The notes beneath the pieces were generated by a model that saw only the letters and a list, made by a program, of their open reading frames with translations, made no database searches and had not been told where the DNA came from. Source: Eledone cirrhosa (lineage: Eukaryota). From it: a DNA stretch of 64,000 nucleotides. This document shows, piece after piece, positions 1 to 64,000 of the stretch (positions within the stretch are counted from its first letter, which is position 1; every line of letters starts with the position of its first letter). The position numbers and the translations under genes are program-made. The stretch spans positions 208,072,001 through 208,136,000 of the forward strand of contig OZ024740.1 of assembly GCA_964016885.1 (NCBI GenBank), written 5' to 3'.

Positions 1-385
1 CCAGTTATATAAAGCTAAACGTAATATATTAATTTTCTCCTTCAAAGAAACTCATCTGAATATTTCTAGTTTCTGAGAAACATGTCAAAGAAAGAAAGAG
101 AAATATAGCCATATTAAACGGAATATCTTTTAATGTTATCGATTTGTAGCATGGCCAGAGGGTGAGACATTTATTGAGGTTCGTTGTAATCTGTTTAGTC
201 AATGGCATTGCGTGACTGGCACTTATTTTACTGGCTATGAAGGGATGGAAGATTCTGTATTTCATTCCTCCAAATCTCGAAATACTTAGAACATACTGTC
301 TTTTCAACACACTTTATCTGTATGTCTCTCCTATATATGTACACGCATATTGATATCAATCTAGCTATCTAGCTATCTATCTATC

Positions 386-515
<130 letters not shown>

Positions 516-548
516 TACATACATATATATATACATATATATATATAT

Positions 549-635
<87 letters not shown>

Positions 636-679
636 GTTATATATACATATATATAATCATACATACATATATATAATTG

Positions 680-860
680 TTTCTACTTTTGGCACAAGGC
701 CAGCAATTATCACAGAGTATTACTGATACTTTATTTTATCGACCCCGTAAGGTTGAAAGGCAAAGTCAACCTCGGCGGGATTTGAACTCAGACCATAAAG
801 GGCCGTAACTCTTTCCTATAAAGCATGGCGTCCGACCCGCTACGATACTACCAATCCACA
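680..860 (-). mobile_element. tRNA-derived SINE (octopus-type, MetaSINE-like core)
   Basis: Minus strand has B box GAGTTCAAATCC followed by GCCGAGGTTGACTTTGCCTTTCA...GGGGTCGATAAAAT; the same core recurs at 870-990, 3985-4140, 19715-19812 and 35398-35450. Confidence 0.75.
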
Positions 861-869
861 TGGCTTCTT

Positions 870-990
870 ATATAGGCACAAGGCCAGCAGTTTTCGGGGG
901 AGGGGATATTCGATTAAATCGACCCCGTAAAGATGAAAGACAAAGTTAATCTCGGCGGGATTTGAACTCAGACCATAAAGGGCTGTAACT
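870..990 (-). mobile_element. Second SINE copy, 5' head replaced by the LINE 3' end
   Basis: Near-identical to 680-815; joins the LINE tail at a shared AAAGAG. Confidence 0.7.
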
Positions 991-3670
991 CTTTATTGGC
1001 CACAAGGACCGACATATAGGGGAAAATACAGTGGACAGGGACCGTGGGGATTTTACACAAAAATCGAGTAGAAAATAGGAAAACATAACAATAAACAAGA
1101 AAAATACAACAATGAAAACATGAAAACTCCCCATTAGGGGGTATAACCACCCAGGGTTGACTCAGGTACTCCACCAATCCTGAACCATCCGACGCTTCGG
1201 GGGCATCTGGGAAGGGTACCCCTCCTCTCCTCAAATTCACCAGCCTACAGGCGCATGATCAGTGTAGGCCCACTCACGCGGGCCATTCTCGCCACATTCA
1301 CCCACCTTTCAGAAAATATACTGGGGGTGGGAAGGCAACCTCCGGATACCGAAGGTCGACCCTATCGAATGCTTTCGATTGATCTAAATTGATCAGAGCC
1401 CCACCGAAGCCAGGTTTACGCCCTACCCTCTCTATGATCTATCGCATGAGGTGGAGCCTGTCATGTATGGACCTGGTCGAGATTGCGTAATTTGCACCTC
1501 CCCATCCAAATCCTCGACGATAAGCGCCAACCTCTTCGCTAAAACCTTGACCAAAATCTTAAACTCTGTGTTGAGCAGAGTTATGGGCTTGAAATTATCT
1601 AATGTGACCCTCTTTTTCTCGCCTTTCCTTATTAGCGTCACTACGCCCCGGCTAACAGAACAGAGAATACTCCCGTTCTGCTGCCAGTTGAAGTAGAGCG
1701 CTTCGAGGAGATCGGAGAACAAGTCTGGCATATTTACGTAAAGCTCGTAGGGCAGACCATCCAAACCGGGTGACTTGCGCCTCGTGCAGCCGACAAGGGC
1801 ATCTTGAATTTCGGCTGAAGTAATCGGCCATTCGCAGCGCCCCGTGTCGGCCGTTGAGAGCCTCGTCAAGCCATCGAGGTAAGGACTGAAGTCCGCTACC
1901 GTCTACCCGAACAACCGAGAAAAGTGGTGGCGAAAAGCCTCCCACATACACCTGGAATCGCTCAGCTCGTGACTGAGGCGTCCGTTAAAGACCGAATCGT
2001 GGTGTTATTACCATGCTGCGCCCCTGCCACGTGGACCCATTGAACAGCTTTGGTTCCCTCGTTTCTCAGAGCATGCGCCTTAGCCCTGACGATGCAGCCT
2101 CAGTGTTTCGCATTGAAGAATGGTCTAATGCCATTCTCGCCGCTAGCACGTCAGTTGCAGTGCCACTACAAATAGCCTCGTCTTAGCTACCAACTCCCTC
2201 TCTTTTCTATTTTTCTCTAACACTAATTCTTTGCTAAACCCTATCGAAATTACTCTAATCACTCTTTTGAGAGCCCCTCACCATCTGTTGTTGACGACAC
2301 CTCTTGTGAACTTCTGCTCAACTAAATTGTTGGCTCGGTCCCTATAAGCCTTACGTGCCGGAAATGACATGTTCAGCTTCCATTAACCAGGTCCTAACCT
2401 ACGCGTCTCAACTAGGTCGATCATACAGATCACAAACTTGTTATCTGAATAAGTGACCGTTTTTAAGCGTGGACAGCCTACACTATTTCTATCTATTTTC
2501 CTAATTAAAATCCTGTCTATATACGATCTAGACGACCCTATGCGGTTGATCCAGGTCCACACTGGCGCATTATGGAAATCTAGTTGGTACCTGTCAGACA
2601 GTTCTAACTGGCTGATCAAGTAATGTAGCTTTTGCACCCACGGCTCTTATCGGCTCCTCCCACACAATCCCAGCGTGCGTCTAAGAGGCCCTTCCAGTCC
2701 CCCTCTAACAGTACAGGGTGAGACGTGCCCAGAAAGGCTTCCAGGCGTCTAAAGGGGTCCGCCCGTCCGGCCTGGGTAGGAGCGTAGACGGCCACCAGTC
2801 TAAAGGCACCACCTTCGTTATTGTTCACGTCCAAGACCACCAACTTACCATCCGGGTCTCGGAAGATCGATTTTACCTCGAGATCCAGGTCTTGCCTAAA
2901 CAGCACTGCCACCCCACCTCCCATTCCCAGCCGACTAACAGATGCGGATATCTGATAGTCGTCGAACATGGGGCTAGTGCGCACCTGTCGGAAATCCTAG
3001 TCTCGCTGGCGGCAACTACATCCATTTCTAGAGACCTGAGGTTGTTGACCAGATGACCCTACTTCCATGACGACCCCAGGCCTCGAACATTTAAATTTTC
3101 TACTCTTAATATGGCCATGTTAGCAGGCTAAAAGAGAGAGGAAAGTTGAGGGCAGAAGGCTTGCAAATGGGTTTTTCTCCGCAAACGAAACAATATGGCC
3201 TTTTGACCTCAGTCATAATATGTTCTGGAGACGGATATGGTTCGGGATTGTTTTTACATTCTCGCGCCTGATCTGGAAAGGTATCTCCAGGTCAACCCCG
3301 GGCCTGTCCTCCCTGACAGCCCTTGTAACCTCTATCAGGAGGGTATCCGTCCGGGACAGTTAAGTTGGCCCAGGTTTGCTCTTGTTTGATGAGTTTCTAG
3401 GCCTGGGCCAACTTTTCATCTTTATTCGTGAGGACCATGCTGAAGCATGGTCTCTTTTTGGCTGCTGCCGCAGCAAAAGTATTCTTGTTGTTGGTAATGT
3501 TCTTGTTGTTGTTATTGTTGATGTTGTCGTTGTTGTTGTTGTTGTTGACGTTACTCTTGTTCCTGTTGCAGTTGGTTTTATCTTTGGTGCCGCCGTTGTT
3601 GTTTTCGGAGTAGTTGGTTTTGTTGCTGTTGATGCTGTCACTGTTCAGGGCGTTCCTGATGGTTTCCTTT
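990..3670 (-). mobile_element. Degenerate Tx1/L1-clade LINE (ORF1 end, APE endonuclease, partial RT, 3' UTR)
   Basis: ORF2 starts at 3118 with MAILRVENLNVRGL; contains GGGVAVLF, VAVYAP, LEGDW, SYIDRIL, KSPGLDGLPYE, NFKPITLLNTEFKIL and SKAFDRVD; many stops and frameshifts; ends GGCCAATAAAGA. Confidence 0.88.
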
Positions 3671-3984
3671 TTCCTTCGAATGAAACAGTCCTAGTCCTGT
3701 AGAAGTCATTTCTATATTAAATCTTATATATATATATATTCATTCAATGGCCAATGGATAAAATTCCAGAGTAACAAGATTCACCACTTAGCCATTAGAC
3801 GAATATATATATATGTGTGTGGGGGGGTGTGGGGGGGGGGTGTATTTTTAAATATAAGGATAAAGATCCCATAATTCCTTGTGGAGTTGTAGAGGCACCG
3901 TCAAAAGGCGTGTTTAGGGCACATTTAAACCTTGCGGAGCCCAACCCTCTCCAGGCCTGAATACAGCCGATGTTTTCTATAGAG

Positions 3985-4140
3985 GAAGAATTGATTCCAG
4001 TATTGGACTGGTTCATTTTTTTTATCGACCTCGAAAGGATGAAATGCAAAGTTGACCTCGGCGGGATTTGAACTCGTAAAGAGGTGGGACGAATACCCCG
4101 TAAGCATCTATCCGACGTCTTAATGACTCTCTCAATTCGC
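3985..4140 (-). mobile_element. tRNA-derived SINE
   Basis: B box GAGTTCAAATCC plus the same core as 680-860. Confidence 0.7.
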
Positions 4141-4475
4141 TGTTGTAGTGCTGTAGAAACAAGGAACAGTTCTGAAATTCAATATTTGTCAGAGAATGCT
4201 TGTTATTATCAATTATAATCATATATTCGATCTCAGAACATTAATTTTATGGTGAGAGTCGTATAATGTTTATTGTCACAACAACAGCTTCTGAAAGTGA
4301 AACTACCATCTTTACAAGTACTTTGTGGCTATTTATTAAATATATATTACATGGAAGCTGAGCTCTCTACGTTTGACGTTTCGAGTTCTTCGCATTTTAT
4401 ATTACCTAAGTTATTTCTAGGGACATTGTTATTTCAGTGACATTGTGAGTTTGATTCCTTTGTGTTCGGACCTGG

Positions 4476-4536
<61 letters not shown>

Positions 4537-4870
4537 CACTGACAAACACTCACAGTTATTTCTTAGATTCTTATTTAATGCCACAGTTCTCCAGTGTTCT
4601 TGTAAGTGTTGTTATTATCTTCGACAAATTTCAATACTTCGTTGATGTTGTATCGATTTATACAATTTGGGTTTTATCTACTTCCCAGAAGATATATTTA
4701 CTGTTTGCTTTGTACATAAACACTGTTGTCACTTTTCATATCGCCGGTTGCAATTTAGTAAGGTTCTCTTGTCTTAGAGGCTCTTTGATTCCAGGTATCT
4801 TGTGTAGGGGAGGGGTGTATCTGTGTGTATATATGTGTATCTGTGTGTGTATGTATATGTCTGTGTGTGT

Positions 4871-5371
4871 TTAATATTTCTGTAGAGTTTGCCTTTCTTT
4901 CATTTTCATGTGCTTTCGATGTCGATCACATTGTGGATTTGTGTGTTTATGTGTGTATGTGTGTGCATATATATATATGTGTGTGTGTATGTGTGTGTAT
5001 GTGTGTGTGTATGTGTGTGTGTATATGTGTGTATGTATATGTCTGTGTGTGTTTAATATTTCAGTAGAGTTTGCCTTTCTTTCATTTTCATGTGCTTTCG
5101 ATGTCGATCACATTGTGGATTTGTGTGTTTATGTGTGTATGTGTGTGCATATATATATATGTGTGTGTGTATGTGTGTGTATGTGTGTGTGTATGTGTGT
5201 GTGTATATGTGTGTATGTATATGTCTGTGTGTGTTTAATATTTCAGTAGAGTTTGCCTTTCTTTCATTTTCATGTGCTTTCGATGTCGATCACATTGTGG
5301 ATTTGTGTGTGTATGTGTGTATGTGTGTGCATATATGTGTGTGTGTATGTGTGTGTGTGTATATATATATA

Positions 5372-5442
<71 letters not shown>

Positions 5443-5655
5443 ATGTGTGTATATGTGTGTGTATGTGTGTGTATGTGTGTGTATATATATTTGTATGTGC
5501 GTATATATATGTGTGTGTTTGTGTGTATATATATATATATATATAAATGTGTATATATGTGTGTGTATGTGTATGTGTGTGTGTTTAATATTCCCGTAGA
5601 GTTCGGCTCCCTTTATTTTCATGTGCTTTTGAAGTCGATCTCATTGTGGATTTGA
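4871..5655. repeat. Composite tandem repeat: ~71-bp unique block plus (TG/TA)n, 4 copies
   Basis: TTAATATTTC.GTAGAGTT...CATTGTGGATTTG at 4871, 5053, 5235 (period 182) and a diverged copy at 5585. Confidence 0.9.
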
Positions 5656-5893
5656 AGATGTTTCCATTAATTCCTTTCTCTCTAAATATGGATTTTGATG
5701 TTCTCCTCTACGGTGATGTTTTCCCTATGAAACTGCTGGCGTTGTTGTATGGATTAGTCAATATAAAACTGCTCATGTTAATCTTCACATCTGTTTTTAG
5801 CATATCCATCATGACAAAGCGTTTGTAGATATACATAGACCACACACATGTGTATATAAATATATATATATATATGTAATATATATATATATA

Positions 5894-5953
<60 letters not shown>

Positions 5954-6042
5954 TATATATATATTATATATATATATATTTATATACACATGTGTGTGTA
6001 TATATATATATATATATATTCATATATACACATATATGTATA

Positions 6043-6117
<75 letters not shown>

Positions 6118-6548
6118 ATATATTAGATATATATATTGTGTGTGTTTAGTTTGTGTGTATGTAAGTATATCTGTATGTATATATGTATGTTTGAAGCCTG
6201 TCCATAATGACAATAATACTATGTAGTATTCTTATTTATTGTTATATCATCTTGAAGTTTTGTATTTGTTAATCCATAAGATTTCCTATTGATTAGGATT
6301 CTTTAAACATTTACAGTTTTAGATTGCTGTCATTTTCAATATTTCCACCGTTATATCTTTCTGCCAAGAAAGTTATACTTATATATTCCTTGGTGTGTTT
6401 CTGCTTCGGAATTTCTTGGTCGATAAACTGTAGGTATATCGAGGTTTGATTTTGAAGTGGTTTCTTATTCTTACATGCATTAGATCTATCTTCCTAGTTT
6501 ATATATACGTCATATCATTTTGATCTATATATGCGCTATATCTACCTT

Positions 6549-6610
<62 letters not shown>

Positions 6611-6884
6611 GATACACATTATATACACATCCGTCATATTTGTGTTTCTGTTTGATCCATTTGCTGTAACTATCTTCTTTGTTTGTACATACCCGATATA
6701 TATATCTTCCTGATTTATATTTCCAATATTCGCAGCTCATTTTTATTGTCTATATTATTTACGAGAGATTATTCCTTATTTTCCTTGTGTATTCTATAAT
6801 TTAAGTATTTTAATGCAATTATGACATGTTTCTCCTTTTACGTTTCTGCCTTCTTCAATTGTATACACACAAACACACACACAA

Positions 6885-6926
<42 letters not shown>

Positions 6927-7063
6927 TCGTGAGTGAATAACAATATTATAATAATATTATTAATGTTCGATTTGTTTGCAAGCAAACAGCCTCTTAAAAG
7001 GGTGTGTTTTATATAGGACTAACGTCATCCTTTTGTTCCAGCAGGTCATTGTCCCTTATCAAG

Positions 7064-7099
<36 letters not shown>

Positions 7100-7236
7100 A
7101 TAATACTCTGCTCTATGAGAGCACCGAGTGCCCATACGGCCTACCGCATACGGACATTTTAAGCATCCGACATATATAAAATTGGTGTCGGATGCTTAAA
7201 GCGTCCGTATATATAAAATTGTCCCTTATCAAGATT

Positions 7237-7304
<68 letters not shown>

Positions 7305-7374
7305 AATCTTGATAAGGGACAATGACCCTCTCAAAGTATAACAATATATATATGTATATATATATATTGATATA

Positions 7375-7793
7375 TTTTTGGAGGGTCATGCTACCAATAA
7401 AAACACACGCACCTGTTGGTTTTCACTTCAATTTATTTTTGGTTAGCTGGTTCGATAACCGAATGGCTGTTTATATATTGTCAAAGCTCTTTCGTCACAC
7501 ATTCTGTGACCTCCTCAGTGACTGGGTTTTTATTTTGTGTCTCTCCTTTGTTCTGTCCCACTGCATATTATTTTTGTGTGTTGTCTGCGGTCAGAACAAA
7601 GGAGAGAGACAAAATAAAAAAACCCAGTCACTGAGGAGGTCACAAAATGTGTGACGAAAGAGCGTTGACAATATTTAAACAACCATCCGGTTATCGAACC
7701 AACCAAACAACTGGAAATTTATAATAAATTGAAGTGAAAACCAACTGGTGCCTCTGTTTTATTGGCAGCATGACTCTCCCAAAGTATAACAAT
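7375..7793. repeat. Fold-back of a PLE pseudo-LTR-like end (arms ~7375-7558 and ~7589-7793)
   Basis: Arms are reverse complements; terminus ATGAC.CTC.CAAAGTATAAC is shared with the PLE end at 46787-46807; related copy at 33990-34190. Confidence 0.85.
7480..7522 (-). ncRNA. Type I hammerhead ribozyme motif
   Basis: gtca CTGAGGA g gtcaca..tgtgac GAAA gagc TT tgac; the mirror copy at 7627-7669(+) has U16->G. Confidence 0.75.
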
Positions 7794-7882
7794 GTCTGTT
7801 TCAACACACGTTTTCAGATAAGAAATGTTGCAAAAAAAATTAAAAAACGAAGTATATATATGTGTATATATATATAGTATAT

Positions 7883-8970
7883 ATATATAAATAAAATGAA
7901 GAATTAGAAATAGAAGCCAGGACTATCCATCATCAGTGGTCTACTAGCCATCATAGGTATTTCTTCGCATTAAAGACCAGATATCTCCGGCTAGCGCGAA
8001 CAATAACTAAAATAAGTTATTGGGATAAAAAGAGTTGGGTGGAGAAAGAAAGACAGGTAAACAAACACGAATGGTGAGGCAACGTAAAGAGAGGAAAAAA
8101 TGAGAAAATCAAGTTAATGATTCATTTTGAACATAAGAACGTGTGAATATTGACGAGAAGACAAAGACAAATCTTGGCTGTGCGAATGCGAGCGAGGAAA
8201 GAATTTCGTACGGTCTGGGAGGATGGAGGAAGTGAGAGAGGGGGTCGCGCTTGCCGGAGGTATCTGGTCTTTAATGCGAAGAAATACCTATGGTGGCTAG
8301 TAGACCACTGATGTTGGATAGTCCTTGCTTCCATTTTTAATTCTTCATTTTATTTATATATCACATTCGCAACAACATAGCACGCCATTTTTCATTCCTA
8401 TATGCTTTCCCCTTCGCTGTGACCTGTCTTTTTCTTTCCTTACTGCTATCCTCTTTCTCTTTCCCCCCTTCTCTCTCCTTCTCCCTCTTACTTTCATTCA
8501 CCCCCTCTGCTAGTCACCCTCTCTCGGCTAGCCTCTTCCTCACACTTTCACTCACTCACTCTCTGCCACTCACCCTCTCTCTCACTTCCTCCATCGCCCC
8601 ACACCGTACGAAATTCTTTCCTCGCTCACTTTCGCACGGTTAAGATGTGTCTCTCGTCTTCTCGTCAATATTCGCACGTTCTTATGTTCAAAATGAATCA
8701 TTGACTTGATTTTCTCATTTTTTCCTCTCTTTACGTTGCCTCACCATTCGTGTTTGTTTACCTGTCCCTCTTTCTCCACCCAATTCTTTTTATCCCAATA
8801 ACTTATTTTAGTTATTGTATCGCGTTAGCCCGAGGTATATGGTCTTTAATGTGAAGAAATACTTATGATAGCTAATAGACCACTGATGATGGATAGTCCT
8901 GGCTTCTATTTCTAATTCTTTATTTTATTTATATATCACATTTGCAACAACACAGCATACCATTTTTCAT
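7883..8970. repeat. Non-coding element with inverted arm (7883-8243 vs 8575-8937) and direct terminal repeats (8246-8395, 8821-8970)
   Basis: Visible reverse-complement and direct matches; PLE-like inverted plus tandem architecture. Confidence 0.8.
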
Positions 8971-8972
8971 TA

Positions 8973-9060
<88 letters not shown>

Positions 9061-9192
9061 GTGTGTGTGTAGGAGGTGAGTTTTATTGTAGTACAATAAA
9101 GCAATGCAAATATCGGATAAGTAGCACTCTACAGTTTGTAGGACTGGAGTATAAATAATATAAGATCAAAAGATGGTTAAAAGAGTTCCAAG

Positions 9193-9263
9193 TATTTTAT
9201 TATGTGCATTTCAAAAACAAATATCATCATGAGATGATATCTGCGTTTTCATCAGATAAAATA
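9193..9263 (-). ncRNA. Type I hammerhead ribozyme (family C)
   Basis: tattttat CTGATGA aaacgcagatatcatc-tcat-gatgatatttgttttt GAAA tgcaca TA ataaaata. Confidence 0.85.
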
Positions 9264-10200
9264 GGGATACATGATATGAAGGTTAAAAAACACTTGTGAA
9301 TAGTGAAGTTTTAAATCAACATATGAAAAATAATTTAAGATTGATGTGTGATATTGGGAAAAAGTGAGGGGGTGGAAAGGGTGAGAAAGAGGAGGAGAAG
9401 AGAGTAGAAAATGGTGGGGGAGGAGTATAAGAAGGAAGGATGAGAGATGAGGAGAGATGGGTGATAGAGAGATTTTTACATATTACATAAAAACAAACCC
9501 TAACTAATCTCCTCTATTATATTATATTATATTATTACCATTAGAAAATATTTCGTAAACATATATTTTGATGTTAGATTTTTTCTTTCTTAAACATTAT
9601 TGTCTTCTTTGTTTTCTGCGCTCATTTGTAAACAAACTATTTACATATATTACGCACACATATTACATTACATAAAAACAAACTTAAATACTAAATAATT
9701 CTTCTAAATTCATAACTCATACTCTCTTCTACTTCTTTTCACAGTATATCCTTAATAACATTAATCTTTTTATTTTAATAATACATATTAACAATTTCTT
9801 TTCCTCGCACATATTATTAAACCCTTCAATATACAAACCTTAATTTAATATTATTCTTAACCCCCTTTTTCTCTTCATCAACTGTTACTTTCAAATTCTT
9901 TTAAATTATCTATTATCTTCCAATGGCTTTTTAACTTCTCTCTGTGAGAGAATATATATTTTTCTCAGTTGTAAAGGCTATCTGTCTCTCTCTATCACCC
10001 ATCTCTCCTCATCTCTCATCCTTCCTTCTTATACTCCTCCCCCATCATTCTCTACTCTCTTCTCCTCCTCTTTCTCACCCTTTCCAACCCTCCCCCTCAC
10101 TTTTTCCCAATATCACACATCAATCTTAAATTATTTTTCATATGTTGATTTAAAACTTCACTATTCACAAGTGTTTTTTAACCTTCATATCATGTATCCC

Positions 10201-10271
10201 TATTTTATCTGATGAAAACGCAGATATCATCTCATGATGATATTTGTTTTTGAAATGCACATAATAAAATA
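10201..10271 (+). ncRNA. Type I hammerhead ribozyme (family C)
   Basis: Same motif as 9193-9263 on the opposite strand; 8-bp stem I, intact core. Confidence 0.85.
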
Positions 10272-10587
10272 CTTGGAACTCTTTTAACCATCTTTTGATC
10301 TTATATATATATATATATATATATATCAGGTTTACACTCTACTAACGTATTGAGTACCTTACCAACTGTGGTTACCTCCGCTTGAACCGGACACACACAC
10401 GCACACACATTTATATATATGTGTGTGATTCAACATGAATAGGGACATAATCCTTACACACAAATGGATACAGACACCCACATACATACCTACATACAAA
10501 CATACATACACACATACACACTTACCATATACATACATACATACATACATACATACATACATACATACATACATACATACATACATA

Positions 10588-11016
10588 CTCCACCCTGATT
10601 ACAGCTTTAGATTTATGCCTGTGGTTATTGGGGCACTGGGGTATGTTAGTAACTGCCTCAATACAAATCTTGAGAAGCTAGGCTTCACAGGAACAGAAAG
10701 AACACAACTAGTTAGGAAATTACAAGTACAATCTATTAATGGAACAGTAAAAATATGTAAAACATTCCAAAAATTGTGCATCTAATAACTGCATATACAC
10801 ATGTACAGATACAAAGCATATACACATGCACACATACAACTCAAAGCATACACATCCAAACAAACAATAACATCCATATCTACACATGCATGCAGACATG
10901 CATGCATATCTACCTAGTTGATGTTGTGTAAATTCCAATGAGAGAGTCTTGTGTCTATGTTAGAAACCGACTCTCTCTCTATTGGTAAAAATTGTGAAAT
11001 TATAAAACCAGAAGAA
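10588..11016 (+). mobile_element. 5'-truncated RLE-type non-LTR retrotransposon end inside a (CATA)n array
   Basis: FMPVVIGALGYV...KLQVQSINGTVKICKTF resembles the R4 C-terminus IPIVIGALG; (CATA)n on both sides. Confidence 0.75.
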
Positions 11017-11775
11017 CATACATACATACATACATACATACATACATACATACATACATACATACATACATACATACATACATACATACATACATACATG
11101 TCCATCATTACTATTTTATACAGTGTTTCTTCAAATTATTTCAGACGTTAGAGTCCAACACAGAGTCAATGTGACACACGCACACATTTCCTACTCTTTC
11201 ATAACACTTAACGATGGCAGTTTAATTTCTGTTTTCATGACAACTGTACTTAATCTTTTATGAAGCTGAATTCAGGGCACCGAGATTTCGTAATGTTATA
11301 CGTTAGTATATACATTGAACGTAAAAGGCAGTGGAAATGTTGCTTCAAAATATTAGTCATTAACTGGCTTAAGCATTAAATTCCATGCATTAAATTCCAT
11401 GCATTAAATTAGCATTTTTATAAGTTGAAGATGATTTACATTTTATATTTAATAACACAGCTCAACTAACGAGACTTTGTTTTTCATCGGAGATGAAAAT
11501 AACATTTTTCCAATGCCGTTTGGACATTGATTATTAATCTGCTATAATATTTTTGTTCCTAGCTCGTATGTATTTTTTTAGATGACAGTTTTTTTTTTAT
11601 ATTTTCTACATTTTGCTGAATACTGAAAGTGTATTAAATGACCTTTTATGTAATGTTTGTTTATTGCAGGAGCAGAAACAGACAGCGTGCATTTGATTAA
11701 TTCATACATAATTAATTTTAACCTCAAATTTTATATCTTAAATTCAATTAAATAAACATGTAATTGGAGGATATA

Positions 11776-12107
11776 CGAGGGTAAGCTGAAAAGTTATGAA
11801 GGATTTATGCTAGAGCTGTGAAATCTTGGGTGCATTAAGTTCAATTCTTCTTATTAATAACCGCATTGTTTCTTTCCAGGGACTATGTTGAAAAATAAAC
11901 CTCCATGAGAGTATCTTGGTCAGCTTATGCTGCAGTGATGCTAGAGCTGTGAAATCTTACCTACATAAATTTCATTCTTATTATTAATAACGGCATTGTT
12001 TCTTTCAAGAGATTATGTTGAAAAATAAACCTCATTTAGTCATTCCATGAGAGTATCTTGGTCAGCTTATGAATGTTTCAGCCTATGAGCTTTTCAGCCG
12101 ATCCTCA
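11776..12107. mobile_element. Tc1/mariner-like MITE with internal ~130-bp duplication
   Basis: Imperfect TIRs CGAGGGTAAGCTGAAAAGTT / AGCTTTTCAGCCGATCCTCA flanked by TA. Confidence 0.7.
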
Positions 12108-12494
12108 TACATTATACATGTTTTAAAAATCTTGTGAATATAGTTTTCCCTTATAAGTTTGGTCTAAGCTGTCGCAATACTATTATAGCATTCATCGATA
12201 GTCAATCATCGTGTATTTATTCTAATATCTTTAGTATCGTGTATTACATGAATATCTTGATGGAATCATTTTCTTGCTCATCGATCACCGTTCCAAGGTT
12301 TCTTCAGAAAACAAGTTATGGAGGTTATGGTGAGAAGTATATTTTTAACAATATCGGACAGCCCATTTCTTTATAGGAATGAATGTGCTTCTCAATTATA
12401 TCTCTTTATGTTGGAGATTTTAAAACGTGTTCAATAACAATATGAAAGCTTACCAAGTTGTTAACTCCCATATTCTTAAAGGTTTTTTCTTATT

Positions 12495-12975
12495 CTTCTT
12501 CTTCTTCTTCGCCCACATGTTCCTGCGACGGTCGTGGGGGAAGAGTCCTCAGACACTATTTCCATCGGGTCCTGTCAGAAGCAACTGTCTCCAACTGGTC
12601 CGGCTGGATCCCCAAGCAAGACTAGCCAAGCTCATGTATGTTATACAACCATCTTTCTCGGGGTCTACACCTGGGTCTTCTGTCGGTTGGTTTTGCCCGT
12701 AAAATCTCTCCAGTGATTCTTTCCTAAGACATTCTAACCACATGTCCATAGTATCGGAGCTGTGATCTTTCAGTTCGGAGAAGTAGCGGCTCTATCTGGA
12801 GTGACACTCTGATATCCGGACTAGGCACTCGATTGAGTAACGGCAGCTTGTATTCGCGATCGTATTCCTTCAGTCATTACCCAAGATTCATGACCCTGGG
12901 TAAGGATTGGCGCGAATACCGAATTGAAGAGAGCAAGTTTGACTTTTACACCTACCTCCCTTCTTCCGATAACTG
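12495..12975 (-). mobile_element. RTE-clade LINE 3' fragment
   Basis: KLALFNSVFAPILTQGHESW, SQLRYYGHVVRM, RPRCRPRERW; (GAA)n tail. Confidence 0.8.
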
Positions 12976-13149
12976 AGATCTCCACTGAAAATCGATTGAT
13001 TACTTCCATAATGAAAGGCATCAATTACTATATATCTATGTTATTGTGTGTGGTTTTTTTTAGGTGGAGAAGGTGGGGAATGAGAATGACTTGGCTCTAT
13101 ATAATATAGACAAACTGAATGAAAAGCAGTTTGTGGCATTAAAGAATAA

Positions 13150-14882
<1,733 letters not shown>

Positions 14883-15386
14883 TGGTCAGGTCACTTTGGA
14901 CATCCTGCAGGACTAAAAACAAAACCTGTCAAAGAGCAAAGGAGCTCTTAAGAGTCAATGGCCATCCAAAATCACCGGGAGAGATGACCCCTTAGCCTTT
15001 GTTAAGGCAGAATTCTAGGAGAAGGAAAACTCTGATATAACACCTGCAACCCTGATGGTATCCAATGATGTTGACTTGTTCTTCTTTTTGGTAAATATCA
15101 TCTTGGTTAAGAGAGTGGGACTGGCTTTGTGCAGTGCGTTTGCTCACTATAAAAGCTTCACGACACGGGCATTGCTTTATATCTGGAGATCTCTCTGCAC
15201 TTGTCGTCACATGGTACCATGGGCCCAGCACTATGTGTCAATAATTGTCACAAGTGTAGTGTTTGTACCAGAGTTTTCAAGTCGCTGGCTGGACTAAAAA
15301 GTCACACTCGTTCAGCGCATCGGTAGGGGTTCTCCTACATGGATATAAAGTAGTGGCCGTACTCGAAAACGAGTTGGCAGCCACCA
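14883..15386 (+). mobile_element. Non-autonomous retroelement, probably RTE-related bipartite
   Basis: Shares GAGTCAA.GGCCATCCAA with 35130-35323(-) and 57062-57590(-); 3' end GAGTTGGCAGCCACC followed by (ATGT)n. Confidence 0.55.
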
Positions 15387-16244
15387 TGTATGTATGTATA
15401 TATGTATGTGTATATGTATGTATATATGTATGTATATATGTATATGTATGTATATATGTATGTGTGTATATGTATGTATTGTTTGTTTACTGAGCACACT
15501 GTAGATCATGTCCTGGAATGTATTTATTCGTTGCCTAACTGTCTGGATGTGTTTTCTTAGGGCTCTGATAGTGTCAGAAGCAACACAACCACGTGTTGCT
15601 ACCCACCAAGAAAACAAAGTGAGACCAACAAGGGAGACTGTATTATAATTAGGGCCAGATTTACTGGGAGGCAAATATCTCACGGCTCTATTTCTGCGCT
15701 CTTATTGAATTTATAGTTTCAAATGTTTCCACACACACAACAGACATCCCAACATTTCACACACATTTCCTCGTTTCTGGTACATCTCAAAATTCCTATT
15801 TCAGTTTCAACTTGCTCTCTTCAAAGTTTTAGTGTCCCACTGTTCCATTTTTGCTCTGAGGAAGAAGGCAGAAAAAAATTTCTGTGCGGGCTTTTTTAAA
15901 GATCTGCGCCCAAAAATGCCGCCTGTATTCTCGGCTCCTCAATTCTCTCGAAAGCCGTAAAATGATGCCTGGAGACCAGGTACGCAGACTTGTCCCGAAT
16001 GGCTGAGGCTGCTCCTCATTGATATTCACCTGGCGCTCTTCATCTTGAGGAAATGCTTCTCCCTCCCCCAAATTCTTGTTCACGCTGCGCAGTGCATCTT
16101 GTCAACCCCACTCAGATCTCCTCGGTCATCTCGACGCCACCATCTGACGCTGTGAGGAACTCATCTGCAATGTCAGTTTCCACAGCGTTGGCTGGCAACA
16201 TGCGAAGTTCCGCTTAAAAAAACAAAAAATTCATAGAAATAGTT

Positions 16245-17292
16245 ATATCAACTAGAAATTGATTGACATATACATATATATCTAAAATAAACATATGAAA
16301 CAATCACAGGGAATAATTTGTAAAAGTGTGTAAGCACACATAGCCAGGTAGGTAACTAATTAAAGTTTAACTAGAACTTTAAATATAGATACCTTATAAA
16401 TTGATTAATCTTCCTTATATATATATATATCAATTTCTAGTTGATATAAAATGCTCGGATCTATTCATTGGAATCTTTGAGCATATTCTACAGTGGATAT
16501 GGCGCATGTCTCGGACATGACACCCTTAATTTAATTTTGGGTATATACACAGCCCCTTAATTGTAGAGCTAACTCAGTTGAAAGGACTCGGCTGCTATTT
16601 CTAGTAGTCGATAACCCTTTTCACGCCACAAACAAGGAAGATTAATCAATTTATAAGGTATCCATTTTTGAAGTGCTAGTTTAACTTTAATTAGTTACCT
16701 ACCTAGCTGTGTGTGCTTACACACTTTTACAAATTATTCCCTGTGATTGTTTCATATGTTTATTTTACTAGCATATTTACCCGGCGTTGCTCGAGGTTTG
16801 AAATTGTGCTAAGAATATACAGCTAGGAAATAAAAGAAGAACATTATTTGTCCCCAACCTGTCAAAATAAGCAGACGTCTTCAATAATTAATCCAAACGA
16901 ATATATTTGGTGAAAAGGTTATCTCCCTTTTTTATAAGGATTGTCAATAAAGTTTGTTATCTCCCTTACATCAATTTTTCTACCGATAATTTTGATATCG
17001 ATTTTTTATTGTGGGTCGATTTGAAAAATGTTTGTGATGTAACAATCTTATCGACCTGTGCAACGTGCACAGAAAATTTGGTCAAATTCAGTTGGTAATT
17101 GTGAAAGCCTTATGCATGCCAAGTTGTACACAGACACACACACATACTCGCTTTTATATATATAAAGATATATGTCAATCAATTTCTAGTTGATATAAAA
17201 TGCTCGGATCTATTCATTGGAATCTTGGAGCATATTCTACAGTGGATATGGCGCATGCCTCTCGGACATGACACCCTTAATTTAATTTTGGA
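16245..17292. repeat. Inverted plus direct repeat element interrupted by a Helitron
   Basis: 16284-16416 is the reverse complement of 16634-16766; 16430-16540 is repeated at 17180-17292; related copy at 36430-36595. Confidence 0.75.
16768..17169 (-). mobile_element. Non-autonomous Helitron
   Basis: 5' TC, 3' hairpin (CGAGCAACGCCGGG) then CTAG; inserted between A and T with no TSD. Confidence 0.75.
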
Positions 17293-17576
17293 TATGTAGA
17301 AATAGTTATAGTAATTCGACACCAATATATGACAGATAATGTAAAATAAAAAGAAATTCAGTGATCTTGATTTTACGATAGTCTTTACAATGCCTGGTAA
17401 CTTTGTTTTTACTCATGATCTTGTTTACTAAAGAGTGTGACCTTGTAGATATTTCATATGTATATCTTGTCATTGTATACTGTATCCTGTTTCTTATCTG
17501 TAAAGCCTTTTGTGATATTGTTATGCACAATCAAAAACAAGCACACACACACGCACACACACACGTATGTATTTGT

Positions 17577-17632
<56 letters not shown>

Positions 17633-18099
17633 TATATATATATATATATGTATATATGTGTGTGTGTGTCTGTCTCTCTGTCTGTCTATATATATCCATA
17701 TCAGATTGACTGCTGAGAGAAAAGAGTATTCAATACAGAGGTAGAGTTTTAATATTCAATTTAAGGAGGCTAAATAGTGAGTCTTGTTACTCTGGAATTT
17801 CGCCTGTTTATCACAAAACTCTTGTCTGATGACCCTGTGATAAACAGCTGAAACTCCAGAATAACAATATTCACTATCAAGTTTAAGCAAAGAATCGCTG
17901 CTTTCACCTTTAATGGGATCTTCTGAAATAAAAAAAATCAATCTGTGGACGCAGAAGTAAATATTTCGAAAAACTTTACAACCGAAGGAAAACATAAAGA
18001 CGATACTTTGGTTCGTGAAGACGTTCTCTGGCAATGAACGGAAAAAAAGCGAGGATAACATTGTTGTGTGGAGCGCTGATAACGATTTCACGCAAAGAC

Positions 18100-19460
18100 A
18101 AAAAACACGTTTAAGGTCTAAATAGAATACTAGTCTAATTACTAGTATTCTATTTAGAATAATCGAATGATTCCCAGCTCCGGAGTTTAAGAATAATGTA
18201 AATAAAGCTGTTAAACGAAAATGACAGAGGTTATAAAAATAGTAAAAGTATGCCGTTTTATCCAATCAACAACTACTACTCTTCCATCACTTTACCACTA
18301 CTTCTTAGAGCTATCAATTTCAATAAAACGCCGACGGTGGTTAGGATTTCGAAGTTGATGTAATCTTAAATGCCCGTAAGTCAGTGATAAATTTCAACGA
18401 CTCTGTTTGGCTTTAAAAAATCAAATAGTACACCATTCGACGTAAGTATCGGTGCCAGCAATTCGGCGGAGGTCACAGATATTATCGGCCTATTCCTACT
18501 ATTCTCAATTAAAGAGGAATTCCCTAATGTAGGCGGAAGCCTGTACCACGATGATGTTCTTTTGACTATGACCAAGTGCGGACCCCGCTCTTGCGACAGG
18601 TTTAGGAAATAACTCACCGCTTTCTTTAAAGGCTAAATTACATTAGTAAGCATTCTAATCATCCAACCAGCATAACCAAGGAGCTGGTAAGAAACGTTTC
18701 ATTGAGCCTTTCTCGTCTATCAGAAAACGAGCATATTTTCACCGATCTTTCCACATATTACAATGAAAGTCTATCTCGGAGTGGATTTGTTGATAAGGTA
18801 CAATATACTAAGTACGAGCATAAACCTAGGAAAAATAGATCCCGGCGTATTATATGGTATAACCAACCATATAATATGGAGGTGGTCACTGCAATAGCAA
18901 CAATTTTTCTCTCTTTAATTAAGAAGCATTTCCCTTCAGCACATAAATATAATAAAAAAACTTAATAGAAACACTGTTCAAATATTTTACTCAACGACTC
19001 CAAACTTCGCACATAACATCACTGCATCAAATTTAGCCAAATTACCTAGCCAAATTATCCTGTAACTGTAATTGTAGAAATCGAGAAATGCCTATCCAGT
19101 AATATTGTCTACAAATGTAAGGTCGACACACCTACGTCCCGTAGGGCCTACATAAGGTTAACTGCCAATAGATTAAATCAGCGTCTTTTCTAAACACTTT
19201 AAGAAGGAACATGATGTCACTTTTGGCCTATATCTGCATTTTAAATGACAACCACACCCGATAGCGGTTACACTGGAATATCCTAGCTAAAGCTAGATCG
19301 TATAATGGAAACAAAGGACCATGCGATCTTTGCGCCACTGAAGCCCTGGAAACACTCTACGCCAATGAACAAATCTTAAACAAAAAATATGAGGTTATTT
19401 CGGCTTGTAAACACAAATTGCACAAAACCTTCCTGTATTATAGCCCCACATTATACCCTA
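18100..19460 (+). pseudogene. Degenerate Naiad-type Penelope-like element (RT + GIY-YIG)
   Basis: FDVSIGASNSAEVTDIIG, LYHDD, SNHP, RIIWYNQPY, CNCNC, CDLCATE, LNKKYE...CKH; multiple frameshifts. Confidence 0.82.
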
Positions 19461-19666
19461 ACGGATAGTGCGGACAATACGCAGATAATATACGTCATGA
19501 TGTGGTAGCTAAGTAAACTTTATGTTTAAACCATTATTTATTATTTATTCGTATGTTCGTGCAGGTACGTATACTTTTTACGTATGTATATATGCATGTG
19601 TTATAGGTGTGTATATATATATATATGTGTGTGTGTGTGTATGTGTATATATGTATGTATATGTGC

Positions 19667-19712
<46 letters not shown>

Positions 19713-19858
19713 ATTGTTTCTACTTTAGGCACACGGCCAGCAATCACCCAGTGCATTGCTGGTACTTTATTTTATCGACCCTGTAAGGATGAAAGGCAAA
19801 GTCAACCTCGGCTAATAATAATAATGGTTTCTTTCAAATAGATATAATGGTTTCTTTC

Positions 19859-19925
<67 letters not shown>

Positions 19926-19930
<5 letters not shown>

Positions 19931-22290
19931 AGGAATATGGGAGCAGGATGTTAGACATAATGTCCAGGCAGGGTGGATTGAGACAGTACAGAGGGAGATC
20001 GGTGAGCAGGCACAACAACAAACTGATTTGAGTATCACAGTTGAAACTCTTAAGGGGCAGGCCAAAAAACTAACCAACTGGAAATCACCAGGCCCAGATG
20101 GTGTGCAGGGGTATTGGATTAAACATTTAACATCCCTCCACCCGAAGCTGACGGCCATGTTCAATGACTGCTTGGTGTCGGGTGAGGTGCCAGAGTGGTT
20201 GACAAAAGGTACCACAGTTCTGATAATGAAAGACCGAATCAAGGGTAATGATGTTACCAACTATAGACCTATCACATGTCTGTCCGTAATGTGGAAACTG
20301 TTGACGAGCATTGTGTCTGAGGAAATCTACCATCACCTCCACACAAACAACTTGTTACCGGACGAACAGAAAGGATGCCGAAAGAAGTCACGTGGTACAA
20401 AGGACCAGTTACTTATTGATAAGATGGTAATGGGGAATTGCAGGAGGAGACACACTGATCTTGCCATGGGATGGATAGACTACAGAAAGGCATTTGACAT
20501 GGTGCCTCATTCTTGGATCACCAAAAGCCTGGAGATCTTCAGGGTGGCAGATAACATCAGACAGTTGCTAGGCAGGAGTATGGGGTCCTGGGAGACAGAG
20601 TTGACATCAACTGGAGTATCCTTGGGAAGCGTGAAGATCAAGAGAGGTATCTTCCAGGGAGATAGCCTGTCCCCTCTGTTGTTTGTCCTTGCCCTCATGC
20701 CCTTGACCATTATGCTGCGAAAAGTGAGAGCAGGATACAAGTTGGGAAGGGGAGAGCTTACCATCAATCACCTCCTCTTCATGGACGATCTTAAGCTCTT
20801 CGGGAAAAGTGAGAAGGAGTTGGATGTGCTTGTTGACACTGTCCGTATTTTCAGCAGTGATATATGTATGCAGTTTGGTATTGGTAAATGTGGAGTCATT
20901 GTGATGAGGAGGGGTAGGTTGAGCAGAAGTAACGGGATCCAGATACCAACAGGTGAGATGATAAAGGAAATTGACTGAGGAAGGATACAAGTATTTAGGC
21001 GTTCTGGAGGCTGATGGCATAAAGAACAAAAAAATGAAGGAATTGTTAAGAACTGAATACATTCGGAGAGTAAGGAGCGTATTGAAGTCACATCTGAACA
21101 GCAGAAATGCCATAAGCGCAGTAAATTCCCGAGCTGTGTCTATTATTAGGTACAGTGCGGGAATTCTGAGATGGAATGTTGCTGAAGAAAAAGAAATGGA
21201 TAGGAAGACTAGGAAGCTATTGACTATCTACAACATGTTCCACAAGAGGAGTGATGTCGATAGACTACCTAAGGAGATCTGAGGGTGGAAGAGGTCTTAT
21301 CAGCATAGAGGACTGTCTTCAGATGGAGAAAAACAACCTATACAAATACGTGACCTATAGTAAGGAGCCAATGCTCAGAACTGTACTGAAGGAGGGGACA
21401 GTAGGCCAGGGGATGTCCAAGGAGGAAATAACATCAAGGAGGAAGAGCAGCCTTAAGGGAAAATCCCTTCATAGTACCTTCTTTGAGAAAACTGAATTTA
21501 GAGATCCACAGACATGGAACTGGTTGAGAAGAGGAGACCTCAAAAAGGCTACAGAAGGAATGCTAATGGCTGCGCAGGAGCAGGCCCTCAAAACGAAGTG
21601 GTTGAAGCACCATATTTACAAGGAGGAGGCTAGCCCACTGTGCAGGATCTGTGGAGAGAGAGAGGAGACTGTGGCTCACATTGTGTCCGAGTGTAAACAC
21701 CTAGCCCAGACCCACTATAAGGGCTGGAGACACGATGTGATGGGCAGGGTGATCCACTGGCACCTGTGCAAAGTAAACAATTTACCACACTCTGAGAAAT
21801 GGTATGAGCATAGGCCAGAGGCGGTAATGGAGAACAATCAGGTGAAGGTGCTGTGGGATTTTAGGATACAGACGGACAAAAAACTGGAACACAATAGACC
21901 TGACCTGGTGGTTGTGGACAAAGAAAAAAGATCGTGTCTGATTGTGGATGTGGCCTGCCCGTTCGACACGAGAGTACAAGAGAAGGAGAGGGAGAAAATT
22001 AACCGATACCAGGACCTAAAGTGGGAGGTGAAAAGGATTTGGAACTGCCATGAAGTCAAAGTGATCCCGATTGTCATAGGCGCACTGGGGACTATCTCCA
22101 AAAGTTTCCAGGGATGGTTACAGAAAATCGGCCCCTTCACGCTTTTTGGAACGCTTCAAAGGGCATGCTTGCTTGGAACAGCAAGAACCCTCCGATACGT
22201 CCTGAATATCTGAGGCTGCAGGTAGTGGCTTGATATTCAATCCAACGGACTTTCCAGTTAACCAACATCAATGACTGAGATTCAAGGAAT
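19926..22290 (+). mobile_element. 5'-truncated R4/Dong-like RLE LINE in (TAA)n
   Basis: RT (WKSPGPDG, DYRKAFD, GIFQGDSLSP, FMDD), CCHC knuckle CRICGEREETVAHIVSEC, RLE RPDLVV..VDVACP..K; two frameshifts; (TAA)n on both flanks. Confidence 0.93.
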
Positions 22291-22296
22291 AACAAC

Positions 22297-22332
<36 letters not shown>

Positions 22333-22536
22333 CATGGTTATAAATGGAAGAAAACCCCCTCTGTCTACACTATATAGAACAGTCAAATAACAGCAATTTC
22401 ACCAACATCAGAAACTATATACACCACCTACCCCATCACCCTCTGTGTACACTAAACACAACAGCCAGATAACGGCAATTTCACCACCACCACCACCAAT
22501 CTCAGCATAATAATAATAATTACTATTATTATTGCC

Positions 22537-23400
22537 TCAAGTTTTAGTTTTAACAAAATGTTTAATTCCAATATTAAGGTAATATGTCAACACATATACG
22601 CGACTAACGATAATTTCACTAAAGATAATTTCACCACCAATACCACCACCACTACCACGATGAAAACTCTGGTCAAGTCGACTCAAATTTCTACTCCAAC
22701 TTCAAAACCATCACTACAGTAATACGACCACATCACCACCACCACTGCCTCATTATCGCTACCGCCGCTATTCTCTCCCACTACCTCCTGCTAGTTGCTG
22801 CTAGCACAGCACCGCCAACACCACTACCACCACTGCCTCATTATCACTACCGCCGCTATTCTCTCCCGCTAGCCCCTGCTACATTGTAGAATTCCCACTA
22901 AAAGAGGAAGACATCAAAATATATAAATAGACTGAATTGATGACCCGGTCAAAATCAAAAAAAAAAATCAAAATCAAGTTTTAGTTTTAACAAAATGTTT
23001 AATTCCAATATTAAGGTAATATGTCAACACATATACGCGACTAACGATAATTTCACTAAAGATAATTTCACCACCAATACCACCACCACTGCCACGATGA
23101 AAACTCTGGTCAAGCCGACTCAAATTTTTACTCCGTCTTCAACACCATCACTACAGTAATACGACCACATCACCACCACCACTGCCTCATTATCGCTACC
23201 GCCGCTATTCTCTCCCACTACCTCCTGCTAGTTGCTGCTAGCACAGGACCGTCACCACCACCACCACCACTGCCTCATTATCACTACCGCCGCTATTCTC
23301 TCCCGCTAGCCCCTGCTACATTGTAGAATTCTCACTAAAAGAGGAAGGCATCAAAATATATAAATAGACTGAATTGATGACCCGGTCAAAATAAAAAAAA
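22537..23400. repeat. ~437-bp tandem duplication with nested ~90-bp repeat
   Basis: TCAAGTTTTAGTTTTAAC at 22537 and 22974; ACCACCACTGCCTCATTATC occurs twice per unit. Confidence 0.9.
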
Positions 23401-23699
23401 AACAAAAATAAAAATCAAAGCAGCACAGCACCAACGAAAAACGTAAAGGAAATAAAAATGAAGAGAAAAACAAACGGACGGACAGAGAAGGGAAGGGAAA
23501 AACTAAGTCAGACATTCAAACACTACATTACAATGAAACTTATGCTTATTCATTTTGGGTTTTTTTTCTGGCTGTTTGTTTGTTTGTTTATTTGGGTTCG
23601 TCTACAGCGTGATAATGCCACACAAAAGTCACGTGGAGTGACGAAACCACCGGAGACGAGTAATTCACCGGTGGTTATGTAACCATACATTCGCCAATC

Positions 23700-26600
23700 C
23701 TCGATAAGAGTGTTTAAATGTCGAACCTAAACAGTTCGAATAACGGTGAAACGAGATTGGTCCATTTAAATTAGATGAACAAAAACTGGCCGGGCAGGCT
23801 CGGGTAATAAGAACTAATGGGGGGATAAGCGAGCTGGAACTGGAGGAACTGAGCAGAGAGATTAGCTTGGAGATGGAGAGTGGAGTATGCCAGGCAAACG
23901 AGCCAGTGGGAAATGAAGGTGAAGAGTTCGAGAGAACGGAGGAACCACCCGAAGCAGACAATGATCTGAATGCTGAGATAAATAATACCTGGAACAGAGA
24001 TACGGCCACTGAGGAGATGAATGCTGACGGGCTAGGACAAGATTTGGTTGATATCCTAAACTTAGTGGTAGATGAATTGAACAATGATAGTGGGAGACCT
24101 ATGAACCTAAGATTTGTAGACAGGAAAAAGTTAAAAGAAACAACAGATAAGGTAAACAAAGTCATCCCATACCTTTAGGCGAGGAGCCTTCACCAGTGCA
24201 ACAATATCCTCAAAGCAACAGCAAATACGTTGAGGAAACTACTTGGTATAAAAGCGAGAGGAAACAACAGACAAGAAAGAGCAGAGCCTTGGTGGAAGAA
24301 ACGACTGAGTGGTCAAATCAGGGAAATGAGAAATGACATTGGAAAGCTTGAGTCCCTACTGAATGGAACACTAAAAAACATAGACACTAAAAATAGACTG
24401 GAAATAAAGTACAAAACTAGGAGGAAAAAGCTAAATATTATCATAGAGGAACTGAAGCAACGCATTGTAGCAAAGAGTGCAAAAATCAGGCGATACGAGA
24501 ACAGAGTCAGTCAGTATAGACAGAACCGCATGTTCGACAACAACCAGAAGATGCTGTTTGGACAGCTTGAAGGGAAAGAAAGAGGCAACGACTTGATCCC
24601 TGAGGCGGAACAAACTAAAACATACTGGAGAGGAATATGGGAGCAGGATGTTAAACATAATGACCAGGCAGTGTGGATTGAGACAGTACAGAAGGAGATC
24701 AGTGAACAGGCACACCAACAAACTGATTTGAGTATCACAGTTGAAACTCTTAAGGGGCAGGCCAAAAAACTAACCAACTGGAAATCACCTGACCCAGATG
24801 GTGTGCAGGGGTATTGGATTAAAAACATAACATCCCTCCACCCGAAACTGACAACCATGTTCAATGACTGCTTGGTGCCAGGTGAGGTACCAGAGTGGTT
24901 GACAAAAGGTACCACAGTTCTGATAATGAAAGACCGAATCAAGGGTAATGATGTTACCAATTATAGACCTATCACATGTCTGTCCGTAATGTGGAAACTG
25001 TTGACAAGCATTATGTCTGAGGAAATCTACCATCACCTCCACACAAACAACTTGTTACCGGACGAACAGAAAGGATGCCGAAAGAAGTCACGTGGTACAA
25101 AGGACCAGTTACTTATTGATAAGATGGTAATGAGGAATTGCAAGAGGAGACACACTGGTCTTGCCATGGAATGGATAGACTACAAAAAGGCATTTGACAT
25201 GGTGCCTCATTCTTGGATCACCAAAAGCCTGGAGATCTTCAAGGTGGCAGATAACATCAGACAGTTGTTGGGCAAAAGTATGAAGTCCTGGGAAACAGAG
25301 TTAACATCAACTGGAGAATCCTTGGGAAACGTGAAGATCAAGAGAGGTATCTTCCAGGGAGATAGTCTGTCCCCTCTGTTGTTTGTCCTTGCCCTGATGC
25401 CCTGACCAGTGTACTGCGAAAAGTGAGAGCAGGATACAGGTTGGGAAAGGGAGGGCTTACCATCAATCACCTCCTCTTCATGGACGATCTTAAGCTGTTC
25501 GGAAAGAGTGAGAAGGAGTTGGATGTGCATGTTGACACTGTCCGTATTTTCAGCAATGATATAGGTATGCTATTTGGTATTAGTAAGTGTGGAGTCATTG
25601 TGATGAGGAGGGATAAGTTGAGCAGAAGTAACGGAATCCAGATACCAACAGGTGAGATGATAAAGGAAATTGACTCTGAGGAAGGATACAAGTATTTGGG
25701 CGTTCTGGAGGCTGATGACATCAATAACAAAAAAATGAAGGAATTGATAAGAACTGAATACACTCGGAGAGTAAGGAGCGTATTAAAGTCACATCTGAAC
25801 AGTAGGAATGCCATAAGTGCAGTACATTCCCGAGCTGTGTCTATTATTAGGTACAGTGCGGGAATTCTGAGATGGAATGTTGCTGAAGAAAAAGAAATGG
25901 ATAGGAAGACTAGGAAGCTATTGACTATCTACAATATGTTCCACAAGAGGAGTGATGTCGATAGACTCTACTTAAGGAGATCTGAAGGTGGAAGAGGTCT
26001 TATCAGCATAGAGGACTGTGTTCAGATGGAGAAAAACAACCTACACAAATACGTGACTGATAGTAAGGAGCCAATGCTCAGAACTGTACTGAAGGAGGGG
26101 ACAATAGGCCAGGGGATGTCCAAGGAGGAAATAACATCAAGGAGAAAGAGCAGCCTTCAGGAAAAATCCCTTCATAGTACCTTCTTTGAGAAAACTGAAT
26201 TTAGAGATCCACAGACATAGAACTGGTTGAAAAGAGGAGACCTTAAAAAGGCTACAGAAGGAATGTTAATGGCTGCGCAGGAGCAGGCTCTCAAAACGAA
26301 GTGGTTGAAACACCACATTTACAAGGAGGAGGCTAGCCCACTGTGCAGGATCTGTGGAGAGAGAGAGGAGACTGTGGCTCATATTGTATCCGAGTGTAAA
26401 CACCTAGCCCAGACTCACTATAAGGGCTGGAGACATGATGTGATGGGCAGGGTGATCCACTGGCACCTATGCAAAGTAAACAATTTACCACATTCTGAGA
26501 AGTGGTATGAGCATAAGCCAGAGTCGGTGATAGAAAACGATCAGGTGAAGATGCTGTGGGATTTTAGGATACAGACGGACAAGAAACTGGAACACAATAG

Positions 26601-26989
26601 ACCTGACCTGGTGGTTGTGGACAAAGAAAAAAGATCGTGCCTGATTGTGGATGTGGCCTGCCCATTCGACACGAGAGTGCAAGAAAAGGAGAGGGAGAAA
26701 ATTAACCGATACCAGGACTTAAAGTGGGAGGTAAAAAGTATTTGGAACTGCCATGAAGTCAAAGTGGTCCCGATTGTCATAGGCGCACTAGGTACTATCT
26801 CAAAAAGTTTCCAGGGATGGTTAAAGAAAATTGGCCCCTTCACGCTTTTTGGAACGCTTCAAAAGGCATGCTTGCTGGGAACAGCAAGAACCCTCCGATA
26901 CGTCCTAAATATCTGAGGCTGCAGGTAGTGGCTTGATATTCATTTCAACAAACTTTCCAGTTAACTAACATCAATGACTGAGACTCAAA

Positions 26990-26992
<3 letters not shown>
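23700..26992 (+). mobile_element. Near full-length R4/Dong-like RLE LINE (pseudogenised)
   Basis: N-terminal EQKLAGQARVIR..ISELELEEL, PWWKKRL, RT, CCHC and RLE; stops near 24177 and at 26218, frameshift near 25403; (TAA)n tail. Confidence 0.93.
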
Positions 26993-27073
<81 letters not shown>

Positions 27074-27229
27074 TAATATTTATACCTATATATCTAATTT
27101 AGATGCAGTTATAAATAAGATAAGGGTAATATTTTGTATTACCCAATAAGAATATTAGGTCAATGTAAAATATCAGATATATTACAGAGCAGAAATATAA
27201 CAATCAAATTTGTGTTTAATACATTTAAT

Positions 27230-27276
27230 TGCTGACGATCGTTTCTTCCAGACAAATGTCTGGAATCATCGGAGCA
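27230..27276 (-). ncRNA. Type I hammerhead ribozyme (U4C core variant)
   Basis: tgct CCGATGA ttccagac-attt-gtctggaa GAAA cgatcg TC agca; lies at the end of a ~1.3-kb skewed AT-rich PLE-like 3' UTR. Confidence 0.8.
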
Positions 27277-29079
27277 TATACAAATAATAAATTCCTAATC
27301 TTTAGAACACTCATTAAGATACATGATAATTATTAATGTCAGTAACAATATATTGAAGAGTAAGATGCATAAAATAATATTACAATGAAAAGATAGGAAA
27401 AAATATTGAAAAGTATTATAAAGAGAGTATTACTTAAAGTCAATATATCAAGCATATCACAAAAAGAATGTAAATAATAGCATAGAGCATGCATTAAGGT
27501 AAGATAGATGTGTAGTGATAGCATGCATATATATGTTATGTAAGCATTATATGATGAATTAATTATAGGCAAAGATGTTTATGCAAGAGGTTTTATAAAA
27601 AGTTAAATAAAGTTTATTTAGAAAATGTTAATATCTATAGTTATGACGCAATAAGTAAAGAGTTCAAATAAATATATAAAACAAACATTTAATCCAAAGG
27701 TATGAATTATCAGGTACTTCTTCTTTAATGTTCTTCTATAAGGTACTTCTTCGTTAACTCGATGCTCTAGTTGTTGTGTCATAATTAGTGTTTTGATATT
27801 ATCTTAGTTGACATTCCTCAAAGTAATACATCAAGTTAGATTACGGTTAAAGTCCAAACATCAGCTTGTAAAAAACCTTAAGTTTGTGATGCTGTTAACA
27901 GGTAGATATTAACGGTTACATTTTGAAAAAGTTAATGAATCAATACAAAGGGAGTTAATAAAATAAGAGAGGTAATTAAGAAAATAAAAAAATTATTAAG
28001 AGGTCTTTTATATATTAAAAACCTATAAACAATATATATACTTATAATATTTATATATCTTTTTATTTATATATAATTTAAATATTTATTAATTTTTTTT
28101 TAAATTTATCTTTTCCCAAATTATATAAAGAATGACAAAGTATTAATTTGGAGAACAAATTTATCTAGTAGGAGATAATTTATGGTGGAATAAAGTATAC
28201 ATCTAATTTATGTGCACTATTGCCAGCTACCTATATGAAATGATTAAATGGAAGATACTTTAAGAGGGATAACACAGTAGCGTCAACAATGTGTTTATTT
28301 AAGCTTATTATGGTTATTAGGGTAATAATGTATAAATAAAGTATAGGATCTGTAGTAGACAAAAGAAGTTACAAGTAGTGTAAGGTTTTAGTAATAGTTT
28401 GATAATTAAGTGAGAAAAAAAGATATATGATAAAATAGGCCTAAGTTAATGGGTGAGGTATGTATGTGTATGTGTGTATGTATGTATTACATGTATGTGC
28501 GTACGTGCGTATATATGTATATGTACGTATGTATGTACTTATATATATTTATGTGTATGTGTGTATATATATATATACATTTATGTATGTGTATAGAAGC
28601 GTATATGCATGTATGTGTGCGTGTATATGCGTATATATATGGATGTGGTTATATATACGTGTGCGCGTGTTTATGCGTATGTGTGTGCATGTGTATATGT
28701 AAGGGTTTATATATATATTTTATATATGTATAATCCTTATCGAATCCACTTCGGATTTTAGTCTTCACCTTTATTATTACTATATATATGTATCTCTAGT
28801 CCCCTTCTCAGCAAGGAAGATGAAAATAACTTACGTCAACACTTAACTTTAAATCTTTAATTTTTAGTTTTTAATTCTTATTAATTCTTTTTAATTGTAA
28901 TACTCAACATTTCATAAGATGAATTTTAATAATACATCGAAACCGGTAATACTTTTTATACATTATATAACTCTTTTTTAAAAGAATTGTCCCGCTCATT
29001 TTTTTCAATAATGTCACTTGGACGAATCAAAGAAAGGAAAAAAAAGAAGAAAAGAAAGAAAAACTGACCCTAAAATATA

Positions 29080-29184
29080 TTTTCCGTACTATTTCCAACT
29101 TCACCTCTTCTCTATAACCACTGTTTTGTATAGAACAAAACAGTGGTTATAGAGAAGAGGTGAAGTTGGAAATAGCACGGAAAT
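29080..29184. repeat. Near-perfect hairpin (~48-bp arms)
   Basis: TTTCCGTACTATTTCCAACTTCACCTCTTCTCTATAACCACTGTTTTG and its reverse complement, with a short loop. Confidence 0.9.
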
Positions 29185-29199
29185 AGAACCTTCCTTCCC

Positions 29200-29273
<74 letters not shown>

Positions 29274-31069
29274 GTATCTGATAATTGTTTTCGTTTCCTA
29301 TCTTGTGTGGCTGTCTACGAATTAAAATTTTACATTAACGTTAAAGCAGTCTTCTTTTCAATTTCATATATTGAGTTTCTGATTTTAACATAATTCTTAT
29401 TTGCCATCATCCTTCAAGGTATCTGGAACCATATCTATTATTTTAGTCTATATCCATTAGCTAAATTTGAAGTTAGCAATTATTTTCTACTTACGTTTTT
29501 ATTGTAATATGATGAATTCGTATACATCAACTTACAGTTTTACGTACTTTGCAATTATATTGAAAAACTCAATTTCTCACGATCATGCTAATCTCTGAAA
29601 TTTTATTTATTAAATTTTCTTTATCGCATTTTTCTCAAACTATAGAGAACTTTATAAACATTTTAAAGAATACATTTAAAAGATGTGTCATTTAAATGAA
29701 GCTAAATCTAATTTCAACAATATGGTTTCTAAAATTAAAAAAAAACACAGAGCTATCAACAAAACTTAACATCAATAAAGATGTTTTAAAAAACAGTGGT
29801 TCGGTTAGAAATTTATCGCAGCCATATATGAGGAAATGCAATTGAGTTTCGATCACCTTGTTTAGACATTAGTATGAAGAAGAAATAGTCGTATCAATTG
29901 GTTTTGAGTGAAGTGTAAAAGATTCCTTTACTTACGAATGTGTTTCTATTGAGTGACTTCGTGCAACATTTAGTGAGTTTGAACTGTCTTTTGTAGGATT
30001 CAAATATGTTTAGTGAGATTGAGCTATATTTGAAGGAATTTGAGCTGTTGTTGCTGAGATTTGGATGTATTTGGTGAATTTAAGCTTTGTTTAGTGAAAC
30101 TGAGTAGCATTTAGGGAGGTGTGTAAGTTTCAACTACGTTTGGTGTAGTTTAATGTTTTCATACTTATTATTTGTATTATTATCTGTATTCAAAGTTGAA
30201 CTGTAAGATTTAGCGAGATTGAACTGTCAATTTGCCTTTAACTACCAATCCATGACTCTTAACAGCATAAAAATGAAATTTTCGTGAAACTCTATTGTGA
30301 TAATAATTCTAATGAAATGCACTGCGTACGTATTTCATTTCATTTCGAAAATGACCTCGAATTTGAAGAAATTTAATAAAATAACTCATTTTTTCATTAT
30401 AAATCTGCCGCTTGGAACATAACATAACAATTACCTTCTTAAATAAACTTATGAAGAATGTGTTTACGTTAAATAAGAACAGTTAAATGTGAACTATTTA
30501 GTGTCATAGAACTGAAGGAACTTGGGGCTATTCCAAGAGGGATTTCTTTAACGGATTTGTGAGAGGGTGAAGAGCAATTCCATGAGCATTTTCTAGTGTG
30601 AGCATGACTGGTGTGAGGACTTAAAGTTATTTTCAGATTGGAAACCTAGCTCAAATGCTTGCAACGTAGTAGCTTTCGCTGAAAGCTCTCAAGAAACAGA
30701 CGACTTTTAAACCGGTCGAAGGATTAAATCTACTACACAAGAATAGGAACGTTTCCTCCGACGAGCTTCCGAAGTTGTTACCTACAAGAATCTCAATCGG
30801 AATAATTAGTCGAACTGAGGATATGGAAGTAGAGACTGGCCAAAATAGCACGCAGTAGTTTAGAAACCGGGAGCAAGGTGTATAGACAGGAAGATATCAT
30901 ACAAAGTTTTGTATTTATGATGTCTATATATACAAGCATATGCAACTGGCCTTATCTAACCTTTTACACATTGCATCTTTCATTTAACTTTTATATATAT
31001 ATATAAACAAGAAAAAATAACAGGCATATAAACATACACACCACATACACCCAAATACTTACACACGTG

Positions 31070-31150
<81 letters not shown>

Positions 31151-31154
<4 letters not shown>

Positions 31155-33460
31155 AGAAAGAAGAATGACACGGTTTGCTATACAAAAAAGGTTTTTAATC
31201 ACATTGCTGACAATTAGAATATCCCGCTTATCCTCAAACCTAGAAAGTTTTAATGAACATGCTAACTATTATAACGCGGCATTACATAGGGCCGGACACA
31301 AAGAAAAGCTCCAGTTTATAACGAATAAAGACAACTCAAACAAACCTACTAACAATGACACCAACCGCTCACACAAAAATAGAGGTAACAGGACTAGACA
31401 TAGAGTTAAGCACGTACCACCTAGAGTAAGTGGTCCAAACACCAATAATGTAAACCCTGGAAACAATAGAAGAATCAGAGAAAGAAAATACCTGTGGTTC
31501 AATCCAATCTTCAACTCCTCTGTAAAAACTAGACTGCCGTCTACGTTCTTTAAACTAATAGATAAACACTTCCCTATATCACATAGATATCATAAAATAC
31601 TCAATAGAAAAACTATAAAACTCTCATACTCTACGGCTGCAAATATAGAATCACACATACGCAAGATCAACCACAGAAATACCTCTAAGGAATCCGCCCC
31701 ACCTATGCGCAACATAGCACCAAATTATAAACATAAACACATCACAGTATCACAACCGCAAACGCATACAAGCACGCAGCAACAAAACCTCAACGGGCAT
31801 GAATCACAACCCACTTATAGCAGTGTACAAAACAGCAGTGTGGAAGCTACACGGAATAACACCTCAAACTGCAACTGTCACCTACCGGATAGGTGCTCAT
31901 TGGCGAACAGATGCCTTGATTCGAGCCTAGTGTACATGTGTACGGTGAACTCGGGCAACTCCACTTGGCATTACATTGGATCCACCGCGGTAACGTTTAA
32001 AAAAAGATGGTATGTGCACAGACACTCGATGAAGAACCGTGCACTTATAGGTTCTACAACCCTCGCCAAAAACATCTGGGAACTTAAGGACAATAACACC
32101 AACTACAATATCAACGGGTCGAGGTTGTCGGCCGTAAGGGCATACAGTACCGGTATGTCCTATTGTAGGCTCTGTGATCTTGAATTACTGTATATCCTTA
32201 GGAATGAAAAAAGGCTACTCAACAACAAGATAGAAAGATCAATTTTCTGCAGACACAGGATCGCCACTAAATTCACAAGATTTAAGCCACCGTGAATCGA
32301 ACCAACATAACTTATCATTCACCATATGATATCCACACTATTACACAGACCACCACAGAACTATAATACTCATTAAGCAGATTCTAGTCTTCTTAATTCT
32401 ATACCACAGTAATGTCTGCAAATATCTTATCAACCCATAAATATATCCCTTCTCAGCTGCTGTCAACACAACTTCCTCACCCTTGATTCTCAACAGATGA
32501 ACCTAAGTCCAAGTACATTTTCAGAATACTACCACAGTAAAACATAACCTTCCTCCTGTTGTTATAATTGTAGTCAGCATGTTTTCTCTATATATATATA
32601 TATATTGCCTCCTTAACCTCTGTATTAACTTACCTATTATATTGCTACTCTGTTAATGTTATCTTATACATGTATGTTATTGATGATGTGAAAGCTAAAC
32701 AACCCCATGATTCGAACTAACAATCCCTTCATCTAATATAGACCACATAAATATTGAATCCACTTCACACCACAAAAATTACTATCCTCACTACAGTGAT
32801 GAATATTTTATCTGTCAGATAATAAATAATTCTTACGGTCACCAGACCTACGGTAAAGGAAATGATACATTGTTTAAAGCCCCGGCTTATCTCTACACTA
32901 TATATAATACACCTCATGACAGCTTTTACATGTCAATTTCATACATCTGCCTCGTATCAGCTCGTTTTACATGCTAAAGTCGTAAGTACACTCTATGTCT
33001 TACTTAGATTGATATTGTTATTATTTCAAATTATTTATTGCTAGCATTGTTAGTATTTTTGTTATTGTTCTGATTGAATGACATTACTATATATAGAAGC
33101 CATGCCTGTGTACTCCCTTCATTCTCGCTAGCTCTGATGAATTGACAGGTTACAACTATGTATTGGTGATCGATTGACGCGAAAACAGGCGGGTAGCGAT
33201 CTCTAGACCTATCAGTTCAGAGAAACAATTGTCAGCAATGTGATTAAAAACCTTTTTTGTATAGCAAACCGTGTCACTCTTCTTTCTTGATTTATCATTA
33301 CTCCAAGTGTTAACAACATAGAAATCAACGCGTACTCGCAACATCACTATGGAAACGCCTTGTTGAGTCAAACTTAGCCAAGCGTTGATATCATCCACTA
33401 CTCGGAGTACCCTAACTGGACTACACCTAAATGAACCTCCTATAACAATAATCTGTTATC

Positions 33461-33463
<3 letters not shown>
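31151..33463 (+). mobile_element. 5'-truncated Naiad-type PLE with inverted 5' pLTR piece
   Basis: ORF 31165-32295: RISRLSS, LWFNP, CNCHLPDRCSLANRC, VYMC..YIG..RW..H, CRLCDLE, CRH; 31151-31215 is the reverse complement of 33227-33291. Confidence 0.9.
33131..33236 (+). ncRNA. Type I hammerhead with ~81-nt stem II extension
   Basis: gct CTGATGA [81 nt] GAAA caattg TC agc. Confidence 0.7.
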
Positions 33464-33502
<39 letters not shown>

Positions 33503-33529
33503 TCAAAAGATGGTTAAAAGAGTTCCATG

Positions 33530-33600
33530 TATTTTATTATGCGCATTTCAAAAACAAATATCATCATGGGATGATATCTGCGTTCTCATTAGATAAAATA
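33530..33600 (-). ncRNA. Family C hammerhead with core G5A (probably inactive)
   Basis: CTAATGA instead of CTGATGA; the rest is conserved. Confidence 0.7.
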
Positions 33601-33960
33601 CGGAGACATGATATGAAGCTTAAAAAACACTTGTGAGGAGTGAAGTTTTAAATCAATATATGAAAAATAAATTAAGATGGATGTATGAGATTGGGAAAAA
33701 GTGAGGAGGGGTTGGAAAAGGTAAGGAAGAGGAAAAAATAAGAGTAAAGGATGGTGGGGGTAGAGTATAAGAAGGAAGGATGAGAGAGGAGGAGAGATGT
33801 GTGATAGAGAGAGAGATAGCCTTTACAACTGAGAAAAAATATTGTCTCACAGAGAGAAATTAAAAAGCCGTTGGAAGATAATAGATAATTTAAAAGATTT
33901 TGAAATTAAAAGTTTTTTTTGCATTGCTTTATTGTGCTACAAGAAAACTCACCTCCTACA

Positions 33961-33992
<32 letters not shown>

Positions 33993-34647
33993 ATACTTTG
34001 GGAAGATCATGTTGCCAATAAAAACAATAAAAACACACGCACCTATTGGTTTTCACTTCAATTTATTTTAAATTTCCGGTTGGTTGGTTGGTTGGTTGGT
34101 TCGATAACCGGAAGGTTGTTTATATATTGTCAAATCTCTTTTGTCAGGGATAGGTTTTTATTTTGTGTCTCTCCTTTGTTCTGTCCTAGACCAAAGTATG
34201 CCAATATCTGTTTCAACACACGTTTTCAGATAAGAAATCTCGCAAAACAAATTAAAAATATATATATATATATTATTTTCATATGACGATGACTATACAT
34301 CATTTTCAATATCTTCATAGAAAATATGCGGTGACACTCTATTTAATATGACTAAATATGGAACGGTGTTTACGCTCCATTTCAGAGGAATGTAGACAAT
34401 ACTTGGTTTTATACAGATTTTTATTGTGACCTATCCCATATCATAAATTTGTTTACTCATATAATTACCTACATATCGACTACTTTTAAAATCTATTTAT
34501 TTGTTTTTCTCCTTCTTTCATTCTCTCTTTCTCCCACTCTCTTTTTCTCTCTTTTTCTTGTACTCTTTCTCGCTCATTCTCGCTCTCTCTCTCTCTCTCT
34601 CACTCTCTCTCTCGCTCTCTCTTTCTCTCTCACACTATCACTCTCTT

Positions 34648-34694
<47 letters not shown>

Positions 34695-34707
34695 TTATAT
34701 ATATATT

Positions 34708-34801
<94 letters not shown>

Positions 34802-34823
34802 GATGTATATATATATATATATA

Positions 34824-35094
34824 TTGTTATACTTGGGGAGGGTCATATTGTTGTAATAATATTGCCAGAAATAATAACAGAACACACTCACTGTTTGGTT
34901 GGTTTTCGCTTCTGTATCTTTTATATCTCCACAGTTAATTCATTCGGTCCTCAATGTTTTCCATTGACTGACCAACGGTCAAAAATACAGATATAATAGA
35001 GATATAAACACATATATATATTCTAACAAAGTTCTTTTGTTGCACATCTACAACATCATCAGTGGTACTATTATGTTCCTCCTGTTGTATTGTA
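34824..35094 (-). mobile_element. Solo pLTR of the 44.1-46.8 kb PLE family with decayed hammerhead
   Basis: Reverse complement of 46547-46807; HHR at 35025-35066 has GAAA->AAAA. Confidence 0.8.
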
Positions 35095-35324
35095 TAATTA
35101 CAATACATATACATACATATTTACACACTTTTGGATGGCCGTTGACTCTTATAGGTTCTTCCGCTCTTTATTAGGTTTTGGTTTTTGTCCTGCAGAGTGT
35201 CCAAAATCACCCTCCTCACCAAGAAAACTTGGTGGGGTTGCCGGTTTAGTCGCCGACGCGACCCAACCATGCGACAGGTTGTACTGGGAAACATGTTACC
35301 AGTAGCACTCAAGAGTGACCCGAC

Positions 35325-35397
<73 letters not shown>

Positions 35398-35810
35398 CCC
35401 AGTGCATTACTGATACTTTATTTTATCGACCCCGTAAGGATGAAAGGCACACCTGTTTTCCTAGTTAAATCTGTTTGCCCGTTTGCTCTCAATTCTTACT
35501 CTCGTCTATCTTTCTTGCTGCTCCCATTCTATATTCCGATGATGGAACCACGTCCTAACTGTGAGAACACGCTCTCTACTATATCAAGCGTTCTTCTAAT
35601 ATAAATAACACTATGTACGATATCGTTCGTTCGTGCTTTTTGCCTTGTTGAATTTTATATAAAACAATATCAAATTTACATGGTAATATGTATTGTTGAT
35701 ATTATTGAATATTGAATTTCTCAGTTAAATAACTATGATATTCATATATATTTCTTCTTCTTCTTCTTCTTCTTCTTCTTCTTCTTCTTCTTCTTCTTCT
35801 TCTTCTTCTT

Positions 35811-35968
35811 CTGTCAGAGCTAGTGAAAATATATGATATTTTCTGGCTGATCAGTGGATCTACTAATATGCAGATCTGACTGATCAGCTAGACTGTTAAT
35901 ATGCAAATCAGACCGATCAGTCACTGTATATTTTAGAAAATATCATATATTTTCACGAGCTCTGACAG
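35811..35968. repeat. MITE-like element with 34-bp inverted termini
   Basis: CTGTCAGAGCT.GTGAAAATATATGATATTTTCT at both ends, inverted. Confidence 0.7.
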
Positions 35969-35987
35969 TTGGCAGGTGAACAGTGAG

Positions 35988-36031
35988 CTGTACTGATGAA
36001 GGGTAATACCCCAAAACATTAGTGTCTGCAG
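35988..36031 (+). ncRNA. Decayed type I hammerhead
   Basis: ctgta CTGATGA a gggt aat accc c AAAA cattagtg TC tgcag (G12A). Confidence 0.6.
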
Positions 36032-36218
36032 TTCTGTTTGCATGCCAACACAAGGGCAAGAATGAAGGGCTCATTCTACTGACATGGCTTTTTAAAAAAT
36101 AGGCTGTTTTATTATTGATATTCGAATATTATTATTGATATTCGAAAAGCTCAGAGTACATTTATTGTATTCAGCCATGTAGAGCGAACTCTTTTATATA
36201 TATATATTTATATATATA

Positions 36219-36275
<57 letters not shown>

Positions 36276-36592
36276 GTGAAAGCAGCGATTCTTTGCTTAA
36301 ACTTTAATCTGTTATTTTATTAAATATTTGCTCTACGGTTCTTATATATTTGATATATATTTTCCTTATCGAGCCCTCTTTGGATTTTAGTCTTCAATTT
36401 TATTATTATTACTATATATATATATTTATATATCCAAAATTAAGATAAATCAAATGAATTTAATCTAAATCAAAATTATGGGTGTCATGCCAGAAAGACA
36501 TGCGCCATATCACCCGCAAAATAAGCTCTAAGATTCTAAAAATTATCTCCTGTGATTATTCATGTTTATTTATATGTTAATCAATTTCTAGT

Positions 36593-36691
<99 letters not shown>

Positions 36692-36853
36692 AGGTAGTAC
36701 ACTGGAAGCTAATATCCGTAGTGGTACAGCACTCAGTCCATTGGACGAGTTATGTAGAGGTGTTTACACAACACTTAGTTCACCTTAGCGTTAATTGTTT
36801 CACCTGCGCGTCCATACTGTTGTCCTTCCTGTTCCGTATAACCATGTCCATTA

Positions 36854-36891
36854 CGAGCTGAGGATGCGCTAAGGTGAAACAATTGTTCTCG
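36854..36891 (+). ncRNA. Minimal type I hammerhead
   Basis: cgag CTGAGGA tgcgctaaggt GAAA caattg TT ctcg; related 3' half at ~50494-50509. Confidence 0.78.
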
Positions 36892-36919
36892 GTATGGTGA
36901 ACTAACTGTTATGTAACCA

Positions 36920-36980
<61 letters not shown>

Positions 36981-37316
36981 GTAATGAATATAATCGAAGT
37001 TGCAGCTGCAAGTAATATATCTTCGAAGACTGTCATCACAAAGCACTCAATGATGAAGTAATTCATAAATTTCTCCTCAGAGTGAACACAAGAAATTAGG
37101 TAACAGTGACACCATGAACAATACTACCAGAGACATGTTGTCACATTAATATTACAACAACGAAAAATACATATAGGTTAAAGACGAACCTGGACCTGAT
37201 CGATAGATGTTAGCCGATAACTATCTTCGATAGGTCCCTGAGAATCCAGAAGTTCTACTCCAAGTTGCGTAATGTATATGCAAGTTAGAACTATATATAT
37301 ATATATATATATATGT

Positions 37317-37348
<32 letters not shown>

Positions 37349-37419
37349 ATACATACAAACATATAATACACACACACACACATATATATATATACACACA
37401 TATATGTACACACACACAA

Positions 37420-37461
<42 letters not shown>

Positions 37462-37463
<2 letters not shown>

Positions 37464-40400
37464 GTGGGAAAGTAAAAAATCGGAGAATAGACCGTTAAAA
37501 CATGTTTATTTAAAACAGCACCTACGTACGTTTCGCTCAGTTGGGCTTCTCAAGGGCATAAATAATCACAAGTGTTCCTTATATTGCTCGGAAAGAGTTT
37601 TTGGGGTTAAATCCACATCAAGGTTCATTGCTCGCAAAAATATCTTGTTTTGATTTTGCAGCAGGTCAAGGGAGGTAACTCTGGCCGGTGTTAGGGAAGT
37701 CTTTCCCGGACAATTTTTATTTTTTATTTTTATTTTGCCGCATCTGTTTGTCTGAGGCTGGGTCTGGTATGCAAGGATAGTTTCCTGGGTGTTATTTTGC
37801 AGCGCCTGCCCGCCGGGGTGTTAAGACTTGTTGCAGTGAGATCCAGTGTACGGTTTCACTCCTCATCCTTAACCCATCTGAAGAAGGATATTTTTAAGCG
37901 ATGTGTACAACTTATCGCTGTTTCAGCTCTGCTGTTGATGAGCTCGTGGGGTGCAGTTATGACGTGGGAAGGTGCAGTTATGAATAGGGAAGGATATAGT
38001 CACCAGCTTAGAAATAGAAAAATACACTAACCCGTACGTCCCTCTGACGCCTTAATTCTCTCTTAAGGATCACAAATATGACTTTAAAGAAAACCCCTCT
38101 ATTAGACTAATATGCCCCTCTACATCAGATATAGGTAAGATTAGTAAAGTGATCCTTGACAGAGTACTACTGGAGCTTAATAGAAAGGCTAAGGTCTGCC
38201 TCTGGGGCAACACCGACCAGGTCATAAATTGGTTCACCGAGTTGCAGGATAAAGCCACCCTGAAATTCATCCAGTTTGATATAGATAGTTACTACGCCTC
38301 TATCTCCTCCATACTCTTAAATAAGGCACTTATCTTAGCTAGATCTAACACTAGCCTCACTAAAAAAGAAATAGACTTAATTCTAGCGGCGCGTAGAACC
38401 ATTATCCAGTTCGAAGGCTCCCACTGGACCAGAACCGACCGTCCTGATAACTTCGATGTCACGATGGGGTCCAGTGACTCAGCGCAAGCAACTGACCTGG
38501 TCGGGATATACCTCCTACATAAGCTTAGGGAAGAGATACCGGCCCTACAAGGAGGTGTATATAGGGACGACGCCCTGTTTACCGTTAGGAACCATAGCTC
38601 CCGTAGGAGAGAGAACCTTAACAAACATATACACAGGTTCTTCAAGTCATACGGCCTATCCGTAACTATGGACCTCAACCACAGGGTTGTCAACTTCCTA
38701 GACGTGACCCTGGTGTTGAGTATGGGCTTATACAAGCCATACCATAAGCCTGGAGAGTGCCTCTCTTATATTAATTATGCCTCCAACCACCCTAAGCAGA
38801 CTCTCAACTCCATAGTCTATAGTATCTCACATAGAATCTCGAGGCTATCCGCCAATGAGGATATCTTCAACCAAGCGGCAAATTACTACAATAGGGCCCT
38901 GATAAGCGCCGGCTTTAACCGAGGAATTTCCTACATCCCTAACGCTAGCTCTAGAAACCACCCCCCTCATAAAACAAACGTTATAGTAAGCCATACCTAT
39001 AACCGATCACGCAGCGACCTCGTTGAAGTCGGATATAATAGAATAGATAACCGCACCAAAGATCACGACCCCGGCGACGGTGAACACTGTAGATTACTCG
39101 AACTATTCCCCTATTACAAAACCAACAAAGGCGACGGCCTACTACCTACGCCTTCCAACCAACATCTTCGCGTACATAAACATGGAAGAGATAGGAAGAG
39201 TGCACCCGAGCATAAAGTGAAAGGGGCACCGAACGGGCGACTGCGCATTAACACACATAAGAGCGGTCACCTAGAAGGAACGACCCGTAGCAAAAGTACA
39301 AGGACACGTAATCGCCACCGTAACGTCCTATGGTTCCAACCCCCTACTCTCGAAGTGTGGCCTCCAACATACCCCGGATGTTCTTCGAAGCCTTAGAGAA
39401 GAACTTCCCGCCCAACCATAGGTATAGAAAAATTCTTAATAGGAACAATATAAAAATATCCTTCTCTACTACTCCTAACCTAGCAGACATCATAGGAACA
39501 ACGAACCACAGTAAGATCACCAAGACACAGCACCTCGACACAGACGCACCTACACCTGACAATAACTATATCGGCCTTAACAACTCCCTGGCAGCATCCA
39601 ATAGTGTTGGCAACGGCATTCGCAGACGCAACCAGCATAACTGCGAAATGACTGGGGAACATGCAGGACATGACGGGCGGAATAACAATCGCACCACCCC
39701 GCGTGCTGTGGGTTGTAATGGTGCTAACGACAGCTGCGATAGCTTAGGTAGCAACGTAGGCAGCAACAATGATAGCCTTACCGTGGGAAATAGACGGAAC
39801 CGCGACAGAAATTGCAACAGCCGCGACAGAGGACGCTGCCCCCTTAGAGGATACTGCTTGACTGATAGGGTTATATATAGATGCACTATTACTAGCCACA
39901 ATAGCGTTAAACATTATATAGGGGCTACCTCCGGCCCGTTCAAAATTAGGTTTCGAACACATCTCCACTCTTTCACAAATAGAAAACTAAGGCACTCCAC
40001 TTCGCTCGCGGACTACATCACATCACTAAAGGACTTAAACATCAGCTTCTCCACGCACTGGGAGATTGTCGGCAGGGCTGCACCGTACAACTTCAAGAGG
40101 AAATGCCATCTTTGCCTCGTGGAGCTCTACCACATCATAACTGCACCCGACGAGCTCATCAACAGCAGAGCTGAAACAGCGATAAGTTGTACACATTCGC
40201 TTAAAAATATCCTTCTTCAGATGGGTTAAGGATGAGGAGTGAAACCGTACACCGGATCTCACTGCAACAAGTCTTAACACCCCGGCGGGCAGGCGCTGCA
40301 AAATAACACCCAGGAAACTATCCTTGCATACCAGACCCAGCCTCAGACAAACAGATGCAGCAAAAAAAAAAAAAATTGTCCGGGAAAGACTGCCCTAACA

Positions 40401-40785
40401 CCGGCCAGAGTTACCTCCCTTGACCTGCTGCAAAATCAAAACAAGATATTTTTGCGAGCAATGAACCTTGATGTGGATTTAACCCCAAAAACTCTTTCCG
40501 AGCAATATAAGGAACCCTTGTGATTATGTATGCCCTTGAGAAGCCCAACTGAGCGAAACGTACGTAGGTGCTGTTTTAAATAAACATGTTTTAGCAGTCT
40601 ATTCTCCGATTTTTTACTTTCCTACGTGCTTACGCTTTGCTAACTCTCTAGCCCACTAAATATTAACACTTCGAATATTTAATACTGCCGGCACTAGTAT
40701 CGAGCACCTTTGGCATACGCTACTTGGCAAATAACTATATGTATCACCTATCCTCCCCTTTTTTCTCTTTCTCGATACGTAAATA

Positions 40786-40790
<5 letters not shown>
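37462..40790 (+). mobile_element. Naiad-type PLE, 5'-truncated, with ~500-bp inverted copy of its 3' end
   Basis: RT: LKDHK, IRLICP, FIQFDIDSYYASI, FDVTMGSSDSAQ, YRDD, NFLDV, SNHP; GIY-YIG: CPLRGYC, VIYRC..HYIG..RF..H, CHLC..E; one frameshift near 39345; 37462-37967 is the reverse complement of 40130-40627. Confidence 0.93.
40532..40571 (+). ncRNA. Hammerhead, U3-A8 core variant
   Basis: gccc TTGAGAA gcccaactgagc GAAA cgtacg TA ggtgc; identical mirror at 37518-37557(-). Confidence 0.7.
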
Positions 40791-40822
<32 letters not shown>

Positions 40823-40934
40823 CTTGCCCGCCCAGCCAGTGGGATGGCGTCATCGTATGCCTAAAACAGCACGTACTGTGACCAGCGGCGCCGTATGGCG
40901 CCCGACAGACTGGTCTCTCAAGGTGATCAAGGTG

Positions 40935-42101
<1,167 letters not shown>

Positions 42102-42382
42102 AAAGACCGACAGAGACGGAGGCCGTTTCAGCAGACAGATAGAAAGATAACTTCCTGACCGAGACTGAGATAGACAGACAGATAAATTTATAAACAAACA
42201 AACGGCTATATATATATATATATATATACAGTAAATAGTTTGGAAGGCTTTAAAAAATGGCTGTTAGAGCTAGTTTAGCTAATGAGATGTGATTGCTGGT
42301 TATAGAGGGTTCGCATTATGCAAGGTATCATCATCTTAGTCATTGTAATAGCAATGTATTGGTAAACATTCTGACTCACTGA

Positions 42383-42466
<84 letters not shown>

Positions 42467-42735
42467 CTTTTGAAAATATATATATATATACACACAAACA
42501 AACACAAGCACACATCAGTGAGTCAGAATGAATATATATATATATATATATATTGCTTTTGAAAACAGCTGGTGATATACATGTAAGTAAATATTCTCTT
42601 TATCTGATATTTTGTAACTAACCTTACACAGATCAATAACGGAGTATAGCTACAATGTATTATCATCATCTAGAAACGATCGTAAAGCAGTGAAGTATAT
42701 CTCTAATGACTTGATTTTTTATTTCATTGTTTTAA

Positions 42736-42782
<47 letters not shown>

Positions 42783-42871
42783 TGCACACACGCACACACA
42801 CAAATATATATATATATATATATTTGTGTGTGTGTGTGCAGTATATATATCTATATATCTATCTGTATATA

Positions 42872-42919
<48 letters not shown>

Positions 42920-43340
42920 CGTGTGTGTGGGGGTGGGTGTGTGAGTGTGTGTAATGTACATATATATACACTCAAACACAAGCAACACAATATTTACCAA
43001 TATATATGTGTGTGTGGGTGTGTAAATTTAATGTATGTATATTCTTTGTATACATATGTGTGTACGAGCTGTTATTGGTACATCATTTTGAACATATATT
43101 TACGATAGCGAGATTCAAGTGAATGTAACTGTCTGTATTTTGACACATGTGTGTGCACAACTTTATGCGATGCTTCTTATTGGTTTTGTCATGTAGAATA
43201 ATGTTGCTCCTCTAAATATCTGGCATTTCTCTTATGTATTTGTCAAGCACTTTGTGCGCTCAACACACGTTTATATATCACATATACATATAGGAATGTA
43301 GGACAGAATTAAAGGATTTAACATTTTTAACTCTATTTGT

Positions 43341-43408
<68 letters not shown>

Positions 43409-43446
43409 ACAAATAGAGTTCAAAATGTTAAATTCTTTAATTCTGT

Positions 43447-43552
<106 letters not shown>

Positions 43553-43556
43553 AATA

Positions 43557-43968
43557 AAATTTCGCTTCAAGCATATTTCTATACAAATATGTATAGAAAT
43601 TTCGTATTTCTAAAGAAACACGCTTTTAGGAAGCCGTAGCTATGCAGAGACCGGGGCTAACGCCCTCTGGTGGTGTCCAACAAAAGCAAGGGGGACAACC
43701 GTCTATGCATTTCAGGCTTGACTGGCCTTCGTGAGGACGGTCCCTCCCAGCACTTGCAACTGCTGGACTTGAAAACAGTCGAGAATATATAGTTTTCTCG
43801 TCTGTGAAAATGAGGTGATTAATCTCATTTGCATATGAAGCTGCATAAGTTGGCTCAACTTATAATAGAATAGAAATAGTATTTCGCTTCAAGCAGAGCT
43901 TTATACAAATACGTATAGAAATTTCGTATTTCTAAAGAAACACGGTTTTAGGAAGCCGTAGCTATGCA
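43557..43968. repeat. ~90-bp direct repeats flanking ~230 bp
   Basis: ATTTCGCTTCAAGCA...GGAAGCCGTAGCTATGCA at ~43560 and ~43881. Confidence 0.8.
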
Positions 43969-44129
43969 AACACTTGTGCTCACGCCCTATGGTGGATATT
44001 TGTTTTGCAAGGTCTTTGATATGAAATCTTGTGTCGAAACAAATATTGTTGTACCGCTAAATTACCTTTTAATAAAAGAGTTTGTATACCATAACAAATA
44101 GATGACGAATTAGAGGCATAGTTTACCAT

Positions 44130-46807
44130 AGCTAGAAATAAACTTAGATAGGTAGTAGACCAATATTCTAAGAGACAATGCAGACCAGAAATCCAACAAC
44201 TTGGAAGGAAACCTGTAGAAGGCCTACTTAGCCTCAAGCAGCGCACAAGGGATGGTGAGGTAGTGTGTCTAGCCACAGATAAATCTGGTAGGATGTCAAT
44301 AGACAGCGTGCTGAACAATATCAAGGCTATGCAACCCCACATCACCAACACGAGTGAAACAACACAACAAACACATGAGGAGAGAGAGAAGATCCTCAAC
44401 GCTCACATGATGATGTGGACAGACTTCCTAAAGCCAGGCAGACGCACTGCCAACAACTTTCAAGCGTCTAACAACGACATACCACCCTTGTATGGGCTCC
44501 GCAAAGAGCATAAGACAACCGACGACCCGACGACAGGACCACCAACAAGACCTGTATGCGGAGCCAATATTGCTGGTAACTACAGGATCTCCTACTTCCT
44601 CTCAATGGTTATACGCGCCATAATTAAGATGTCCCCGGATATATGTGACAGTACAGAGGACCTTCTCAGCAGAATCAATGAGTGCAACAAGAACAAAAAC
44701 TTAACTAACTGCATAATGGGCAGTATGGACGTGGTATCACTGTACCCATCCATTAACATTGATTTTGCTGTGGAAAAATGTGTGGAAATAATCAGTGAGA
44801 GTGAGGTGGAGTTCTGCGACGTCAACACAGATGAACTGGGCCTCCTACTTAGACTTACCTATGACACCGACTACCTAGATAACTATGACCTTAGCTGTTT
44901 TTGTCCCAGTAGACCCATAAGAGGTAGACCCCCCACCATAACCTCAGTGGCTAAAAAGACTCCCATGGGAAGGTGGATTGGGTGGACCAAAACCATACGG
45001 ACACCCCAAAACAATGATCAGGTGAAAAAAATGGTCGCACATGCAATAGGGGCTAGTATTAAAACTACCCTAAAGGGCCATATGTTTAAATTTAACGAAA
45101 AGATCTACATCCAGAATGAAGGAGCAGTCATTGGCGTCAGCATAGCTGGTGATGTTGCCAATCTATTTATGGTATGGTGGGAAAGCAGACTCAAAGAACT
45201 CCTTGAAGAGAGCTCAATAGACCTCATCATGTACTCTCGTTACGTAGACGATATTAATATAGTAATAAGAACACCCCCCTCAAAAGAGTACTAATAAACA
45301 TTAATTAGAAAGTAACACAATAAAGAGCATCCAGCAGATAGCTAATTCCATACACCAGAGTATAACTGTAACTGTTGACTACCCATCCAAGCACCCTAAC
45401 AATAGATTACCAGTATTAGACACGGAACTCTGGATTAACACTATTGACGAGAGGGCCCAAATTCTCCCCTCTCACAATGCTAAACCCATGGCCTCCAAAT
45501 ACCTGATACTCAAAAACTCAGCAATGTCCAATAGTGCTAAGTTTAATATTCTGATCGCAAACTTGGTACGAGTGATGAAGAACGTGTCCCGCATGTGCGA
45601 CCCAATTGAAATGGAAAGACACATCCAACACTTCATCAACCACAAGCAGTTCAGAGTATACAAAGACCCTCATAGAAATGGACATGAAAGGAATTTGCCC
45701 ATTATACAGGAGCAAATAATGGAATAGCTTAGATAGGATTAAACATAAGATAGGGAAAGCCACCTCATGGTACGACAACCAGAGATACCAGAGTGTCATG
45801 TTCGTGGATGATACCCCTGGGGGAAATTAGCTAACCAATGTAGAAAGGCCCTAAGAAAGACCCACTTAAAGATTAAAGTCGTATAAAAGCCAGGAACTAC
45901 CATAAAATCTCTGATCAGCAAAAAATACCCCTTTAAGAAAACCCACTGTACTAATAAGAAATGTGTTATATGTAAAATGAACTCCCAGATAAACTGTAAA
46001 ACTAGAAATGTAGTCTATAGCATAAGATGTATAGAGGGTACATGCAGAAACATAACAACGACATACATAGGTGAGACAGCTCGAAGCATAGGAGAAAGAA
46101 TAGACCAACACTGGGGGGAACTAAAAGGACAAAAAAAAACGGTTCAGTACTATACGAACACGCCAGACAAAGACATGACGGTAATATAGACAACATAGAA
46201 ATTAAAATAATATCTAAACATAGAAATGACTCAACAGGTAGGCAAATCAGAGAAGCAACTGAGATAGAACTTAGGAAACTAAAGTTAAACAGAAAAAAAA
46301 TGAATGGAATAACAACAACCATACCCAAACAAACAATACTGACTTAAGGGAAATATAAATAAACAAATACACAAGTACAATAACAACAAACACATATAAA
46401 CACACACTAGTAAACAAAGATAGAATACAAAAACGAAAACACATACACTTAAACGCCAACACACACACGCAAACGCATGCGCAGAGACGGAGACAAGAAG
46501 AAATAAATAGATAAATAAATAAATAAAATAAAAATGGCGTAGTCATTACAATACAATAGGAGGAAATATAATAGTACCACTGATAATGTTGCAGATGTGC
46601 AACGAAAGAACTTTGATAGACTATATATATATTTATTTATATCTGTATTTTTACCCGTTGGTCAATCAATGATAAACATTGATTGCCAAATAAATTAACT
46701 GTTGAGATATAAGAGATACAGAAGCGAAAACCAACCAAACAGTGAGTGTGTTTTGTAATTATTTCTGGCAATATCATTACAACAATATGACCCTCCCCAA
46801 GTATAAC
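44130..46807 (+). mobile_element. Penelope-like element (non-Naiad, Neptune/Nematis-like), degenerate
   Basis: TDKSG, PPLYGLRKEHK, RPVCGA, SMDVVSLYPSI, GDVANLFM, RYVDD, LPVLD; GIY-YIG CKTRNVVYSIRC..YIGETARS..ER..QH; pLTR with HHR at 46576-46617 (G8A). Confidence 0.9.
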
Positions 46808-46826
46808 TATATATATATATAAAAAT

Positions 46827-46857
<31 letters not shown>

Positions 46858-47226
46858 GGTTCTGAAGAGATTGTTTTGGTAAAAACAGGAACAAGCAGGA
46901 GAAAGCTCTCAACACTCGTAGTTTGTAATTACAAGGGAGATTCAGTATAATTAAGTAACATTGAGTAAGATGCTGATGTTACATAAATCGTTAATTCATT
47001 ATAATTATTTCAACGGTTCTCCCATGCAATTAGGATGTAATTCATGCATTTGTTGTTGCTATGTGAACGGTATCCTCAGATGAAATTCGATTTTGTGATA
47101 TGCTGCGGGCAGGAAAAACACGTATTTCTGCTCGTGCGCTCGGCACGAACAGAAAGATGAACAAACCTGCCTCAACACGTAATTTTAAATCTTTAATTTT
47201 TAATTCTTTTTAATTGAAATACTCAA

Positions 47227-47271
47227 CATTTGATAAGATGGATTTCACCGATACATCGAAACCGGTTATAC
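47227..47271 (+). ncRNA. Hammerhead-like motif, U3-A8 variant, weak stem I
   Basis: TTGATAA gatg..catc GAAA ccgg TT at; paralog at ~28908-28952 has TTCATAA. Confidence 0.5.
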
Positions 47272-47483
47272 TTTATATACTTTATATACATTATCAAACT
47301 CTTTTTTTAAAAGAATTGTCCCTCTTATTTATTTCGATAATTTCACTTTGACAAATCAAAGAAGAAAAAAAGAGAAACATCCTTAAATATATTTTCCGTG
47401 CTATTTCCAATTCCACCTTTCTCTCACTCCCTCTCTCCCTCTCTTTATCTCTCGCTCTCTCTCTCTCTCTCGCTCTCTCTCTT

Positions 47484-47515
<32 letters not shown>

Positions 47516-48213
47516 ATATATCTACATATATGCACTTTTATGTTAAATCATGGGTTGAAACATGTTTTATTTGGGAACCGTCATTTTGCCAATTTTGCAT
47601 ATAAAAACACACGCGCTATTTGACTTTATCTCCAGCTTTCTTATCATTAGTTATGGAGGTCACAGATGTATGTCGAATGAGTGTTGACAAAATTACCAAC
47701 AATATGTATATACACACACACATATGTTACTTCCAGATTTCTTGCTACAATCAAGACACCAATTTTCTCATATTTCTATTCTTGATTTTTGTGATACTTT
47801 AACTCGGTTTTTCATTTCTTTACTTGCTTCTTTTACATTTTTTCTTATTCTTTATATATTTCTGTATTTATATCGAACAAAACTAATTCCAATATCTGCT
47901 ATAATTTCTATTTCCTTTTCGTAAAAACCTAAAAATATATTCCTGTAAAATTGGTCTATCGGATATTCTTTAACAACCCCACACTATAATATTTTTTCTT
48001 TTTGTCAATTTTCACTATTTTCCTTCAATTTCAAATATTTTAAGATCTAGTGAAATGACTTGAAGTGTTTTTTTTTCTGAACACCCACCCCTCTCCCGGT
48101 GTAATTTCATATACTCTCTCATTTTTTCATCCTTGTTCCGTTAATGTTTGTGTGTGTGGGTATATATATATATATAAATATATATGTTTATATATATATA
48201 TGTGTGTGTTCTA

Positions 48214-48336
<123 letters not shown>

Positions 48337-48350
48337 GTCTATAAATATAT

Positions 48351-48386
<36 letters not shown>

Positions 48387-48420
48387 AGAGAATTACTGCT
48401 ACACATACACACATACACTC

Positions 48421-48502
<82 letters not shown>

Positions 48503-48695
48503 GAGTGTATGTGTGTATGTGTAGCAGTAATTTTTTCTTTTTTTACTCATTTATTTGTTTATTTGTTCTTTCATGTTCTTATATAAAATTGTCTGTCACC
48601 ATTCTAATTGAAAAGAATAGACAGACAGGTAGAAGTTGAAGTTATATACCGTTACATACACAGACACCCATATATATATATGTTTGTGTGTGTGG

Positions 48696-48732
<37 letters not shown>

Positions 48733-48744
48733 GAGAGAGAGAGA

Positions 48745-48815
<71 letters not shown>

Positions 48816-48896
48816 TGTGGTGATGAGACTGAGAAGCCCTCAAATCATAGAAGTGAGTATAGAGATAGGTATAATCCCGACTCCTTGGTGCCGCAG

Positions 48897-49066
<170 letters not shown>

Positions 49067-49264
49067 AAATTGAAATTGAAAGCTCATATTTAATTTGAAC
49101 ACGTTTTAGGTGGAGGTTACAAACTTGGAGAGCAAATATAATTATTAGAAAAGAAGTAATATTAAGTGAAATATCCAATATTTTTTAACGTGTCAAGATC
49201 TATTAAACTAGAGATTTCTCACGAAGTTATAATATAATGTTAAGATCAATTTGTATGTGAATAC

Positions 49265-49352
<88 letters not shown>

Positions 49353-49565
49353 GTTCAATCAAGGGCAACCACAGTAAGTAAGGTACTCAATATATTAGTA
49401 GAGTGTAAACATCATGTTTAATATAGAAATGGCCTCTATGGGACTAGAACTGTTTCATTCAAAAGAAATATTTTGAATGAGACTGTCCTTGTCCTGTAGA
49501 AGCCATTTAAATATATGTATATATATATATATATATATGTATGTATATATATATATATATATATA

Positions 49566-50003
49566 TGGAACGGGTGGACCAGAGCCATACGGACCCCCCC
49601 GAAAACCACGATGAACTAAAGAAAATGATTGCACATGGGGTGGGGGCCAGTATAAAATTAACCCTTAAGGAACATATGTTAAAATTTAATGGAAAAACAT
49701 ATGCCCAAGAGGAAGGAGCAGCCATTGGTGTTAACATTGCAGGTGACATAGCTAACTTATTCATGGTATGGTGGGACAATAGACTTAAACTTAAACTTAA
49801 AGAACAATTAGAAGACAGCAACCTCTTAACCCTGATAATGTACTCCCGCTACGTTGATGATATAAACATCGTAGTAAAAACACCCCACTAGAGAACAGTC
49901 AGGAATTAGAGAAAAACACCATGGAAAGCATCCAGCAAATAGCTAACTCCATCCACCAGAGTATTAGAGTTACTATAGACTACCCAAGCAAACACCCCAA
50001 CCA
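49566..50003 (+). pseudogene. PLE RT fragment related to the 44.1-46.8 kb element
   Basis: GAAIGVNIAGDIANLFMVWWD, MYSRYVDDINIV, IANSIHQSI..DYPSKHPN. Confidence 0.85.
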
Positions 50004-50019
50004 AATTTCGACCTGTTTC

Positions 50020-50610
50020 AAAATATCAGAAAGAGGCACCCAATGAAACATGTGTACCAAAACTAATAGCTTATTTAGTTTCATAAATATCTTAATATAT
50101 ATTCATAAAGTGTAGTGATTTCTAGTAATAACTTAGTAATAACTTTCCATTGAATGGAGTAATCCTCGCTTGTGTCCCTCAAGGACATGGGAATCCGTCT
50201 TGTGGGCTGTGTATTGAAGAAAGAATCAATATCCTAAGAAGCTGCGTAATAGCGCTTGTCTAAATTCAAGATATGAGCTTTTTAAGCGTTGTCCACACGA
50301 CTGGAAACACCTATTACATAATTACAACGCTCCAGACTAACTAACATGAATAATCTATAATATTCTGGACTGAATAACGTGAATAATCTGTTATTATTCT
50401 GAGTATCCAGAGTCATATCCCTCTCATCGATCTAACGAAGATTAGCTCCCCTTTGGGATGCGTATTCGTACAATTGTTGTTTTCCTTTTCCGTGAAACAA
50501 TTGTTCTCGGAAATGGTGAACTAACTTGTTGTGGACTTACTTCTACCAAACTCGTCCCATGGACTGAGTGCTCTACTCCTACGGATATAACCGACCAGTG
50601 TTCTACTATT
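50020..50610 (+). pseudogene. Naiad GIY-YIG C-terminal remnant plus 3' UTR
   Basis: CGLCIEERINI and LNSRYELFKRCPH; decayed HHR (CTAACGA...GAAAcaattgTTctcg). Confidence 0.65.
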
Positions 50611-50620
50611 ATATATATAT

Positions 50621-51720
50621 ATGGGATAACAAATTATCGTTATAAGTAATCCAGTTAGAGGTTGTGAGTACTCTGTATTGTGGATAGTTTTAACGTAAGA
50701 CGTTGTTTGACTCAACCAGAGGTTTCCTTAGTTAGGTGGCGGGAATTCCTATGCAGGTTAATCTTGGAGTAATAATAGTGAAAGAGTGAAGAATAACATG
50801 GTCAACAGTACAAAAAGGGTATTATCTACAGTATTAACAATTGTTTCATTGATTAGGGTGTCTAAAGATTGCTATACACTTGAAGTTGTGTCACTCAATC
50901 TTAAATACAATGTATGCCTAATCAAATCATCTGAATAACTGACAAAAATTACACACGGCGTTTGTAATATACTAGGAGAATTCAAATAACAACATCAATA
51001 ATAAAGACAGAAAAAGAAAAAAGAAAAAAAAAGCGAGATAAAAAGAAAAAGAAAAAATAATAAATAATAATAAGTGAGAATGAAGATGATAAAAAATAAG
51101 TAAAAAAATATATATGTGAAAAAAATGAACATAATATGATTGTTGAAAATAGTGGTGGTGGTGGTGGTGGTTAAAGTTATAGTGGTGTGTAAGTATAAAG
51201 ATGTGATGAGGGTATAAATACTATTAATATGAAAATATTAAATATATACATATGTATTGGTTAAATCACAGAGGGTTATAGTAGGAAGAAATAATATAAT
51301 GATAAATAATATATAAAAGATAAATTAATAAATTAAAAGTTAGGTGAGAGGTGAAGAGAACATGATAGGATATAATGGAAGAGGTGAAATAGTTTTAGGG
51401 ATAGAGAGTGAAAGAAAGAAATGTTATGAGATTATGATGTTGATTTAGTGATTAGTTGGTCTATTTACAGTTAATAATAGTGGGTTATTATAATAGACTC
51501 TAAGTGGTTCCGATTGAGTTATGGGATTGTTGGATCGAATCATGCTGGTTTGAAATGTGCGAATTTAGTAGCTGCTTTGTGCCTACAGAAAATTGACCGT
51601 TCTATTTTGCTGTTGCCATACTTTAAAATATGGAACAACTCCATATTGCATAGTCCGCAGTGGGACATTCCATTTTAGTAGGCCTTTGCTCTCGATAATA
51701 TCGACCAGCTAATTCTGTAT
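50621..51720 (-). mobile_element. 3' end of a Naiad PLE related to 31151-33463
   Basis: NSKIERSIFCRHKAATKFAHFKPA* vs NNKIERSIFCRHRIATKFTRFKPP*; homologous tail; HHR at 50832-50937 with CAGATGA core. Confidence 0.82.
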
Positions 51721-52379
51721 TCTATGTATGTATGTATATATATATATATGCATGCACGTATGTATGTATGTATGCATGTATGTATGCATGTATGTATGTG
51801 TATAGAGATATACTCAACGAGAAAAAAGAGGAGCTCTCTATATAAACATGATAAAAATTTATCATATAAATTATGATAAAAATTTATCATAATTCGTACA
51901 CACGAAATATTATTGCGCAACCTTAGTTTTCATGCTCAAACGAGATTGCATGATCGCAATCACTGTCAGCCTTTCATCAGGCGTCTATTTACAAACTCTC
52001 TGAAAGAGATTTGCCAAAATGTCTCGTGGAAAGCTGCGAGTTTAACAGAAAAATGTTAATAGGTAACCCCGAGTAATATTTACCAGTTCCATAAACTGGA
52101 AAAAAGTGGATAGGTGTGTGGGGAAGAGAAATATAGCTAAGCTGGAGAAGGTAGTTTCTGTGCGCGGTAAAAGTGGGTGCATGTCCTATTGTTCATGAAA
52201 TTGTCAGGGTACTTATTAGTGTGACACTTAGAGAGAGAAGGAGGGAAGGTAATATTAGTTTGAGAGAGGTTATTTATATGTAGAGTAACAATTAATGTGG
52301 GTTTCGTACTTTTAGTTGTGTAGACTCTATGTCAGGGTAGCTGATGAGAGCAGGCAACCCGCTAAAACAAGTATAGCCT

Positions 52380-52540
52380 ATCCGACGGCTTCCACACAGT
52401 TCCAATCATTCCAGTTCCAGATTTGAGTCGACTCAAGACTGTTATAGAAGATACTAGGGCAAAGTGCAGAGCAGTGAGATTGAATAAAGAACATCATTAA
52501 GAAGCGAACCTCTTAACCACACGGCAATGTCTGCAGCCAT
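52380..52540 (-). mobile_element. Degenerate tRNA-derived SINE
   Basis: A-box-like GTGTGGTTAAGAG and decayed B box/CORE-like segment on the minus strand. Confidence 0.5.
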
Positions 52541-52679
52541 TTATGTATTTTTTCATGTTGTCAAATGTGGTTTGGTGGTGATATGCCAATTAATGCCCTG
52601 TAACCTGTGACGTCAAGAGTCGACAACAATCAGTTTTGAATGAGTCAAGGGACATGATTTCAATTATGGATGACTAATG

Positions 52680-54755
52680 TGTGACTATGTGTGTTGGTTT
52701 GTACGTGTGCGCATGTAGGTTTGTGCGTGTGCGTGCGTGTCTATGTTTGTGTGTGTACGTGTGTAGGTTTGTGTGTGTACGTGTGTAGGTTTGTGTGTGT
52801 ACGTGTGTAGGTTTGTGTGCGTGCGTGTCTATGTTTGTGTGTACGTGTGTAGGTTTGTGTGTATGCGTATGCCTGTGTAGGTTTCTGCGAGTGTGTGTGT
52901 AGGTTTGTGTGTGTTTATCTAAATATATGTGTGTAGATAAATATGTCAGTGCGTGTATATAGATTTGTGTGTCTATGTATATAGGCATATATATGTGTGT
53001 ATGTGGATTTGTGTGTGTGGGTGTGTAGTTTTGTGTATGTTGGTCTAGATATATGTGTGTAGACAAATATGTCAGTGTGTATATATAGAGCTGTATAAGT
53101 GTATACAGATCTGTATACGTGTATATATATAGATCTGTATACGTATATATACGTGTATATAGATCTGTATACGTGTATATACGTATATATAGATCTGTAT
53201 ACGTGTATATACGTGTATATAGATCTGTATACGTGTATACGTGTTGATTTGTGTGCGTACGTGTGTAGGTGTATGTGTATGCGTGTGTAGGTTTGTGTGT
53301 GTTTGTCGAGATATATGTGCGTAGGTACATATGCCAATGTTTGTATATATATATTTCTGTGACTATGTGTGTAGGTAGGTATATGTATGTATGTATGTAT
53401 GTGTGTAGATTTAAGTAACTATTTGGGTGTATATGTGTAAGTTTGTGTGAGTGCGTAGATTTATGTGCGTAGAGTTGTATATAGGTTTGTCTGAATGTGT
53501 AAATTAGCGTATGTGCATGTGTGTGTATATGTGTACGTCTATATATGTGTGTATGTGTTTGTAGGTATGTTTGTGTGTATATATATATATGTATCTGTAT
53601 GTTTGTGTGAATGTATGGTTGAATACGTGTGTGTGTAAATATGTGAGTATGTGTGTCTATGTGGTTGTGTGCGTATGTGTGTATATGCGTGTACATATGA
53701 GTGTACGTGTATCTATATGTATGTATGTGTATATATTTGTGTATATACGTGTTTGTCTATATATGTATGTATGCATACTTACATGTGCAAATATATAAGC
53801 ATATCTACATATATTTGTATGCGTGTGTAGATGCGTTTGTCTGCATATGTGTGTATGCATACTTGCATGTGTAAATATATATCTATATGTGTGTGTATGT
53901 GTGTATATGTGTGTACATCTGTGTGTACGTTTATCTGTCTGCGCTTGAGTTTGTACGTATGTATGCATGTGTATACATACTTGCATGTGTAAATGTGTGT
54001 ATGTATATGTATATATATCTGTACGTGCGTGCATGTGTGCATATATGTGTGTCTGTCTATATATGTATGTATGCATACTTACATGTGTAAATATGTGTAT
54101 GTATATCTACATATATTTGTATGTGTGTATATGTGTGTTTGTCTGTATGTGTGTGCATGTGTATATACGTGAGTTTGTCTGTATATGTGTGTAAGCATAC
54201 TTACATGTGTAAATATGTCTATATCTATATGTGTGTGTATGCGTGTATATGTGTGTACATATGTGTATACGTATATCTACATATATCTGTATGTTTGTAT
54301 ATGTGTATTTGTTTATATATGTGTGCATACATACTTACATGTGCAAATATATATATCTCTATGTGTATATGTGTGTATGTGTGTTTGTTTATATGTGTAT
54401 GTATACATACATGTGCAAATACGTGTATCTATATCTACACACACACACATATATATATATATATGTGTGTGTGTGTGCGTGTGTGTGTATGTATGTGTGT
54501 GTCTATATGTGTATGTATATATATATATATACATGTGTAAATGCGTGTATGTATATCTACATATATCTCTAAGTGTATGTACGTGTGTATGTGTGTGTTG
54601 TCTATATGTGTATGTATACATACATGTGCAAATATGTGTATCTATAGCTACATATATCTATATGTGTATGTATGTGTGTTTCTCTATATATGTATGTATA
54701 CATACTTACATGTGTGTGTGTATGTGTATATTTAACTATATATATCTGTGTGTTT
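52680..54755. repeat. Degenerate (TG/TA) microsatellite field with AGATCTGTATACGT minisatellite
   Basis: Five AGATCTGTATACG units at 53108-53233. Confidence 0.88.
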
Positions 54756-55398
54756 CCAGGACTAAAGCTTGTTTTATTATACAAGTTGCCAGTTAATTTA
54801 ATTTATTTGATTTTGATGTTTGCTTTTTATGTATATTTTTTTCAAATTTTTTTAATGCTTTTTTGTTATTGTTGTTGTTGTTGTTTTTTTTCAATATATT
54901 TTTTTTTTCGTTGAAAGACGAACGCTTGTGAAATAAGTTAATAATGGATGGGAAAATGGCGAGAATAAGATTGAGATGGAGAGAATGAGAGAGGGGTGGG
55001 AGTCTGTGTGTCTGTGTGTGTATGTGTGTGTGTGTGTATGTGTGTGTGTATGTGTGTGTGTGTGCGTTGAGGAGGATAGAGAAAGAGATGGGTGTAGAGA
55101 GAAGGGAAATGAGAGATATGGGCAGAGAGATTGAGTGAATCGTGAGGGAGTGGGGGGGGGAGATTGAAGAGAGAGATTGAGAGGACAAAAGTGTGAGTGA
55201 GAAACAGTTAATATTGGATGGGAAAGAAACTAAAAGACAGAAAGACTAAGGCAGAAAGGATACAGAGAAAGAAAGAGATAATGAGGATGAGAGCAATATA
55301 GACAGATAAGGAGAGAGAGGGGGAGAGAAAGCGGGTGAGGAAAGAATAGAGTGACCAAGGCATAGAGATAGACAGACAAAGAGTAGTTGTGTGTGTGT

Positions 55399-55481
<83 letters not shown>

Positions 55482-55780
55482 AAGTGAAAGAAGTAAGGAG
55501 CTGTATTTGTTAGTATAATAAATTCTTTAAACTGAGCCCATGCTGGGGTACTATAACATAAAAACGACACAAATAGAATGAGGAAACAGACAAGTGAACA
55601 CCGTAACATAAAGTAATGTAAATAAAAGGTGAAAATATTTGCACAAAAACGGGAATAAGTCTGTATACAATGAAACTATTTACGTTGAATTGAAAGAAAA
55701 GTGTTAGAATGATACCAAGTTGGAGAACAGATGCGTTCCAAATGGCTACATCTGTGTATGTATATATATATATATATATA

Positions 55781-56135
55781 TATTATAAAATAACAGGAGG
55801 CTGGACTGGTGTAATTCCTTAAAAGGTTTATTATACTATGATAATTTCAATGACCGCGTTCAGTATGAATCCGGTGACATCATCAGGTATTCAAAATTTA
55901 ACAAAGGAAAATAATAGACAAAATCCATGGGGCTGAAAAGCAGAGACATGAGGGCGGCCGAACATTTACCAGCTTCTAGCCCGGTAAGCCTCCCTCGAGT
56001 CTTTGTTAAATTTGTTAAATTTCGAATACCTGATGATGTCACCAGATTCATACTGAACCCGGTCACTGAAATGACCATACTATAATAAACCTTTTAAGGA
56101 ATTACACCAGTCCAGCCTCCTGTTATTTTATAATA
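55781..56135. repeat. Fold-back with a hammerhead in each arm
   Basis: Arms 55781-55905 and 56011-56135; atac CTGATGA..GAAA ttatca TA gtat (55833-55890, minus) and the mirror at 56026-56083 (plus). Confidence 0.82.
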
Positions 56136-56274
56136 ATTAACTCCGTACTCGCACCACCAACAACACAAACGAAGACGGGTGAGTTGCATTACGTAGAGTG
56201 CTCTCCCTAATATTACATCGAGGTTGACCATACGGAATGACCAGTTCTATCCAGTGGTGAACCAACAAACCTAA

Positions 56275-56347
<73 letters not shown>

Positions 56348-56459
56348 AGTGTGTATGTATATACATATATTGACAGTCGATCGACTTTTGACAAATCGGA
56401 CCGAGAAAACAATGTTTCCGTTGGTCTTTCCAATTGTTGCTAATACTCTCTATCCGTCG

Positions 56460-56590
56460 CAACTCCAGGTAGAAGGAACAACGTGAAATAAAGTGTCTTG
56501 CTCAAGGACATAAAGCATCGCCCGGTCCAGGAATCGAACTCACAATCTCAAGATTGCGAATCCAATTCTGTTACCATTCAGCCACGCGTT
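56460..56590 (-). mobile_element. CORE-type tRNA SINE head
   Basis: A box, GAGTTCGATTCC, TGTCCTTGAGCAAGACACTTTATTTCACGTTG. Confidence 0.7.
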
Positions 56591-56658
56591 TTCACTACAC
56601 ACACACCGCACACACACGCACACACACACGCACACACACACAGACACACAGACACACA

Positions 56659-56759
<101 letters not shown>

Positions 56760-56760
56760 G

Positions 56761-56793
<33 letters not shown>

Positions 56794-56954
56794 GGAGAGA
56801 GAGAGAGGGGGATTATAGCAGTTTTAAACTAGTAAGACTATTATTCGGCGGAGTGCTCAATACTTGGGATAGTAGAGTGTATATATAGTAGAAAATCTGG
56901 AATTTGCTGTCGAAATGGCAAGAGCTCAACCATCGTGCCCCAATTCCACTACAG

Positions 56955-56988
<34 letters not shown>

Positions 56989-57001
56989 GTGTGTGTGTGG
57001 A

Positions 57002-57061
<60 letters not shown>

Positions 57062-57064
<3 letters not shown>

Positions 57065-57581
57065 TGGCTGCAAACTCTGCTAATAGTAATGCAATCGCCT
57101 GTCAGATTACAGTAAATGATGCACCTTTAGGCTACGGCCAGCCACACGAATCTATAACAGATCCTGAACAAACAATGCCTGTGCTTTGAAGGTTTTTTTA
57201 AGTGGGGAAAGGCCTTGCACTCGACCAATCCCACTCTCTGAGCATCGAAAACACTATCCGGAAAGGAGACCTGGTCAACATCATTGGATGCTTCCGAAGC
57301 CGCAAGGTTTTTTTCGGTTTCCCTCTCTTAGAAAGGTGCTGTGACAATAACTGGGGGCCTTTCACTCCCAGGTGGGAAAAAAAAGTACTATTTGGATGGC
57401 CATTGAGTCTACTGAGTTCCTCCACCCTTTGCTGGGTCTTGTATTTCACCCCGCAGGTTGTCTAAATATCACCCTCGTGACCAAGCAAGCTTGGTGGGGT
57501 TGCTGGTTTAGTTGCAAATGACCCGACTATGAGGCCGGTTGTACTGGGTTACATGTTACCAGTAGCACTCGAATGTGACCT

Positions 57582-57590
<9 letters not shown>
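57062..57590 (-). mobile_element. Non-autonomous retroelement related to 14883-15386 and 35130-35323
   Basis: Shares GAGTGCTACTGGTAACATGT..CCCAGTACAACC head with 35130-35323; GAGTTTGCAGCCATC tail followed by (AC)n. Confidence 0.55.
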
Positions 57591-57680
<90 letters not shown>

Positions 57681-57920
57681 GATATATATATATATATATA
57701 TATATAATTAAGTTAAAAATGTACATCCACATATGTATACTGAAATACTAGTATGCATATGAATACACACACGTATACATATGTAGATGTACCGAGTTTT
57801 TCACTGGTCACTTTACTGTGAGTGTCCAGCTATTCTGTATGTAAACACACAGACAAACCGGTTTTTAGAGTCATACTGGTTTTTGAGGAAACACCTTTCC
57901 TCTATTCTCCAGAAAGCCAG

Positions 57921-57957
<37 letters not shown>

Positions 57958-57980
57958 AATATATATATATATATGATGTG

Positions 57981-58033
<53 letters not shown>

Positions 58034-58046
58034 ATATATATATATA

Positions 58047-58160
<114 letters not shown>

Positions 58161-58193
58161 ATATATATGTATATATATGTATATATATGTATA

Positions 58194-58276
<83 letters not shown>

Positions 58277-58372
58277 GTATATATATAATAGATGTAATCT
58301 GAGTTTTTCAAATATTAATAATAATATTCGATTCGTTTGCAATTATGCAAACATAGTCTTTTTTTTCGTATA

Positions 58373-58449
<77 letters not shown>

Positions 58450-58453
<4 letters not shown>

Positions 58454-59495
58454 AGGAGGTAAGTTTTATTGTAGCACAATAAAGCAATGCAAATATCGGA
58501 TAAGTAGCACTCTACAGTTTGTAGGACTGGAGTATAAATAATATAACATCAAAAGAAGGTTAAAAGAGTTCCAAGTATTTTATTATGCGCATTTCAAAAA
58601 CAAATATCATCATGAGATGATATCTGCGTTTTCATCAGATAAAATAGAGATACATGATATGAAGGTTAAAAAACACTTGTGAATAGTGAAGTTTTAAATC
58701 AAGATATGAAAAATAATTTAAGATTAATGTGTGATATTGGGGTGAGGGGGGTTGGAAAGGGTAAGGAAGAGGAGGAGATGAGAGTAAAGATTGGTGGGGG
58801 GTGGAGTATAAGAAGGAAGGATGAGAGAGGAGGAGAGATGGGTGATAGAGAGAGACAGATAGCCTTTACAACTGAGAAAAATATATATTGTCTCAGAGAA
58901 GTTAAAAAGCCGTTGGAAGATAATAGATAATTTAAAAGAATTTGATATTAAAAGTTGATGAAGAGAAAAAGGGGTTAAGAATAATATTAAATTAAGGTTT
59001 GTATATTGAAGGGTTTAATAATATCACCCATATCTCCCCCTCTCTCATCCTTCCTTCTTATACTCCTCCCCCACCATTCTTTACTCTCATCTCCTCCTCT
59101 TCCTTACACTTTCCGACCCCCCTCACTTTTTCCCAATATTACACATCAATCTTAAATTATTTTTCATATGTTGATTTAAAACTTCACTATCCACAAGTGT
59201 TTTTTAACCTTCATATCATGTATCCCTCTTTTATCTGATGAAAACGCAGATATCATCTCATGATGATATTTGTTTTTGAAATGCGCATAATAAAATACTT
59301 GGAACTCTTTTAACCATCTTTTGATCTTATGTTATATATATATAAGATCAAAAGATGGTTAAAACAGTTCCAAGTATTTTATTATGCGCATTTCAAAAAC
59401 AAATATCATCATGAGATGATATCTGCGTTTTCATCAGATAAAAGAGGGATACATGATATGAAGGTTAAAAAACACTTGTGAATAGTGAAGTTTTA
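58450..59495. mobile_element. Triple alternating array of PLE-like family C with three intact hammerheads
   Basis: HHRs at 58576-58646(-), 59229-59295(+) and 59375-59443(-), all CTGATGA..GAAA tgcgca TA. Confidence 0.88.
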
Positions 59496-59694
59496 ATATA
59501 TATATGTGTGTGTGTAGTGGGGGTTGGGGCACGACGGTTGAGCTCTTTCCGTTTTGACAGCAAATTCCCGATTTTCTACTATATTTACTACGAATGTTTT
59601 AATGATGCCGATAATTCAGAATAGTAGATTTGTGTTCGGTTTTTATGAAATGGACGTGAATATATATTTTTTTAAACTCTCAAACATCGGTTTA

Positions 59695-60034
59695 TCTATA
59701 TATATAAAACTGAGGATGTCTGTCTGTGTGTGCGTGAGTTTGAATCCCTAAAACTCGAGAAGCACCCAACCGACTGTTTTCAAACTTTACACATGCAATA
59801 CTTATGTTTCGAGGAGTGTTCTGAGCAAAGAAAATTTCAAATTCTCAATGCCCTAGGGACCACATTAGGCGATTTACCGATCTCCATCTATAATTCTTAG
59901 TCTTTCTCTTTTTAGATATATACATACATATAACGTCGCGCCCTTATAATATCTATCTGTCTGTATGTCTGGCTGTCTGCATTACGTAACTTCCCTGAGG
60001 ATGTCTGTCTGTGTGTGTGTGTGTCTGTATGTGT

Positions 60035-60093
<59 letters not shown>

Positions 60094-60704
60094 TGTGTGT
60101 CTCTGTGAGTTTGAATCCCTAAAACTCGAAAAGTACCCAACCGATTCTTTTCCAACTTTACATGTGTATTACTTATGTTTGGGAGAGTGTTATCCACATT
60201 AAAAAATTCAACTTTTTGATCTCCTAGGACCCGCATTAGGTGAAAAACTGCGTTTTTAAAGCTTTTTAGGGTTTTTTGAGGCGTTATGTCAGACCGATTT
60301 CCTTGAAATTGTAACTATGTATTAGTCAGTCTCTTCTTCATAGCGTGAGCAAAGAAAATCCAACTTTTTTATGGCCTAAAGCCCGCATTAGGTAAAAAAC
60401 ATCATTTTTTCAGCTTTTTAGGGCTTTTTGGAGGCTTTACGTCTAGCAGATTTTGCCGAAATTTCAGGGTATATTATGCACATAAAAAAAATTTATTTTC
60501 TTGATCCCCTAGGGCCTGCATTAGGTGAAAACCTGCATTTTTCCTGCTTCATCGAGGAAAATCTTAATGATTATCCAGCCATCAGAGTATTCGGTTTATT
60601 TTCTTTACATATTGTCCACGCATGCAGTTTCTCCACGATTAGGTCTGTTGGCGGCCCGCGTTCCAAAACACCTTATCCTGTGCAACGCCGAGTACCACTG
60701 CTAG
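59695..60704 (+). mobile_element. Non-autonomous Helitron with duplicated 5' module
   Basis: A|TCTATATATATAAAACTGAGGATG ... hairpin-CTAG|T; internal CCTAGGGCCCGCATTAGG-like subrepeats. Confidence 0.78.
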
Positions 60705-61202
60705 TAATTAATATTTTTCTTGACATTAATTGCAATTTTCACTATCATATTACCATTAGAGCGATTTATGTTTTACTGTGAAATTAAATTACGAACCTAG
60801 TTACTACATATGTTATATACGTATTACATGAATGATGTATTATACGGTTTTGAGTTTCATTTTATCTTTTATTAATTATTTTTCTAGCTTGTAACAGTAA
60901 GAAGACAAGTTCATAGTTTCCCCTTTATAAAACACCACAAGTTAGAAATACTATTAACACCATATTTAAAGATCATATTTTCACCATTCCTATAGGATTT
61001 GAATATGATTCAGTATTTATTGCCATGAGTACAAGATAAACTAAGAATCGTTACACGGTCAAGAATGTTTCTCGTCTGAAGCTGTTTAAGTAGATATATT
61101 TATATTAACCCATTCAGGATGTCTGCAACTCTCGAAGCTGTCTACATTTATTAGAATAAGACAGGGGCGGGGAAATGCGGAGGAAATATAAGAAATATAT
61201 GA

Positions 61203-61511
61203 AGGCGTGTGACTTTGTGGTTAGGGTATTCGGCTTACAATCCTAAGCTTATGATTTCGATTCCCGGCGGTGCGTTGTGTCCTTGAGCAAGACACTTTAT
61301 TTCACGTTGCTTCACTCTACTCAGTTGACAAAAATGAGTTGTGCCTGTAGATCGAATGGCCAGCCTTATCACATTCTGTGTCATGCTGAATCTCTCTGAG
61401 AACTACGTTAAGGGTACACGTGTCTGTAGAATGCTCACGTTAATTTCACGAGCAGGCTGTTCCGTTGATCATATCAACTGAAACACTCATCGTCGTATTC
61501 GACGGAGTACC
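61203..61511 (+). mobile_element. CORE-type tRNA SINE
   Basis: A box-like GTGGTTAGGG, TTCGATTCC, GTGTCCTTGAGCAAGACACTTTA. Confidence 0.75.
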
Positions 61512-61673
61512 TTTCATAAGAAAGAAGAAAATTATTATTTACATTGATAATGTAATATTGAAAATATACCAGTGTAACTAAAGGTGACGTATTGATTGAG
61601 TTATTATTGTCGTCTGGTAGAATATCTTGTGGTGCTTGTTCCAGCTCTCGAATCTCTGATGCAAAATTACGGC

Positions 61674-61972
61674 CAGGGCTGGATTTGATGGGGGGGGGGG
61701 CATTTTCTCCGGGCCCCTTGAAGTAGGCGCCCCACCTGCGACGGCCTTAGCAATTTATTTGTGCCCTCAGCTGGGAATTTTAGTTTTAGGATGGTTAGAC
61801 TTTTAGAATTTAATAATTATATGTATAACTGTTCAATTCCAATTACTTGCGCCAAGCTCTAACTTTGATATGTAAAATCGGTGGGTTTGCTATATATTCT
61901 AATTTTGTGGTGTTTGAGGCGGCCCCCAAACCTGAAGTGTCCCGAGCACCCCAAGGTCTGCATCCAAACCTG
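61674..61972. mobile_element. hAT-like MITE
   Basis: Termini CAGGGCTGGAT / ATCCAAACCTG; 8-bp flanks ATTACGGC / ATCTCGGC. Confidence 0.55.
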
Positions 61973-62573
61973 ATCTCGGCTGCAAGTAAATTTGGCTTTA
62001 GTCCATTTGGGATCGAGTAGCAGTCTTTGGCGATAGATTAGTGAGATTGTTAGAGAATCGGACGAGATGTTTAGCGATGTGTGTTCAGGCACTTTGCGTT
62101 CTGATTATGACAGTTGTGATGGATGGAGAAGTATTGTGGTCACCTGCTACTGCTTGATGAACCAATACGTTACAGGACAAAACATAAAGACAAACATGAA
62201 CATGCACACTTACACAATATATATATATATATACACACACACTCACATACAACACAAACCATGTTTTACTTATATATACTAACAAACACACACATACATG
62301 TATACACACGCGCGCACAAACAATCCCACAGACAACCATATACACACATACACAATATATATATACCTGTCAATTTTTCGTTGTTGTAATATTAATGTGA
62401 CAACATGCCTCTAATCGCATTGTTCATGGTGTCACTATTACCTAACTTCTTGTGTTCACTCTGAGGAGAAATTTATTAATTACTTTATTATTGAGTGCTT
62501 TGTAACAGTCTTCGAAGATCGGGCGCTAATCTGCTACTTGCAGCTGCAACTTCGATTATATTCATTACTATTA

Positions 62574-62599
62574 TCTATATATATAAAACTGAGGATGTC

Positions 62600-62634
<35 letters not shown>

Positions 62635-63233
62635 GTTTGAATCCCTAAAACTCGAGAAGTACCCAACCGATTTTATCAAACTTTACATGTGTATTACTTA
62701 AGTTTCAGGGAGAGTTATCCACATTAAAAAATTCAACTTTTTGATCGCCTAGGGCCCGCATTATGTGAAAAACTGCGTTTTTTTTCCATTTTTTATGTGT
62801 TTTGGGGGGCGTTACGTCAGACCGATTTCTTTGAAATTGTAACTATGTATTAGTCAGTGTCTTCTTCAAACCGTGAGCAAAGAAAATCCAAGTTTTTTAT
62901 GGCCTAGGGCCCGCAGTAGGTGGAAAAAATTCATTTTTTCAGCTTTTTAGGGCTTTTTTAGGCGTTACGTCTAGCAGATTTTCCTGATATTTCAAGGCAT
63001 ATTATGCACATAAAAAAGATTCATTTTCTTGATCCCCTAGAGCCCGCATTAGGTGAAAACCTGCATTTTTCCTGCTTCATCGAGGAAAATCTTAAAGATT
63101 ATCCAGCCATCAGAGTATTCGATTTATTTTCTTTACATATTGTCCAGGCATACAGTTTTCCCACGATTAGGTCTGTTGGCGGCCCGCGTTCCAAAAATAC
63201 CTTATCCCGTGCAACACCGGGTACCACTACTAG
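62574..63233 (+). mobile_element. Non-autonomous Helitron (same family as 59695-60704)
   Basis: 5' TC, 3' CCCGTGCAACACCGGG hairpin and CTAG, inserted at A|T. Confidence 0.82.
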
Positions 63234-63265
<32 letters not shown>

Positions 63266-63395
63266 GCAAAGAGGGTGTGATAAGACGCCAGGTAAACTAT
63301 AACGCGCCAGAGTACTCAATACTTAGTGTAGTAGAGAGGGTAATAGAAAAAGAGTCAGGACCACAATATATGATTTCTTACCACACCCTCTTTGT

Positions 63396-63426
<31 letters not shown>

Positions 63427-63681
63427 TAATCTTGCAGTTTCTCCCCTTATATCCAAATACGTAATAGTATTGTGATGTGATGTGAATTTACTTCCTATAA
63501 AATGTAATTTCCAGAAATATTCCTAAGTATATTTTGTTAATGTAAGTAGAAATATTCCAATATACAAACATATATGTATATATGTATATATTCATTTTTG
63601 ACGTTCGATTATATACTTACATATCTACATATCTTTCTATCTATCTATCTATTTATCTATCTATCTATATCTATCTATCTA

Positions 63682-63714
<33 letters not shown>

Positions 63715-64000
63715 CTCTACGATGGACACATGTGCTGAGCTCGCTCGGTAAGTTTTTGTTTAAATTCATACGGAAATTGTAAACTGTAAACTTTCATTTT
63801 TGTACCATTTTGTAGAGGGACTGCCAGGTCAAATTTTGATCTGGTCGGTCTCTCAAAATATTCTGCGCCTTTGGGCGAAATAGTATTGTGAACATTTTAT
63901 CTTTCGAAAAACTTCGAAAAACCCTATTTTGAGAAAAATGGCTGAAGCATCTTCACCATCAATCAAAGAAGGAAAGGGGAAGTCATACTCACAGCTTCCC

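Follow-up and report, generated by a model that had tools for sequence, protein, structure and literature searches.

Alternating hammerhead motifs in a probable composite of Penelope-like element ends in Eledone cirrhosa

Inverted pLTRs are typical of Penelope-like elements (PLEs) (PMC8557442; PMC3846280), and self-priming on a sense template would yield tail-to-tail repeats (Arkhipova et al., PMC3846280). Hammerhead ribozyme (HHR) motifs on opposite strands of inverted PLEs are already in print: the Hydra-clade element Penelope-13_HM has an inverted 5' copy with HHRs on both strands (supplement of PMC8557442), and opposite-strand HHR pairs lie 100–700 bp apart in Schistosoma (PMC4209133). Minimal PLE hammerheads with an unstable helix III were inactive as monomers and showed low activity as dimers (Cervera and de la Pena, PMC4209133). 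The ribozyme of an anole PLE cut only with its protein and was dispensable for insertion, and no read ended at its cut (PMC11167929). Animal non-LTR retrozymes are head-to-tail tandem repeats of 170–400 nt for which circles have been shown (PMC7229834; bioRxiv 10.64898/2026.07.22.740005), and viroid-like RNAs replicate without a DNA counterpart, with circles of both polarities accumulating (PMC10162972).

The window analyzed here is a stretch of 64,000 nt from the genome of Eledone cirrhosa. An earlier note on this DNA had proposed that three hammerheads near its right end form a viroid-like ambisense template that could release a rod-like RNA of ~800 nt. By the features tested, the locus is an inverted PLE insertion. 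It is very probably a composite of three 5'-truncated PLE 3' ends, placed in the order -/+/- in a TA microsatellite, with a rod that is likely an unselected by-product of inversion.

Hammerhead motifs and rod fold at the locus

Scanned with a descriptor on both strands, the window yielded five hammerhead cores, where 100 shuffles gave 0.07 on average and 2 at most. Three of them lie at the focal locus (Table 1), reading from 59437 on the minus, 59235 on the plus and 58638 on the minus strand. The other two, at 9255 (minus) and 10209 (plus), form a -/+ pair in a head-to-head insertion of the same family (9017–10319); with an older copy that has no intact motif (33482–33988), the window holds three loci of this family, including the focal one. 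The three focal motifs have the same sequence throughout, both strands of stem I included, and each shows the core and the three helices of a type I hammerhead, namely a 6-bp stem I, CUGAUGA, GAAA, an AUA cut triplet, a stem II of 16 positions with one C-U mismatch, and a helix III of 2 bp closed by a palindromic GCGC loop. The alternation of three intact motifs claimed in the earlier note is borne out with exact coordinates, intact being meant of the sequence, as is the distance of 799 nt between the predicted minus-strand cuts.

No Rfam hammerhead family reached its gathering score in the window, and among the 59 Rfam matches at E values up to 10 in 58400–59600 there was no hammerhead, only hairpin-type miRNA models below gathering score. 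The descriptor, together with conservation between families, is therefore what supports the hammerhead call. Among 35 distinct variants, collected with a core-dependent pattern, changes in stem II mostly keep pairing, and two other repeat families among the fetched loci share the core and stem I but differ in stem II (L038:222-372, L043:1163, L056:110 and L062:2669); one of these other-family motifs is also present as a -/+ pair, 150 nt apart. Same-strand motifs of the focal family occur 733 nt apart at L015:853 and 1586. The pair 10.1-11.1 is A-U or G-U in the family motif, and an A-U opens stem II at the focal locus. Such a change would be expected to lower hammerhead activity. A helix III of 2 bp suggests a ribozyme of dimer type, presumably weak.

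The segment between the minus-strand cuts is largely self-complementary, as had been noted before, through an inverted repeat of 58533–58847 with 59022–59340 (93% complementary). Folded as the minus strand, its 799 nt reach -497 kcal/mol (z = -40.5 against 20 shuffles), and 81% of it is paired when folded as a circle; the model thus supports the rod expected of the monomer. The segment has a GC content of 33%, and its longest ATG frame has 26 aa on the minus and 74 aa on the plus strand. The earlier note lacks a second and tighter inverted repeat, which pairs 59176–59330 with 59342–59496 (155 nt, 99%) around a loop of 11 nt. Elsewhere in the window, beside a TA run, an unrelated inverted repeat of 125 nt (55781–56135, 94% complementary) holds no HHR motif in the descriptor scan.

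Such an outline invites comparison with a functional viroid-like or retrozyme-like template, that is, a circle with ambisense ribozymes that is copied from RNA to RNA or re-inserted as a unit. Size, rod and one motif per polarity match the criteria of screens for viroid-like RNAs (PMC10162972), and escape from retrozymes is a proposed origin of viroids (PMC8781251). Against this, the pairing is that of a recent inverted duplication (93–99%), in which helices run without a break for 61 and 57 bp, and for this and the further reasons given below we lend the idea almost no credence.

Table 1. Features of the focal locus, in window coordinates.
Feature	Position	Strand	Basis or remark
Left-hand remnant of the target (TA)n microsatellite	58386–58449		sequence; 3' end of arm A abuts
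Arm A, 5'-truncated PLE 3' end (pLTR) with long tail of ~100 nt	58450–59024	-	matches natural element copy
HHR2, second minus-strand type I hammerhead motif	58578–58644	-	descriptor scan; predicted cut directly after H17 at 58584
Hypothetical 799-nt monomer between minus-strand cuts, near-perfect fold-back rod	58584–59382	-	folding
A/B head-to-head junction, 3-nt microhomology	59022–59024		sequence, genome search; single copy in genome
Arm B, 5'-truncated PLE 3' end in opposite orientation, short 3' end	59022–59330	+	matches natural element copy
Plus-strand type I hammerhead motif	59229–59295	+	descriptor scan; predicted cut directly after H17 at 59289
Short TA-repeat spacer, loop of the tail-to-tail B/C hairpin	59331–59341		sequence
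Arm C, short end of a PLE in tail-to-tail orientation to B	59342–59496	-	2 differences from B in 155 nt; rare variant common to both
HHR1, first minus-strand type I hammerhead motif	59377–59443	-	descriptor scan; predicted cut directly after H17 at 59383
Right-hand remnant of the target microsatellite, a TA/TG repeat	59497–59516		sequence

The parent element and the build-up of the array

The exact 66-nt HHR motif has 186 copies in the genome, and the exact 37-nt sequence following the cut has 1,903. In locus L031, reached upstream from a near-identical copy, a truncated copy in inverted orientation and a partial tandem are combined with a broken ORF, a pLTR and a tail. At a second locus, L079 (G000:C4:169499000-169508900), two intact ORFs of 809 aa stand in direct tandem between three HHR-bearing pLTRs, which are spaced 3.94 kb apart and show 0 mismatches over the 155 nt compared; the HHR lies on the ORF strand within the pLTR, and its cut site is 185 nt upstream of the ATG. 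As arm A is 78% and arm B 85–88% identical to the repeats of this intact element, it represents a sister subfamily. A protein search of the genome found many copies with open frames of ~820 codons, many 821-codon frames tying in score (150 scored of 28,495 candidates), which suggests that the L079-type subfamily was recently active.

The protein model (pLDDT 84) has telomerase RTs at five of its top six structural ranks, the TERT matches in Foldseek having E values of about 1e-7 with low TM-scores of 0.3–0.4. Pfam gave no significant match on the full 809-aa ORF, and the C-terminal GIY-YIG match is weak (E 0.006, below the curated cut-off; 2 of 34 alignment members). RT motifs are visible by eye, as are RWT, DKT, CNCRIKNKC, CNLC and CLH, to be set beside the Hydra-clade signature of an RWK-like motif, DKT, a CxCX5C linker, and CxxC and CxH around E and N (PMC8557442). 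PLE pLTRs from partial tandems, an inverted 5'-truncated copy and a tail at one end are all present in L031 and L079, and (TA)n insertion is seen in the flanks of the focal locus and at most sampled short 3' ends. The parent is assigned to the EN+ PLEs, with a telomerase-like RT and a GIY-YIG domain predicted in one ORF, and the motifs read by eye would place it in the Hydra clade. Searching with the full ORF returned 70 relatives at 31–40% identity, one of them labelled Argonauta hians (38%); a homologue search with a 244-aa RT piece found no relatives, and a PDB sequence search with the protein alignment no meaningful match.

Other elements are present in the window. ORF pieces of two further PLE families, with Hydra-like motifs by eye, lie at 31021–32295 and 38056–40229. 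In two adjoining non-LTR retrotransposon copies at 19848–22213 and 23750–26916, which we take to be of R4/R2 type, an RT can be made out by eye, as can a restriction-like endonuclease at the C terminus. A tRNA-like match (49.7 bits) at 41074–41144 on the minus strand may be a tRNA-derived SINE.

Aligned to a natural element copy used as a yardstick, arm A corresponds to positions 3452–4083 (95.6%) and arm B to 3631–3950 (95.9%). Both have their 3' ends on TA repeats and are joined head-to-head through the microhomology. Such head-to-head pairs were found in 11 of the 25 sampled loci (the distinct loci among the first 30 matches listed), and like A/B they typically combine one short and one long 3' end. 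They differ by 0–8 of 155 nt; A/B is at the upper end of this range, so the order of events is uncertain. The A/B junction has a single match in the genome at up to two mismatches, from which it follows that the 799-nt unit was not re-inserted in recognizable form, and no tandem of the unit was found in the genome; both observations speak against a functional template.

Over 155 nt, B and C differ at 2 positions, C and A at 5, and A and B at 5, whereas the mean for random pairs among 27 sampled copies is 8.4 differences, with 24 of the 351 pairs at 2 or fewer. Three other tail-to-tail pairs differ at 12–20 of 155 nt. As B and C share a rare variant (8 copies genome-wide versus 994 of the common form), arm C likely came from B's own sequence and is best regarded as a likely local derivative of B. 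We suggest that A/B arose in one ordinary insertion event and that C was derived from B, most simply through fold-back self-priming at the palindromic TA end; a local duplication or conversion is an alternative for arm C. An assembly artefact, in which a fold-back read duplicated arm B, is highly improbable. It would account for a 155-nt inverted repeat of 99% with an 11-nt loop, and the junctions are bridged by no independent data; against it, B and C each have one private difference, C ends in a TA/TG remnant followed by other sequence, and nine other loci show the same tail-to-tail pattern, several of them with divergent arms. The exact short tail-to-tail pattern is thus found at 10 loci, including the focal one. 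The proposal of the earlier note that PLE-style inversion built the array is supported by arms that are inverted pLTR ends, joined head-to-head and tail-to-tail.

Three full motifs occurred at one of the 11 short tail-to-tail loci examined (the 10 and L082), the focal locus, and this rarity of the combination counts somewhat against an unselected by-product. A second -/+/- triplet, at L047:15-2698, has three full HHR motifs with 1,472 nt between the minus-strand cuts and 59% pairing; it consists of two neighboring, unrelated insertions whose copies are 18 differences apart. The genome-wide count of triplets proposed earlier was made on a sample, in which this is the one further case in 25 loci (95% interval 0.1–20%), the loci being a non-random set from the first-listed matches on contig C1. 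Triplets of this order recur without fixed length, and the differing length and make-up of L047 are a further point against a functional template.

Of 30 sampled copies, 15 have their 3' end at one fixed site and 14 at another, ~100 nt away. At the other end, 10 of 30 copies (L043-L072, G000 C1) start ~124 nt upstream of the HHR cut, at yardstick position 3774–3776, which is about window position 59166 on arm B. This hotspot and the two 3' ends would fit run-off cDNAs that were begun at two internal RT starts and reached the pLTR transcription start on uncut RNA. None of the 30 sampled copies has its genomic 5' end at the HHR cut, the nearest being 29 nt off, and head-to-head junctions are no more frequent there (1) than at a control position (1). 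Within these samples, the inserted copies therefore came from uncut RNA.

Two further observations concern the element's ends. At L040:1222-1627, six short fragments alternate (-/+/-/+/-/+) with TA loops between them; where they meet head-to-head, they do so at the palindrome of helix III, which is a few bases upstream of the HHR cut. The long 3' end adjoins a splice-donor-like AG/GTAAGT: in 58450–58520 on the plus strand, antisense of the long tail, this stands at the start and an AG follows ~59 nt on, possibly by chance.

Predicted release of the 799-nt segment

On the minus strand the arms are ordered C, antisense B and A, so that one antisense arm serves two sense ribozymes. Costs of the active fold were taken from an equilibrium secondary-structure model without kinetics, tertiary contacts or proteins. 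In ensemble folding, the active fold costs 6–7 kcal/mol in the isolated motif; in the precursor it costs 11 kcal/mol for HHR2, 18 for HHR1 and 104 for both. Once HHR1 is cut and the 5' piece is gone, HHR2 costs 78 kcal/mol, and HHR1 costs 28 after a cut at HHR2; compared with the isolated motif, these values support the expectation that the rod would sequester the ribozyme after cutting. In a growing chain, the MFE penalty of HHR1 is 7–13 kcal/mol until ~93 nt past the cut; by 103 nt it has climbed to 30 kcal/mol, and by 153 nt to 88. The plus-strand ribozyme costs 88–95 kcal/mol if transcription starts upstream of arm A, which again disfavors a functional template, and 7–10 kcal/mol for ~90 nt with a start in the spacer.

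At all times, this shared antisense arm is predicted to block one or the other minus-strand ribozyme. In a minus-strand read-through transcript, HHR1 would first be locked in the 155-bp C:B hairpin with HHR2 partly free, at most one cut would be made, and the product would be long double-stranded RNA, with no circle released. The motif would be of dimer type, but both copies cannot be free together, which counts against a working template. The viroid-like ambisense template of the earlier note is unsupported: the antisense arm is predicted to block one minus-strand HHR, the unit is single-copy, and the L047 triplet has another length and came from two unrelated insertions. That note had held that a second HHR blocked by the antisense arm would speak against its own proposal; such blocking is found, in the folding model only. 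In three runs from a single sample the repeat family is present, but their coverage misses the unique flank at 59510–59690 and none of the listed pieces spans the locus, which leaves these runs uninformative on the focal locus.

Some points count against an inert by-product of inversion. All three motifs are unmutated, HHR1 could fold until ~93 nt past its cut so that an early cut is conceivable, and re-pairing of the 5' piece with antisense B could free HHR2. A chance PLE triplet might then release some 799-nt monomer, whose duplex-held nick would be ligated into a dumbbell circle without a role. We consider this unlikely. The route would lead from an early cut at HHR1 to one at HHR2, perhaps with the PLE protein's help or through dimerization with another PLE transcript. 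It would draw on the intact cores of all three motifs, a window of ~90 nt for HHR1 in the growing chain, an HHR2 whose modeled cost, with C paired to B, exceeds that of the isolated motif by just ~5 kcal/mol, and a circular fold that places both ends next to each other on a continuous complementary strand. However, HHR2 would cost 78 kcal/mol once the 5' piece leaves, stem II opens with A-U in place of the conserved G10.1-C11.1, and the absence of copies beginning at the cut (0 of 30), with junctions there as at the control, argues the same way. Pol II advances tens of nucleotides per second. The cut would thus be needed within seconds, from a motif class without detectable monomer activity in vitro (PMC4209133), although protein-assisted cleavage is described for another PLE HHR (PMC11167929) and RtcB circularizes retrozyme monomers in vitro (PMC7229834). 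A double cut by way of an early HHR1 cut, shielding of antisense B by the 5' piece and then HHR2 is, on the folding costs, unlikely.

A bolder extension would make PLE inversion a standing factory of viroid-like architecture in animal genomes, with triplets releasing ambisense dumbbell circles as a one-step route to proto-viroids. It would call for perhaps tens of triplets per genome, ordered cuts with help from the PLE protein, and ligation at the duplex-held nick, and we regard it as very unlikely. We retain the composite of three PLE ends, with its rod as a probable by-product of inversion.

Comparison with known systems

The family described here adds one more Hydra-type PLE family. In a host genome, ordinary inversion of a retroelement can yield the signature for which viroid-like RNAs are screened, a rod of ~800 nt with one ribozyme per polarity, which calls for caution in such screens; if a circle were made, it would be a missing intermediate for the escape of viroid-like RNAs from retroelements (PMC8781251). 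With identical intact tandems, two fixed 3' ends and a sharp 5' hotspot upstream of the ribozyme, the family may be of better service to the study of PLE mechanism. A literature search, to which most subscription journals were closed, found no description of -/+/- PLE hammerhead triplets as templates for circles.

The closest parallels are the Hydra-clade PLEs (Craig et al. 2021, PMC8557442; Penelope-13_HM, Hydra-1_Obim). In common with the elements studied here, they have a single ORF carrying an RT plus a GIY-YIG at the C terminus, an RW- motif, DKT, the CxCX5C linker, and CxxC and CxH around a conserved E and N. They also share (TA)n targets, a sense-strand HHR in the pLTR, and an inverted 5'-truncated copy that brings HHRs onto both strands. 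The present elements differ in a repeat unit of 3.94 kb where the norm is under 3 kb, in RWT/RWI where the clade has RWK, and at the focal locus in the third, tail-to-tail arm; unlike the Hydra HHRs listed in the supplement of PMC8557442, the motif has a 16-position stem II and a 2-bp helix III with a palindromic 4-nt loop.

Minimal PLE hammerheads (PMC4209133) are likewise of type I, with a long helix II and a tiny palindromic helix III, and reside in dispersed truncated PLEs. They have G-C at 10.1-11.1 instead of A-U or G-U, and the three alternating motifs set the focal locus apart from them.

Animal non-LTR retrozymes (PMC7229834; bioRxiv 10.64898/2026.07.22.740005) resemble the locus in being non-coding, PLE-related and low in GC, with type I HHRs and a segment bracketed by two same-strand motifs. 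Unlike them, the focal locus is one inverted composite, and the arm enclosed in it lies antisense to the ribozymes. Identity as a retrozyme was rejected, since there are no head-to-tail tandem units and the A/B junction is unique.

With avsunviroids, ambiviruses and other viroid-like RNAs (PMC10162972), the locus shares the rod, the 800-nt size class and one ribozyme motif per polarity. Where those RNAs replicate without DNA, the focal array is chromosomal, made of PLE fragments, and a near-perfect inverted duplication of one ribozyme that is predicted to block itself; the likeness to viroid-like RNAs is in outline only.
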